DNA from: a virus
Lineage: Duplodnaviria; Caudoviricetes
Virus record (IMG/VR): IMGVR_UViG_3300014208_000050
Coordinates: 1 to 55,554 of that record
DNA length: 55,554 nt
Strand: one strand, 5' to 3'
A program made the translations under genes and the position numbers. Below the pieces are notes generated by a model. It was not told the origin of the DNA. It ran no database searches and was given only the letters and a program-made list of their open reading frames with translations. The stretch's first letter is position 1; each line of letters begins with the position of its first letter. Positions 1 through 55,554 of this stretch are shown here, piece after piece.

Positions 1-72
1 AAGGCAAGGCAAGGCAAGGCAAGGCAAGGCAAGGCAAGGCAAGGCAAGGCAAGGCAAGGCAAGGCAAGGCAA
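1..72. repeat. (AAGGC)n pentanucleotide tandem repeat, truncated by window start
   Basis: 14 perfect AAGGC units followed by AAGG. Confidence 0.97.
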
Positions 73-160
73 GGGACCGGCCGACCGACCGGCCGACCAC
101 ACAACATAAGCTACCCTAATACTATCAGACTGTCATAATGGCAGTTGTAGTCAATGTGAC

Positions 161-212
161 TACATTATGTACATTATGTACATTATGTACATTATGTACA
201 TAACGTACATAG
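161..212. repeat. 9-bp tandem repeat TACATTATG
   Basis: 4 perfect copies at 161-196, then TACATAACG and TACATAG. Confidence 0.95.
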
Positions 213-332
213 TAAACAGGTAGCTATAAACACTTGGTATTAAAGGAGTTACGGCAAAAATGTCTCAATGCTTGGGAATCGCTCACGCGCGGTTATAAGA
301 CCCCGCCAAAGTGTCGTCATAATGACTACACC

Positions 333-375
333 ACTATATCTTGTATGCTTTGCAACGCAACATACAAGATATAGT
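333..375. repeat. 15-bp perfect inverted repeat (arms resemble an NrdR box)
   Basis: ACTATATCTTGTATG ... CATACAAGATATAGT with inner TTGC-AAC-GCAA. Confidence 0.85.
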
Positions 376-898
376 ATCCGCCACTATGGCGTTCTATACC
401 ATCCCCATTGTAGTGTAGCAAAATGATACACTTTCTACCCTCCATTAGACTTGTCCCCACTTTCTGAGGACAAAACGTCAATCCAATAATCCATAACTCC
501 AATAATACCAATACTTTGTATCAAACAACCGAATAGACTAGTAATCTATTCCGGTGGCCTCTGGTCACCTCCAAGCGGGTGGGGAGGGTCAAATTTACCA
601 ATGATGACCAAGTTTATAAAGTATCGTTTGGCCTTGCTGCTTCGACATCGGTCTGGCATCCCGTCTCGGTCCTTGACGCGGCAAATCGTCGCGGGCTCCA
701 GCCAGTTTAGACCCCGTAAAGTTATAAATACGCGGCATCAAACAACACCCTCTCTTAACGGTAAATCGTCGAGAAATTAAAGAATCTCACCGGAGGGGTA
801 AATCTTGAACAAATCTACCGCCACCAAACAGACACCTAACTTGATAATTTGTAAGAACTTACACGAAAATTAGGTATACTACTACAGAGTGGTATGTC

Positions 899-1211
899 AC
901 CCCTGATAAATCCACTTTTTGCATTTTTACCGGGGTTAAGTCAAGGTCCGACAAGGGGTTTCCAACTCAGGCGGTAGAAAACGTTTCTACCGCTATTACT
1001 CTCTACTATACACGTTATAACTATAAATATATTTAATACATATATTTATAAATATAACAGACACGGATAAGTATAATAGGACGATAGAAATATTCCTACC
1101 GACGAGGGTTAAGTTGTTACTAGATAACGACTTAACTACAAAAAGTGGATTTATCAGGGGTCTGACACCCCCCGCACTAAGTCGTTGATAGATAACGACT
1201 TAACCCCGGTA
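899..1211. repeat. Interleaved inverted repeats around an AT-rich core (origin- or packaging-site-like)
   Basis: 23-bp perfect IR 899-921/1139-1161; 15-bp perfect IR 928-942/1197-1211; palindrome GCGGTAGAAA-acg-TTTCTACCGC at 971-993; AT-rich 1015-1058; IHF consensus match on the minus strand at 1178-1190. Confidence 0.8.
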
Positions 1212-1305
1212 GAAATTTATCGGTTATTCCGGTATTTGGCCTATGAATTTACCGGAGGGTCGCTTACCACCCGTTAGTTGACGCGGCGAATCGTCACGGG
1301 AGCCC

Positions 1306-1713
1306 TCAAGAGCCCCACTTCCGACTACGATCAAAGTCCCTCTCTGTAGGGGGTGGTAGCGGGACAGGTCCGTCAACGGTCCATAATGAGACTACGTCGA
1401 GCATCTCGTCATACTGGGTGGTCCAGTCGCCATCCGTGTGTTCTGTGAGGTATTTTGCGAGTGCGGCCGCTTTCTCGGTACGCGCTCCGACTGCGAAACC
1501 ACGGGCGTAGTAGATCAACCCCGTCTTGAAGACTATCAGCACCCGGCCTGCAAAGCCGATAATACCGAAGACTGGCAGGTTCAAGGCTTCAAGGTTGTGA
1601 GAAGTCGCGGTAATCGTTCCGTCCTCGGGCACAAGGTTGAGACCTTCGTAGGCCGGATGGTACGATGTACCGCCCCTAAACGCTTGAATTAGATCGTTTT
1701 GCAGATCAATCAT
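1306..1713 (-). CDS. hypothetical protein
   Basis: ORF divergent from the recombinase-like gene; start chosen at ATG 1713 (MIDLQNDL) to avoid overlapping the promoter. Confidence 0.6.
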   Translation of the reverse strand: MIDLQNDLIQAFRGGTSYHPAYEGLNLVPEDGTITATSHNLEALNLPVFGIIGFAGRVLIVFKTGLIYYARGFAVGARTEKAAALAKYLTEHTDGDWTTQYDEMLDVVSLWTVDGPVPLPPPTERDFDRSRKWGS

Positions 1714-1742
1714 TTGACAATCCTGATAAGGTGGCGTACTAT
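1714..1742 (+). promoter_or_regulatory. sigma70-type promoter
   Basis: TTGACA-17 nt-TACTAT, then GGGAGA RBS and ATG 1763. Confidence 0.8.
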
Positions 1743-1762
1743 AGGCACGGGAGAACCAAACC

Positions 1763-2500
1763 ATGAAAGTGTTCTACTACCTCGTTAGAGGTACTGATAG
1801 TTTAAGAAAATCCGAGAAGGGTGTCAAGACCCCTAAGAGAGTAGAAAATCTCGCCTGCTCCGTGTTCGAGACCCTGAGCCCAGCCGTGAAGAAGAGAATC
1901 AAAGACAAGGTGAGGGAAGATCATCTCTTTGTTGAACACGTTGAACTTCGCAAAGAGTCTTGGCCCATGCTGATAAAGGCGATTGAAAAAGCTAAGTCAT
2001 TGCGACAACCCTTGCAGATTCTCAATGTTGGTAAACTTACCCGGAGTCCGTCCTTTTTGAGGGTACTCACGGATTCAAGGGTGGAGTTCGATACGGACTG
2101 CGTCCTGTGCGACAAGAACGTGGCCCAGCACTATGCCTTCGCGGTCGAATGGGTGCGGAATCTGTCCAGCACAATGCGGGACGCTATGTCCGGGTCCAAG
2201 GCTAAGATGGGCTTCGCTAAAGCCCATCACCGCAACGATAGACGCTGTGTGGCAGGGGCCTTGAAAGGATCAGCCAACGCAGCCAAAGCTCGCACAGAGC
2301 GATCCAGGCGGGCCTACGCGGCCGTTGTGGCTAAGATCGAGATCATGCGTAGTCAAGAGAAGACATGGGACGAGATTGCTGAGCAGCTTAACAGGGACGG
2401 CCACCGTAGTACATCGGGACTACCGTTCAACCGACCAACATTGATTCGTCTCTATCAAAGGGCAAGAGGTGTCAAACCGAGGAAACGAAATGAAACGTGA
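1763..2500 (+). CDS. serine recombinase/resolvase-like protein with C-terminal HTH, catalytic motifs degenerate
   Basis: YYLVRGT where YxRxS is expected; WPMLIKAIEKAK...GKLTRS where RPxL...DRLxR is expected; C-terminal TWDEIAEQLNRDGHRSTSG HTH. Confidence 0.7.
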   Translation: MKVFYYLVRGTDSLRKSEKGVKTPKRVENLACSVFETLSPAVKKRIKDKVREDHLFVEHVELRKESWPMLIKAIEKAKSLRQPLQILNVGKLTRSPSFLRVLTDSRVEFDTDCVLCDKNVAQHYAFAVEWVRNLSSTMRDAMSGSKAKMGFAKAHHRNDRRCVAGALKGSANAAKARTERSRRAYAAVVAKIEIMRSQEKTWDEIAEQLNRDGHRSTSGLPFNRPTLIRLYQRARGVKPRKRNET

Positions 2501-2732
2501 AAAGCACGATTGGGGCGTCCGGCTGATCGACAAGCCCTTCAAAGGGTTGAAGAACGAGGATATGTGGATGCAAGCTGAAATCTCGAAGAGGACGGGGCAG
2601 GGAACTGAGGTTCGTTTCTTCTTTGCCGGGACCGGCGTGGATAAGCGAAAGGCATTCCGTAAGGGCGACCTACTCGTTTGGATCGAGCGGCTTCGAGCAT
2701 TGTATGACGCGGCAAACGAGGAGACCAAGTAG
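2490..2732 (+). CDS. hypothetical protein
   Basis: ATG with GAGG RBS, overlaps upstream stop, followed by a terminator. Confidence 0.7.
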   Translation: MKREKHDWGVRLIDKPFKGLKNEDMWMQAEISKRTGQGTEVRFFFAGTGVDKRKAFRKGDLLVWIERLRALYDAANEETK

Positions 2733-2759
2733 ACTTTTGATTCATCAATGAATTGCTTC

Positions 2760-2793
2760 AAAGGCACGTCCAAACGGGCGTGCCTTTTCTTTT
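2760..2793 (+). terminator. Rho-independent terminator
   Basis: AAAGGCACGTCC-aaac-GGGCGTGCCTTT followed by TCTTTT. Confidence 0.85.
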
Positions 2794-2810
2794 GGAAATT
2801 TCGAGAATTA

Positions 2811-2843
2811 TTGGTTAAAAATCACGATTTTTTGCCTTATTAC
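2811..2843 (+). promoter_or_regulatory. putative phage promoter heading the late operon (motif P1)
   Basis: TTGGTTAAaaatcacgattttTTGCCTTATTAC; 27/33 identical to 37395-37427; lies between a terminator and the first late gene. Confidence 0.65.
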
Positions 2844-2858
2844 ATAAGGATACAGAAC

Positions 2859-3410
2859 ATGCTCAAAGTCGGCGACATCATCGGTTTCTCAGGCAAAGGA
2901 CTGCTCAGCGACTTCATCAATGTCGTCACCTTGGGCGTGCCGCGAGTGAACCTAAGCCATGTTGGTATTCTCGGTGAGCACCAAGGGCGGCTGTATCTGT
3001 TTGAGTCAACGACTTTAGACAACTTGCCCTGTGAAATAATGGGGAAGCCGATCAAGGGTACGCAGGCACACACGCTTGCGAAGGTTGTCGAAGCCTATCA
3101 GGGTAAGGTGTGGCACTATCCGCTGTACCGGGAACTGTACCCGAGCGAAGCCGCAAGGCTCAATCAGTTCCTCGTTCAAAGTCTTGGAAAGCCTTACGAC
3201 TCTCTGGGAGCGATGCGGTCGGTTTCATGGGTGGAGTCACTGTTCCGACACCAGGATTTGGCAAGCATATTTTGTAGCGAATGGCTGGCGGCGGCGCTGG
3301 CGACAATCGGGTTGTGCCCGACTGACAACGCGAGTCGTTGGAACCCAAATCGTCTGGTACGTCGGTTACGACGAAGAGAGATTGTTCTGAAGCCGTTGAG
3401 GTTGAAGTGA
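2859..3410 (+). CDS. permuted papain-like amidase (YiiX/YaeF, C92 family)
   Basis: LKVGDIIGF, SHVGI, LGKPYD, IFCSEW motifs (His before Cys); start at MLKVGD. Confidence 0.85.
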   Translation: MLKVGDIIGFSGKGLLSDFINVVTLGVPRVNLSHVGILGEHQGRLYLFESTTLDNLPCEIMGKPIKGTQAHTLAKVVEAYQGKVWHYPLYRELYPSEAARLNQFLVQSLGKPYDSLGAMRSVSWVESLFRHQDLASIFCSEWLAAALATIGLCPTDNASRWNPNRLVRRLRRREIVLKPLRLK

Positions 3411-3784
3411 AGTTGCTTTCTCTCAGCCAAGGAAAAGAAACTCAGATCAGCGACGAGGACTACGGCTTCCTCAGTCAGTGGAAGTGGCACCTTCACCAAG
3501 GACATGCGAAGCGACGGATCGACGGACGGCTGGTTTCCATGCGAGAGTTCATTGAGAGTCAAGCAGGCGTCTCAGTGAGGTACAAGGATGGAAGCCCGCT
3601 GAACAACCAACGCGAGAATTTTGAAGAAGGAAAACAAGGAAGACTCGACAAAGGGAAGTCTCGCGGAAAAGGCCCTTGGTGGAATGAGAGAACAGGTCTG
3701 TGGCGGGTGTCGGTGCGGGGTAAGTATTACGGCGAATTCGAGGATCATAAGTACGCCGTAAGCGTCTACAACAAGTACAAATGA
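3407..3784 (+). CDS. degenerate HNH endonuclease with AP2-like C-terminus
   Basis: LSQGKETQISDEDY..LSQWKWH N-terminus; VRYKDGSPLNNQRENF lacks the catalytic His; WRVSVRGKYYGEF AP2-like tail. Confidence 0.7.
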   Translation: MKLLSLSQGKETQISDEDYGFLSQWKWHLHQGHAKRRIDGRLVSMREFIESQAGVSVRYKDGSPLNNQRENFEEGKQGRLDKGKSRGKGPWWNERTGLWRVSVRGKYYGEFEDHKYAVSVYNKYK

Positions 3785-4296
3785 AGTATCTCCTCGCTGC
3801 GATTATTGGACTGACACTTGCAACAGCCGAGCGACCTGTTGTCAACGTCCCAAAGGCAGCCCGACAGTCGAACTGGCTCGGGAGTCAGGGAGAAGGTTCC
3901 TGCGTCATCGCCTCGACGATCAGCCTGCTTCGCTGGCAAGGTCGCTACAAGATGGCCGAACGGTGGCGAAGTCAGTACAGTAACGGGCAGGGACCGGAAA
4001 GTCTTGCCGCGAAGTTCGAGGCAAACGGGATGCGTTTTGCTGAGACGATCAGCGGTGACATTCGGTTCTTGGAGTGGGCAGTAAGGACTCGTCGCGGCTG
4101 CGGGGTCACTGTGATGGGTGGCTCACATATGGTCACTTTGGTCGGACTTGATAAGAAGTTTGCGTACTTACTTGACAATAACGCAGTGGAGAGTTTCATC
4201 GTCGTTCCCCGAGCTACGTTCTTGGCGGAATGGCGAGCAAGTTACGGTTGGGCTGTGACGCCTGTGTACTGCCCGGCCGCACCATTACCTCAGTGA
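3781..4296 (+). CDS. secreted papain-fold (C39-like) cysteine peptidase
   Basis: signal peptide MKYLLAAIIGLTLA; GSCVIAS, SHMVTLVG and YLLDNN catalytic motifs. Confidence 0.75.
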   Translation: MKYLLAAIIGLTLATAERPVVNVPKAARQSNWLGSQGEGSCVIASTISLLRWQGRYKMAERWRSQYSNGQGPESLAAKFEANGMRFAETISGDIRFLEWAVRTRRGCGVTVMGGSHMVTLVGLDKKFAYLLDNNAVESFIVVPRATFLAEWRASYGWAVTPVYCPAAPLPQ

Positions 4297-4304
4297 GTCA
4301 AACA

Positions 4305-4937
4305 ATGAGTCGAGTATTTCTTAGTCTGTTGTTGATCTTGACTGTGACACCACTGTATGCGCAGACAAACTATGGCGTCAATGCCAAAGAGCGAGTCGTC
4401 AAGCTTCCTGAAGATGCGAGCAAGTGGCACGTTAGTGTAGTCGGCCAGGGCGAACGCTACCAAACGATTCTCGGTTGGTTCGACAACGGACGCTTGAAGG
4501 AACTCAAAGCTCAAGTGATGTTCCATCCTGTTACGCCGAGCGATCCGATCTACGCCGATCGGTATGCACCAAATACCAAGACACTACCAATGGTTCGAGT
4601 CCAGAATGAAAAGGGCTCAACTATTTTTGAAGCGGCCGGAGATAACATTCCCATGACAGGTGAGGGCCTCTATGCAGCGATCGCCAGCGCTGTGAACGGG
4701 AGCGAAGAGTGGCTTCCGTGGCGACGGAACAATAAGAAGGACTCCGAACCGACACCCGAGCCAGTTGTACCAGACACCGATCCTGAACCTCAACCTCTTG
4801 ACAACGGTGGTGCCCCTGTATTGGAGCCTGTTGATGAGTTGCCTAATTTGCTCCCTCTAATCGCTTGTGTCGCCCTATTTGTCGGCGGTGTTCTCGGGCA
4901 GGTTCAAGCGTCGAAGAAATACCACTCGGGTAAATAG
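4305..4937 (+). CDS. exported membrane-anchored protein (possibly thioredoxin-like fold)
   Basis: signal peptide, globular domain, Pro/Glu-rich linker, C-terminal TM helix followed by basic residues. Confidence 0.65.
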   Translation: MSRVFLSLLLILTVTPLYAQTNYGVNAKERVVKLPEDASKWHVSVVGQGERYQTILGWFDNGRLKELKAQVMFHPVTPSDPIYADRYAPNTKTLPMVRVQNEKGSTIFEAAGDNIPMTGEGLYAAIASAVNGSEEWLPWRRNNKKDSEPTPEPVVPDTDPEPQPLDNGGAPVLEPVDELPNLLPLIACVALFVGGVLGQVQASKKYHSGK

Positions 4938-5000
4938 ATGTAGTTGGGCTCGTATTCCCCAAGTAAAGACTACCAATAGTACACCGCCTAATCCTGTACA

Positions 5001-5561
5001 ATGTCTAATGAAAGAAGAAACGAGCGTCAACGCTTGTATGCAAAAGCGAATAGAGAAGAGATACAAGCGAAACGGCGAACATATTATGCTGAGCATAAGA
5101 CAGAGATTCAGGCAAGACAGAAACTTTATCGGGACACGCATAAGGACGAGTTAAACGCACGAAGGGCAGCCCATTATGCAGCAAATAGGGACGAGATTCT
5201 ACCTAAAAGGCAGGCGTATAGGGCCGAGCATCGTGACGAGATACGCGCGAAGCGAAAGCTTGCGTGGGCAACACGAACAGCGATTGATAAAGAAGATCAT
5301 TGGCTGAAGCACTTACAGCAGCGATACGGACTGTCACAAGAAGAGTACGAGGAACTTAAAGAGCGTCAGAAGAGTAAATGTGCGATTTGCGGACGGAAGC
5401 AAAGTGGTAAGAGACTGTCTGTAGATCATTGTCACTCAACCGGGCTGGTTAGAGGGCTACTTTGTAACAAGTGTAACGCCGCGTTAGGTTTGTTAGACGA
5501 TTATCCTGACCGCCTTAGGTGTGCAATCCGTTATTTAGAGAATTCAAAAAAGGGAGCGTGA
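5001..5561 (+). CDS. endonuclease VII-family homing endonuclease
   Basis: YGLSQEEY...CAICG...LSVDHCH..G.VRGLLCNKCN; N-terminal ~15-aa YxxxRDEI repeats. Confidence 0.92.
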   Translation: MSNERRNERQRLYAKANREEIQAKRRTYYAEHKTEIQARQKLYRDTHKDELNARRAAHYAANRDEILPKRQAYRAEHRDEIRAKRKLAWATRTAIDKEDHWLKHLQQRYGLSQEEYEELKERQKSKCAICGRKQSGKRLSVDHCHSTGLVRGLLCNKCNAALGLLDDYPDRLRCAIRYLENSKKGA

Positions 5562-5562
5562 C

Positions 5563-5994
5563 ATGGTACAGGTTTTAGTTTGGGTTTGTGTAGCCGTTGC
5601 GTGCTTCGTTGTTGGTCAGTGGATCGGCAAGAAACTTTTCGGTGTGAAGAAGGATGTCTCGAAGTTGAAGAGGTCGATGCAGTCATTGGCAATCACCCTT
5701 CGTGAGCACGGCCTGCGTCGTTTGCCCGAGGCGCTGGAAGAGGCAGTCGTTGGTGACGTGGACGACATTTTTGTTGCTGTCAAGGATTTTGCCACCGTCG
5801 TGAAAGCGGGGAACGAAGCGATCGTTTGTGAGTTGGAGGGCACCTTTAACCGGATGCTGGACAACAAGCTCACGAGTCCCGAAGGACGAGCACTCGTCGA
5901 AGCTAAACTCAACGAAGCGAAGAAAGTTGCGATTGAGGTCGCTAAGGTTGTTGCGCCTATCGCTGCAAAAGCCGCTGTAGTTGCAGTTTTGTAA
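5563..5994 (+). CDS. membrane protein (N-terminal TM, helical body)
   Basis: hydrophobic N-terminus, GGGAG RBS. Confidence 0.75.
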   Translation: MVQVLVWVCVAVACFVVGQWIGKKLFGVKKDVSKLKRSMQSLAITLREHGLRRLPEALEEAVVGDVDDIFVAVKDFATVVKAGNEAIVCELEGTFNRMLDNKLTSPEGRALVEAKLNEAKKVAIEVAKVVAPIAAKAAVVAVL

Positions 5995-5999
5995 ACATA

Positions 6000-6070
6000 A
6001 CGCCGGTAGCCCAATTAAAGAGGCAGGTGGACAACACTGTCAAGTGCGGGTGAAAGTCCCGCCCGGCGTA
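6000..6070 (+). ncRNA. tRNA-like element 1 (shortened anticodon arm)
   Basis: acceptor ACGCCGG/CCGGCGT; TAGCCCAATTAAAGAGGCA D arm; T arm GCGGG-TGAAAGT-CCCGC; no 7-nt anticodon loop. Confidence 0.7.
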
Positions 6071-6083
6071 ACGGAACAAATGA

Positions 6084-6524
6084 ATGTGTAATACTTTGCT
6101 GCGAAGCGAGACTAATAAGGCTCACTACGAAGCACATAAGGACGAGTATCTTGCGCGTAGTAAGAAGTATTACGAAGACCACAAGGAAGAAGTTAAAGCG
6201 CGTAACCGAGCGTATAACAAAGCCCACAGAGAAGAAATTAACACACGCGAAAACGCGCGTCCAGTGAGGCAGCGTGCAAGAAATATCAAAGCTAGGTACG
6301 GCTTGTCGCTGGCTGAGTTTGAAACAATCAAGGATAAGCAGCGTGGTGTGTGCGCAGTTTGTGGCTGTACAAGAAAATTACTTGTAGATCACTGTCACAC
6401 AACTGGTAGGGTGCGTGGTTTGCTTTGTCAGAAGTGTAATACGGGAATTGGATTTCTAGGTGACGACTTAAATGGACTCACTAAAGCCGTGCAGTATCTA
6501 AGTTTAGTTCAGGTTCCCGAATGA
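6084..6524 (+). CDS. endonuclease VII-family homing endonuclease
   Basis: YGLSLAEF...CAVCG...VDHCHTTGRVRGLLCQKCN; paralog of 5001..5561. Confidence 0.92.
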   Translation: MCNTLLRSETNKAHYEAHKDEYLARSKKYYEDHKEEVKARNRAYNKAHREEINTRENARPVRQRARNIKARYGLSLAEFETIKDKQRGVCAVCGCTRKLLVDHCHTTGRVRGLLCQKCNTGIGFLGDDLNGLTKAVQYLSLVQVPE

Positions 6525-6536
6525 AAGTTCTCCCGA

Positions 6537-6896
6537 ATGTTGAAATCGACTTGCGTCGTGACTCTGGCTTTACTTGTGTTTGGTTGTCAACCGATGACGA
6601 CTGCACCGTTGGTGACTCCGGTTAAAGTGAAACCAGTTCTAACTGTGTTCAGCGCGACTTGGTGCAGACCTTGCCGAGCCGCGAAACCAGCCATTGACCA
6701 GATTGAAACTCTGGGGATTTTAACCATCATACGTTACGACATCAACGAGTCCCCTGCAATCGCTAAGCGATACGGGGTGACGAGTGTTCCAACTTTCTTT
6801 TTTCAAGGAAGACGGACACATGATGTTGATGCGGTACTACGATGGGTGAAAGAGTATGCCAAAGTATGTGCCGAAGCAACTGTTGACTCCAAGTAG
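6537..6896 (+). CDS. thioredoxin-family lipoprotein
   Basis: lipobox LVFG-C; FSATWCRPC active site; YGVTSVPTF cis-Pro motif. Confidence 0.88.
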   Translation: MLKSTCVVTLALLVFGCQPMTTAPLVTPVKVKPVLTVFSATWCRPCRAAKPAIDQIETLGILTIIRYDINESPAIAKRYGVTSVPTFFFQGRRTHDVDAVLRWVKEYAKVCAEATVDSK

Positions 6897-8550
6897 CACG
6901 TTTCTTCAAACGCTCAATGGTGGACTCACTACCCGCTCTTTGACATCTTGCTCGCGCTGGGCGGTGAAGAGAAGGATCATGGGTGATCCATTCCCGGGCC
7001 CTTACTCTTGGACCCACCACCCGTGGGTTCGAGAGATGCACGACTCGTGGGCTGGGTTCAATTACTGCATGAAGGGGGCACAACTCGGAGTCACGGAAGT
7101 AGCTATAAATAGGGCACTTTACACGCTTGACGTGTTGAAGAGAGACGTGCTTTATGTGATGCCGACTGCAAAAGGAGCAAGTAAGTTTAGCCGAGGGAGG
7201 TTCGGAACAGCACTGGCTCTGAGCGATTACATCTGTCGGATGTTCACCGACACGAATTCGATCGACATGAAGCAGGCTGGAGCCAATAGCCTGTACATCA
7301 GTGGATCACGAGGGGACAACAATCTCAAGAACATCCCTGCATCTGAGTTGATCTTGGATGAAGTGGACGAGATGGAAGAGAAACAGATATGGCTCGCTCT
7401 CGAAAGATTGAGCGGCCAGATACACAAACACGTTTGGGGCATCTCGACACCGACGATTCCCAACTTCGGTATTCATAAACTGTACATGGGATCGACACAG
7501 GAGCATTTCATGTTCCAGTGTCCGTCATGCAGTAAGTGGACCGAGTTCGTGTGGCCTGATTGCGTGGAGATCGTCGGGGAACATCCGACCGATCCGAGGT
7601 GCGAAGAATCGTTTTTGAAGTGCAAAGAGTGCAAAGCCAGATTACACCAAGAGGATAAGCCAAGGTTTTTGGCAAGCGGCAAGTGGGAAGTTACGGCACC
7701 GAACGGAAGCAAGGATGTTCGCGGCTTTCACATCAATCAGCTTTACAGCTATACGGTTAGTGCTGCTGAGTTGGTGGTGGCTTATCTCCGAGGAAACGGA
7801 GACGAGTTTGCGGCCAAGGAGTTCAACAACTCAAAACTCGGCCGTCCGTTTGTAGGAGACGGAGCCCAAGTCACGGAGGAGATGATTGAGACAACAATCG
7901 GCTCACACACGATGAACGGCGTGCGACCGGCTCGCGGCGGTGAGAAACTGATTACGTTGGGCTGCGATCAAGGAAAGACGAGCTACGTCACGATATGTGA
8001 GTGGCTGCTGGGGGACACCTCCCACCTTGACTTGAGTGCGGATGCGGTCTGTAAGGTCTTGTGGGTCGGAACGTTTTTGGAAGAACAGTGGGATTTTCTC
8101 GACCAGTTGATGAGTGAGTGGCAAGTTTTGTACGCGGTTCTTGACGCCGACCCGCAAATAAACGAGGCCCGAAGGTTTTGTCGAAGGTTCCAAGGATACG
8201 CGGGTGTTTCGAGATACCGGCGCGGTCAGCAAGCGAAAGAGATAGCAACAACGGAAGAGGACACAGGGGCTCCGATGCACACAGTGGACCGTGCCTCGTG
8301 GCTGTCCTCAACACTGGGAAGATTCAAAGCGAATCCCCCAAAGATTATTTTGCCGCGAGATATTCCCGCAGCGTTCAAAGAGCACGTTAAAAGTTTGGTG
8401 AGGACTTACGAACGTGATGAACACGGGAACCCTCACGCAGTATACAAAGAGACTGGACCCGACCACTTTGCACACGCATTGTGTTACAGCGAAATTGCGT
8501 TGCAGTTCGCTCCATTGTCAACAGGTAGAACGATAAGCAAGTTGTTGTAA
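6856..8550 (+). CDS. terL: terminase large subunit (gpA-like)
   Basis: MKGAQLGVTE Walker A variant, LILDEVD Walker B, ISTPT motif III, CPSC/CKEC Zn site, GCDQG and DHFAHA nuclease motifs. Confidence 0.93.
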   Translation: MPKYVPKQLLTPSSTFLQTLNGGLTTRSLTSCSRWAVKRRIMGDPFPGPYSWTHHPWVREMHDSWAGFNYCMKGAQLGVTEVAINRALYTLDVLKRDVLYVMPTAKGASKFSRGRFGTALALSDYICRMFTDTNSIDMKQAGANSLYISGSRGDNNLKNIPASELILDEVDEMEEKQIWLALERLSGQIHKHVWGISTPTIPNFGIHKLYMGSTQEHFMFQCPSCSKWTEFVWPDCVEIVGEHPTDPRCEESFLKCKECKARLHQEDKPRFLASGKWEVTAPNGSKDVRGFHINQLYSYTVSAAELVVAYLRGNGDEFAAKEFNNSKLGRPFVGDGAQVTEEMIETTIGSHTMNGVRPARGGEKLITLGCDQGKTSYVTICEWLLGDTSHLDLSADAVCKVLWVGTFLEEQWDFLDQLMSEWQVLYAVLDADPQINEARRFCRRFQGYAGVSRYRRGQQAKEIATTEEDTGAPMHTVDRASWLSSTLGRFKANPPKIILPRDIPAAFKEHVKSLVRTYERDEHGNPHAVYKETGPDHFAHALCYSEIALQFAPLSTGRTISKLL

Positions 8551-10295
8551 TGTTAGACACACCAATAATTCGTTATCGTTATCCTGGCTACACCCAGTCT
8601 GCTATGAACTGGGAGAAGTGGAGGCTCACTTACGATGCCTCCGACGACTTCAGGACTACATACCTGAAGAAGTTCAGCCTGCGCGAAGACACCGAGGACT
8701 ACAACGCCCGGCTTGAGATTTCTCCGATACCCGGCTTTGCGAAAGCAGCCATCAACGAGATTCGCAACTCGATCTTCCAACGCATGAGAGACATCGTGCG
8801 TTCCGGTGGAAGTAAGAACTATCAGAATGCGGTGTCCGGGCTGGGTGGTGGCGTGGATCGTCGCGGTGCCAGCATGAATGCCTTCATTGGAATGAAGGCA
8901 TTGACTGAGTTGTTGGTCATGGGTCGGGTTGGGATTTTCGTGGATAACCCAGTTCTGACTGGCCCAACATTGAGTGATGCGGCCGGGGTTAAGCCATATC
9001 TTTACAGCTACGCGATCGAAGACATCCTGAGCTACACCACTCGGTCGGACGAACCTTCTGAGTTTCAAGCGTTGCTCTTGCGGGACACTGGACTGGAGTT
9101 CGATGGAACTACGTTGCTGCCGATAGCAACGGTCGAGCGGTACCGAAGACTCTGGCTGGAAGAAGACCGGGTTCACGCTCAGTTTTATGACAAAGATGGC
9201 AAAGAGTATGGCACGGTCACAACGCTTGAGTTGAAGAAGATTCCGTTTGTGATGGTAGACATCGGCGACTCGCTCATCAAGAGCGTGTGTGACCATCAAA
9301 TCGCGCTGTTGAACTTGGTCAGCAGCGACGTGAACTATGCCCTCAAGGCAAACTTCCCGTTTTACGTCGAGCAGGACGATGGACTAGCGGCAGGCTCGCA
9401 CCTGAAGAAGGCCGCGACGGATGGGACAGCAACATCTGGCGGTCAAGGTGCATCTGACCGCAATATAAAGGTGGGCGTCACAGTAGGTCGCACTTACGGG
9501 AAGAACTCGGATCAACCGGCGTTCATCAACCCGTCACCCGAGCCTCTTCAAGCGTCGATGGCATTGCAGCAGAGTTTGAAGGACGACATACGCTCGCTCG
9601 TCAATCTTGCTGTGATGACTTTGGCAACACGGGCGAGTGCTGAGTCGAAGCAAGTTGACAATCAAGGACTCGAAGCTGGTTTGTCCTACATCGGACTGGT
9701 GCTGGAAAACGCCGAGAGAAAGATCGCGGAATACTGGTCGGCGTATGAAGAGAAAGCAGAGTCGAAGCGTGAAGTTCCGATTATTCGCTACCCCGATCGG
9801 TATTCGCTGAAGACCGACGCTGACCGTGTGAAGGAGTCAACTGAACTGTCGAGCCTGATGAACAAGATTCCCGGACAGACCGTGAAGCGAGAAATCGCTA
9901 AGAGTCTTGTCCAAGTTCTCCTCGGTGGAAAAGTTTCGGTTGACACGATTGACAAGATCAATAAGGAAATCGAAGAGACCCCGTACACGACGAGTGATCC
10001 TGACACGATTATCAGTGCCGTGGAGAAGGGTCTGTGTGGCGAACAAACTGGTTCAATGGCTCTGGGGTTCAACAAGGACGAGTACATCCAGGCCCAGAAA
10101 GATCATACTGCCCGCGTAGCCCGAATCGCGGAAGCCCAAGGCGTCAATAAGAGCGATCCGGCTTCGAGAGGCGTGCCCGACTTGTCGGCCGATCCCGACG
10201 CCGGTAAGCAGGAGCGTAAAGCTGCCACGGATGTCACTAACCAAGATACAACGCAGAAAAACGAACGTGGCGAAGGAGCCAAGATAAATGACTGA
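8550..10295 (+). CDS. portal protein
   Basis: 581 aa directly after terminase; EDTEDYNARL, ELLVMGRVGIFVD and IPFV segments typical of portals. Confidence 0.85.
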   Translation: MLDTPIIRYRYPGYTQSAMNWEKWRLTYDASDDFRTTYLKKFSLREDTEDYNARLEISPIPGFAKAAINEIRNSIFQRMRDIVRSGGSKNYQNAVSGLGGGVDRRGASMNAFIGMKALTELLVMGRVGIFVDNPVLTGPTLSDAAGVKPYLYSYAIEDILSYTTRSDEPSEFQALLLRDTGLEFDGTTLLPIATVERYRRLWLEEDRVHAQFYDKDGKEYGTVTTLELKKIPFVMVDIGDSLIKSVCDHQIALLNLVSSDVNYALKANFPFYVEQDDGLAAGSHLKKAATDGTATSGGQGASDRNIKVGVTVGRTYGKNSDQPAFINPSPEPLQASMALQQSLKDDIRSLVNLAVMTLATRASAESKQVDNQGLEAGLSYIGLVLENAERKIAEYWSAYEEKAESKREVPIIRYPDRYSLKTDADRVKESTELSSLMNKIPGQTVKREIAKSLVQVLLGGKVSVDTIDKINKEIEETPYTTSDPDTIISAVEKGLCGEQTGSMALGFNKDEYIQAQKDHTARVARIAEAQGVNKSDPASRGVPDLSADPDAGKQERKAATDVTNQDTTQKNERGEGAKIND

Positions 10296-12057
10296 CATAA
10301 ACCGCTCAGCAGTTGATTCCTTTTTTGTGGGTAGTGGTGAGGTTGACGCAGAGGCCAAGCCCATTGTTGCGGCCGGTTACGCGCCGGACGCTGTTTACAA
10401 AGGAATCAGGATCAGAGCGAATTCGGCTAATACCGGATTGATTTACGTTGGTAACGTAGGTGTCAGTCCGACCAACGGCTTTGAGTTGGACGCTGCTGAG
10501 GCAGTTGACATTGCGGTAACGGACATCCATCAGGTCTACGTGGTCGCAGTCTCAGCCAACAACGCGACTCAAACCGTCACGCTCGCCAATCTCAATGCAA
10601 GTGGCAAGTGGGTGCTGACGTACAAGGGTCAGACGACAACTGCTCTGGCCCAGAATGCGGCTGCCGCCACGGTGCAAACCGCGTTACGTGCGTTGAGCAC
10701 GATCGGTTCCGGTAATGTTGACGTGACGGGCAACGCCGGTGGGCCATACACGGTTGAGTTTGTTGGTGATCTGGCAGGTCTGGATGCTGATTTGCTGGTT
10801 GGCGACGTTGTAAACGAAGTCCAGAACATTGCGATCGCTGACGAGCTTGCAGGGGATACGATCGTTTACACGCTCGGAGCGGAGAGCACTGACCCATTGG
10901 CAGCCGAAGCGTCGGCCGCAGCGGTTCAAGCAGCGTTGGAAGCGTTCACCGGCGTTGGCGCAGGTAACGTCGAGGTGACAGCGGCAGCGGGTGGCTACAA
11001 CGTCGAGTTCATTGGTGACTTGGCTGACACCGACGTTGGAGCGATAACCGGAGTCGGCGGCAAGAACGAAATTCAAACTATCACCGTGAGTGGCGGTGTT
11101 GCTGGGGCTACGATGGTGCTGACGTGGGGCGGCAATCCCACGGCGTCACTTGCGTACAACGTAGCGGCGGCGGACCTTGAGGACGCTCTGGAAGCTCTCG
11201 ACGGTATCGAGCCGGGTGACGTTTCGGTAACTGGCACAGGCCCTTACGCGGTTGAGTTCAAAGGTCTGTTGGCCGGAACCGACGTTGGGGCGATTACTGG
11301 CGTCGGTGGTGCCAATGAAACCCAGACGGTTACGGTATCTGGTGGTGTAGCTGGAGCTACGATGGTGCTGACGGTCGGTGCCGCTGGTGACACCGCTGCT
11401 CTTGCCTATAACGTGAGCGGTGCCAACTTGCAAACCGCTCTCGAATCAATCGCGGCGATTGGTGCCGGTAATGTTGCCGTTGTAGGCGATGGCCCTTATG
11501 CGATCACGTTCCAAGGCGCGTTAGCCAAGACAGACATTGCTACGATCACTGGTGTTGGCGGTGTGAATGAGACACAAACGATCACATTGAATGGCGTAAC
11601 GAGTGGAACATTCACACTGACCTACGGCGCTCAGACCACGGTCGCAATTGCCTACGACGCAGCAGCCGCCACGGTTGAAGCGGAGTTGGCCGCACTTAGT
11701 AGCGTGGGCTCTGGGAATGTGGCTGTGACCGGCACCACTCCTGAGTGGGCTGTCGAGTTTACAGGAACTTTGGCAAAGACTGACGTTAGCGCGATCACCG
11801 GGGATAATACAAATTTGGTAGGCGACCCAGCGACGATCACCGTTGTTGAAACGCAAAAGGGAGCGAACCTGACGATCGGTGTCGTTGAAAATCAAAAAGG
11901 CACGAACCTCACGATTGGCGTCGAAGAGACGGCCAAGGGTAACACACTGACCGTTACCGTCACCGAGTCGATCAAGGGTGATCCTGACGGGACCGTGACA
12001 GTAGCCTCGACGGCTCAAGCAAGCGACGGGTGCAAATTCAGTTGGATTTCTGAGTGA
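10288..12057 (+). CDS. virion decoration/fibre protein with five nested repeat domains
   Basis: five ~84-aa NExQT...ALEAL..IG.GNV.VTG..PY.VEF.G.LA units followed by five short closing strands; head-module position. Confidence 0.75.
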   Translation: MTDINRSAVDSFFVGSGEVDAEAKPIVAAGYAPDAVYKGIRIRANSANTGLIYVGNVGVSPTNGFELDAAEAVDIAVTDIHQVYVVAVSANNATQTVTLANLNASGKWVLTYKGQTTTALAQNAAAATVQTALRALSTIGSGNVDVTGNAGGPYTVEFVGDLAGLDADLLVGDVVNEVQNIAIADELAGDTIVYTLGAESTDPLAAEASAAAVQAALEAFTGVGAGNVEVTAAAGGYNVEFIGDLADTDVGAITGVGGKNEIQTITVSGGVAGATMVLTWGGNPTASLAYNVAAADLEDALEALDGIEPGDVSVTGTGPYAVEFKGLLAGTDVGAITGVGGANETQTVTVSGGVAGATMVLTVGAAGDTAALAYNVSGANLQTALESIAAIGAGNVAVVGDGPYAITFQGALAKTDIATITGVGGVNETQTITLNGVTSGTFTLTYGAQTTVAIAYDAAAATVEAELAALSSVGSGNVAVTGTTPEWAVEFTGTLAKTDVSAITGDNTNLVGDPATITVVETQKGANLTIGVVENQKGTNLTIGVEETAKGNTLTVTVTESIKGDPDGTVTVASTAQASDGCKFSWISE

Positions 12058-12572
12058 TGAACAACACGTACTACGGAAGTATCGCTGGGGCGACAGACTA
12101 CTTTGCCAATCGTCTCCACGCAACGGCGTGGGACGACGCTGTAGTCGCGGACAGGCCGAAAGCCCTGTTGGCTGCAACGCAAATCATCAATGCGTTGTCG
12201 TTCAAAGGCTATAAGGCTTCGGTCTACGCACTCCTGCTAGCGAGTCCAAGTGCGACCGCCGCTGACGTAAAAGCGGCCGAAGCGGCTCAAGAGTTGGAGT
12301 TCCCGCGTGACGACGACACGGAGGTGCCAGAAGAGATCGAGCGAGCGACCTATGAGATTGCTTACTCACTCTTGGACGGTCGAGACCCAGAAATGGAGCT
12401 TGAAGCCCTAGCAGTGTCGAGCAGCCGGTATGCGTCCGTTGCAACGAGCTATGCGAGAGACCAAGTACCAGTTGAGCACATTTTGAATGGAGTCCCGAGC
12501 GCCCCAGCATGGCGATTGCTCCTTCCGTTCCTGCGTGATAGTGATGAAGTGAATCTGAGTCGAGTGTCGTAA
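12057..12572 (+). CDS. head-tail adaptor (DnaT-like family)
   Basis: YYGSIAGATDYF, KALLAATQII, F.G.K, QELEFPR, VPEEIERATYEIA. Confidence 0.8.
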   Translation: MNNTYYGSIAGATDYFANRLHATAWDDAVVADRPKALLAATQIINALSFKGYKASVYALLLASPSATAADVKAAEAAQELEFPRDDDTEVPEEIERATYEIAYSLLDGRDPEMELEALAVSSSRYASVATSYARDQVPVEHILNGVPSAPAWRLLLPFLRDSDEVNLSRVS

Positions 12573-12653
12573 ACCAGTCGTTTTGACTGGGCGGTATTGT
12601 GCGGACCCGGACGCACAATGAACCTAAGATAACCTGGGTGTGAGGATTGATTC

Positions 12654-13472
12654 ATGTTGTGCAAGTATTGGAGCCCCGTTCAGTTGGCATGTTACGACGA
12701 CCCGACTCCTGAAGAAGCTGCCGCTGCGGAAGCTGCCGCTGCGGAAGCCGCCAAGGAAGCATCGAAGGAAGAAGGTAAAGTTTATCGGACGCAAGAAGAA
12801 GTGAATCGGTATGTTGCCGAAGACCGCCGCAAGACCGAGGCCAAGTACAAAGCACAGTTGCGTGCCGAGTTGCAGAAGCAAGAAAAGACGTATAACGACC
12901 TGCTCTCCAACAAGAATCTGACCGAACAAGAGCGTGACAATCTGCGGTCCTCGCTGGACGCAGTTGAGACGCAGCTTCTCAGTGAGAAGGAGAAGGCCGC
13001 GAAGGACAAGAAGAAGTTGGAAGAGTCCTACACTGGAAAGCTGACGGAAGCCGAAAAGAACGCAAAGTCGTGGGAGACTCGTTACAAAGAGTCCAGCATC
13101 TCGCGCGAACTGCAAGCGGCTGCCGTCGAGAACGACGCATTCAACGCTCGCCAGATGATCGACCTGCTGCGTCCGAAGACTGAGTTGGCTGCGGTGATGG
13201 ACGCTGCCGGGCAACCAACTGGCGAGTTTCAAGTGATGGTGGAGATTGAGGTGGAAGGGAAGCCAACGAAGATGACACCTGCCGACGCCGTGAAGAAACT
13301 GCGAGATCAGCCCGAATGGTCCAATTTGTTCAAAGCGAATGTGGTCTCGGGCCTCGGCAAAGACACCGGCGCAACGCCGGGTGCGAACGGCAAGATTGAC
13401 GTGAAGAACATGAGTCAAGCCGACTATCGCAAACTACGCAAAACGAATCCCGAGTTGATCTTTGGTAGATAG
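12654..13472 (+). CDS. capsid scaffolding protein
   Basis: charged coiled coil upstream of MCP; TQEEVNRYV, NLFKANVVSG, MSQADYRKLRK. Confidence 0.85.
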   Translation: MLCKYWSPVQLACYDDPTPEEAAAAEAAAAEAAKEASKEEGKVYRTQEEVNRYVAEDRRKTEAKYKAQLRAELQKQEKTYNDLLSNKNLTEQERDNLRSSLDAVETQLLSEKEKAAKDKKKLEESYTGKLTEAEKNAKSWETRYKESSISRELQAAAVENDAFNARQMIDLLRPKTELAAVMDAAGQPTGEFQVMVEIEVEGKPTKMTPADAVKKLRDQPEWSNLFKANVVSGLGKDTGATPGANGKIDVKNMSQADYRKLRKTNPELIFGR

Positions 13473-13551
13473 CTTGGGTTTACCATCAATCCTTGTACAG
13501 GATTAGGTGGGGAACATCTGTAAACAACAAACCTTTCCTAGGAGAGTAGAG

Positions 13552-14982
13552 ATGAGTAAGTTTGAAGCCCCCGTTCAGTTCGCGTGCTACGGCCCCGCTG
13601 GCGCTACCGGCAATGATGCGTTCATTCCCGAAATTTGGGCGCGCGAGGCTCTGGAAATCTTGTACGAGAACATGGTCGTAGCTAATTTGGTGCATCGTAG
13701 CTTCGAGGGCGAGATTGCCAAGTTCGGAGATACGGTTCATACCCGTCGTCCTGCCGAGTCGAAGATCAAGCGCCGGACGGATGACACGACTGTTTCGACA
13801 CTGAACCAGTCCACCAGTGCGACTGATGTCCCTGTCATCCTCAACCAGTGGGGCAATCAGACCTTCTGCGTCCGACCGGGCGAGATGAGCTTGTCAATGC
13901 AAGACCTTGTGCAGACCTACTTGGCCCCTCGCATGAAGGTCATGGCCCGCATGATCGACCGCGCCGTCCTTGGACGGATGGCTGCGTCCTTTGGCACGAC
14001 CAATGCGACTCGTGCTGGTAAGCTGAATGGTTTGACTTCGGCCACGGCTTACAACTCGGTGGTTGAATTGGACCAGGTACTCAACCAGAACAAGGCCCCC
14101 ATTGACGGTCGCAACTTGTTGGTTTCGCCGAGTGCCAACGCTCAAATGCTCAAGTGTGACAACTTCATCAAGGCAATGGATCGTGGTGACGGCTCCTCGC
14201 CAATCAGCACGGCCAAGCTCGGTCGCATCTTGAACTTCGACACGTATCTGAGCCAGAACGTCAACCAAGTGTTGGCGGGTGCCGACATTACGCAGTTCGC
14301 CATCGACGCCTCTGCGGTTGCTGCCGAAACGGCTGTGATTCCGGCCACGGCGGTCAGCACGACTGCGACTGTCGGTGAGTATTGCACGGTTGCAGGCGAC
14401 GATCAGCCGTCGTATATCTCGGCGGTGTCGAACAGCACCAGCTTCACTCTTGCTGAAGGGCTGAAGTACGGCGTGCTGGCGAGTGCTACAGCAACTCGCT
14501 ACAACAAGTGCGCCGTGGCTGCGAGTGCCGCCGCTGGTTGGGCTGAGGGCATTTCCCTCAAGAGCCACGCTTCTGGCAAGGGTCCGCAAGTCGGCCAGTT
14601 GCTCTCGTTCTGTGACGCAACGACTGGTGCGAACCGTCACACCTACACGGTGATCGAAGTCGTGGAAACCGCCACGACCACCAGCACTGTGCTGTTGGAC
14701 CGTCCGCTGGACAAGGCGATCACCCAGGACTCGACCGTGGTGTGCCCTGGCCCCTACGGCGCGATCAACCCGGCGTTCCACAAGAACTGCTTGGCTCTCG
14801 TGACTCGTCCGTTGGCTGTTATGTCCGGTGCTGGCATGTTGTCGGCCGTGCAGAGTGATGGTGGGCTCGGCCTCAGCATCTCGATGCAGGACGTGATTAA
14901 CGAAGGCCGCAAGGTCACGATTGACATTCTGTTCGGCACTGCCGTGTTGGACAGCGCTCTCTGCGTGCCGTTGCTCGGCTAA
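13552..14982 (+). CDS. major capsid protein (P22 coat-like)
   Basis: AFIPEIWAREAL, FGDTVHTRRP, LNQNKAPIDGR, LGRILNFD, FHKNCLALVTRPL, IDILFG; AGGAG RBS before ATG 13552. Confidence 0.92.
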   Translation: MSKFEAPVQFACYGPAGATGNDAFIPEIWAREALEILYENMVVANLVHRSFEGEIAKFGDTVHTRRPAESKIKRRTDDTTVSTLNQSTSATDVPVILNQWGNQTFCVRPGEMSLSMQDLVQTYLAPRMKVMARMIDRAVLGRMAASFGTTNATRAGKLNGLTSATAYNSVVELDQVLNQNKAPIDGRNLLVSPSANAQMLKCDNFIKAMDRGDGSSPISTAKLGRILNFDTYLSQNVNQVLAGADITQFAIDASAVAAETAVIPATAVSTTATVGEYCTVAGDDQPSYISAVSNSTSFTLAEGLKYGVLASATATRYNKCAVAASAAAGWAEGISLKSHASGKGPQVGQLLSFCDATTGANRHTYTVIEVVETATTTSTVLLDRPLDKAITQDSTVVCPGPYGAINPAFHKNCLALVTRPLAVMSGAGMLSAVQSDGGLGLSISMQDVINEGRKVTIDILFGTAVLDSALCVPLLG

Positions 14983-14996
14983 CAATTGCTGTAAAC

Positions 14997-15027
14997 CCAC
15001 CTACCAGGGTTCATCCCTGGTAGGTGG
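14997..15027 (+). terminator. hairpin after MCP (attenuator or mRNA stabiliser; no U-tract)
   Basis: CCACCTACCAGGG-ttcat-CCCTGGTAGGTGG, 13-bp stem. Confidence 0.65.
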
Positions 15028-15048
15028 ATATTTAAGGAGATTGCAGCA

Positions 15049-15372
15049 ATGAGTTGGTACGACGCATGGCAAATGCTTTCATCGACGGGACCGATCGTGA
15101 GTACCGTCGTGTTGGTGATCGCCTTCTTCTTGTGGAAAGACTACAAACGAGAAAATAGGTTGCAGGATCGAGTTGAGGTTCTTGAAAAAGACCAGAAAGA
15201 AATCCTTCTGCCTCTCGTTGAGCGTTGCTCTGTGATTATTGCTCAGAACACGGCCGTGATGATGCGATTGGAAAAGGCTTTGGATCGTAATGGACCCGTA
15301 GAAGTCAAGGACGAGCGTTGTCTACTTGATCGACTTCTTGAGGATGCTGCCGCACACCGGCAAGAACAATGA
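15049..15372 (+). CDS. small membrane protein, holin-like
   Basis: one TM helix followed by KDYKRE coiled coil; AAGGAG RBS. Confidence 0.55.
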   Translation: MSWYDAWQMLSSTGPIVSTVVLVIAFFLWKDYKRENRLQDRVEVLEKDQKEILLPLVERCSVIIAQNTAVMMRLEKALDRNGPVEVKDERCLLDRLLEDAAAHRQEQ

Positions 15373-15824
15373 ACCACTTGCACAGAATGGCTCCGATAAC
15401 CCTATACCTCTTGAAAAGAGAGTTCGGTGGAGCCATTGACATCTACAAGCTTCTGACCTCGGAAACAAGTGCGCGTACTGGGCAGAAGGCGGTTACGACT
15501 AACGTGTATCACGTTGCTCGTGCCGTCATTCTGCCCTCCGGTTACTCACGAGTACGGGCACCAGGGTCGAAAGATACGCGAGGATCGCGGGATGTCAGTT
15601 TGCGAGACTTCATTGTTGACCGCAAGGACGTGAGAGGATTAACGACTCTAACGGCGGATGATTGGATCGTCTACCGGGGGTCGAAGTACCAAGTGAAGGA
15701 AGTCGAGTCGGCTGAGTTTGATTCGGGGTGGGTAATCACAGCGAAAGAACTCAAAGGGGAAATCCCTGAGCAAACGATCAACGTGCAAACGGACGATCGA
15801 GTTTGGATGAGCGATGCAACCTGA
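15369..15824 (+). CDS. head closure (head-tail joining) protein
   Basis: position; DDWIVYRGSKYQVKEV beta motif. Confidence 0.65.
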   Translation: MNHLHRMAPITLYLLKREFGGAIDIYKLLTSETSARTGQKAVTTNVYHVARAVILPSGYSRVRAPGSKDTRGSRDVSLRDFIVDRKDVRGLTTLTADDWIVYRGSKYQVKEVESAEFDSGWVITAKELKGEIPEQTINVQTDDRVWMSDAT

Positions 15825-16314
15825 TTGGGCTCGATACATATTCGCCAGCGCGGCTGATTACTTCAAGGAAGTGGCAGCCGACAATAATCTACCTGTAGTG
15901 GTAGATCATCTTGACGAACGAACGGAGTCGTTCATGCGTGCGACGGATCGTGCGGAAGTGCGGATCACGGGACCAGTCATCAAGCACCCGAGCAATGGAT
16001 ACTACATTGCGTATGTTGATGTCAGCATACTGCTGACTTCGAGATATGACGGCAAAAGAAAAAACGCCTACGAAATTGTGAAGAATGCCGGGGCGTTTCA
16101 ATCGGCAATGGATTTGCCAATAGCAGTTTGGAACTTCGGCGGTGAACCAGGCGATTACGACGAAGATAACGTGGACTCACAAGTGTTTCTTGGGTGTCTC
16201 AACTTACGGCCTGGGACCAGTGTGCAAGTGATTCACTACGGACAAACTGCTCCAGAGGAAAAGAGCAAGATGTCGGAAGTGAACTGTCGTCTCTATATGG
16301 AGCTTTATGAGTAA
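15814..16314 (+). CDS. tail terminator/completion protein
   Basis: size and position before the tail tube gene. Confidence 0.55.
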   Translation: MQPDWARYIFASAADYFKEVAADNNLPVVVDHLDERTESFMRATDRAEVRITGPVIKHPSNGYYIAYVDVSILLTSRYDGKRKNAYEIVKNAGAFQSAMDLPIAVWNFGGEPGDYDEDNVDSQVFLGCLNLRPGTSVQVIHYGQTAPEEKSKMSEVNCRLYMELYE

Positions 16315-16981
16315 GCCTTGGTACTTGTATGTCATCACCAACACGGTGAACGGGAAGCAGTACGTTGGTATTACTTCGGACGTGGGCAGAAGAAAGTATT
16401 GGCACTATTCCGGTAGGGGATCAAAACTGGTTTACTGTGCTGTGCAAAAGTATGGGGAGGGTCGGCTGACTTTTGAGGTGTGGTATGAAGGAGACGAGGA
16501 GTGGGTAAAAACGATGGAGCGTCGAACAATTATCGCTTTAGGTACAAAAGCCCCGAACGGGTATAACCTAACGCTGGGAGGGGAAGGGACAGTCGGTTGG
16601 AGACCTTCGCAAGAGTTTAGAGACCGAGTTCGCAGGTTCCATACAGGTCGAAAGCGATCTAGTTACACTCGACACTTAATGTCACAAGCACAAAAAGATT
16701 GTTCAAACCGCGATGGATCGCATCAAAAGAGTGGCAACGCCCGCCGAGGATGCAAACACAGTACCGAAGCAAAGAATCGGATGTCAGAAAAAGCATCCGC
16801 ACGGCGGGGTAGTTTGGCCCCACGTTCAAAAAGAGTTCTAGTATCTGGAGTTGAGTATCCTTGCATTAGCGAGGCTGCAATTGCGATAGGGTTAAAGGCT
16901 CAGACGTTAAGTGCTAGGTTTCGTAGGTGGCACCGATCTGGTAAGTGGCCGGACGGGTTTCGATATTTGGAAACAACATAA
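16307..16981 (+). CDS. GIY-YIG homing endonuclease with NUMOD3-like repeats
   Basis: YLYVITNTVNGKQYVGIT, GYNLTLGGEG, GRKRS/GCKHSTEAKNRMS. Confidence 0.92.
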   Translation: MSKPWYLYVITNTVNGKQYVGITSDVGRRKYWHYSGRGSKLVYCAVQKYGEGRLTFEVWYEGDEEWVKTMERRTIIALGTKAPNGYNLTLGGEGTVGWRPSQEFRDRVRRFHTGRKRSSYTRHLMSQAQKDCSNRDGSHQKSGNARRGCKHSTEAKNRMSEKASARRGSLAPRSKRVLVSGVEYPCISEAAIAIGLKAQTLSARFRRWHRSGKWPDGFRYLETT

Positions 16982-16998
16982 CCTTGGGAGATATTATC

Positions 16999-18069
16999 TT
17001 GGCCAGAATTGACCTCAAAAATCTGGATGTGACACTGCTTGATGGCCTTGCTGGCACTTGCGCAGCCAACAAGAAGACGAACGAAAAGCAAACGATCACT
17101 GTGACGGACGCAACGGGCGGCACGTTCACGGTGTCGTATGATAGCGTGGAGAGCGGCAACTTGCCGTACAACTTGACTCCCGCTCAGTTGCAAGCTGCGT
17201 TGGAAGGTCTCATCTCGGTCGGTGAAGGCAACATGAGTGTCACCGGCACGGCTGGTGTCTCTTATGTGTGCGAGTTCATCGGCACGTTGGCTCAGACCAG
17301 TCTTGCCTTGATGGTCATTGACGACACGTTGGTCACGGGCGGGGCAGGTGTTGAAGTGACGATTGCCGAGACGGTGGACGGTGGAACTGGCTCGGCTCCG
17401 GTCGCCACCGACACCAGTCTGTCTGTCACCACTGTGGTGACGAATGAAGACATTACCACGGTGATCCCTGTAGGTGCTCGCTTCACGATAGCAGGCGAAG
17501 CGGCTGCGACGGTTCATGTTGTCACGGCACGGACACCGAGCACGTTCCCGGCGACCGCAGCCACGACTGCCATTACGTTCAGTCCCGCTCTGGGTGCCCC
17601 GACGACTTCGTACTCGACCGGTGCTGTGCTGACGTTTGCTCCGCAAGAGGTGGAAGTCAAGATCGGCGAAGGCGACTTGAAGTACAGCGAGGCCGATCAG
17701 TACAAGTATGACCTCGATCGAGGTCTGCTTGATACGGTTCGTAAGGGTGACGACGTGCCGATGGATGTGTCACTTAATTGCACGTTTGACCAAGTAAAAT
17801 CCGGCACCGGCGAGGTGATTACCCCGATTGAAGCGTTCAAAGGAACTGGTAATGCTTCTGAGTGGGTCAGTTCGTCTGCCGATCCGTGTGAGCCGTATTG
17901 TATTGACATTCGAGTCGATGATGTGCGTCCTTGCGGCGCAACAAACTCGCGGACGTATCTGTTCCCGGACTTCCGCAGTGAGAAGCGGGATTATGATTTC
18001 AAGAACGCTGCCATTGCCGTGTCCGGCAAGTGCAACGCCTTGGAACCGACCATCACGGTCAACGAGTAG
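16999..18069 (+). CDS. major tail tube protein with inserted domains
   Basis: TTG start after GGGAG RBS; precedes tail chaperone; contains one copy of the NExQT domain. Confidence 0.8.
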   Translation: MARIDLKNLDVTLLDGLAGTCAANKKTNEKQTITVTDATGGTFTVSYDSVESGNLPYNLTPAQLQAALEGLISVGEGNMSVTGTAGVSYVCEFIGTLAQTSLALMVIDDTLVTGGAGVEVTIAETVDGGTGSAPVATDTSLSVTTVVTNEDITTVIPVGARFTIAGEAAATVHVVTARTPSTFPATAATTAITFSPALGAPTTSYSTGAVLTFAPQEVEVKIGEGDLKYSEADQYKYDLDRGLLDTVRKGDDVPMDVSLNCTFDQVKSGTGEVITPIEAFKGTGNASEWVSSSADPCEPYCIDIRVDDVRPCGATNSRTYLFPDFRSEKRDYDFKNAAIAVSGKCNALEPTITVNE

Positions 18070-18082
18070 TTTGAATGGTACT

Positions 18083-18116
18083 CCACCTAACCCGGTTGGC
18101 AAGCCGGGTTAGGTGG
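18083..18116 (+). terminator. hairpin after tail tube gene
   Basis: CCACCTAACCCGGTT ... AGCCGGGTTAGGTGG. Confidence 0.65.
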
Positions 18117-18140
18117 CCACTTTGCAAAGGGAGATTTACT

Positions 18141-18611
18141 GTGAAAATTGGCGGAATTGATCCTCGAACATTACCTACCGAAGAGACTCTTGTTCTTCCT
18201 CGCGGCGATCAGATGATGGTCTTTCGAGCAACTGGCTTGCGAGACATGGAAGAGTTCAATCGCCTCTGCCCGGAACCCATTTGCCCCAAGAAGCTGACCA
18301 AGGATGGCACAGTCGCGGACACCGAAGACCCGGACTACAAGGCCGCATGTGTCGGATACGGCAAGCGTCGTTGGGGGTACATCGCGGTCCATTCTCTGGC
18401 TCCGAGCAATATCGAGTGGGATACGGTTCAACTCGATAACCCCTCAACGTGGTCCAACTACGAAGATGATCTGAAGAACGCTGGTCTGTTGGCGTCTGAG
18501 ATTCTCCGGGTTAATGGCCTCGTGATCGAAGCCAATTGCTTGGATGAAGCGAAACTTCAACAGGCGCGACTTTCTTTTCTTCGTGGGATGGCAACGAAGC
18601 AGGCCACATAG
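18141..18611 (+). CDS. tail assembly chaperone (G-like)
   Basis: GTG start with GGGAGA RBS; between tail tube and tape measure. Confidence 0.8.
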   Translation: MKIGGIDPRTLPTEETLVLPRGDQMMVFRATGLRDMEEFNRLCPEPICPKKLTKDGTVADTEDPDYKAACVGYGKRRWGYIAVHSLAPSNIEWDTVQLDNPSTWSNYEDDLKNAGLLASEILRVNGLVIEANCLDEAKLQQARLSFLRGMATKQAT

Positions 18612-18808
18612 TCTGGCCAGACTACAGGACCGCGAAATATGCCATCTGGAAGGCGTGTTTGCGGGTAGGTATTCGACCGCCAGGGTTGCCGTCCCGTTGG
18701 GAAGATTGTGAAGCGGTCATGCAAGCCGAGATTATTGCATTCAATCAATTGTGTGAACATGATGACCAAGAGCAGGCAGCAGTGTTAGCTGGAGTGAAAT
18801 GCACCTGA
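18575..18808 (+). CDS. -1 frameshift extension of tail chaperone (GT-like)
   Basis: open -1 frame from CTTTCTTTTCTT encoding ...VWPDYRTAKYAIWKACLRVGIRPPG...KCT; fills the gap to the next gene. Confidence 0.75.
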   Translation, partial: FSSWDGNEAGHIVWPDYRTAKYAIWKACLRVGIRPPGLPSRWEDCEAVMQAEIIAFNQLCEHDDQEQAAVLAGVKCT

Positions 18809-19314
18809 CAGCCAGTTTCAAAACGCCGAAAGTTGACTTCGCAAAGTTCCGACAAGCTTTGCACGACCAACTAGCTGAGACACTTGCTCAGGCAGGCATG
18901 AAGTACCTGATGGCTACGGCTGAGACGCTGCCAACGTGGAGCGGGGCATCGAGAGCAACATTTACACCACTTGCGAGTCATGTTGGATTCGTACTCTCGA
19001 TCGCTCCTGTGGCAATCAGTCGGATTGACCTCGGCGCTGAACTAGGTAATGCGACATTTGATGCGGGCGAGACGGACCCAAGTCTCTACACCTTCAGCTA
19101 CGAAACGACGCTGCCGCACCTGATCGTGAATGAGTATCACAACACCAATACGTTCATCAATCCGGCAAACGGCAAGCCGTATTTTCATTTGAAGAATCCA
19201 GGCCCTTATCACTTTCAGAGTAAGGGTGAGAAAGCGTTTCGAGACTTTGCGAGTGAAGTTGTTCTTCCTGGTTGGGGTTCGATCCTCGATTGGGTTCAGA
19301 TAACGGTGAACTAA
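18799..19314 (+). CDS. putative neck/tail completion protein (HK97 gp10-like)
   Basis: LPTWSGASRA resembles the PVxTGxLR motif; PHLIVNEY. Confidence 0.5.
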   Translation: MHLTASFKTPKVDFAKFRQALHDQLAETLAQAGMKYLMATAETLPTWSGASRATFTPLASHVGFVLSIAPVAISRIDLGAELGNATFDAGETDPSLYTFSYETTLPHLIVNEYHNTNTFINPANGKPYFHLKNPGPYHFQSKGEKAFRDFASEVVLPGWGSILDWVQITVN

Positions 19315-22300
19315 TGCCCGACAAAATCGAACAGACACTCGGCTTCAACGTATCGCAAGCATTGGCTGCGCTGGACCAGTTGGATGCGAAGTTTGCAGGT
19401 TTCGGCCAGCAGCTTAGCTCTGTGGCAACCAGAATCAGTGCTTTCAACGTGAGTTCCAGTGGGACCGTAGCAGCGTTGAGTAAGATTGCTGCGCAAGCCG
19501 AGTCCACGGCCGCTTCGTTGTCCAAGTTAGGCTCGAAGAGTATCTCCGTGGACTCCATGCTCGGTATCGGTAAAGTCACGGAGCAAGTCAAGAACTTCCA
19601 AGACGCCGCTCGATTAGGCACATCGACTTACGGCAATGCTCTGTCGGTAATGGACAGCCAAGGTAAGACTGTCAACAAGACGCTTGATGACATGAACAAG
19701 CGGACGCAAAGCGTCACCCTGTCTTGGCAGACGTTCGCTCGCGTCATGCAGACTCAGGCGTTGATTCGCGGGTTCAACATGCTGCGAAACGCCGTGCAAG
19801 AGGCGTATGCGTCGTTCCATGAGTTCTCGAAGCAAGTCGGCGAAATCCAAGCCATTAACCCAGAGCGAAGTTTCGGTCAAATTGCGGCCGAAGTTCGTCA
19901 ACTGTCCGACGCCTTCAATCAGCCAATATCAAGGGTTGCGGAGGCTCAATACCAGACGATCTCCGATCAGTTCGTTTCGCTGGCCCAACGCACCGACATC
20001 CTTACGGCTGCAAATAAGCTAGCCAAGATCACTGTCAGTGATTTAGCGGACACGTCTCAACTGTTGACCGGAGCATTGAACGCTTACGGTGAGTCGTCCG
20101 AGATGGCAGAGTTTCGGGCGGCACAGTTTTTCACGACGATCAACTTAGGTCGGTTACGTGCCGGTGAGTTGGGGACCGCCCTGGGTCGCGTACAGTCCAT
20201 TGGTCACGAACTTGGTGTGAGCATGGAGGAGCTACAGGCTTCTCTCATCAGCATCACGATTGGTGGCGTTCGGTCCAACGAAGCTGCCACTCAACTCCGG
20301 GGCGTGTTGTCTGCGTTGATGAAGCCCACGGTCGAGATGTCGAGTGCGTTCCAGAAGATGGGTGTGAGTTCTGGTACTGCGGCGGTTGCAACATTCGAGT
20401 TGCAAGGAACTCTTGCTAAGTTGTGGGAGATTTCCGGCAAGACCGTCGAAGGCATGTCGAAGTTCTTCCCCAACATCCGGGGTGATGCCGGTGCGTTGCG
20501 AATGGCTGCCGAGGGTGCTCAGAAATACAAAGAAGGATTGGATGCCTTGCGCAGCCAGAACATGGCTACGTTGGCGAAGCCGTTTGAAGCGTTCAAGGCC
20601 ACCGATGCTGAGAAGTTGAACGCCGAGTTGAACAAACTCAAGAACTTTATGACGGCTGAGTTTGGTGCAAAACTCGTTGGTCAGTTGAACACGGTAGTTC
20701 AAGTCTTGGGGGGTGGCAACGGTTTGACCGGCGTGTTGCGGATGGTAACGGGTGAGTTGCCTCTTGTAGCGGCGGGTGTGGCAGCAGTTACGATAGCCAT
20801 GAGTCGGCTTGCGTTGGCTTCCGAAGCTACGACGGCTACCGTTATTGGCGGGTTTGGTAAGCAAGCAACGGCTTCGATTCTAACCAGTCTCACCAAGATT
20901 GATTGGTCAATCCAGAACAACATCAAATCATTAGCTAGTTTGCGTGGAGCGATTGGCCTGATCGCCGGCATTGAACTGGCCCGTGGTGCCGGCCTGATGC
21001 TTGGCGACAAACTTGATAAATGGCTGACGAATGCTGACCAAGTTGAAGAGGCTATCGCCAACTTGGACAAGTACGTTGACGTAAACAAGCAGAAGACGCA
21101 AGCGGTCATTCGGCTCAAGCAAGGTGAGTCCGACGAGTTGATGCGGCTGGTACGTCAGCAGGTAGCTGCCAATAGCGTCGAGTATTTGAAAGATGCTGAC
21201 AACTTTGGCAAGGCTGTAAAGATTCAGGAAAAGGTCATGCAAACGGCCTTTGATCGAATCATGCAGGGTCGGCAGAAGCTCACGCAAGATTTGCGAGCAG
21301 CCTCCGAGGCTGCGGCTAAGAACGCAGCGGACGTGCCTGACCGCCAAGCTCAACTTCGCCTACAGTCAGGTGATCTCAGGTTCAATCAGCAAGCCGAGCG
21401 ATTTGACGCCGCTGGTCAGTACATGATGTACCTAAAGCGGTTCCGTGAAGCCGAGGTTGAGTTTGCGCGACTACAAGGTGCGGCTACGGACGATCGCGGC
21501 CAGAAACTCGCGGACGCCGCTAAGCAACGTGCCGAGTCATATTTGCAACTCGCTCAAGGCGCAGCTAAGGCGACGGGGGCCGAGAATCTCAAACGGCAGT
21601 CCGAAGACCTGTCCATTGAACTGCTCAACAAGCATGACGAAGCTCTTTCTAAGTTCCAGAAAACTCAGGATAGGGTGTCCCGTGAGACAGCGGCCCGAGC
21701 CAATGAAGCGGAAAAACATAACTTCGAGCTTGAGGCGGATCGACTTGCGATTGAAGCAAAGTACAACGCTTTCACCAAAGACAAGAATGGCGAGCTAGTG
21801 CGCAAGAGCGACAGTTCGCTTCAGAAGGATTTGGCGGAAGGCGACCGGATGCTCGAAGCGTTCGCCCGCAAGTGGGCTGGCTTCAACCAGCAGGACTTCT
21901 TGAAGAACTTCGCAGGCGACTCCAAAGCGTTCTCTGAGATCAAGCGTCAGGCAATGCGTCAGCTTGAGGGCTTCGACATCAAGCAACTGACCGTCTCGTC
22001 ATCAGCAATATCGTCGATGGCTAAGAACCTCCAAGACCAATTGGACAGGTTGACGCTCAAGGCTCCGATTCTGGGAGTTCTGAAAGGCATAACGAAAGAC
22101 GACATTTCGAGCGTCGGTGTTGACAAGTTTATGACTTCGGCTGGTGACACGCTGAAGAAGGCAATTGAACAGACTGCCAAGCGTGAGGAGTTTACTAAGG
22201 ATGCGAAGAACGCTTTAGAGTTGTATAGGGGCTCTCGTGAGTCTATATCGAAAGAGTTGCTGAATCCAAATCCGACACCAAACTTATCCAATATTGGTGA

Positions 22301-23084
22301 CAAGAACTGGAAGAGCAATATGCTTGACGCCCGCTCGGCCGTCTTGATGTTCCTCACAACGATGGACCAGTTGAGTCAGAAAACCAACATTACACAAGAG
22401 GAGATGAAGAAGCTATCACAAGCGGCGGGGGCTCTGGGCAAAGATAACGCTTTCAAACGTGCTTTAGGCATCGCGGGCGGGGCAAATCTTGAAGGCGAAG
22501 TCACAAAGATGTTGGCTGCTTTGAAGCAGTGGCAAACCGCTCAACAAGGTTTGAAAGACAACAAGCCGGTTGATCCTGCTGTACAGAAACAGATTGAGAA
22601 CTTGAAGCCTGCTCTCGATGGCGGGGCCAATGCCTCTCAGAGGATGAAGGATTCTCTATCGAGTACGTCCATGCTCGACTACTCAGCCTTGACAGCGCAG
22701 ATCAACGCCGCTGTGGACGCAATGTCGCGCCTGGCGCAAGCCGCCTACACGGTCCCTAGCATGCAAGCCGCTGCCAGTGGCGGGATGATGCGTTACTTGG
22801 CTGGAGGCGGCAACGTCGGGACGGATACGGTCCCTGCCATGCTGTCTCCCGGTGAATTCGTGGTCAACGCTGGGGCAACGAAGAAATGGTACTCGCAACT
22901 GGTTGCTCTCAACGCTGGAATGCAGCCAGCGTATCGCAGCCAAGGCGGAAGCACAACCAACGCAGGAATCGTCGGTGACGTAACAGTGAACGTCAACGGT
23001 GGGGCAGACAAGCAAGTCGGCAGAAAGATCGTAAGAGAAATTAACCGAGAGATTCGGCGGGGCTCGTCCCGCCTCAGAAACTAA
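19314..23084 (+). CDS. tail tape measure protein
   Basis: ~1256 aa, helical; TP901-type core (LTGALNAYG, EAATQLRGVLSALMKP); C-terminal GTDTVPAMLSPGEFVVN. Confidence 0.93.
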   Translation: MPDKIEQTLGFNVSQALAALDQLDAKFAGFGQQLSSVATRISAFNVSSSGTVAALSKIAAQAESTAASLSKLGSKSISVDSMLGIGKVTEQVKNFQDAARLGTSTYGNALSVMDSQGKTVNKTLDDMNKRTQSVTLSWQTFARVMQTQALIRGFNMLRNAVQEAYASFHEFSKQVGEIQAINPERSFGQIAAEVRQLSDAFNQPISRVAEAQYQTISDQFVSLAQRTDILTAANKLAKITVSDLADTSQLLTGALNAYGESSEMAEFRAAQFFTTINLGRLRAGELGTALGRVQSIGHELGVSMEELQASLISITIGGVRSNEAATQLRGVLSALMKPTVEMSSAFQKMGVSSGTAAVATFELQGTLAKLWEISGKTVEGMSKFFPNIRGDAGALRMAAEGAQKYKEGLDALRSQNMATLAKPFEAFKATDAEKLNAELNKLKNFMTAEFGAKLVGQLNTVVQVLGGGNGLTGVLRMVTGELPLVAAGVAAVTIAMSRLALASEATTATVIGGFGKQATASILTSLTKIDWSIQNNIKSLASLRGAIGLIAGIELARGAGLMLGDKLDKWLTNADQVEEAIANLDKYVDVNKQKTQAVIRLKQGESDELMRLVRQQVAANSVEYLKDADNFGKAVKIQEKVMQTAFDRIMQGRQKLTQDLRAASEAAAKNAADVPDRQAQLRLQSGDLRFNQQAERFDAAGQYMMYLKRFREAEVEFARLQGAATDDRGQKLADAAKQRAESYLQLAQGAAKATGAENLKRQSEDLSIELLNKHDEALSKFQKTQDRVSRETAARANEAEKHNFELEADRLAIEAKYNAFTKDKNGELVRKSDSSLQKDLAEGDRMLEAFARKWAGFNQQDFLKNFAGDSKAFSEIKRQAMRQLEGFDIKQLTVSSSAISSMAKNLQDQLDRLTLKAPILGVLKGITKDDISSVGVDKFMTSAGDTLKKAIEQTAKREEFTKDAKNALELYRGSRESISKELLNPNPTPNLSNIGDKNWKSNMLDARSAVLMFLTTMDQLSQKTNITQEEMKKLSQAAGALGKDNAFKRALGIAGGANLEGEVTKMLAALKQWQTAQQGLKDNKPVDPAVQKQIENLKPALDGGANASQRMKDSLSSTSMLDYSALTAQINAAVDAMSRLAQAAYTVPSMQAAASGGMMRYLAGGGNVGTDTVPAMLSPGEFVVNAGATKKWYSQLVALNAGMQPAYRSQGGSTTNAGIVGDVTVNVNGGADKQVGRKIVREINREIRRGSSRLRN

Positions 23085-23098
23085 CCTGGGAGATTGAT

Positions 23099-23578
23099 AT
23101 GTTGAAGCTAAAGGGTAAGTTCCATGCCCAGCACGTTCGTGCGGGCAAAGTTATTGCTGAGTACGACTTCCCCAACGGGATCGTCGATGAAGGCTTGAAT
23201 CACATTCTTGACACTGAGTTCCACGGCGGGGCTGCCGTTGCAACGTGGTATATCGGTCTTGTTGATAACGCAGGTTGGACCGCGTTTGCTAACGCCGACG
23301 TGATGAACAATCATGCAGGTTGGATTGAGTGCGCGGACTACGATGAAACTGACCGACCGGCGTGGACTGAAGGAGCAGCGGCGGCTAGGTCAATGACGAA
23401 CTCCGTGACGGTGGACTTCAGCATCAACGCAACTGTCACGTTGAAGGGTATCTTCATCACGAGTAGCCTGACTAAGGGCGGCGCGTCCGGGGTGTTGTGG
23501 TCCACGGGTGCGTTTGGATCGACCGTTCCATTGAACGGAGGTGACAGTCTTAAGGTCACGTATACAATTAGTGGTTGA
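23099..23578 (+). CDS. minor tail/structural protein
   Basis: NGIVDEG, WYIGLV, GDSLKVTY beta-rich motifs; GGGAGA RBS. Confidence 0.7.
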   Translation: MLKLKGKFHAQHVRAGKVIAEYDFPNGIVDEGLNHILDTEFHGGAAVATWYIGLVDNAGWTAFANADVMNNHAGWIECADYDETDRPAWTEGAAAARSMTNSVTVDFSINATVTLKGIFITSSLTKGGASGVLWSTGAFGSTVPLNGGDSLKVTYTISG

Positions 23579-23593
23579 TCTCCCTTTGCCAAC

Positions 23594-23630
23594 CCGTTGG
23601 TCGAGTAGGACATAACTACTCGACCAACGG
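23594..23630 (+). terminator. 15-bp perfect hairpin between tail genes
   Basis: CCGTTGGTCGAGTAG-gacataa-CTACTCGACCAACGG. Confidence 0.6.
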
Positions 23631-23640
23631 TTCATATATC

Positions 23641-24663
23641 ATGTTGCTTTGGATAGATAGCTTTGCTTCCTACGGAGCGATCGGCGCTGCCAACCCATCA
23701 GGGGTATTGTCGCGCAAATATCCTACAGGGAACTCCTCAAGCATCGTTATTGCGGCGGGCAGGCCGGGTGGGCTAGCGATCGACTTTAATACCACTGGGT
23801 ACACAAGCGGTTTCGGGTCTCCTTCGCTCACGGCCGTAGATACAGTCGTCTTAGGCTTTGCTGCAAAGTTCGATGTCTTACCGGCAGCCTATACGTTTTG
23901 CTCTTTATACGACGGGGCGAACCGGAATGTGAAGTTTGTTTTACTGGACACGGGCGAGATTACAGTTGTCAATGACGACAGCACGACACTCGGCACAACC
24001 AGCGGCGCTGGTATAACGACGGGTACGTGGCAGTACGTGGAGATAAAAGTAAAAACTCACGTCTCTGCTGGGACTATCGACATTCGTGTCAATGAGATAC
24101 CTGTTCTGTCCGCTACCGGGAAAAAAACGAAGTGCCACTCGAACTCGTACAGTGATGTCTTTGGCTTTGGCGGTATAGACGGAACCCACTTTTGTCTAAC
24201 TGATTTGTACTTTCTTGACACAAGTGGAACTGCAAACAATAACTTCCTGGGCAATATGCAGGTAACGTGCGTTCGACCAAACTCGGCGGGCAGTTCTACT
24301 CAGTTTACGCCTGACAGCGGAAGCAACTACTCCCGCGTGAATGAAGCTGTATGTGGCGACAACAGTAATTATGTTGAGGGCTCCACGCCGGGGCACAAAG
24401 ACCTGTATAACTATGAAGCTGTGCCTCCGGCTAATATCTACGGCGTCATGGCTTGTACTGATTGCCGGGAAACGGATGCTTCACCTTTTTCTCTAGTGAC
24501 AGTTTGCAAGTCTGGGGCAACGGAAAGCAACGATTCGGCCCAGTCAATAGGCACGACGGACTTTGTGACAAAAGTTAGGGTGATCGAGAACGATCCTAAT
24601 ACAAGTGCGGCGTGGTCGAAAACCAACTTGGATGCTGCACAGTTTGGGGTGAAAGTTGCTTAG
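23641..24663 (+). CDS. tail protein with concanavalin/LamG-like beta-sandwich
   Basis: MLLWIDSF start; WQYVEIKV...GTIDIRVN, DLYFLD, QFGVK. Confidence 0.7.
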   Translation: MLLWIDSFASYGAIGAANPSGVLSRKYPTGNSSSIVIAAGRPGGLAIDFNTTGYTSGFGSPSLTAVDTVVLGFAAKFDVLPAAYTFCSLYDGANRNVKFVLLDTGEITVVNDDSTTLGTTSGAGITTGTWQYVEIKVKTHVSAGTIDIRVNEIPVLSATGKKTKCHSNSYSDVFGFGGIDGTHFCLTDLYFLDTSGTANNNFLGNMQVTCVRPNSAGSSTQFTPDSGSNYSRVNEAVCGDNSNYVEGSTPGHKDLYNYEAVPPANIYGVMACTDCRETDASPFSLVTVCKSGATESNDSAQSIGTTDFVTKVRVIENDPNTSAAWSKTNLDAAQFGVKVA

Positions 24664-26239
24664 AGTCACACGACAATATGTCGATGTTTTGATTAGCGTA
24701 CCGCTCCCCTCGTCAGTCTATAAGGACTACGTGGATGCGTTGACGTTTACGGAGACTATTGATGAGTCAAGCTCATTCGGAGCGAGTGATTCGTTAGGTG
24801 TCTCGCAGACGGTCGCTGTCCAGCTTGACTTGACACTAACGCCATCTGATGTGTTGGCTTTTGAGCAAACGATTGAAGTTCATTCGCCGGTGTGGCGAAC
24901 GGTCGAGCATAGTCTTGGTTTGTCAGATTCACTTCAAGCCAAGTACCCCTATCGTTTATCGGTTGGTGATACGCTTGAGTTTGTTGACGAAATCGCGGGA
25001 CAAAGGTTCTTAAACGGTGTTGTATCCGACCAACTTAGCTTTTCGGACGTGGTTGCCCGATCAGTTCAGGTTGACATAGCTGATAGTCTCGCCCTCACCG
25101 ATGAGGGCTTGAAACGCGATACATCCGAATCGGTTATTGCGTTCACCGAGTCGATAGAAGTAGGCAAGGGTGGCGATGTCGATGACAGTGTTGTCCTCAT
25201 ACAGACAGTTGGCTTGGAGCTAGACCTTGTACGCAGCTTAAGCGACGGCTTGAGTATTACACAAGCTGTCACGTACCTAGTCACCGGAAGGCGGTTTGAT
25301 CGACAATACTGCCCGTTTGTCGGTGAAGGCTCATTAGTTTCCGAGACACTGACAAGTCCGTTAAACGAGATTACGGCTCCGTTCCAGTTGGTCTATCCGG
25401 CAGCCGGGGCAGTCACCGATTCAGTTACACTTCGGGCACCCGAGTTTGGCAACAAAGACAGATTAGCGTTCAACCGGATCGTGCGTGAGACTCGTGGCGG
25501 AACATTGGTTGTCTTTGCAGACCCAATGTGGCCTAAGATTCAAACCCTCGTGCTGACATTCACGGCTCTACGCGGACCTGAGAAAGAAGACCTACTTGAT
25601 TTCATCAATGATTACGTTGGCCAGGAAATCGGCTTGATTGACTGGGAGAAGCGTTACTGGCGAGGTGTGGTCAATCCCGACGTGCAAGCGATAGAAGACT
25701 CATGGAACAGTTATACCGTTAATCTTGAGTTTGACGGGGAATTGGACCCGACTTGGGCTTCACAAGTCATCCCTGTAATACCGGGCACACCCCGGCGTCG
25801 AGTCAGCCCGTCGCACGGTGCCGTACCTGATCCTTTGGAGCCCGTGCCACCTGTGGAACCGACTTCGGACGTGTATACAGCGGAGAGTGATGACACGATT
25901 GTCGCCGGTCAGCCGGTGTATATCAAATCAACTGGACACGCAGCCTTGTCGGCTGCCACATCCGGCTCGTTATCGGCGGCTGTCGGCTTTGCGACGACTG
26001 CTGCGAATCCGACGTTTACAGTTGACTATGTGACGGAGGGCAAACTGACTCTGACGGATTGGACCGCTGTTATTGGGGCAGCTACGTTGGTGCCAGGAAG
26101 TGCTTACTACCTGTCCGCCACGTCGGGACAAATCACAACAACACCGCCATCAGGGGCGGGGCAATACGTGGTTCGCTTGGGGCGGGCTACTTCGACATTA
26201 ACTTTGGATATAGAAATTGAACCCTCAGTGAGGTTGTAA
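24656..26239 (+). CDS. multidomain tail protein (acidic repeats, Dit-like domain, cement-like C-terminus)
   Basis: repeated D.L..SD units; RETRGG...LVLTF...LIDWEKRYWRG; C-terminus paralogous to the next gene. Confidence 0.65.
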   Translation: MLRVTRQYVDVLISVPLPSSVYKDYVDALTFTETIDESSSFGASDSLGVSQTVAVQLDLTLTPSDVLAFEQTIEVHSPVWRTVEHSLGLSDSLQAKYPYRLSVGDTLEFVDEIAGQRFLNGVVSDQLSFSDVVARSVQVDIADSLALTDEGLKRDTSESVIAFTESIEVGKGGDVDDSVVLIQTVGLELDLVRSLSDGLSITQAVTYLVTGRRFDRQYCPFVGEGSLVSETLTSPLNEITAPFQLVYPAAGAVTDSVTLRAPEFGNKDRLAFNRIVRETRGGTLVVFADPMWPKIQTLVLTFTALRGPEKEDLLDFINDYVGQEIGLIDWEKRYWRGVVNPDVQAIEDSWNSYTVNLEFDGELDPTWASQVIPVIPGTPRRRVSPSHGAVPDPLEPVPPVEPTSDVYTAESDDTIVAGQPVYIKSTGHAALSAATSGSLSAAVGFATTAANPTFTVDYVTEGKLTLTDWTAVIGAATLVPGSAYYLSATSGQITTTPPSGAGQYVVRLGRATSTLTLDIEIEPSVRL

Positions 26240-26241
26240 TC

Positions 26242-26724
26242 ATGGCTTTGAAGAAACCACTTGTGTTAAACGGCGGGCAGATCGAACAAATCCAGGCGGG
26301 AGATACGCTGGATGCCTCGGCGAATGAGGTCGATGTTGCCACGATGACGAATGCCAACGCTGGGGCCATTGTTATCGGGACTCCGGTGTATGTGTCAGTT
26401 GCCGGATCGGTAGATAAAGGTCAAGCGGATGCTGCTGGTACGGTTCAACTTTTAGGTCTTGTAAAGACCGTCTCAATTGCCGCAGCAGGCAGCGGATCAA
26501 TCCAGACAGACGGCGTGCTTAGTGCCACAACGGCACAATGGGACGCCGTGACCGGGGAGGTAGGCGGTCTGACAGCAGGAACACCTTACTACCTGGACCC
26601 GACTACCGCTGGTTCATTGACGGACACAGCACCAACAACGGCTGGGCAGTTTGTAGTGCGTGTTGGTTTGGCATTGAGCACGACTGACTTGGACATCACT
26701 CTACAACCTCCGATGAAACTGTAA
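26242..26724 (+). CDS. capsid-cement/DUF2190-like structural protein
   Basis: IVIGTPVYV, LTAGTPYYLD, GQFVVRVGLALS. Confidence 0.65.
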   Translation: MALKKPLVLNGGQIEQIQAGDTLDASANEVDVATMTNANAGAIVIGTPVYVSVAGSVDKGQADAAGTVQLLGLVKTVSIAAAGSGSIQTDGVLSATTAQWDAVTGEVGGLTAGTPYYLDPTTAGSLTDTAPTTAGQFVVRVGLALSTTDLDITLQPPMKL

Positions 26725-26726
26725 TC

Positions 26727-28358
26727 ATGGACAAAGCCCCATTAGTAATCGACGCCGGTCAGGTTCGCCAAGTGGCAGACGGGGACGTTGTTGCGTGCCC
26801 TGGGTATCGAGTCACTGGTACAGATGCCTCACTGCATGGCAATCGCGGTTTTTCGCTTGAAAAGAATCTAACTGGGACCGCGATAGACCAAGATAACGTG
26901 CGGGATGTGTCAACACTGAATCCGACCGGCACTCCGGCGATGTTCTGTTCGTTTGATACGTCGATAGCGGCATACGGAAACTATGACTACGACCATTTAG
27001 CGGGTTTTCAAGACCGAATCTCTATTGTCGGCGATGCGGACTGCATTAACTTGCGAGGATTCTACAGTAACCCAACACTATCTGGGGCCGGGACACTGAC
27101 CAACAGGTACGGCTTAGAGGTATGCGATGTCGCAGGGGCCGGGATCGTTACGAATAATTATGGGGTCTATGTCCGCGAGTTGACCCGTGGAAGCTCTCTG
27201 GATTACGCGATTTATACTGCTGGTGCAACCCCTTCTTCCTTTGGCGGAACTGTTTCAACCCCCGTCCTGTCCTTGCCGACAACAACTAGCGCTGTCGGCA
27301 GTATTTTGCAAAACGGCGCGGTGATTTTTCACACGTTTCCCGGTAGCGGTAGCGGACGAAATATCTTTATTGGTCTGGTAGCAGGAAATTGCACACTGAC
27401 ATCGTCGGCGTTCAATGTAGGCATTGGCGCTGAGTGCTGTAAGAGCTTGACTACTGGCTATTCTAATATGTGCATTGGAACTGGTTCGGGAAGCAGTATC
27501 ACCACTGGTTACGAAAATCTGTGCGTGGGTACTAACTCTGGCGCTGCGATCACTACTGGCATCGCTAACGTGTACCTTGGGTCTGTGGCAGGTTATAACA
27601 CGACAACTGGTAATCGAAATACAGGAATTGGGTTTCAAGCCTATAGGTTTGGGAATGGAAGCGATAACGTCTGCATCGGATACCGCGCTGGCTTTTGGGA
27701 AACGGGGTCTAGTAAGCTATTTATTGACAACACGACTCGTGCAAGTGAAGTTGATGCGCGCGAAAAGGCTCTAATTTACGGTGTCTTTGACTCGACGGCT
27801 GTCGCACAAGATTTAGTTGTCAACGGTCAGACTGGTGTGAACACTACACCGACCGCGTGGCTCACGCTCCCCGCAGGAACCGCTACTGCCGGAACGTCCC
27901 CGTTGAAACTGACTTCTGGCACGTCCCTTACAACAGCGGAGGCGGGCGCAGTTGAGTTCACAACTGACGATCTGTATTTCACCATTACGACGGGGGCCGC
28001 GCGTAAAGGTGTAGTTCTAAACGACGGGACCAACTTAACATCCGGTAGAGTTCCATACGCCACAACGAATGGAAGATTGACGAACAGTGCTAATTTGTCT
28101 TTTGACGGCACGAACCTAGTGGTCACAGGGGACTGCCAAGCCGACACCTATCACGTTGGAGCCACGGCTGGCGTAGACATGGCGAGCGGCACCCCGGTAG
28201 CCGTTACCGTTACGAAGGGTATTGTGACAGCAGCTACGAGTGTGACACCGGTTGCGGATGGCACGTACACGGTAGGTGCCCGTTTGACACCGGGAGGCAC
28301 CGACGGCTCGATTACCGTGGCGGGCGGAATCATAACAGCGATAACACAGGCGACATAA
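26727..28358 (+). CDS. tail fibre/spike with beta-helical repeats
   Basis: repeated NxxIGxxSG..ITTG units; Gly/Thr rich. Confidence 0.75.
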   Translation: MDKAPLVIDAGQVRQVADGDVVACPGYRVTGTDASLHGNRGFSLEKNLTGTAIDQDNVRDVSTLNPTGTPAMFCSFDTSIAAYGNYDYDHLAGFQDRISIVGDADCINLRGFYSNPTLSGAGTLTNRYGLEVCDVAGAGIVTNNYGVYVRELTRGSSLDYAIYTAGATPSSFGGTVSTPVLSLPTTTSAVGSILQNGAVIFHTFPGSGSGRNIFIGLVAGNCTLTSSAFNVGIGAECCKSLTTGYSNMCIGTGSGSSITTGYENLCVGTNSGAAITTGIANVYLGSVAGYNTTTGNRNTGIGFQAYRFGNGSDNVCIGYRAGFWETGSSKLFIDNTTRASEVDAREKALIYGVFDSTAVAQDLVVNGQTGVNTTPTAWLTLPAGTATAGTSPLKLTSGTSLTTAEAGAVEFTTDDLYFTITTGAARKGVVLNDGTNLTSGRVPYATTNGRLTNSANLSFDGTNLVVTGDCQADTYHVGATAGVDMASGTPVAVTVTKGIVTAATSVTPVADGTYTVGARLTPGGTDGSITVAGGIITAITQAT

Positions 28359-28756
28359 TGTTCACGATTCAAGCACCTTATCCGCTGCTCAACACCACGA
28401 CCGTACTGCCTAACCCGCAGTTCAGCGATCAGGAAGGTACTCTACACACGATGTCCCGCAAGCTGGCGATGGACGGCACGCGGTACACCTATGTAAAGAA
28501 GAAGGATAGGAAGAAGTTGAAGTGGTCCTTCAAGATGACTCGCAACAAGAGTCTTGAACTGCGGGCCTTCATCTTTGCGTACTTTGCCAATCAGATCAAA
28601 GTAACCGACCACAATGATCGAGTTTGGACAGGCTATCTGGTCAATAACCCGTTTGAGTTTGACACACCAGAGCGTGGTGCTCCTGCTATCAATCCAATGC
28701 CTCGCGGCGAGTTGGTTGTGATTGATCTTGAGTTCGAGGGAGTTGAAAATGCGTAG
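28358..28756 (+). CDS. distal tail (Dit-like) protein
   Basis: LPNPQFSD..RKLAMDGTRYTY...VTDHNDRVWTG; similar to the middle domain of 24656..26239. Confidence 0.6.
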   Translation: MFTIQAPYPLLNTTTVLPNPQFSDQEGTLHTMSRKLAMDGTRYTYVKKKDRKKLKWSFKMTRNKSLELRAFIFAYFANQIKVTDHNDRVWTGYLVNNPFEFDTPERGAPAINPMPRGELVVIDLEFEGVENA

Positions 28757-31499
28757 CATTTCTGCTGAAGGCTTAGCGAAGATCGCAACACAGTACGGCA
28801 ACGAGCCCATCTTTATTGTTGAGGTCGATTGGTCTGACGCAGGTCCAGCTTCCTACGCCGATAAGACGGTTGGGCACATTCCGGGACGGATCGTAGAGGT
28901 TGGCGACCTGGATAACGTCGTCAATGTCGGTGACAACACCGGCTCGCAAGAGTTGGCTATTGTCTTGGATGACACGGACGGATCAATCAAGTCAATTATG
29001 GATGCTCACGACATCCACAAGCGACCGGCACGAGTCTATCAATACTTCACCGGGCTCGCTTTATCCGACAAGTTTCTGCTGTTCGCTGGTAAGGTCAACA
29101 CGCCAATCACTTGGAACGAACGTGACCGAACGGTCACTTTCACGATCGTATCCCAGCTTGAGGACCGAGAAGTAGGTTTCTCGGCGGAAGAGGGGCAGTT
29201 CCCGTATCTCCCGGCCGACCTCGTGGGTAAGCCTTGGCCGGTGGTGTTCGGGACAGTGCTCAACTATCCGGCCTTGCAGATTAACCATGCGGTTAAAGGC
29301 ACGACCTTGACTGGGGTCGGAATTCTTAGCGGCAAAGAGCCGTGGAATCGTTCGAGCGGTGAGACTGATGATTCAGACTTTTTAGGTAGCTTGGCGATGT
29401 CCAACATCCAAGCGGGCCACTTAGCATTCGTCGCCTCGGCGTGGATGGGTGTTGACGATGCAACGGAACAGAGATACTTGGATAATTTGAACGCTATTCG
29501 ATCGCAGATCGCTCAATCTGTCGGCCAGTATGAGCAACAGCGTCAATGTGAGACGTACACTCAAGCGAACAATGTTAGCACAGCCGAGACCAATGGATTG
29601 GGCGACAATCCGATCCGCATTCTCGGCGGGGAGGACTTTCCACAGAATCAAACGGTGACGATCCGGGTAAACAGCGGGTATTTTACTGGCAGGTTCAACG
29701 GCGAGTATTTCACAGTCTATGAACGTAACGACCCGGACGGGGAGGCGGCAGCCTTAGCGGCTGAGGCAGCCAGGAAGGTTGCTTGCTCAGTAACGGCAGC
29801 GGCCGAGTCCCGATATAACTTTGAAGACCCAATACCGGGTGGAGTACACGTCACTAAAGGCTGGATAATATCGACGGCAGGCAACGGCAAGTCGAACCAA
29901 GGCTCCGATCCAGTAGCTCAACATTTCTGGGCTGAGCCGGGGGCAACGGTTTCACTAGCGAGCTACGAGCCGATCACCTATATTGCGTCGATCGTGCCGG
30001 GAACGGTTCTCGCAGTGAAGGCATATAAGCAGTTGACTGGCGAGCGACGGTTGACGAACGTACCTAATAGTCTGTACACGGTCAATACGCAGGTGTACGG
30101 CACTGTAACGGCTGTACAAGTTGTTCTGTCGCGCTCGTTGAGTTCGCTTGACGACGGTTGGACTGATGACCTGTATCTGACGTTTCAATCAAGCGTTGGT
30201 CCGAATACGGTAGACATCCTTAAGCATCTGATCGACAACTATACCGATCTTGATTACGACGCGACGACGTTCGCAGCCGTTCGTACAAAGCTGATTCCAT
30301 TTCCAGCTAATTTCCCAATCTTGGACCGTAAGAACGCAATCCAAGTTCTGCAAGAGATTGCCTTCCAAGCTCGCTGCGCGATTTGGATCAACAACGGAAG
30401 TTTCTACTTGAAGTATCTGCCAGAGGTTCCTACGTCAAATGATACGATCACGGTCGGCGATGTTGACGCCGAGAAGGGTGTTGTAGTTGACTTGACATCG
30501 ACTGAAGACCTCGTGACAAAGATGAAGATCACTTGGCGGATGAGTTGGGCTCCAGAGTCGGACCGACCGAAAGACGACAACGAAAAGACGATCATCCTAC
30601 GCCACAACGTCTCCCAGTACGGCACCCACGAGCAAGAGTATGACTTCTACATCTACAACCAGCCGGACACCATTTACAAGGTAGCGACGTTTTGGTTAAT
30701 CCGCAAGTCGAACACTTGGAAACGCATCACGTTCAAGACCTTTTTGAATAAGCTCAACGTCGAAACATTTGACGCCGTGACATTGGATTTTGCTCAGACC
30801 TACGTTGCAAGCGGTTCTATCTTGTCGTTGGTTGAGAAAGCCAACTATAACTCGGCTGATAATGTGGTTGAGTTTGAGTGTCTCGTGCCCGTGCGGTCGG
30901 GGGAGTTGACGCAGTACCATTTCTTCTGGCCAGCGGCTTTGCCAGTGACCGATATGTGGCCACCTCAGTCTGAGCGTGAGGATGGCAGTGCTGGGGGTGG
31001 TGGGGTTGGGAGCGGGGCTTCAGGAAACTTGCCGGTTGGCGACACAAGCACCATTTCTGGTACGGTATTCGTCGGCGGGCAAAACGTCGTATTTGGCGCT
31101 CACAGTGACTACGGGGATTCAAGCCCAACCGATGTTGGTTTTACCGCTCAAACCGTTGTGGCACCAACGTCGTATAGCGGATTGGTCAACGGTCAAAGAC
31201 CGACGTTGAGTTTGCGAGTGTTGATGCCGAAGGCAATGACACCTATTAAGCTACAGCAGTCAACCGCTGACGCAGCGATTGATATACGCACAACGAAGGT
31301 TTACGACTCGTATCAACCGGATAATGCACCAGCGCATCTTGATTCGTTAATCAAGAAGATTGTGGAGAGTAAGTTGGTTTTAGACGGAGACAATGCCCAA
31401 GTTTGTAACGTGGAACATGAAGACCCGGCCGCCTTTGACTGGAAGTACGATGAGGACGGCGGTCTATTTGGTGCTGGAACTGCCTTTTTGCAAGACTGA
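28749..31499 (+). CDS. baseplate hub/tail tip protein
   Basis: 916 aa; LLFAGKVNTPITW, GKPWPVVFG, VLQEIAFQAR, SQYG motifs; last gene of the operon. Confidence 0.75.
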   Translation: MRSISAEGLAKIATQYGNEPIFIVEVDWSDAGPASYADKTVGHIPGRIVEVGDLDNVVNVGDNTGSQELAIVLDDTDGSIKSIMDAHDIHKRPARVYQYFTGLALSDKFLLFAGKVNTPITWNERDRTVTFTIVSQLEDREVGFSAEEGQFPYLPADLVGKPWPVVFGTVLNYPALQINHAVKGTTLTGVGILSGKEPWNRSSGETDDSDFLGSLAMSNIQAGHLAFVASAWMGVDDATEQRYLDNLNAIRSQIAQSVGQYEQQRQCETYTQANNVSTAETNGLGDNPIRILGGEDFPQNQTVTIRVNSGYFTGRFNGEYFTVYERNDPDGEAAALAAEAARKVACSVTAAAESRYNFEDPIPGGVHVTKGWIISTAGNGKSNQGSDPVAQHFWAEPGATVSLASYEPITYIASIVPGTVLAVKAYKQLTGERRLTNVPNSLYTVNTQVYGTVTAVQVVLSRSLSSLDDGWTDDLYLTFQSSVGPNTVDILKHLIDNYTDLDYDATTFAAVRTKLIPFPANFPILDRKNAIQVLQEIAFQARCAIWINNGSFYLKYLPEVPTSNDTITVGDVDAEKGVVVDLTSTEDLVTKMKITWRMSWAPESDRPKDDNEKTIILRHNVSQYGTHEQEYDFYIYNQPDTIYKVATFWLIRKSNTWKRITFKTFLNKLNVETFDAVTLDFAQTYVASGSILSLVEKANYNSADNVVEFECLVPVRSGELTQYHFFWPAALPVTDMWPPQSEREDGSAGGGGVGSGASGNLPVGDTSTISGTVFVGGQNVVFGAHSDYGDSSPTDVGFTAQTVVAPTSYSGLVNGQRPTLSLRVLMPKAMTPIKLQQSTADAAIDIRTTKVYDSYQPDNAPAHLDSLIKKIVESKLVLDGDNAQVCNVEHEDPAAFDWKYDEDGGLFGAGTAFLQD

Positions 31500-31856
31500 G
31501 CAGGCTCGGCAACTGCTAGGATTAACTCCCTCGCCCTTATAGATGCACTGCGCTTCAATTTGTAAGCACCCGTCTGGGTAGCTTACGCTTAGAGTCCGCC
31601 ACTTACACACGGGCCAGCGCGGGCGGAAGAGGCAAGGGTTCTTTGTATCTCGCTCATAGCCTAGAATGTCGGACGGGTTGCCTCTTGGGTATTCGATGTC
31701 GCCGTTGTCGTGGACAGTCGGTAGTCCGCACTCTCCTGCTTTACACTGACCAAGTGTTCGACGAACCAGTTGAAAGAACTGCTCAGGTGGCCCGCCCGCG
31801 TAGCATAGAACGCAAGCTTCGTCAATACTTGTAGGCTCACAGTTGCAACTCACCAT
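31464..31856 (-). CDS. Cys-rich hypothetical protein
   Basis: multiple CxxC; coupled to the upstream minus-strand gene. Confidence 0.65.
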   Translation of the reverse strand: MVSCNCEPTSIDEACVLCYAGGPPEQFFQLVRRTLGQCKAGECGLPTVHDNGDIEYPRGNPSDILGYERDTKNPCLFRPRWPVCKWRTLSVSYPDGCLQIEAQCIYKGEGVNPSSCRACSVLQKGSSSTK

Positions 31857-32284
31857 TTTCTCCTTGGGCAGTTTTGGGTTGCCATTTTGATCTTATTGAA
31901 GATGGCCCATTCTGATTCTGTTACATAGCAGCCACATCCCTTGCAGATTTGCCTGTTCCTGTTATACCAAGAACATTTCTGACAAATCTTTAGGATGCGA
32001 TCGACTTCGGCTTGCTCACGTACTGGTCGGCCTTGTTGATCCCACTCCGCGACTGCATCGGCCCAAGTTGCTATTCTCTTGGTGAGTGGAGGCGTCTTTG
32101 GAGGCTTCATGTTTTTATGCTCGGCTATCCAGTGCTCGGCATTCTGCTTCGGTGGCGGATTAGGGCGGTCGCAGATTAAGCATGTTTGCTCATCAATTGC
32201 CGCTCGTTTACAGTAGCAGTGAATCTGTGTGACGACTTCACCGCAATACGAATAACGGCGACAATGACATTCTGGAAGCATCAT
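31850..32284 (-). CDS. Cys-rich protein with DUF6171-like C-terminus
   Basis: RILKICQKC...CKGCGC...KIKMATQNCPRRKW. Confidence 0.7.
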   Translation of the reverse strand: MMLPECHCRRYSYCGEVVTQIHCYCKRAAIDEQTCLICDRPNPPPKQNAEHWIAEHKNMKPPKTPPLTKRIATWADAVAEWDQQGRPVREQAEVDRILKICQKCSWYNRNRQICKGCGCYVTESEWAIFNKIKMATQNCPRRKW

Positions 32285-33249
32285 ACTGGATCAGGGTAAA
32301 CTTGGACGAGTTTAACTTCAATCGTATGGGTATTGTCGCAACCAAACTCGCAATCAGTTGAATAGCAAGCGAACGCTGATACGCCGACACAGCCTTGCAT
32401 GTACGTGACTAGTGGACTTCCTTGCCGCGTATATCCTCCGGTTATAGCTGTTTGCCAATTTCCTGTAAAAGAACCGCCAAACCAGTAGTGGGTTGTGTCT
32501 CTTGTCTCAACTCGCCACCCTACACGGCATTTAAGAGGGTCATTACAGCTTATAGCCCAAGGAGCAGTACCAGCAAGTGACGTGAACGATAGTACCATAC
32601 CTGCTGGTATACACTCACCCGCTGCGAGGATGCTTGCAGTCGCTTTCGAGGTTGCTAAAGCGTCAAAAGCGTTTACTTCAATTTGTTTTGCATTTATTTC
32701 TACTTGCTTTGCGGTGACTGCTTCTTGCGCGGCAGCGCAGCCGTCGCCCGGGCAGGCTGCGTCCCTTGCCGCTTCGAGAATCTGTAGCTCGTCCTGTAAG
32801 TCGCATAGCTCTGAGTATGCAAGTGCCCAATCAGAAATCGCTGCGTCTGCTTCTAGGCCAAGGTCGGTCGCGGTTGTTCGACACTCAAGGGTGCAGTTTC
32901 CTGTGTCTGCGGTGCACTCAGTTTGCTCAATAGCTCCGATATAGGTAGTAACTACTCCTAGCGCATTCGCACAACTAACGCAGCCGCACCAACCGCGAGC
33001 AATGGCTGCTTCAATTTCGTCAACTATGTCCTGTTTCCATTTAACTAATTCAGCGGTGAATGTGTTCTCACTACAAATTTCTGTGAGTTTGTCACGGACG
33101 GCTTGAATGTTTTGAACTGACCAGCGATGATTCTCGCCGACTTCATCCAATAGGGCCACTGCGTCACACCCTGCGCTGGGGCTCTGGCATAGGGCATTCA
33201 CTCGTTGAATGATGCTGTTCCAATCGGTTCGTTTATACGCCTGACCCAT
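32281..33249 (-). CDS. Cys-rich protein with coiled coil
   Basis: 322 aa with many Cys; AKQVEINAKQIEVN coiled coil. Confidence 0.75.
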   Translation of the reverse strand: MGQAYKRTDWNSIIQRVNALCQSPSAGCDAVALLDEVGENHRWSVQNIQAVRDKLTEICSENTFTAELVKWKQDIVDEIEAAIARGWCGCVSCANALGVVTTYIGAIEQTECTADTGNCTLECRTTATDLGLEADAAISDWALAYSELCDLQDELQILEAARDAACPGDGCAAAQEAVTAKQVEINAKQIEVNAFDALATSKATASILAAGECIPAGMVLSFTSLAGTAPWAISCNDPLKCRVGWRVETRDTTHYWFGGSFTGNWQTAITGGYTRQGSPLVTYMQGCVGVSAFACYSTDCEFGCDNTHTIEVKLVQVYPDPV

Positions 33250-33794
33250 TAACGAACTCCCAGCATGGCTTTGTACAGCTTAGCTTCGGCAATCGAATCA
33301 GCTAGAGCGTCGTGCGGCTTTTCGTTGATGATGCCATAAACCTTGCAGAGGTTGGTCAAGGATACGCTGGTGAACGGTTCGGGCAGTCCTGCTAACATGC
33401 ACTTGTCCTTAATGGATAGGGCCAGGAGCATTCCATCCCGAGGGTGGTAGTGGAACAGTGACTCAAATCGCTTTTTGCCGAGCCAAGCGTTCAGAAAACC
33501 GTGCTCGAAGATGTAGTTGTGTGCCAGAGGGATAATTCGCCTGCCGTCTACCCACTCCTCGAATAGGTCCGCTACCTTTTCTGCGTCCGCCTCATCCATC
33601 AAATCTTCGGTACTCAGGCCATTGATTTCCAAAGCTTTTGGGTCAGCCAGTTCCGGGAACTCGGGACGGATGAGTCGGTAGAATGGAGTACCAACAGGCT
33701 CAAGTTGGTCATCGAGTGGGACCACTGCGATCTGTATAATCTCGCTGTACCCCGGATCAACGCCCGTAGTCTCCAGGTCGATTGAACAGATCAA
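33249..33794 (-). CDS. DEDDh 3'-5' exonuclease (DnaQ-like)
   Basis: SIDLETTG, AHNYIFE, PHDALADS. Confidence 0.92.
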   Translation of the reverse strand: MICSIDLETTGVDPGYSEIIQIAVVPLDDQLEPVGTPFYRLIRPEFPELADPKALEINGLSTEDLMDEADAEKVADLFEEWVDGRRIIPLAHNYIFEHGFLNAWLGKKRFESLFHYHPRDGMLLALSIKDKCMLAGLPEPFTSVSLTNLCKVYGIINEKPHDALADSIAEAKLYKAMLGVR

Positions 33795-34426
33795 GATAAC
33801 ACCTCGACTGCTAGATTTCGTTGACGGCCTTCTTTAGACTGGTAAGGGAGTTCGTAATCAAACGCCAACGAAACTGCAAACTGGCTAGCCCAGTCGTTAA
33901 GTGTCTCGATCTTTCCATCTGCACCGATTACATAGTCCCAACCGCCATACCCGACCAAGGCCCGGTCGGCGACCGTATTAAGAGGCCCGTAGCCTGGCCT
34001 AACGATCTTGATAAGAGTCCCACCGGCTTCCTTGATTGCTTCAGCCTCATTTGGAAAGCGCACGTCAGGAATGACGAGAATATCTACCCCTAGATCAGAC
34101 TTGAGTAGGTAATCAAGCCACGTCCGGTCATAGACGTTATCTCTTACGGCCTTAGTGCCAAACGAGACCCACACCTCAACCGGCGACATACCTAAAGTTG
34201 GTAGAACTACGAGACGGGCGGACGCACCTTCTTTGGTCTCGTAGTATTCTGGGTCACGCAACCCTGCCCATGCGTATAGTTCGTGGGTGATTTTCTTCAG
34301 CTTCCAGGCCAATGACTGTTTCGTCACAGCGACTAGGGGTGCATACGTCTCCATGTAGCCGACGAAGGCATTAGCGAACGTGTCCTTGCCCGTGCGGGAG
34401 TAGTGTCCAAGACCGATGATCTTCAT
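33791..34426 (-). CDS. deoxynucleoside monophosphate kinase
   Basis: IIGLGHYSRTGKDT P-loop, IPDVRFPNE. Confidence 0.88.
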   Translation of the reverse strand: MKIIGLGHYSRTGKDTFANAFVGYMETYAPLVAVTKQSLAWKLKKITHELYAWAGLRDPEYYETKEGASARLVVLPTLGMSPVEVWVSFGTKAVRDNVYDRTWLDYLLKSDLGVDILVIPDVRFPNEAEAIKEAGGTLIKIVRPGYGPLNTVADRALVGYGGWDYVIGADGKIETLNDWASQFAVSLAFDYELPYQSKEGRQRNLAVEVLS

Positions 34427-34617
34427 TCTTCCCTCAAGTGCCAAAGGTGCGTATCTCGGCTTTGAACAACACCAACCTCTTGTGCGAGCCATTGACGAAT
34501 CTTGGGATACTCGTCGGGGTCAAATCCAAGTTCACTTAGAGCGTGCCGTAGATTGGCTCGTGTACCGTACACGTAGCTGGCGATCTCGCGCAGTTCGTAG
34601 CTTGATAGGTATCTCAT
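34423..34617 (-). CDS. hypothetical protein
   Basis: ATG with GAGG RBS; overlaps both neighbours. Confidence 0.65.
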   Translation of the reverse strand: MRYLSSYELREIASYVYGTRANLRHALSELGFDPDEYPKIRQWLAQEVGVVQSRDTHLWHLREE

Positions 34618-37301
34618 AGTAACCTCAGTCTTCCGTTGACAATAACCCACGGCTTGGCCCCTTCAACAGGCTCCTTATCCACCCACGCCAAGTTCCCGAC
34701 GTATCGTTTATTCTCGGCTCCAACACCGCACGGATGGTGACTCGGCAGTTGATTGGCGAGGGTGTGTTTGCTCCACTCCGATCGCTCTTCATTGGGAACC
34801 CAATCAAAGAACTTGTCGCAGAACTCGGTAAACGTCACCCGTTCCCCGATGACGTGGTGGCATATATCGGATAGGAACTGGTCGAGAGCGGTGATGCGAG
34901 TTGCCTGTGCTTGTTGCTTGTGGTAGGTGTCGATGACAGGAAGTTTCAATCGACCTTGCATCTTCGGGATGGTTAGATCGAAGATGGTCCGCATGAAGTG
35001 AGGTGCTTCAGCCTCTAACGCCGCGTTCATATCGTCTCTTGGAATCTTCACGCCACTCGCAAACGGTGCCACGTAGCACATGGTAATTCGTGTGTCACCG
35101 GGGAAGATCGGGCAGTACGTGGAATGGTTGGCGACTTGAATGAAGTGCAACGTATTGGCCATTGTGTAAGCGTCCATTCGCATTTGTCGGAAAAGCATGT
35201 TTGGGTTCATAACCCAATCCTTGAGCCGTGCAAGAGCAGAGGGAGACTTGGTTATGTCAATCTCTTCGATGTAAGCGAGAATAGCCCCGGCTAGCTCGCC
35301 GTTGAATCCGTTCTGATTCGTCAGAGCTAAGTTGGCTTCAACGATGCCCTTATTCAATAGGAAGGCGAAGGCATCGTGATACGTGCTTTTCCCGCAGTCT
35401 TCGTCACCGTAGAAAAAGAGATAAGGCAGTGGCTTGTATGGGTCGCGCAGCAGACAGGCAGCCCAGAGGAGACCGTAATCGGCTCCGCATTTGATGTTTG
35501 CCTTCTCGGCAAGTGGGTTTTGCTGGATAGCCTCATCGAGGTCTTTGAAACAATGGTTCAGAACCATGTCCCAGTGAGGGTGATGAGGTACTTCGTCGTT
35601 CTCTAAGTTGACTGGGAGGTGCAGATATTGAACCGCCCCACGATTCCAACGACGATTGACTTGATACTCTGATTGAAATGGTGTGTTCACAAGTTTCCAG
35701 TTTTTCGTGCAGGCTGAGCCGAGAATTGTGGATATTTCAGGTTTTGTCTTGCCGTTGGACGCGAGAATGTCTTTGATGTCGTCCTTGGGACGGTCGATCC
35801 AATCGCCTTCCCAGTCTTTGGACACCCAACCCGCACTTTTACCTGTTGGCGACACAAGCGATCGAACAAGTTTGTCACAGTCGGAGTAGCTGTCTTCTGT
35901 GACTTGAGCCTTGATCTCGGCTTGGACGTTGAGGATTCGGGTTAAGTTACCGCGAATGTCCAACCACCCTTCGGGAATGATTTCCTCCGCGTCTGCCTTT
36001 TTTACAGATACGACGACACGCCCATCTTTTTGCTTCTTCAGCTTTGTTTCACGCCCCGCGAATTGTTCAGGTAACTTGACGGGCTTACCAAGGGCTTCAA
36101 TGGCTTTTTCAGCGTCCGAAGAAGAAGAAAAGATAAAGCCGCCGTTGTCTGGGGCTTCAATACCCTTCACCGATTTGGCAGCCGTTTGCAAATCAGGCTC
36201 TCGGTTAAAGTAACAATTCGTCCAACCATCACCATCTTGTTCCCAAGTCTCAGACTCGGCAGTGCCGGGCGAGAATCGGTATACACGCCACGCCCCGTTT
36301 TCAAGAGGGAAAGCGAAACAGTTGCATGTGCCGGGGTCTTTTCCAGCGGACGTAGTTGAGAATAAACCCTTGATACCTAGCTCTTTGTTTTCGAGTAGGT
36401 CTTGTAGGGCTTTGGTATGTGTTTGTAGCAGGTGATAGTCGGATGCCCACACGGCCGAGTAGCCAGAGCGGATTAGTTCGTCGATGACGGCCTTGTGCTT
36501 GGAATCTAGGGCAATCCTATTGCGACTGCTGGCCAGCGTCTCAAAGGTGTCTTCATTCTCGACGCCGTTAATGCGAATCTTGGCTCGTTTGCGAGTGACT
36601 ACTTCAATATGATCCTTCCAGTTGGTCGGAAGGTCGCTGACCGTTATAACTTGAGTGGCCTCCTTGATCTTTGCGAGACCCTCACTCGTGAGTTTTCGGT
36701 GCCACACCCACATGACACCCCCGCAGGCATCGACGGCTCCGGCAAAGTCAAAGCCCGCAGCACTGGACATCATCCCCAACACGCAACGAGCCAGGGCAGC
36801 GTGCTCCGTATGATTGGCTGTCGGGATGCCATCGAAGTAGACGTAGAGGTGGATGCCGCCCCCGCTTGTACTCTTACGCACTTCCACGTAAGGCAGTGCC
36901 TCAGCGGCTTTCTTTACGTTTTCTAACTCGTCGTCGCTGATACCTACGCCCTTGGCGTGCCCAGTAATACTGTCGATGTCGAAACCCGCCCAAAGCGACT
37001 TACGTTCTTGCCAATCCCAGCCTGTGAGCCCAATACCTTCAGCATGAAGGTCCAATGGCCACCGGATTTCGTAGTCAGACCAAGAAGGCTCGGTATCCGC
37101 ATTCTTGGGTAAACGAATCGAGAACCATTCGTTCACGCCGTCGGTATACGTGCTACGTTTGCCCGCTACAGGCTCGCCTGAGCCCGCTGCGACGTTCACC
37201 TGCGTTTCTAGGCCCGTGGACCACTTATCCACGAGGTCCGCGTTAGCAGGCGTTTTACGGGCTTGCAGGAAATCGCGTATTGACTGGGCTGCTGTTGGCA
37301 T
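34614..37301 (-). CDS. primase-polymerase (AEP-like) fused to SF3-type helicase/NTPase
   Basis: GFDID and VRKSTSGGGIHLY prim-pol motifs; FFYGDEDCGKST Walker A, YIEE Walker B, GDTRI. Confidence 0.85.
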   Translation of the reverse strand: MPTAAQSIRDFLQARKTPANADLVDKWSTGLETQVNVAAGSGEPVAGKRSTYTDGVNEWFSIRLPKNADTEPSWSDYEIRWPLDLHAEGIGLTGWDWQERKSLWAGFDIDSITGHAKGVGISDDELENVKKAAEALPYVEVRKSTSGGGIHLYVYFDGIPTANHTEHAALARCVLGMMSSAAGFDFAGAVDACGGVMWVWHRKLTSEGLAKIKEATQVITVSDLPTNWKDHIEVVTRKRAKIRINGVENEDTFETLASSRNRIALDSKHKAVIDELIRSGYSAVWASDYHLLQTHTKALQDLLENKELGIKGLFSTTSAGKDPGTCNCFAFPLENGAWRVYRFSPGTAESETWEQDGDGWTNCYFNREPDLQTAAKSVKGIEAPDNGGFIFSSSSDAEKAIEALGKPVKLPEQFAGRETKLKKQKDGRVVVSVKKADAEEIIPEGWLDIRGNLTRILNVQAEIKAQVTEDSYSDCDKLVRSLVSPTGKSAGWVSKDWEGDWIDRPKDDIKDILASNGKTKPEISTILGSACTKNWKLVNTPFQSEYQVNRRWNRGAVQYLHLPVNLENDEVPHHPHWDMVLNHCFKDLDEAIQQNPLAEKANIKCGADYGLLWAACLLRDPYKPLPYLFFYGDEDCGKSTYHDAFAFLLNKGIVEANLALTNQNGFNGELAGAILAYIEEIDITKSPSALARLKDWVMNPNMLFRQMRMDAYTMANTLHFIQVANHSTYCPIFPGDTRITMCYVAPFASGVKIPRDDMNAALEAEAPHFMRTIFDLTIPKMQGRLKLPVIDTYHKQQAQATRITALDQFLSDICHHVIGERVTFTEFCDKFFDWVPNEERSEWSKHTLANQLPSHHPCGVGAENKRYVGNLAWVDKEPVEGAKPWVIVNGRLRLL

Positions 37302-37352
37302 TTGGTATTTGGTATTTGACGCGGCAAGTGTCTAGCTACTGCGTAATGTACT

Positions 37353-37432
37353 CAAAGGTAATAAGGCAGAAAGTTTGGAATTTTAACCAACGGCTTGGTT
37401 AAGAATCCAAACTTTCTGCCTTATTACCTTTG
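37353..37432. promoter_or_regulatory. 38-bp inverted repeat, probably back-to-back divergent phage promoters (motif P1)
   Basis: arms 37353-37390 and 37395-37432 are 36/38 complementary with a 4-nt spacer, between divergent operons. Confidence 0.75.
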
Positions 37433-37467
37433 TACACTTCATTTCTTTCACTCTTGAGGAATTTCTG

Positions 37468-38205
37468 ATGAGCACTGAACTCGCAACTCTCGACCTCTCT
37501 CAACTTCCATCTACACAGTTAGGCAGCGACGAAGCCTACGCTGACCTCGCCAAGGGTGGCGACTTTCTGAAGTACATCAAGCTCTATAGCAAGGGCAAGG
37601 ACATCGACAAGGGTAGGATTCCGCCCGGACACTGGGGCATTCCCGAGTCTGAGGACGAGATTATCGACCTTGGGGACTCAATCGACGTGCTCCCGCTTGC
37701 CCGGCGTCCAAAGGCTTTGGACATGAGCGACAAGACGGCGATCGTCGTGTCCTACGATGAGTCCTCGGCAGTGTTTAAGGCGATTCAAGCCAAGTCAGCC
37801 GAGAAAGAATCGAAGTGCCAGCACGGCATCAGCTTCCTGGCCTTGGAGCGGTCCACGGGTCGGTTCTTGGAAGTGTTCTTTGGCAACAAGTCGAGCCGAC
37901 CGGAAGCAAAGAAGATTTTCCCCTACTTGCCGAAGTCGCAGGCCGACATTGACCGTCTGGCTGCTGCTGGCAATGATGTACAGGGTTTGGTGCCGCACGG
38001 ACCCCTCCCCGTTACGTTGAAGATTCGCCTCGCCGAGAGCAAGCAGGGCTTCTCGTGGCATTGTCCAATGGTGGTTAAATGTTCAGCGCCGATCAAGACT
38101 CCGGCAACGGCAACCGTGGTGAAGGAGATCACCAAGTTCTTGACCGTCAAGTCGGGCGGTGTTGAGAAGGTTGAGGAGCCCAAGGGTAATACAAGGGCAC
38201 GATAA
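37468..38205 (+). CDS. putative single-stranded DNA-binding protein
   Basis: first gene of the replication operon; OB-fold-like pattern (LKYIKL, PPGHW, FSWHCP); GAGG RBS. Confidence 0.5.
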   Translation: MSTELATLDLSQLPSTQLGSDEAYADLAKGGDFLKYIKLYSKGKDIDKGRIPPGHWGIPESEDEIIDLGDSIDVLPLARRPKALDMSDKTAIVVSYDESSAVFKAIQAKSAEKESKCQHGISFLALERSTGRFLEVFFGNKSSRPEAKKIFPYLPKSQADIDRLAAAGNDVQGLVPHGPLPVTLKIRLAESKQGFSWHCPMVVKCSAPIKTPATATVVKEITKFLTVKSGGVEKVEEPKGNTRAR

Positions 38206-38209
38206 ACAC

Positions 38210-38349
38210 ACCCGGCGCTCCTCTGCATAGCACGAGCATAAAGGCCGGGTAATCACCCTCCGGTAACGGAAGGGCCAAGAGCGTGGAAGCGGCCACCTGC
38301 CGTAAGGAACCAGCGGCAGAATTGCGGGTTCGAGTCCCGACCACGCTCC
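38210..38349 (+). ncRNA. CCCGGC stem element, GTAA hairpin and tRNA-like element 2
   Basis: ACCCGGC/GCCGGGT stem; CCCTCCG-gtaa-CGGAAGGG; acceptor GAGCGTGG/CCACGCTC; T arm CGGG-TTCGAGT-CCCG; 6-bp stem with 11-nt loop; no D stem. Confidence 0.7.
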
Positions 38350-38368
38350 TAACACTTGGAGGTATAGC

Positions 38369-38461
38369 ATGGTTGAGTTTATTGGCGTGTTTTGTTCTGG
38401 CATGTGCGTCGGAGCCGCGCTCGCCTGTGTTTTAATGGCCTTAGTGGTTACTTTTTACTGA
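38369..38461 (+). CDS. 30-aa single-TM peptide
   Basis: GGAGGT RBS; MVEFIGVFCSGMCVGAALACVLMALVVTFY. Confidence 0.55.
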   Translation: MVEFIGVFCSGMCVGAALACVLMALVVTFY

Positions 38462-38470
38462 GTAAATTCT

Positions 38471-38992
38471 GTGATTCCAAACGCACTTCTAGTCACGCAA
38501 CCGACGATTGACTTCAGTACCTTCTTGGGGCTCAGCCAGCAAGCGCTAGGCTATAACCCGAGTCAATCGGCTGATGCGAGTCCTGTGCAACGGTCGGAAG
38601 CCGAACGATTTTTGTCATGCTTGGCTGCGTTACGGGATGAGAATGCGCAGGCAGGGCTGCCATCACACCTTCTTTCGCACGTCTCGTTTAGCGTTCTCGT
38701 CGCAGCCGACGATCGAGACATGCTTAATGTGCTTCAAATCACGTCAGCCATGCCGTTTGTTGTGGCTGAAACTCTTGTGCGTGGGGTACAACTTTCCGTG
38801 ATTACCGGAACCCTGTCACAGTGGCAGGTTGCTGTTAAGAGCGGTTCAAGCAAGTCCAGCAACTTTAACGTGCGGGCGTTTTTTAACCGTGTAATGGCTA
38901 TTTTCCAAGAGGCTGGACTGGATGTTTGGAAAGAGTACGAGTGCCATTCCATGCCGGATCGAACTCTTTACTTGGAGGATAAGAGACGATGA
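38471..38992 (+). CDS. degenerate ThyX-like protein
   Basis: LLSHVSFSVLV and VITGTLSQW echo ThyX EH..FTF and TxNLRxW; no RHR motif. Confidence 0.45.
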   Translation: MIPNALLVTQPTIDFSTFLGLSQQALGYNPSQSADASPVQRSEAERFLSCLAALRDENAQAGLPSHLLSHVSFSVLVAADDRDMLNVLQITSAMPFVVAETLVRGVQLSVITGTLSQWQVAVKSGSSKSSNFNVRAFFNRVMAIFQEAGLDVWKEYECHSMPDRTLYLEDKRR

Positions 38993-39663
38993 GCGTCAAG
39001 CGTCCACGTCGATCGGCTTCGCAACGATCTGAGATTGTGAACGACTTTCACAATTACGGTGTCAGTCTCGACACACGAGAGATCGTGCTTCAGAGCGAGT
39101 CGGGTAACGACGAGGACGGTATCGACTTCAAGTGTGCCAACACGTTCATCAAGAATCTACTCTTGTTGAATAGTTTCAATCATCAGTTAATCCTGGTGCA
39201 TCAATGCACCTGTGGCGGTGAGTGGAACTATGGGATTGCGATTTACGACGCAATTGCGTCGAGCCTGTCGCCAGTGGTGTTGGTTGCCTACGCTCACGCA
39301 CGCTCGATGTCGAGCATTATTCCGCAAGCTGCAAAGAAGCGGGTCATCATGCCGAACGCCGACTTCTTGATTCACTTCGGAGGCGGTTCTTACAACGGGG
39401 ACGCTCGAAGTTTTGTTGCTGAAGGTAAGAAGTCGGATGAACTCGATAACCGGATGCTCGACATTTATGCCGGGAAGTGTGCCCGAGGACCGTACTTTAA
39501 GAGGCGTAAGTTCTCACGAGAAAAGGTGAAGAAGTATCTACGCGATCAGATGAATGCAAAGCGTGAGTGGTACATGACGCCGGATGAAGCTGTTGACATG
39601 GGCTTCATGGATGGAGTGTTTGGCAAACCGGGATTCCGAACCTTTGATGAAATACGTAAATGA
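38989..39663 (+). CDS. ClpP-like serine protease
   Basis: CGGEWNYGIAIYDAI, AHARSMSS (Ser), FLIH (His), YMTPDEAVDMGFMD. Confidence 0.88.
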   Translation: MSVKRPRRSASQRSEIVNDFHNYGVSLDTREIVLQSESGNDEDGIDFKCANTFIKNLLLLNSFNHQLILVHQCTCGGEWNYGIAIYDAIASSLSPVVLVAYAHARSMSSIIPQAAKKRVIMPNADFLIHFGGGSYNGDARSFVAEGKKSDELDNRMLDIYAGKCARGPYFKRRKFSREKVKKYLRDQMNAKREWYMTPDEAVDMGFMDGVFGKPGFRTFDEIRK

Positions 39664-41570
39664 TCGAAGAAATCAAACTCACACATCGAACCGCTGGCGG
39701 GACGCTTGTTCGCTCGGCTGCAACCGTCGAGTACAAGAACAATCGGATATGGTTCTTGAAGAGCCCGTATTCTTTGAAGGACGAGATCAAGGCCATGCAG
39801 GGTAGTCGTTGGCACGGCTTCGAGAGTGAGAACCCTCGTCAGATTTGGTCTGCCGCCGACTGCCAACGCAATCGTTTCCAACTTCGTTATCTGCAAGGTG
39901 AGGATGTCTATGCTTGGTTCGACCGTGAGATAGTGAAGCATGAGTACACACGCCCGCTTAAAGATCATCAAAAGGATTTAGCGGACCATTTTTTGACCTA
40001 CCACTACGGTATCATGGCAGCCGAGATGGGCGTCGGGAAGACTTTGGCTGCCCAGGAGGTCATGGAGCGGTCTGGAATTAAAGCGTGGTACTGGATAGGC
40101 CCGAAACCAAGTCTACCAAACATTCGTCGAGAGTTTAAGCGATGGAACATCAACCCTAGCATCTCTGTTGAGATGATGAACTATGAAGCGCTTGTACGGG
40201 TAATGGACGAGTGGGACGAGGCAACGCCAGTTCCGCAAGGTTTGGTAATTGACGAGTCAAGCAGGTGTAAAGGTTCAACTTCTCAGCGAACGCAAGCCGT
40301 ACAAGCGTTGGCTGATAAGATTCGGGACAAATATGGTTTTGATGGCTACGTGATTGAAATGTCCGGCACCCCCGCTCCTAAGTCCCCGCTTGACTGGTGG
40401 GCACAGACAGAAATTGCTTGGCCCGGTTTCCTGAAGGAGGGCTCGACGAAGGCAATGGAGCAGCGTCTCGCCTTCTTGACTCAGCAGAAGTTTGACGCCG
40501 GGACGTTCAACAAGCGAGTTGGGTGGAAAGACGATGAACGTAAGTGCAAGCATTGCGGGCAGTTAGAGCATGAGTACGAGGACCACGCCTATGAGCCAAG
40601 TTTCAATGAAGTCTCCTATCTGTATGAGCGGTTGAAGGGTTTGGTCATTATCAAACACAAGAAAGATTGCCTCTCGTTGCCGGACAAGCTTTACCGTCAA
40701 GTTATTTGTAAACCAAATGCCAGTACACTTCGAGTCGCACAAGCTCTCTCACAAGCGGCACCCAATGTAGTGACCGGATTAACCTTGTTGCGAGAGTTGA
40801 GCGATGGTTTTCAGTACCGCGAGGTGGACGAAGGCACTGTCACTTGCCCGCACTGCAAAGGCGTAAAGACGGTTGAAGAGTGGTGGAACCCTGAAGATGA
40901 ACAGTCTTATCAAGTCGTGGACATGCTTGACAAAGAATATGTGGCCAAGCTAGTGAAACGGACTGTTGACTGCCCTCGCTGTGCAGGGTTAGGTGAAGTA
41001 TCCAAGAAGGTTCGCGTAACGAAGGAAGTACCTTGTCCCAAGGATAAGGTGTTACGCGACTTACTGGACGAGTGCGAGGAAACTGGACGTATCGTAATCT
41101 TCGCAGGATTCACCGGCAGCGTGGACAGAGTTACAAACCTGTGTTGCAAGGACGGCTGGGATGTCGTGAGGTGCGATGGGCGTGGTTGGCTGGTGATGAA
41201 ATCTGACAGGACTATTGTGACTGACGAGGAAGCTCTTGATTATTGGTCAAATTTGGGAGACCACCAACGAGTGGCCTTTGTGTCCCACCCGGCTTCAGGA
41301 GGCATGAGTCTTACGTTGACTGAAAGCCGCATGGCCGTTTATTGGTCCAATACATTCAAGCCTGAAGAAAGAACGCAAAGCGAAGACCGAATCCATCGCA
41401 TGGGGATGGACCTCAACAAAGGTTGTGTAATTGTAGACATCCTCCATCTCCCGTCTGACGAACGTGTCCTATCCATAATTCGGGAAAACAGGCGTCTTGA
41501 GCTAATGACTATGGGCGAAGTCCTTGGTGATATTAAGTGGGAAGTGCCGGTTGGAGATACAGATGACTAA
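39660..41570 (+). CDS. SNF2-like SF2 helicase with Zn-finger insertions
   Basis: AEMGVGKT, VIDESS, MSGTP, GGMSLTLT, QSEDRIHRMG. Confidence 0.92.
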   Translation: MIEEIKLTHRTAGGTLVRSAATVEYKNNRIWFLKSPYSLKDEIKAMQGSRWHGFESENPRQIWSAADCQRNRFQLRYLQGEDVYAWFDREIVKHEYTRPLKDHQKDLADHFLTYHYGIMAAEMGVGKTLAAQEVMERSGIKAWYWIGPKPSLPNIRREFKRWNINPSISVEMMNYEALVRVMDEWDEATPVPQGLVIDESSRCKGSTSQRTQAVQALADKIRDKYGFDGYVIEMSGTPAPKSPLDWWAQTEIAWPGFLKEGSTKAMEQRLAFLTQQKFDAGTFNKRVGWKDDERKCKHCGQLEHEYEDHAYEPSFNEVSYLYERLKGLVIIKHKKDCLSLPDKLYRQVICKPNASTLRVAQALSQAAPNVVTGLTLLRELSDGFQYREVDEGTVTCPHCKGVKTVEEWWNPEDEQSYQVVDMLDKEYVAKLVKRTVDCPRCAGLGEVSKKVRVTKEVPCPKDKVLRDLLDECEETGRIVIFAGFTGSVDRVTNLCCKDGWDVVRCDGRGWLVMKSDRTIVTDEEALDYWSNLGDHQRVAFVSHPASGGMSLTLTESRMAVYWSNTFKPEERTQSEDRIHRMGMDLNKGCVIVDILHLPSDERVLSIIRENRRLELMTMGEVLGDIKWEVPVGDTDD

Positions 41571-42243
41571 GGTCTGTACGAAGTGCAAGCGTGTGTTGGA
41601 CTGTAAGCGCTTTTCACGGCAACATACTGCTCGTGATGGGTTACGGTCGGCTTGCAAAGACTGCTGCTCCGAAGCTGGTAAGAAGTATTACCGCAACCCC
41701 GTTGTAAGGGAAAAAGTTCTTGAACGGGGCCGACTGCGCCCAAAGGTGCCTCACCCTGTTGAGTTGGTAAACGGACTACTGAGACCCCTCAGTCAGTCGC
41801 AACAAGACAGGTTTTGGAAGCACGTTGACAAAGTTGATACGGAGTCTTGTTGGTTGTGGAAAGCAGGAAAAGACAGCGACGGGTACGGTAAAGTCACAAT
41901 CAACAGGGTCACGTACCGATCAAACCGCGTGGCCTACTTCGTAACTACCGGGATTGATCCAAGTGGGTTGAAAGTTTGTCACACTTGCGACAATCCCTCT
42001 TGTTGCAATCCTAAGCATTTGTGGCTAGGAACTGTTGCCGAGAACAACGCGGACAGGGACTCGAAAGGTCGGTCGAGCGGACCTCGCGGTGAACAAAATA
42101 CTGGCCACAAGCTCACGTCCGATCAAGTGCGACTCATCCGTGCGTCTAATGAGGCCCAACACGTTGTAGCTAAACGCTACGGTGTCAGTCGGTCTCTTAT
42201 CAGCATGGTTCGTAATAAAGTCATTTGGGGTCACGTTACATGA
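41563..42243 (+). CDS. HNH homing endonuclease
   Basis: KVCTKCK Zn finger; RFWKHV..CWLW; VCHTCDNPSCCNPKHL; C-terminal HTH. Confidence 0.92.
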   Translation: MTKVCTKCKRVLDCKRFSRQHTARDGLRSACKDCCSEAGKKYYRNPVVREKVLERGRLRPKVPHPVELVNGLLRPLSQSQQDRFWKHVDKVDTESCWLWKAGKDSDGYGKVTINRVTYRSNRVAYFVTTGIDPSGLKVCHTCDNPSCCNPKHLWLGTVAENNADRDSKGRSSGPRGEQNTGHKLTSDQVRLIRASNEAQHVVAKRYGVSRSLISMVRNKVIWGHVT

Positions 42244-42593
42244 AGATAATTCTATCACTTTTGATGGCAACTGCTGTGTCGGTCTATTACGACCGGAACA
42301 ACGGCGAAACCGTTCGCCCTTGGTTGGGTGACGAGCTAGTCGTGAAGCTGTTGATACCTGTCAATGAACAAGGCATGTCCGGGGTCTGGACACTGACCAG
42401 CAACAACACAGGTATTTTGTTGAAGCATCGAACAACACTGGAAAATGGAACTGGCGTGCCTGGAACTATGTACCAAGTGTTCAGTTGGCTCGTGATTGGT
42501 CAGGGTGCCACTGAAGTACGAATGCAATACATCGGAAGCGGTGTTTATGATCCTCCAAGACACCTATACAGTTTACAAGTCGTAGCACATTAG
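42240..42593 (+). CDS. secreted chagasin/I42-like protein (putative cysteine protease inhibitor)
   Basis: signal peptide; NGETV...GDELVVKL...W...GVPG...F...G...MQY...YSLQV pattern. Confidence 0.5.
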   Translation: MKIILSLLMATAVSVYYDRNNGETVRPWLGDELVVKLLIPVNEQGMSGVWTLTSNNTGILLKHRTTLENGTGVPGTMYQVFSWLVIGQGATEVRMQYIGSGVYDPPRHLYSLQVVAH

Positions 42594-42604
42594 GAGATTG
42601 CAAC

Positions 42605-43570
42605 ATGAAGTTTCGCACAATTGTTTTGGTATTGGCAGTTGTTATCGGACCCTTCGCCGGGGCATATCTTGCGCTCACTGATTATCTCCCCAGATTAAAT
42701 GGTCTTCAAGATCGGGTAACATATTGCGAATACCGTGATTTGGAGAATAGTCGTCGCTACTGGAGCACTCAGGACCAGCTTAATACTTTACAATCAAATC
42801 TATTTTACAACTCACTTCAACAAGTCAGTGTCAAAGTTGAGGTTGGCGATGGGGCCGGCTCGGGGGTTCTTGTCTCCCGCAAAGTGGGCTCTGTTTGGAA
42901 GACATTTGTTTGGACGGCCGGACACGTTGCTGAAAGTTTGAAGAAGTCGGACGGGACGTTTGGCAATGCCGTCATCTATCAGGAGACGCGATCTTTTGGA
43001 AAGTTTGTCAGTGTCAAACGCACGCCCGCTAAGGTAATTGCCTACAGTGAGGCTAACCTTGAAGAGGACTTGGCACTGCTCGAAGTGTTGGAAGACAACT
43101 TCTACAAGGGCTCCGCGTGGTTTGCTGACGAGAGCATCCCTGCTGTTGGGACGAATCTCATTCACGTCGGCAGTACGCTCGGCATCTACAATTCAGTCAG
43201 CTTGGGCATTATCTCTCAGACCGACCGTGACCTGTTGAACACTGGTAAGGTGTTTGACCAAACTTCTGTTATGGGTTACCCCGGCTCGTCTGGCGGCGGT
43301 GTCTACCGGGCAGACAATGGTGCCTGCATCGGACTGCTTGTTCGCGGCGCTGGTGCTGGAATCAACTTCATTGTTCCGATTCGCAGGATGTTGCCCTGGG
43401 CTAAGGCGAATGGAGTGGAGTGGGCAATAAATCCTGACGCTCCTGTACCTCTTACACGTACCCCAACTAACCTGGAACAGGTGCCGAAAACTCCAGTGGT
43501 TGAGCCAGAGGTTAAACCGATGGCTCCTGGCGGTCCCAAGGTTGATCGAAGGATTCAGAAGTTGATATGA
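42605..43570 (+). CDS. membrane-anchored trypsin-like serine protease
   Basis: N-terminal TM; TAGHV, DLALL, PGSSGGG catalytic triad. Confidence 0.92.
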   Translation: MKFRTIVLVLAVVIGPFAGAYLALTDYLPRLNGLQDRVTYCEYRDLENSRRYWSTQDQLNTLQSNLFYNSLQQVSVKVEVGDGAGSGVLVSRKVGSVWKTFVWTAGHVAESLKKSDGTFGNAVIYQETRSFGKFVSVKRTPAKVIAYSEANLEEDLALLEVLEDNFYKGSAWFADESIPAVGTNLIHVGSTLGIYNSVSLGIISQTDRDLLNTGKVFDQTSVMGYPGSSGGGVYRADNGACIGLLVRGAGAGINFIVPIRRMLPWAKANGVEWAINPDAPVPLTRTPTNLEQVPKTPVVEPEVKPMAPGGPKVDRRIQKLI

Positions 43571-43716
43571 ACAGTTGGAAACGAACAGGCCGGATGCTTT
43601 CTGGCACCGCAATCAAACGGTGGTACAAGAAGTTTGTCCGGCGTCGGAACAGGCGTAAGGCGAAACAGAACCCTTTACACAAGGATAAACCGCTCGACCC
43701 TTGGGCGATTGACTAG
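43567..43716 (+). CDS. small basic protein (49 aa)
   Basis: ATGA overlap with upstream stop; fills the gap; MNSWKRTGR...RRRNRRKAK...PWAID. Confidence 0.6.
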   Translation: MNSWKRTGRMLSGTAIKRWYKKFVRRRNRRKAKQNPLHKDKPLDPWAID

Positions 43717-43718
43717 CT

Positions 43719-45029
43719 ATGAAACTCAATACATCAATGGTACGGGGTATTAAGAGCCGCCTTGCAGCAGGTGAATCGCAGTCATCAATTGCCGACGCCT
43801 TTAAGGTAAGTCGCTCGTTGATTTCTGACATCGCCACTGGTCGGGCGTGGAAGGAGGCTCCTTGGCCGGACGGTGAGCCCTGTCCGAAGAAGCCCGGTGG
43901 TCAACGCAAGCCCCTTGACACCTGTGACCCAACCAACGAGCGAATCCTTGAGTTGGAGTCCGAAGTCGTTCATTTGACTGATGAGCGCAATAGGGAGAAG
44001 GCCAAGGTCAAGGCGAGTGCGAAGACGACCGGCCTGTTCAAGGCCATCGTCAAGGAGATGGACACACGGGTCAAGCCGTTCAAGGCTTTGCCTAGCGTGT
44101 ACGTACCAAGGAAGAGTGGCAAGATAGAGGAGCACGCCGTACTGCATATTAGCGACATGCACGCAGACTCGGTGGTAACTCCCGAGGAAGTAGGTGGCAT
44201 GGAAGAGTTCAACTTCCCTATTGCCTGCGCGCGTGCCGAGCGACTTGTTGATACTACCCTACGCTGGACACAGAGCACACTCGCACCCAACTTCGACTTT
44301 CAAGCGCTGTGGGTGTTGATTTACGGTGATTTGAGTAGCGGTACGATTCATGGGGCGGCTCAGCGCAGCTACTTCCGCAATCAATTTCGCAACTCACTCG
44401 CTATCGGCCAGTTGCTTGGTTTGATGGTACGCGACTTGGCCCCTCACTTTCCTGTGGTGAACGTAGTGTGCGTCTCGGGTAACCACGGCCGTACCACACC
44501 TAAGAAGGACTTTCACGGCAGTCAGGAGAACTTTGATTACTTAATCGCAGAGATCGCGCGCCTCCACTGCACCGAATTGGCTAATACAAGCTGGTTGATC
44601 CCCAATGCTTGGTCGGTGAATCTTGACATCAATGGGATTGGTGTGAACGTGTCGCACGGCGACGATTGCAAGTCGAACGGGGGCATTCCGTTCTACGGTA
44701 TGGTACGTCGTCAGAAGGGCCTCATTGCCATGAACAGTGTTCAGGGCGGGCTCCGAACTCGGTACTGGGCAATGGGCCACCACCACTGTTCGGCAGCGTT
44801 GGCAGATATGGATGGTGAATTGCTCTTAAACGGCGCGTGGTTGGGAACAGATCAATACTCGTTCAATGCGTTGGCGGGGTACAGACAACCGACTCAGTTG
44901 TTGCACGGTATGCACGCTCGTAACGGGGTAACGTGGCGATTGCCCGTGTGTTTACGATCCGACGAGGAGCGTGTGGGCCCCAAGCGTTATAAGATCGACG
45001 GGAGCAAAGAAATTGGCCCGATCCTATGA
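43719..45029 (+). CDS. HTH-fused calcineurin-like metallophosphoesterase
   Basis: N-terminal QSSIADAFKVSRSLISDI HTH; SDMH, YGD, GNHG, SHGD, MGHHH. Confidence 0.88.
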   Translation: MKLNTSMVRGIKSRLAAGESQSSIADAFKVSRSLISDIATGRAWKEAPWPDGEPCPKKPGGQRKPLDTCDPTNERILELESEVVHLTDERNREKAKVKASAKTTGLFKAIVKEMDTRVKPFKALPSVYVPRKSGKIEEHAVLHISDMHADSVVTPEEVGGMEEFNFPIACARAERLVDTTLRWTQSTLAPNFDFQALWVLIYGDLSSGTIHGAAQRSYFRNQFRNSLAIGQLLGLMVRDLAPHFPVVNVVCVSGNHGRTTPKKDFHGSQENFDYLIAEIARLHCTELANTSWLIPNAWSVNLDINGIGVNVSHGDDCKSNGGIPFYGMVRRQKGLIAMNSVQGGLRTRYWAMGHHHCSAALADMDGELLLNGAWLGTDQYSFNALAGYRQPTQLLHGMHARNGVTWRLPVCLRSDEERVGPKRYKIDGSKEIGPIL

Positions 45030-45208
45030 AACGAATCCCTTTAACCAAGGGCAAGGAAGCTTTAGTAGACGACCAAGACTATGTGTACTTGATGCAATGG
45101 CCTTGGTCTGCGATTAAGAACGGTAAGTACGCAGTCAGGTATAGGAGGATAGCTGACGGTGATTGCCCGTCTGTGATCTATATGCACGCACGACTGCAAC
45201 TCACATAA
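45026..45208 (+). pseudogene. truncated HNH endonuclease remnant
   Basis: MKRIPLTKGKEALVDDQDY...IYMH, then stops before the nuclease core. Confidence 0.75.
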
Positions 45209-45219
45209 GGAGTGATTCA

Positions 45220-45339
45220 ATGCCTATGAAATCACAAGCACAGCGAAAGTACCTTTGGGTTGTTAGCCCAAAGGTTGCTAAGAAGTTTGAAGCGGAAACA
45301 CCCAAAGGTAAGAAGCTTCCTAAGAAAGTAAAGAAATGA
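45220..45339 (+). CDS. small Lys-rich phage protein (39 aa)
   Basis: AAGGAG RBS; MPMKSQAQRKYLW...ETPKGKKLPKKVKK. Confidence 0.75.
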   Translation: MPMKSQAQRKYLWVVSPKVAKKFEAETPKGKKLPKKVKK

Positions 45340-45360
45340 TCCACTACAACAGGTGACACT

Positions 45361-45591
45361 ATGCGAGTGGGCAGATTCGTCATAGAGCATTGGCGTGAGG
45401 ATGAGTTGATTGAGAAGATCACACTTACAAAGAAGCATATTCAAAGGAAGGATGGCACTGGTATTATTGTCTTCCCGCCCGGCTGTATCGAGTTGGCCAC
45501 CGGGGATGAACTTCACTTTGACTGTGACGGACTAGCGGAGTTATTGCATGACGACGGAAGAACAGAAGGCAAAGAATCGGGAAAAGTTTAA
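45361..45591 (+). CDS. hypothetical protein
   Basis: ATG with AGGTG RBS. Confidence 0.55.
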   Translation: MRVGRFVIEHWREDELIEKITLTKKHIQRKDGTGIIVFPPGCIELATGDELHFDCDGLAELLHDDGRTEGKESGKV

Positions 45592-46186
45592 GCGGTACTG
45601 CTCTCGACACTGGCAAGAGGTCAAACAACAGGCAATTGCACGCTATAGAAAAAAGAAACTAAACACACCTCCCAAGGCTCGGTCGCTCATTAACGAGGGG
45701 GCTGAGCCTTTTCGCACTTTTGAGTTATGTGATCCGCGTGACCCTGAGCAATTGCCACACGTCATTGGCGTTTGTCCAGCAGGCACAACTCCAGTCTGGT
45801 TGCTCATGTGGGCCTGCCGGCACTATAGCAACACACGCTGGGCCAAGTGGTTTCGGAGGCTCGATGATCTTGGGCTAGAGCCTGTCGAGCGTAGGGGGTG
45901 GGCTGTTGGACGGTTTGCTCATTTGACACATGACCTAGCCTCCAAACTGGTGGATACACGCGCCAAAGAGATATGCAAACTTGTTGGCAAGCGGCCAAAA
46001 TGGCTGTACGCCGCAGGTTGTCAACGAGCCCAACCAGTTGGATGCCTCTGCCCGGATGGGCGTGTTCAGCGCTACCGGAACGTACGTCAAGCGTGGCGCG
46101 CCTCGGGCGTGAGTTATAGACGGTTTGATAAATACCTCAACACAAGTATGCCGACGCCAGACGGATTGATCTGGTTTGGAGCCTGA
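45548..46186 (+). CDS. degenerate GIY-YIG-like protein with NUMOD1-like tail
   Basis: TFELCDPRD...HVIG resembles IYxLxDPR..RYVG; YRNVRQAWRASGVS C-terminal HTH. Confidence 0.5.
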   Translation: MTTEEQKAKNREKFKRYCSRHWQEVKQQAIARYRKKKLNTPPKARSLINEGAEPFRTFELCDPRDPEQLPHVIGVCPAGTTPVWLLMWACRHYSNTRWAKWFRRLDDLGLEPVERRGWAVGRFAHLTHDLASKLVDTRAKEICKLVGKRPKWLYAAGCQRAQPVGCLCPDGRVQRYRNVRQAWRASGVSYRRFDKYLNTSMPTPDGLIWFGA

Positions 46187-46188
46187 TA

Positions 46189-46578
46189 ATGGGAATAGGA
46201 CGCCGACTAAAGCTTACCGACCAACGCAAAGTGAGCCGCATGGAGGAGCTTCGGAATGACGCTTCCTCAACGGACATCGACGAGGAGCTGAATATCCTCA
46301 CCGTAATGGAAGAGGATGCGATCAACAACGAGCAGACGGGGCTCGCACTCGACATTATCCGCGTTCGTGGCTCGCTGTGTCACAACGCTGAGTCCAACAA
46401 GATTCGCCAAGGCGAACTACTGGCAAAAGCCGCCTTGGTTCAGATTGCTCAGAAAATGGTCGGAATCATCGCTCAGAACATCGAAGGCAAGTTCATCGGG
46501 TGGGAACAGTCCTTAGATGACATCCAAGAAGGATTCATCACGGTTGTGGCGGAAGCAAAAAATATTGAAGAAAGTTAG
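46189..46578 (+). CDS. hypothetical helical protein (possible small terminase-like)
   Basis: DIDEELNIL pattern; no small terminase is found next to terL. Confidence 0.4.
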   Translation: MGIGRRLKLTDQRKVSRMEELRNDASSTDIDEELNILTVMEEDAINNEQTGLALDIIRVRGSLCHNAESNKIRQGELLAKAALVQIAQKMVGIIAQNIEGKFIGWEQSLDDIQEGFITVVAEAKNIEES

Positions 46579-46611
46579 TGTAAAACAAGGGAGTTGGGTT
46601 ACTTACAGGTG
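46578..46611 (+). promoter_or_regulatory. putative promoter motif P2, copy A
   Basis: GTGTAAA-N7-AGTTGGGtTACTtacAGGTG; 25/34 identical to 54679-54712. Confidence 0.5.
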
Positions 46612-46623
46612 GAGGAACAATCA

Positions 46624-46917
46624 ATGGAAGTCTTGGCTCTGATTAGTGCGGTCCTGTTTTGGGTGACTGTTGTCGCATTCGTACAACACCTAACCCTGTA
46701 CAATAAGTGCAAGGCTGCCAAGGAGTTGTGGAAAACCTACGCCCTGGCTCTTGAAGTCATTGATGAGTGTGAGTCTGAACTCCGTCTGGAAATCCCTGGA
46801 GAGGGGTGCATGAAGCGGTGCCGACGCCGGGAACCATATCTGGACCAGCGGGACAATGCTGTTCGGATGGCTGGTGAAACCCTGTCTAAGTTGGAACAGA
46901 GTGGGGAATATGCCTAA
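46624..46917 (+). CDS. membrane protein
   Basis: GGAGG RBS; N-terminal TM. Confidence 0.65.
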   Translation: MEVLALISAVLFWVTVVAFVQHLTLYNKCKAAKELWKTYALALEVIDECESELRLEIPGEGCMKRCRRREPYLDQRDNAVRMAGETLSKLEQSGEYA

Positions 46918-47310
46918 GATTTGCTACGTGAAGAAACGGTTTCGTAGTGACGCACTAGCCCGGATTCAACAGGCTAATGCGATCATTACCGAGTACCAAG
47001 GGCAAGGATTTATCCTTACCTTGCGACAGTTGTACTATCAATTTGTCAGCCGCGATCTGATTCCCAACACGGTTCAGTCCTACAAGAACCTTGGTAGCGT
47101 CATAAACGACGCTCGACTAGCTGGGCTGATCGACTGGAACGCGATGCTTTGGAGCCCGAGGTCATTGTCGGGTTGATCCGATCTGAAGTGGACAAACTGA
47201 TCGACGGACAACTTTGGAGCGATGCACTTCACCGACAGTACCTTGGTCGTGAACAACTTACCGACGTGGCTGAGCAGTGGGACAAGGTTATAGGAAGTCT
47301 GAATGATTGA
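46910..47310 (+). pseudogene. internally deleted winged-helix/Toprim-type phage protein
   Basis: LTLRQLYYQFVS...ARLAGLIDW N-terminus joined out of frame to a DALEPEVIVGLIR...W C-terminus. Confidence 0.65.
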
Positions 47311-47836
47311 GCATTGGAAAGATGTGCCTGGATACGAGGGTTCCTACCAGATTTCTGATCTAGGGCGCGTGCGAAGTGTGCCTCGGCATGTCTATTGTCG
47401 CAACGGACATTTGCATTGGATTCGAGGCCGAATCTTGAAACCTAGCGTCGGAACTTGTGGGCATATTCAGGTTCGTTTGTCCCGTGCGGGCAGAAGTCCT
47501 ACCGTGCCCGTCCATCAACTTGTATTGAAGGCGTTCATCGGCCCACGTCCAAAAGGCAAGGAAGGCTGCCATAACGACGGTGTTCACGCGAACAACCGAT
47601 TGTCTAATCTGCGGTGGGACACGCACCGGTCAAATATGACAGATGCCAGCAACCAAGGGCTATTGCGAGTCCTTCCAGTACGCAGGTCGGACGGGAAGAC
47701 GTACAAATCATGCAGCGCCGCAGCTAAGTCTATAGACGTGCATCGTAGCAGCGTATCTCGAAGCATCCGACTCAAACAGAGGTGCGGTGGGTACACATGG
47801 GAGTTTGTAACACAAGCCGTTGCATCGGAGATTTAA
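47303..47836 (+). CDS. NUMOD4-HNH homing endonuclease
   Basis: WKDVPGYEGSYQISDLGRVRS; VHQLVLKAF; CHNDG..NNRLSNLRW. Confidence 0.93.
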   Translation: MIEHWKDVPGYEGSYQISDLGRVRSVPRHVYCRNGHLHWIRGRILKPSVGTCGHIQVRLSRAGRSPTVPVHQLVLKAFIGPRPKGKEGCHNDGVHANNRLSNLRWDTHRSNMTDASNQGLLRVLPVRRSDGKTYKSCSAAAKSIDVHRSSVSRSIRLKQRCGGYTWEFVTQAVASEI

Positions 47837-48036
47837 TGAACGAACTTGATGACCTTCGAGCCGAGATTGAGGAAGAAATTAACGACCCCACTTCGCACGG
47901 CCCTGCCGTTATCCGGCTTGTGTTGAGTGAAATCGAGGAGAAGTTCGGTCAAGAAGAGGTTGATAACGCGATTCACGATTTTCAACTCCCGGCGTGCCGA
48001 AAGGCTGAACCTATAAGCGCTGTGACTGGTGACTAG
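47836..48036 (+). CDS. small acidic hypothetical protein
   Basis: GGAG RBS, TAATG coupling; 3' end overlaps a structured RNA. Confidence 0.55.
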   Translation: MNELDDLRAEIEEEINDPTSHGPAVIRLVLSEIEEKFGQEEVDNAIHDFQLPACRKAEPISAVTGD

Positions 48037-48110
48037 GAGGGCGGTTGCTTCGCCGTAACGATAGTTGCCACCGTGGCTGGTGGGTAGTCACGCGATAAAC
48101 GCCGGGAGTT
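47984..48110 (+). ncRNA. multi-stem structured RNA closed by a 12-bp stem
   Basis: AACTCCCGGCGT/ACGCCGGGAGTT; GCC-GAAA-GGC; GTGACT/AGTCAC; CCACC/GGTGG. Confidence 0.6.
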
Positions 48111-48117
48111 TCTTTGT

Positions 48118-48325
48118 GTGGTGGCCGCGTAGAAAGTTTACGCACTTACTTGGAAGGGGTTAATACTCGAAGCCTCGATCCCTGGCGACAGGGAGAACCT
48201 AGAGCGAGGTTCCCGTAGTTCCTGACAACGGCAGGAGAGGGATTTTACAGGGTCCAAGAGTCGAACGTGTCCGGGTTAGATCGTTCGCCTACCAACTCAA
48301 GTCGGTTTGAATCCGACCCACCACT
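48118..48325 (+). ncRNA. tRNA-like element 3 with ~130-nt insertion in the anticodon arm
   Basis: acceptor GTGGTGG/CCACCAC; D-like GCGTA-gaaagtt-TACGC; T arm GTCGG-TTTGAAT-CCGAC; four internal hairpins. Confidence 0.65.
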
Positions 48326-48345
48326 GCCTTTTACCTGGAGAACCA

Positions 48346-48591
48346 ATGAAAAACTTATCAGCTTGGACGCCGACTGGCACTGGACCATACCCTCCCTATG
48401 TGTCTATTAACTTCAAAGATTTTCTCGTAGAGATCACATGCCGCTCCCCGGCGACCAGCGACGGACGCGACGGTGCAACAGCCGTAGTGTCTATGCCTAT
48501 GTGCGAGTTCAAAACACTTGTAACAGAAGCAATCCGAACACACTGGCATGAAATCCTAAAGCAAGACGATGAAGTCGGCCTTGCGTGGTGA
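48346..48591 (+). CDS. hypothetical protein
   Basis: GGAG RBS, ATG. Confidence 0.65.
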   Translation: MKNLSAWTPTGTGPYPPYVSINFKDFLVEITCRSPATSDGRDGATAVVSMPMCEFKTLVTEAIRTHWHEILKQDDEVGLAW

Positions 48592-48638
48592 GGGATTTTA
48601 CAGAGCCGAACGTATCTCCATCAACCCATTGACTTACA

Positions 48639-48944
48639 ATGCTAAACAACATCACTCGAATCACGACCGACGACACCAAGAAGACCTACGACTTTCCTGA
48701 CGCGAGTGCTCCTGCCCAAATCTGGGAGTTGAAGCTAACGCTCACTTGTCTAAGCAATTGTTACGGCCGGTTGGAACGCGGCACTGGTAGCACGGCGGCA
48801 GTCGTCCATCTTGAGCGAAAGACGATTGAGGACCACGGGTTGCGTCCACGGGTCGAGACTCGAAAGAACGTGCCAGTGGAAGAGACACCTGCTGACTTGG
48901 CTATCAAGTTCTTGGCCAGTATTGGAGTTTACCCAACTGAATGA
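48639..48944 (+). CDS. hypothetical protein
   Basis: ATG; ATGA-coupled to the next gene. Confidence 0.6.
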   Translation: MLNNITRITTDDTKKTYDFPDASAPAQIWELKLTLTCLSNCYGRLERGTGSTAAVVHLERKTIEDHGLRPRVETRKNVPVEETPADLAIKFLASIGVYPTE

Positions 48945-49276
48945 CGCCTTTCCTATTACAACGAGAGGCTTATATACCGTTTCCAGCGTGGGCGAAACGG
49001 CGGAAGAAGCCTTGGATATACATTGGCTGGATCAAACGGGAACCCGGTTTCGAGAAGCTGTGCCAAAGCGGTCGAATCCAAGACCACGGAGAGCGGAGGG
49101 CAATTGATATTTACCGGGAAGGTGCGGCCTGCTGGGTCTGCGAGCCAAGTGATTGGATGCGGTTCTGGCAACGTGTGAGGTGTTTCGTTACAGGACATAG
49201 CTGGAGAGACGACCCATTTACAACCAATCTTTGCCGCAAATGTGCGAAGAAAAAACCACAGACTCTTGAACGATGA
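48941..49276 (+). CDS. hypothetical protein with C-terminal Cys/His motif
   Basis: CFVTGHSW...CRKC; coupled to polymerase. Confidence 0.6.
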   Translation: MTPFLLQREAYIPFPAWAKRRKKPWIYIGWIKREPGFEKLCQSGRIQDHGERRAIDIYREGAACWVCEPSDWMRFWQRVRCFVTGHSWRDDPFTTNLCRKCAKKKPQTLER

Positions 49277-51603
49277 CGAAACGCCTCTACTTGGACCTTG
49301 AAACTTGCGGCCTGCACAGTCTCCCAGTGTTGGCGCAGTTTGCAGTCGAAGATGGTCCAATCACTCTGTACGAGTTTTGGAAGAAGCCAGTCGGTGAGAC
49401 GCTAGACCTTATCGAGTGGATTTGTCAGCACACGTTTGTCGGATTCAACTGCGTATTTGACTGGTATCACATCTGCAAAATCTACACGATCTTTTCTTTA
49501 CTTCCACGGGATTGGATTCCCGAGGAGCATATCGAAGAGATTGCTCTGCTTGAGCCTAAAGGACAAGACGGACTCTGTTGTAAGCCTGTTGGCTGTCTTG
49601 ATCTTCTTCTCCACTCGCGTAAGGGTCCGTATCAATCCCTTATGGCGAGGGATAGCATTAGAATAAAGCGCGTGCCAACCGCACTGGCCTATGCGCTGGC
49701 CCGCGAGCTTGAAACCCGGATTGAGCTTGACGGAATCTTCTTCGCCAAGACGGCCGACAAGAACGCCCCACGTTGGCAGGCTGTCGATCGCATCAATAAG
49801 AAAACCGAGTCGATCGACCCAGACTTCAAGGACGTGGTTCTGCGGTTTAACCCAGCGGGCGGTCTCAAGTACCTCGCCGAATATGCTCTGAAAATGCCTC
49901 CCAAGGCACACTTCTCAGACATTGAACTAGGCCGAGAGTTCTCACCAAAGGAACTCGGCTATGCTCCGACGGCCCTTGCCATAAGCAGTCCTGATAATAA
50001 CTGGGAAGTCTATAAGGACGGCAAAGTCTGCGGACACGCTTGGCCGGGAGTTATCAAGCGGCACATCGAACACTGGGCAACCAATGAGCCTGCCCGCGAG
50101 TATGCCAAGGACGATATTGTCTATACCCGTGAGCTTGACAAGCATTTCGGCTACCCAGAGCCGAACGATGACGACTCGGTGTTGGCTTGCATGGTAGCTG
50201 CCGTCAGGTGGCACGGATTTACGATCGACATCCCCGGCATTAAGAAGCTGCTCAAGTCGGCCCAAGAGACGATCGACAAGGCTCCGTGCAACGTCAACCG
50301 CCCAAAGTCCGTCCGCGCGTATATCTACGAGTGCATGGACGAGATGGAAAAGACCATCCTTGAGGAGACCACCCGTAAGGCCAAGCTCGAAGCGGTGAGC
50401 AACTGGCAGGTTGCCGAAGCTGAGCCCTGCACGAAATGCGAGGGGATGGGCTGCGTCCGTTGCAACAATGGAACCTTGGAAGTCGGGCAGCACCCCGCTG
50501 CAAAGCGAGCCTCTGAGGTCTTGGCTGTTAAGTTCGCTGTCAAGGAAAAGGAACTCTACAAGAAGTTGCTTCGGGCTGGCAAGCTGCACGCCTCGTTCAA
50601 AGTGATCGGTGCTCTGTCTGGTCGCATGAGCGGTGGTGACAATCTCAACGTACAAGGCATCAAGCACACGGTCGATGTCCGTAGCCTGTTCCCGATCAAG
50701 TGGGATGGGACGAAACTCAGCATTGGCGACTTTTCAAGTTTTGAAGTCACAATCGCCGAGGCTGTGGCCAGTGACCCTGATCTTCGGTCGGACTTGATGA
50801 CGGGCAAGTCTATCCACGCGATCTTCGGCAGCCTGCTCTTTCCCGGCAACACCTACGAGGACATTAAGGCCACGAAGGGTACAGAGAACGACCTGTACAC
50901 CAAAGCGAAGCAAGGGTTTTTCGCCAGTATCTTGTACGGCGGCGACCACAACACACTGTTGAACAAGCTGGGTGTAGCCGAGAAAGACGGCAGGGCCGCA
51001 ATCGAAAAGCTGTTGACCAAGTACAAGAAACTCGGTGACTGGAAGGCCCGTGTACTGAAGAGTTTTCAGTCTATGCAACAGCCGGGAGGGATCGGCTCAC
51101 AGATCATTTGGAGTGACCCGGCCGAGTATGCGGAAACAATGCTTGGCTTCAAGCGGTACTACACTCTCGAAAACAAAATCTGCCGAGCACTGTTCGATCT
51201 CGCCCGAAAGCCACCCAAGCACTGGAAAGATTGCCCGGTCAAGGTGTTGCGTCGAGACCGCGTGCAGACAGCGGGCGGGGCTGTATCCAGTGCCCTCTAC
51301 GGGGCGGCCTTCGGTATTCAATCTGCTAACGTCCGGTCTGCCGGGAATATGGAAATCCAAGGCACGGCGGCCGGTGTCACCAAAAGCGTGCAATGCAAGC
51401 TGTGGGAGTTGCAACCAGCGGGTGTCAACGACTGGCAAGTATGCCAGTTCCAAGTACATGACGAAATCGTAGTTGTCAGCCCACCTGGACTCGTTGACAA
51501 GGTTGAAGAAGTAATCAACACGTCAGTCGAGTCGTACAAGAGTTTGATTCCGCTGATACAGATGGATTGGAAGAAAGACGTATCGAACTGGGGTGAAAAA
51601 TGA
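49273..51603 (+). CDS. DNA polymerase family A with 3'-5' exonuclease
   Basis: YLDLETCG, GFNCVFD, YAKDD exonuclease motifs; SGRMS, GDFSSFE (A), KAKQGFFASILYG (B), QVHDEI (C). Confidence 0.95.
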   Translation: MTKRLYLDLETCGLHSLPVLAQFAVEDGPITLYEFWKKPVGETLDLIEWICQHTFVGFNCVFDWYHICKIYTIFSLLPRDWIPEEHIEEIALLEPKGQDGLCCKPVGCLDLLLHSRKGPYQSLMARDSIRIKRVPTALAYALARELETRIELDGIFFAKTADKNAPRWQAVDRINKKTESIDPDFKDVVLRFNPAGGLKYLAEYALKMPPKAHFSDIELGREFSPKELGYAPTALAISSPDNNWEVYKDGKVCGHAWPGVIKRHIEHWATNEPAREYAKDDIVYTRELDKHFGYPEPNDDDSVLACMVAAVRWHGFTIDIPGIKKLLKSAQETIDKAPCNVNRPKSVRAYIYECMDEMEKTILEETTRKAKLEAVSNWQVAEAEPCTKCEGMGCVRCNNGTLEVGQHPAAKRASEVLAVKFAVKEKELYKKLLRAGKLHASFKVIGALSGRMSGGDNLNVQGIKHTVDVRSLFPIKWDGTKLSIGDFSSFEVTIAEAVASDPDLRSDLMTGKSIHAIFGSLLFPGNTYEDIKATKGTENDLYTKAKQGFFASILYGGDHNTLLNKLGVAEKDGRAAIEKLLTKYKKLGDWKARVLKSFQSMQQPGGIGSQIIWSDPAEYAETMLGFKRYYTLENKICRALFDLARKPPKHWKDCPVKVLRRDRVQTAGGAVSSALYGAAFGIQSANVRSAGNMEIQGTAAGVTKSVQCKLWELQPAGVNDWQVCQFQVHDEIVVVSPPGLVDKVEEVINTSVESYKSLIPLIQMDWKKDVSNWGEK

Positions 51604-51821
51604 GAGTATCTGAAATCCAAGTGGGTAAGACTTACGTCAATCGTGGCGCTGGTCGCACTCGGAGGCACGTTCTCGGAATTGGAGACCAATACCGACCAAA
51701 GATTTTCTACAGTCGAAAGAACCCACCACGCGAGCATGGCGTGTTATTCGAGCAAGGTGGGAAAGAACACACCCTTTACATATCTTCTTTTGCAAACTGG
51801 GCAGGCCATGAAGTCAGTTAA
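51600..51821 (+). CDS. hypothetical protein
   Basis: ATGA coupling; IQVGKTY...SSFANWA. Confidence 0.7.
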   Translation: MRVSEIQVGKTYVNRGAGRTRRHVLGIGDQYRPKIFYSRKNPPREHGVLFEQGGKEHTLYISSFANWAGHEVS

Positions 51822-51972
51822 ACGTATTGACGGCTGGTGGGTCACAGAAATCCCCGAGTGCGACGACTGTGGACCATATAAGACCAAGGACGAAGCTGAG
51901 GACACAAGGAAGGGCTTGCAACGGACTTTCGATAACCAAGACGATCACTCTTTCTTTACGTGTGACAAATGA
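51808..51972 (+). CDS. small hypothetical protein
   Basis: GWWV...CGPYKTKDEAE; coupled to neighbours. Confidence 0.6.
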   Translation: MKSVKRIDGWWVTEIPECDDCGPYKTKDEAEDTRKGLQRTFDNQDDHSFFTCDK

Positions 51973-52292
51973 AACCAACATTCAAGTACGAAATCTGGGC
52001 CTACTGCAAAGCCAATGGCACCTACACCAAAGTTCACACCATCTACGTACCCGGTTACGTCGAGTACCAAGGCTGGTGGATATTTGAGAAGGCGTCTATT
52101 CGGTTCAAAGGAGAGTCCATTGAAGTAGCCAGACGGTTCGCTGCGGCCAGGGCGGGAGTAAACCTGTCTGTCTACGAGGTTGTGGACGGGACCAAAGGGC
52201 TATTCACCGACTACAGCCTACTTGTCTACGCAAAGGGCAAGTGGGTTGATCGACTGTTCCAACCAGTGGAGGACCGTGTTTATGGATTCTGA
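51969..52292 (+). CDS. hypothetical protein
   Basis: ATGA coupling. Confidence 0.6.
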   Translation: MKPTFKYEIWAYCKANGTYTKVHTIYVPGYVEYQGWWIFEKASIRFKGESIEVARRFAAARAGVNLSVYEVVDGTKGLFTDYSLLVYAKGKWVDRLFQPVEDRVYGF

Positions 52293-52521
52293 ACAGTACC
52301 ACGCAGGAGTAAAGAAGCTCTGGGACGCCCTGAACATCATAACTGCTCAAGAGCAGGACGTATTCACCTTGGCAGAAAAACGAATCAGGCATCTGACCGA
52401 GGTGCTTGAGTCCATTGCCAACCACGGCACGGACCAACCAGCGGCATCTTGTGACGATGAATGGCACAGGCGACTCGCGTACAGGCTCATTGGAATAGCC
52501 CGGAGAGGACTGAATGAATAA
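52282..52521 (+). CDS. hypothetical protein
   Basis: GGAGG RBS before ATG 52282. Confidence 0.65.
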   Translation: MDSEQYHAGVKKLWDALNIITAQEQDVFTLAEKRIRHLTEVLESIANHGTDQPAASCDDEWHRRLAYRLIGIARRGLNE

Positions 52522-52786
52522 TCCACTATACACATTGGCACAGAAATACGCCGAAGTTACCGAGGCGTTTGACCGTTGCATTTGCACAGGCGTCAACAAC
52601 GGAGTTGCAATCCCTAATGACGGGCACGAGGCAGCAGTTATTCGACGGTTTGCCGCTAAATTAAACGACCACTTTGTTTGCACTTTGGTTGGGTTGGACT
52701 ACACCGAGCGAGAGTGGGAAATAGCAAGAAGGTGCGTACTAAGGGCCAACGAACCCAAGAGGCCGCACACAATCCATGAGAGCTAA
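52514..52786 (+). CDS. hypothetical protein
   Basis: GAGG RBS; overlapping neighbours. Confidence 0.6.
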   Translation: MNNPLYTLAQKYAEVTEAFDRCICTGVNNGVAIPNDGHEAAVIRRFAAKLNDHFVCTLVGLDYTEREWEIARRCVLRANEPKRPHTIHES

Positions 52787-53165
52787 ACACGGGCCGGAGT
52801 ACAGGATTCAATCAGACCTAATCGACTACCTCGAAGCCCGAGGTTGGCTCGTTGAGCGCCTCATCGGTAATGCGTTCCAAGTGGGTATTCCAGACTTATT
52901 CGCCCACCATCCGAAATGGGGCTCGCGTTGGATCGACGTGAAAGTTGAGGGTAAGTATTCGTTCACAAAGGCACAGAAACTCAAATGGCCAAAATGGGAA
53001 AAGTTCGGCGTTGGGATATGGATTCTGACTGGGGCCGACCAGGATAACTACGACAAGCTGTTTGCGTTTCCCAACATGCGTGATTACTGGAAGGACTCGT
53101 GGGGTGAATTGCCGGACATCGACAAACTGTTGGAGGAGATGAAAAATGACATTCTTCACAGCTGA
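52776..53165 (+). CDS. VRR-NUC / PD-(D/E)XK nuclease (Holliday junction resolvase-like)
   Basis: EYRIQ...GIPDL...WIDVK...FTKAQ. Confidence 0.85.
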   Translation: MRAKHGPEYRIQSDLIDYLEARGWLVERLIGNAFQVGIPDLFAHHPKWGSRWIDVKVEGKYSFTKAQKLKWPKWEKFGVGIWILTGADQDNYDKLFAFPNMRDYWKDSWGELPDIDKLLEEMKNDILHS

Positions 53166-53652
53166 CTTGCATTTAGGCCATAAGAACATTCTGAAACACA
53201 CCAACCGACCATTCGCGTCGGTTGAGGAGATGGATTCGGTTCTCATCGCCAATATCAATCAGGTTGTGGCTACTAACGACGAACTATACATCCTCGGCGA
53301 CTTCGCCTGGCAGGCATCAAACTATGGCAAATATCGGAACCGTATCAAAGTCCGCAAACTGCACATCGTCACCGGCAACCACGACGCTACGAGTCTGGCC
53401 AAATACGTCTCAACAATGCGTGATTCTGTGTATCAGAAGATTGAAGGCCACAAGGTTCACATGAGCCACTACCCACACGCCTCCTGGCACGGTCGGACAC
53501 ACGGCTCGATCCACTTGTATGGTCACAGTCACGGAAGTCTTGAATCGACTCTGGACTCTGTTTGGCCCGGTCGAAAGGCTATGGATGTCGGAGTTGATAA
53601 TTGTGATCTACGTCCGTTGTCGTTTACAGAAATTCTCAACAGGATTAGCTGA
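53146..53652 (+). CDS. calcineurin-like metallophosphoesterase
   Basis: FTADLHLGH, LGDF, GNHD, SHYP, YGHSH, DVGVD. Confidence 0.92.
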   Translation: MTFFTADLHLGHKNILKHTNRPFASVEEMDSVLIANINQVVATNDELYILGDFAWQASNYGKYRNRIKVRKLHIVTGNHDATSLAKYVSTMRDSVYQKIEGHKVHMSHYPHASWHGRTHGSIHLYGHSHGSLESTLDSVWPGRKAMDVGVDNCDLRPLSFTEILNRIS

Positions 53653-54107
53653 TGCACTTACAGAAGCAACCAAACCGATGGTCCTGTGTGCCGACCAGCT
53701 TTGCGATGGCTCTCAACGTACCGGTGAGTGACTTTATCGCTCACATCGGCCACGACGGCAGTCAAATCATCTGGCCCACTCTGGAGGAGCCTCACCGTAG
53801 AAGGGGTTTCCACGTTCAGGAGTGCATCGACGTGGCGTTTCGCGCCGGCTTTGCCGTGACACCAATCGAGGTGACACCTCGCCACGCCCCGGCTGAACCA
53901 GTTCCAGCGTTCTCAATACTGCGAGGCGGCAGTGAAGCGGCGGCACTTGAGCGGTTTGCCGACGTTGTGTCACACCACCGTGGCGTGCTCACTGGCTACA
54001 GCCACGCCGTTGCATTCGACCACGGAATTATTTGCGACCCGAACGGAACCACTTATCACTACCGACCGAACTTCTACTGCGCATGGATCATTGAAAGGAC
54101 AACATGA
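53652..54107 (+). CDS. papain-fold (C39-like) peptidase
   Basis: QKQPNRWSCVPTSFAM, SHAVAF, ICDP. Confidence 0.7.
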   Translation: MHLQKQPNRWSCVPTSFAMALNVPVSDFIAHIGHDGSQIIWPTLEEPHRRRGFHVQECIDVAFRAGFAVTPIEVTPRHAPAEPVPAFSILRGGSEAAALERFADVVSHHRGVLTGYSHAVAFDHGIICDPNGTTYHYRPNFYCAWIIERTT

Positions 54108-54694
54108 GGTACAACCGAGAACTGAACGCGAATCTTCGAGCCGTGATTACTCAGCGACCAGATAACAACGAACTGCAAAAGCGCGTTGCGTCCGGGGATA
54201 AGGAAGCCCGAGACAAGATGGTCGAACAGAACACCCCTCTTGCATTAAAGCTGGTGGAACAATTCATTTCCAACCACCCGGATTTTGACTATATGCAAGA
54301 CGATTTAACTTCTGCGGCAATGCTAGGTTTGGTTGAGGCGGTTGACGACTGCTCCCGACCAGGATTCGTCTCATCGGGGATGTCAGCTTATCTTGGACGA
54401 GCTTTATTTCATGCAATCAAACGAGAAGCCAAGCACACGGACCTTACTGTCCCGACCGAGTTCTTAGACGAATTGTGCTTTGCCGACGAACCAACCACGG
54501 ACCTCGAAGAGACAATCTTGTCTTGCTGTGAAACGGAAACTGATCGTCAGATCGTTGTTTTAAGAGCCCAGAAGCACACTCAGACAGCAATTTCACAGTT
54601 GCTTGGGATTCCACAGACGACAATAAGTAACCGACTCAAAAGGATTTACAAGAATTTCGAGGAAAAAGAAAATTTGATGTGTAAACAGGGTTAG
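54104..54694 (+). CDS. sigma70-family RNA polymerase sigma factor
   Basis: GDKEARDKMVEQN, DDLTSAAMLGLVEAV (region 2); TQTAISQLLGIPQTTISNRL (region 4). Confidence 0.88.
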   Translation: MRYNRELNANLRAVITQRPDNNELQKRVASGDKEARDKMVEQNTPLALKLVEQFISNHPDFDYMQDDLTSAAMLGLVEAVDDCSRPGFVSSGMSAYLGRALFHAIKREAKHTDLTVPTEFLDELCFADEPTTDLEETILSCCETETDRQIVVLRAQKHTQTAISQLLGIPQTTISNRLKRIYKNFEEKENLMCKQG

Positions 54695-54712
54695 TTGGGG
54701 TACTCATAGGTG
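54679..54712 (+). promoter_or_regulatory. putative promoter motif P2, copy B
   Basis: GTGTAAA-N7-AGTTGGGgTACTcatAGGTG. Confidence 0.5.
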
Positions 54713-54829
54713 TATGCACTACTTTCCAGCCAAATACGTTGAGTTTGCGATCAGTAACCCCTCTTTGGTGGTGTACTCGACTTATGTTGAAGCTGAGAAG
54801 TCAATCGAAGACCTATTACGGAGCATCCT

Positions 54830-55408
54830 ATGCCAGTCGAAACCTTTGAGTGCCAAGAGACCGCCGCTGAAGAGGTTGAACAGTCCGAAGAAGCCCTCCG
54901 ACTGATCGAGGAACTCGGCCTGGATGGTCAAAAGACCCTTCTCCAGGTGGAGACGCCAGTGCGGATGCCCTACCCGCAAGCGACGGCTGAGCAGGAGTTC
55001 GTCTACCGAGTTCTCTGCCCGACCGTATCGAAGCTGTCAGACTATCGGCGAACACCGATTCCCCTTCGCGTGTTGCAGATCGCTTCCCACGCAATGGACC
55101 AGTTCGAGACGCTGCAAGTGTGGGACGCTGCCTCGTCCGCGATCAAAGACCCTGTGCTGGTAGGGCTGAAACCACACCCGCAGTGGTCGTGGCAGAAGGA
55201 AGTCTATCTGCTCGCCCGGTGGGGCGAGGAGCTTGAGAACTACGGAACCCTTCTGAAGAACGCACTGGCTCGCAAGCGTGCCGAACTGACACAGGTCGCT
55301 GAAACGTCGATGCACCGAGCCAAGGCGTTTCTGGCCGGTGGCGTGTCGGACGGCGACATGATCCGCAAGGGCCACGACTGGCAACCGGACTTCAGGAGCG
55401 AAACATGA
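54830..55408 (+). CDS. conserved-looking hypothetical phage protein
   Basis: GGAG RBS; PIPLRVLQ...KDPVLVG...YLLARWGEEL. Confidence 0.75.
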   Translation: MPVETFECQETAAEEVEQSEEALRLIEELGLDGQKTLLQVETPVRMPYPQATAEQEFVYRVLCPTVSKLSDYRRTPIPLRVLQIASHAMDQFETLQVWDAASSAIKDPVLVGLKPHPQWSWQKEVYLLARWGEELENYGTLLKNALARKRAELTQVAETSMHRAKAFLAGGVSDGDMIRKGHDWQPDFRSET

Positions 55409-55554
55409 GACGAGAGTTTTTGCAACTTGCCGAAACCTTGAAGGTTGAGAAACACCGCATCGGTGGATTCTACATTTCAACCAAGCTTGATGGAACTCGC
55501 TGTTTTTCCGATGGCGGCATTACACGCGGTATGCGTACCGAGGACGTGCCCTGG
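55405..55554 (+). CDS. ATP-dependent DNA ligase (partial, runs off window)
   Basis: AGGAG RBS; MRREFLQLA...YISTKLDGTRC contains the KxDG adenylation motif. Confidence 0.8.
   Translation, partial: MRREFLQLAETLKVEKHRIGGFYISTKLDGTRCFSDGGITRGMRTEDVPW

What the first reader, a model, noticed from the sequence alone, without database searches (positions are those of the whole stretch)
48118..48325. Giant tRNA mimic, and a possible phage system of tRNA-shaped processing or decoy RNAs
Seen: acceptor GTGGTGG/CCACCAC, a D-like hairpin and a T arm enclose a stem TTGGAAGG/CCTACCAA. That stem carries about 130 nt with four hairpins (CCCTG-gcga-CAGGG, GAACCT/AGGTTC, TCCTG/CAGGA, CGAACG/CGTTCG). With 6000 and 38279, the window holds three tRNA-shaped elements and no normal tRNA. 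All keep the acceptor/T half and all break the anticodon differently. Known: RNase P, RNase Z and the CCA enzyme read the acceptor/T half, while anticodon nucleases and synthetases read the anticodon arm. Inference: either tRNA-like tags that recruit host RNase P/Z to release the upstream structured RNA (conceptually like MALAT1/mascRNA), or scaffolds and decoys against tRNA-targeting defence. This is my best candidate for an undescribed system.
Basis: partly seen in the sequence, partly recalled or inferred. Interest (0 to 1): 0.8.

Follow-up and report, generated by a model that had tools for sequence, protein, structure and literature searches.

The report
Orphan tRNA-shaped RNA before polymerase operon
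A 208-base non-coding stretch in a groundwater phage closes like the top half of a tRNA and sits just after a conserved RNA leader, but no relative carries it, so its function remains a guess.

Summary
A perfect 7-bp terminal helix (48118-24/48318-24) abuts a 5-bp hairpin with a T-loop-like UUUGAAU loop. This strict arrangement occurs once in the window and in 0 of 60 simulated sequences.

Beyond that frame it does not behave like a tRNA or any known family:
- ARAGORN, Rfam's tRNA and tmRNA models and a Y-RNA model do not match it.
- Overall folding is unexceptional: z = -1.95, and 11% of equal-length windows fold as well.
- None of 160 related polymerase loci holds a homologue, by sequence or by covariance model.
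- No RNA data exist.

The context is new. The element lies directly 3' of a covariation-supported leader RNA (48021-48092) that precedes the polA operon in 21 of 80 related loci. In 19 relatives checked an ORF starts within about 40 nt of the leader's match. Only this phage has about 225 non-coding bases there.

Some relatives carry tRNAs, a tmRNA, and Ro60-linked Y RNAs embedded in tRNAs.

Best reading (about 0.4): a lineage-specific tRNA-framed RNA cut out by RNase P/Z. Relic or chance remain live alternatives.

The parts
48118..48124 (+). 5' strand of the terminal ('acceptor-like') 7-bp helix, GTGGTGG
   Evidence: Pairs with 48318-48324, all Watson-Crick. Pair probability is about 1 alone, 0.65 in 48021-48360 and about 0 in 47950-48450.
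48127..48143 (+). Hairpin in the D-arm position (GCGTAGA-AAG-TTTACGC), 2 nt after the terminal helix
   Evidence: Minimum-energy fold, probability 0.9-1.0 in all contexts. Lacks the D-loop GG, read from the sequence.
48149..48258 (+). Large central arm closed by CTTGGA/TCCAAG. It carries hairpins 48179-94 (GCGA, a GNRA-type loop), 48195-212 and 48219-37.
Evidence: Minimum-energy fold. Closing helix about 0.55, hairpins 0.8-0.99, 0.8-0.9 and about 0.5.
48262..48287 (+). Hairpin CGAACG-(T GTC CGGGTTA GAT)-CGTTCG, in the position of a long variable arm
   Evidence: 0.9-0.96 when folded alone or in 48021-48360.
48301..48317 (+). T-arm-like hairpin GTCGG-TTTGAAT-CCGAC
   Evidence: Probability 0.8-1.0 in all contexts. 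The loop keeps U54, U55, R57, A58 and the G53-C61 pair, but has U for C56 (read from the sequence against the standard tRNA numbering, recalled).
48318..48325 (+). 3' strand of the terminal helix (CCACCAC) plus one unpaired T; no encoded CCA
48021..48092 (+).
   Evidence: Model R2 scores the window at 89.8 bits, with matches in 21 of 80 related viral loci, all on the + strand upstream of polA. 90.6% of cells are paired, 16 of 23 pairs have compensatory changes, and 0 of 500 shuffles reach this.
48104..48118 (+). Conserved GGGAG (Shine-Dalgarno-like) followed by TTG 48114 / GTG 48116, at the place where relatives start their first ORF. The start codons overlap the 5' end of the terminal helix.
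   Evidence: Alignment A3, ORF positions in relatives, ORF list.
48237..48275 (+). First copy of a direct repeat: GAGGGATTTTACAG ... CGAACGT.TC. The second copy is at 48590-48620, at the end of the 81-aa ORF.
   Evidence: The exact 14-mer occurs twice in the window. The extension is read. Absent from the 160 related loci.
48346..48591 (+). First ORF after the element (81 aa), followed by 101-aa and 111-aa ORFs and polA (49273-51603)
   Evidence: The 81-aa protein has 57 other representatives at E<=1e-3. The 101-aa protein matched only itself.

Best explanation
The element is a lineage-specific structured RNA built on a tRNA frame. It has a terminal 7-bp helix stacked on a T-arm-like hairpin and a hairpin in the D-arm position. 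About 130-140 nt of extra hairpins stand where the anticodon arm would be. It lies in the 5' untranslated part of the polA-operon transcript, between a conserved regulatory leader and the first ORF.

Proposed mechanism (inferred, not shown): when the terminal helix and T-arm fold, host RNase P cuts at 48117/48118, and a 3' tRNA-processing nuclease cuts near 48325. This would uncouple the leader from the p81-polA message and release a stable RNA of about 208 nt. That RNA's hairpin module could act as a scaffold or decoy for an unidentified partner.

What is shown: the helices, the non-coding status, the position next to a conserved leader, and the rarity of the strict frame. What is inferred: transcription, cleavage, stability and any partner.
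For: - The strict acceptor/T-arm frame occurs once in the window and in 0 of 60 simulations.
- The spacings match tRNA geometry: 2 nt to the first hairpin, 5 nt (CTCAA) before the T-arm, no gap between the T-arm and the 3' strand.
- All local hairpins are perfect or near-perfect, with high pair probabilities.
- The element has four hairpins of 6 bp or more, which 5% of windows reach.
- The stretch is non-coding.
- It sits 25 nt after the core of a leader RNA with strong covariation.
- Of the 20 leader-bearing sequences examined, only the window has a long non-coding insert between the leader and the first ORF, so the insert is a discrete addition.
- The interval between the exonuclease gene and polA is a cargo site for tRNA-related genes in relatives. 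ARAGORN finds 59 tRNAs in 160 loci. Several tRNAs carry 50-76-nt structured inserts on the anticodon side yet still score 43-47 bits on the tRNA model. One relative has a tmRNA there.
- From established knowledge (recalled): RNase P accepts acceptor/T-stem minihelices. The YrlA paper reports that a tRNA-like Y RNA with a 7-bp acceptor stem is cut by RNase P and receives CCA (PMC4201824, passages read).
Against: - No homologue was found in 160 related loci, by sequence or by covariance model. Structure therefore has no covariation support.
- No variation is seen among the four runs that hold the DNA.
- No RNA data exist.
- Rfam's tRNA model does not match the + strand even at E<=10. ARAGORN does not call it with introns allowed, or at an 80% threshold.
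- Overall folding energy is ordinary.
- The long-range terminal helix disappears from the predicted ensemble when 170 nt of flank are added.
- TTG/GTG start codons behind a conserved Shine-Dalgarno-like GGGAG overlap the helix, so ribosomes could compete with folding.
- No tRNA-related or RNA-binding partner gene was found in the parts of the 55.5-kb fragment that were scanned (30 ORFs between 31464 and 55408).
Confidence: 0.4

Rival explanations
1. Relic. The element is the decaying remnant of a tRNA-related cargo gene that once sat upstream of polA, such as a tRNA with a structured insert or a tRNA-like RNA. Only the acceptor and T-arm are still recognisable, and it has no present function.
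For: - Relatives carry tRNA-Asn (35) and tRNA-Thr (12) among 59 tRNAs in 160 loci, mostly between the exonuclease gene and polA. Some tRNA-Thr lie 200-350 nt upstream of polA.
- The window holds two other degenerate tRNA-like elements, scoring 29.7 and 21.5 bits, and no intact tRNA.
- A neighbouring gene (the topoisomerase-like ORF) is visibly broken by a deletion and frameshift, so this region tolerates decay.
- The D-arm and anticodon features are absent.
Against: - Every helix in the element is perfect or nearly so, including four hairpins inside the 'insert'. Neutral decay would not preserve that.
- No tRNA in the relatives resembles it beyond a generic T-arm. The best match has 4 of 7 mismatches in the acceptor.
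- 0 of 26 pattern matches in prokaryote genomes is a tRNA-like site.
Confidence: 0.2
2. Coincidence. The stretch is ordinary hairpin-rich untranslated or spacer sequence brought in together with the three ORFan genes. It may hold a vestigial start codon and a short upstream ORF. The long-range 7-bp pairing next to a hairpin is a chance match found because many windows were screened.
For: - With G-U pairs and any loop allowed, 323 such frames exist in this window.
- Folding energy ranks only in the best 11% of windows, with z = -1.95.
- The terminal helix is lost in a wider folding context.
- There is no conservation.
- TTG 48114 (34 codons) and GTG 48116 (15 codons, my reading) sit where relatives start their first ORF, 5-7 nt after the conserved GGGAG.
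Against: - The strict frame with a T-loop-like loop was seen in 0 of 60 simulations.
- It coincides with tRNA-like spacings on both sides and with a fully non-coding interval.
- No protein-level similarity to the ORFs that follow the leader in relatives (tblastx).
Confidence: 0.25
3. A very divergent Y-RNA-like partner of a phage Ro60 (Rsr), related to the tRNAs with an embedded Ro60-binding stem seen in relatives. The protein would be encoded in the part of the genome missing from this record.
For: - Five of 80 related viral loci carry Y-like RNAs next to a TROVE gene or within about 4 kb of it, and tRNAs whose anticodon side carries the same stem.
- The element contains GTCGAACG (48260-67), which fits the GNCGAAN0-1G motif named in PMC4201824 (passage read). 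That motif is followed by GGTTAGATC, at a spacing like that of GGTTATC in the relatives (my reading).
- The record is only 54% complete.
Against: - The Y-RNA model R1, run with filters off, gives no match in the element. The best hit in the window has E = 0.81 and lies in coding sequence on the other strand.
- A profile of the 3' halves of nine chimeric tRNAs does not hit 48260-48325 at E<=100.
- No TROVE gene in the 55.5 kb.
- By my estimate the 8-letter motif is expected by chance about once in ten such elements.
Confidence: 0.05
4. A known class after all: an intron-containing tRNA gene or a reduced tmRNA.
For: It has a tRNA-like outer frame with a large insert. One relative carries a bona fide tmRNA (L122, 120 bits). 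Relatives carry insert-bearing tRNAs.
Against: - ARAGORN with introns up to 300 nt finds 0 genes, and its tmRNA search at default thresholds finds none.
- Rfam tRNA, tmRNA and group I intron models give no + strand match at E<=10.
- No 7-nt anticodon loop can be restored.
- There is no G3-U70 pair, and no reading frame ends in a typical tag (read).
- About 140 nt is shorter than any group I intron I recall.
Confidence: 0.03

Closest known systems
tRNAs with an embedded Y-RNA-like stem, and free Y-like RNAs, next to Ro60 (TROVE) genes in related phages (L004, L043, L054, L058, L114). They belong to the YrlA / bacterial Y RNA kind (Rfam RF02553; PMC4201824).
   Same: Same phage family and the same genome interval. 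Both have a tRNA frame whose acceptor and T-arm are kept while the anticodon side carries an extra structured module.
   Different: The relatives' RNAs keep a canonical D-arm, and several keep a 7-nt anticodon loop. They score 43-47 bits on the tRNA model and carry the GGGCCGAAG...GTTATC / TTGCC stem, and their genomes encode Ro60. The window's element has none of these, and its insert is about 130-140 nt rather than 50-76 nt.
tmRNA (Rfam RF00023)
   Same: An acceptor helix plus T-arm closing a large structured interior, with a degenerate D region. One relative encodes a tmRNA.
   Different: No match to the tmRNA models. No G3-U70, no tag reading frame, and 208 nt against 293 nt in the relative's tmRNA.
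mascRNA-type tRNA-like processing tags (MALAT1) and stable tRNA-like RNAs in phage tRNA clusters (recalled, not searched)
   Same: The proposed mode of action: a tRNA-like fold in a longer transcript that recruits RNase P and a 3' nuclease, and so separates the upstream RNA from the rest.
   Different: Those are eukaryotic, or lie in tRNA clusters, and are of tRNA size. Here the fold would be 208 nt, in a phage operon leader, and processing has not been tested.
Group I intron-containing tRNA genes of bacteria
   Same: A tRNA outer frame interrupted on the anticodon side.
   Different: No group I intron match. The insert is too short, and no anticodon loop can be restored.

Membership tests
tRNA (Rfam RF00005 / ARAGORN) | Scores on the tRNA covariance model, or is called by ARAGORN (cloverleaf with D, anticodon and T arms) | tested here: not met
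   ARAGORN finds 0 genes in the window. The element is not called with introns of 0-300 nt, nor at an 80% threshold. There is no + strand RF00005 match at E<=10 in 47900-48700. Insert-bearing tRNAs of relatives score 43-47 bits under the same tool.
tRNA (Rfam RF00005 / ARAGORN) | 7-bp acceptor stem stacked on a 5-bp T-stem with a 7-nt T-loop (U54 U55 C56 R57 A58) | tested here: met
   GTGGTGG/CCACCAC plus GTCGG-TTTGAAT-CCGAC, with no gap between them. The loop differs from the consensus at one position (U for C56). The consensus is recalled.
Intron-containing tRNA (group I intron in the anticodon loop) | Group I intron core (Rfam RF00028), and an anticodon stem-loop restored after removal | tested here: not met
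   No Intron_gpI match at the gathering threshold or at E<=10. No 5-bp stem with a 7-nt loop can be drawn around the insert. ARAGORN's intron mode is negative.
tmRNA | Match to the tmRNA models; a G3-U70 pair; a tag reading frame after a pseudoknot | tested here: not met
   ARAGORN finds no tmRNA at default thresholds. There is no RF00023 or permuted-tmRNA match at E<=10. Position 3-70 is G-C, and no frame ends in a tag-like peptide (read).
Bacterial/phage Y RNA (YrlA kind) | Ro60-binding stem with the GNCGAAN0-1G strand and its partner | tested here: inconclusive
   The 8-letter motif is present (GTCGAACG, 48260-67). But the family model R1, built from 14 Y-like RNAs of relatives and run with filters off, gives no match there, and no YrlA match appears at E<=10.
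Bacterial/phage Y RNA (YrlA kind) | Encoded near a Ro60/TROVE gene | tested here: not met
   PF05731 gives 0 matches in the 55.5-kb record, against 5 of 5 relatives that carry Y-like RNAs. The record is 54% complete, so absence from the whole genome is not shown.
tRNA-Y chimeras of related phages | Sequence or profile similarity of the segment from the GNCGAA motif to the 3' end | tested here: not met
   An nhmmer profile of nine chimeras, run with --max, does not hit 48260-48325 at E<=100. The top window hit is the T-arm at 38321-41.
tRNA-like processing tag (RNase P / RNase Z substrate) | Cleavage at the 5' end of the acceptor helix and near the discriminator; CCA addition | not testable with these tools
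   No RNA run holds the sequence. All runs laid on it are DNA contigs.

The most novel reading that the evidence does not exclude
The element is a new kind of phage tRNA-framed scaffold RNA. The acceptor/T half serves as a handle for host tRNA-processing enzymes, which cut it out of the polA-operon leader. A ~130-140-nt hairpin module, standing where the anticodon arm would be, binds a partner other than Ro60. It would be a sister solution to the tRNA-embedded Y-RNA stems of related phages. This would make the exonuclease-polA interval of the phage family a general platform for 'tRNA frame plus cargo module' RNAs.
Probability: 0.2. Interest if true: 0.7.

Novelty: new variant of a known kind. 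Interest (0 to 1): 0.35.

Why it matters
If the fold forms and is processed, it would be a bacterial-virus example of a tRNA-like tag that cuts a regulatory leader away from a replication operon. It would also be a second type of 'tRNA frame with cargo', alongside the Ro60-binding chimeras in relatives. That would give a concrete system for asking why phages keep tRNA tops without anticodons.

As it stands it is a single-lineage sequence with no conservation or expression evidence, so the claim of an undescribed system is not established.

The firmer results lie beside it:
- a conserved, covariation-supported leader RNA upstream of family-A DNA polymerase genes in this phage family, with no Rfam match at E<=10 in the window's copy;
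- tRNAs carrying Y-RNA stems next to phage Ro60 genes.

Tried and rejected
- **Intron in the split topoisomerase-like gene.** Rejected. Both the N- and C-terminal parts lie upstream of the HNH gene, joined by a deletion and frameshift.
- **Close relatives through small neighbouring proteins or exact DNA in viral contigs.** Nothing found.
- **Loci for the 81-aa protein family.** Whether the 81-aa family travels with such an RNA elsewhere stays open.
- **Host tRNA or attP origin.** The exact 24-mer gave 0 matches in prokaryote genomes. A relaxed pattern gave 26 matches, and 0 of the 26 has both a paired T-stem and an upstream GTGGTGG.
- **Expression.** No RNA holder is listed. The four runs laid are DNA contigs identical to the window, so they give no ends and no variants.
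- **Ro60-site reading of CTTGGA/TCCAAG and of TTTAC/GT(C)GAA.** Drawn by eye only. Not supported by model R1 or by the chimera profile.
- **The repeat GAGGGATTTTACAG as a promoter.** No consensus promoter or terminator lies on the + strand in 45000-50000 beyond shuffle expectation. The repeat is absent from relatives.
- **tblastx of 48037-48700 against the first 80 loci.** Only the leader matched.
- **Earlier-findings tool.** It was closed.
- **One script timed out** and was rerun in a faster form.
- **Supplements of PMC4201824**, which list phage YrlA RNAs, could not be seen. They may already include RNAs like the chimeras noted here.

Full report
**What is there**

The window is an IMG/VR virus record of 55,554 bases, judged 54% complete. 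The finding lies in a 309-base non-coding interval. A 66-codon ORF ends with TAG at 48034-36, and an 81-codon ORF starts with ATG at 48346 behind GGAGAA. All neighbouring genes are on the + strand:

| Feature | Coordinates |
|---|---|
| Exonuclease | 43719-45029 |
| Two unknown ORFs | not listed here |
| Broken topoisomerase-like gene | 46911-47310 |
| NUMOD4/HNH homing endonuclease | 47303-47836 |
| The interval with the finding | 48037-48345 |
| Three small ORFs | 48346-49276 |
| Family-A DNA polymerase | 49273-51603 |

**The observation**

- GTGGTGG/CCACCAC (48118-24/48318-24).
- A hairpin two bases downstream (48127-43).
- A T-arm-like GTCGG-TTTGAAT-CCGAC (48301-17) that abuts the 3' strand.
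- Four inner hairpins.

The proposed inner stem TTGGAAGG/CCTACCAA is complementary but disfavoured, with pair probability 0.02-0.05. The energy model prefers CTTGGA/TCCAAG (48149-54/48253-58) at about 0.55. That makes CGAACG.../...CGTTCG a separate arm in the position of a long variable arm.

The terminal helix depends on context. Its probability is about 1 alone, 0.65 within 48021-48360, and about 0 within 47950-48450.

**Chance**

- A strict frame is 7 Watson-Crick pairs, an abutting 5-bp hairpin with a TTNRANN loop, and a span of 40-320. It occurs once in the window on both strands together, and in none of 60 first-order Markov simulations.
- Frames with any loop number 9, against a simulated mean of 2.25.
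- The loose version, with G-U pairs and any loop, occurs 323 times.
- Thermodynamic support is weak. The z-score is -1.95, with 6 of 200 shuffles as stable. Of 2214 equal-length + strand windows, 11% fold as well.
- Four hairpins of 6 bp or more are reached by 5% of windows.

The frame is therefore unlikely to be chance in this window. It is not overwhelming for a feature picked out of a very large screen.

**Known families**

- ARAGORN finds no tRNA or tmRNA in the window, also with introns up to 300 nt. At lowered thresholds it returns hundreds of noise calls, but not this frame.
- Rfam gives no match at gathering thresholds.
- At E<=10 in 47900-48700, Rfam gives only three chance-level hits, none to tRNA, tmRNA, YrlA or group I introns on the + strand.

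The other two 'tRNA-shaped' elements score better in small-region scans. Element 6000-6070 reaches 29.7 bits on the tRNA model (cut-off 29). Element 38279-38348 reaches 21.5 bits on tRNA-Sec (cut-off 47). The three elements form a series of falling tRNA-likeness, and the present one is the least tRNA-like.

**Relatives**

The polymerase has many relatives at 55-66% identity and none closer. I fetched 80 loci from viral contigs and 80 from metagenome contigs.

None of the 160 loci contains a homologue of 48118-48325:
- blastn and nhmmer hit only the first ~90 bases of the interval.
- A covariance model of the element (R3, 46 pairs) finds only itself in 1.56 Mb.
- tblastx finds no hidden protein similarity in the first 80 loci.
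- The exact T-arm-plus-acceptor 24-mer is absent from viral contigs and from 185,579 prokaryote genomes.
- A relaxed pattern gave 26 matches, none of them tRNA-like.

The same DNA, letter for letter, is present in a second groundwater study and as short contigs in two landfill metagenomes. The phage is therefore real and widespread. But there is no variation to test pairing, and no RNA run.

**The neighbour that is conserved**

The bases just upstream form a three-way-junction RNA (core 48021-48092).
- A model built from nine sequences (A3, R2) finds it in 21 of 80 viral loci plus the window, always on the + strand upstream of polA.
- On the 22 matches (20 distinct), 90.6% of cells are paired, against 73.8% in shuffles and 33-44% when partners are slid.
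- 16 of 23 pairs show compensatory changes, and 0 of 500 shuffles reach any measure.
- The motif ends in a conserved GGGAG.
- In the 19 relatives examined, an ORF (polA itself or a small gene) starts within about 40 nt of the end of the leader's match. Only the window has ~225 non-coding bases there.

The 208-nt element is thus a discrete insertion between a conserved leader and the first ORF. TTG 48114 and GTG 48116 stand where relatives start translation, and they overlap the terminal helix.

**What the family carries in this interval**

Between the exonuclease gene and polA, the relatives carry tRNA-related cargo.
- ARAGORN finds 59 tRNAs in 160 loci: 35 Asn-GTT, 12 Thr-TGT and 12 others.
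- One relative has a tmRNA (L122 37-332, 120 bits).
- Five viral loci carry arrays of 55-79-nt stem-loops, GGGCCGAAG...GGTTATC...CTTGCCC. These fit the GNCGAAN0-1G Ro60-binding motif of bacterial Y RNAs (PMC4201824, passages read).
- All five records encode a TROVE protein. By my coordinate conversion it lies directly downstream of the array in four of them.
- In the same loci, several tRNAs with canonical acceptor, D and T arms carry this stem as a 50-60-nt insert on the anticodon side. They still score 43-47 bits as tRNA.
- Rfam's YrlA model gives a weak permuted hit across two such neighbours (28.7 bits, E = 3e-4, cut-off 69).

So a 'tRNA frame plus cargo' design does exist in this phage family, in the Ro60/Y RNA form.

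**Does the window's element belong to it?**

No test supports that.
- The Y-RNA model R1, with filters off, gives nothing in the element; the best E in the window is 0.81, elsewhere.
- A profile of the 3' halves of nine chimeras does not hit it.
- The fragment has no TROVE gene.
- A by-eye resemblance remains: GTCGAACG, then GGTTAGATC, then 18 nt to the T-arm. It stays a lead only.

**Verdict**

The most likely reading (about 0.4) is a lineage-specific structured RNA on a tRNA frame. It would be transcribed as part of the polA-operon leader and excised by RNase P and a 3' nuclease, with the function of the released RNA unknown.

| Alternative | Estimate |
|---|---|
| Relic of tRNA-related cargo | about 0.2 |
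| Chance frame in ordinary untranslated sequence with a vestigial start | about 0.25 |
| Divergent Y-RNA relative | about 0.05 |
| Known tRNA-intron or tmRNA class | about 0.03 |

The claim of an undescribed system is not established, because there is no conservation, no expression data and no partner.

Noticed in passing
window 48021-48092 (with conserved flanks to ~48110): A conserved three-way-junction leader RNA ending in GGGAG. It is found upstream of the polA operon in 21 of 80 related viral loci plus the window. 16 of 23 pairs have compensatory changes, and 0 of 500 shuffles reach this. The window's copy has no Rfam match at E<=10. A conserved CATAA/TATAAG box lies just upstream.
   Followed up: yes
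L043 270-389 and 399-528; L054 2141-2263, 2272-2397, 2401-2498; L058 2016-2138, 2148-2277; L004 10451-10574; L114 7790-7923: tRNA genes with canonical acceptor, D and T arms. A 50-60-nt stem-loop (…TTGCC-loop-GGGCCGAA…GCGTTATC) is inserted before or within the anticodon arm. The insert looks like a Ro60-binding Y-RNA stem closed by a loop. Some keep a 7-nt anticodon loop (CTGTTAA, CTGATAA). Four score 43-47 bits on Rfam's tRNA model. I could not check whether these are already listed in the supplements of PMC4201824.
   Followed up: partly
L043 531-664; L054 2075-2819; L058 1949-2621; L004 10578-11160; L006 11518-11581: Arrays of 55-79-nt Y-RNA-like stem-loops (GGGCCGAAG…GGTTATC…CTTGCCC). By my coordinate conversion they lie directly upstream of a TROVE/Ro60 gene in four of the five records. 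All five records have a TROVE match. The window has none.
   Followed up: partly
L122 37-332: A phage-encoded tmRNA (Rfam RF00023, 120.3 bits) about 2.7 kb upstream of polA in a related metagenome contig.
   Followed up: no
L081 4516-4641; L044 2333-2465; L069 8429-8573; L077 2035-2180: Other 126-147-nt elements with a 7-bp terminal helix and a canonical T-arm but a non-tRNA interior. L081 holds two T-arms and a D-arm in a nested arrangement. L044 lies between two tRNA genes.
   Followed up: no
window 46911-47310: A topoisomerase-like gene (PHROG 6247; about 300 aa in other phages) is reduced to its first ~80 and last ~55 residues. The two parts are joined out of frame, so this is an internal deletion of ~165 codons with a frameshift. 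It lies just upstream of an HNH homing endonuclease gene.
   Followed up: yes
window 48237-48275 and 48590-48620: A direct repeat: an exact 14-mer GAGGGATTTTACAG followed by …CGAACGT(G/A)TC. One copy lies inside the element and the other at the stop codon of the 81-aa ORF. Absent from the 160 related loci. Meaning unknown.
   Followed up: partly
window 6000-6070 and 38279-38348: Two tRNA-sized degenerate elements. The first reaches 29.7 bits on the tRNA model (cut-off 29) in a small-region scan. The second reaches 21.5 bits on tRNA-Sec and has a canonical TTCGAGT loop. ARAGORN calls neither.
   Followed up: partly
window 37226-37560 and 14826-15180: The most stable predicted folds in the window after correcting for G+C (residuals down to -38 and -30 kcal/mol for 208-nt windows). 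The first lies in the gap between the divergent genes 34614-37301 (-) and 37468-38205 (+).
   Followed up: no
window 1-85 and 161-210: Tandem repeats at the start of the record: AAGGC repeated about 15 times, and TACATTATG about 5 times. They may mark a genome end or an assembly edge.
   Followed up: no
window 48346-48591 and 48639-48944: The 81-aa protein belongs to a small-protein family without a Pfam match in the scan of the 81-aa protein (57 other representatives at E<=1e-3; motif …YPPYvSIN…VEITVRSP…DG..G…). The 101-aa protein matched only itself, on a contig of 88,469 bases. So a longer assembly of this phage exists.
   Followed up: partly
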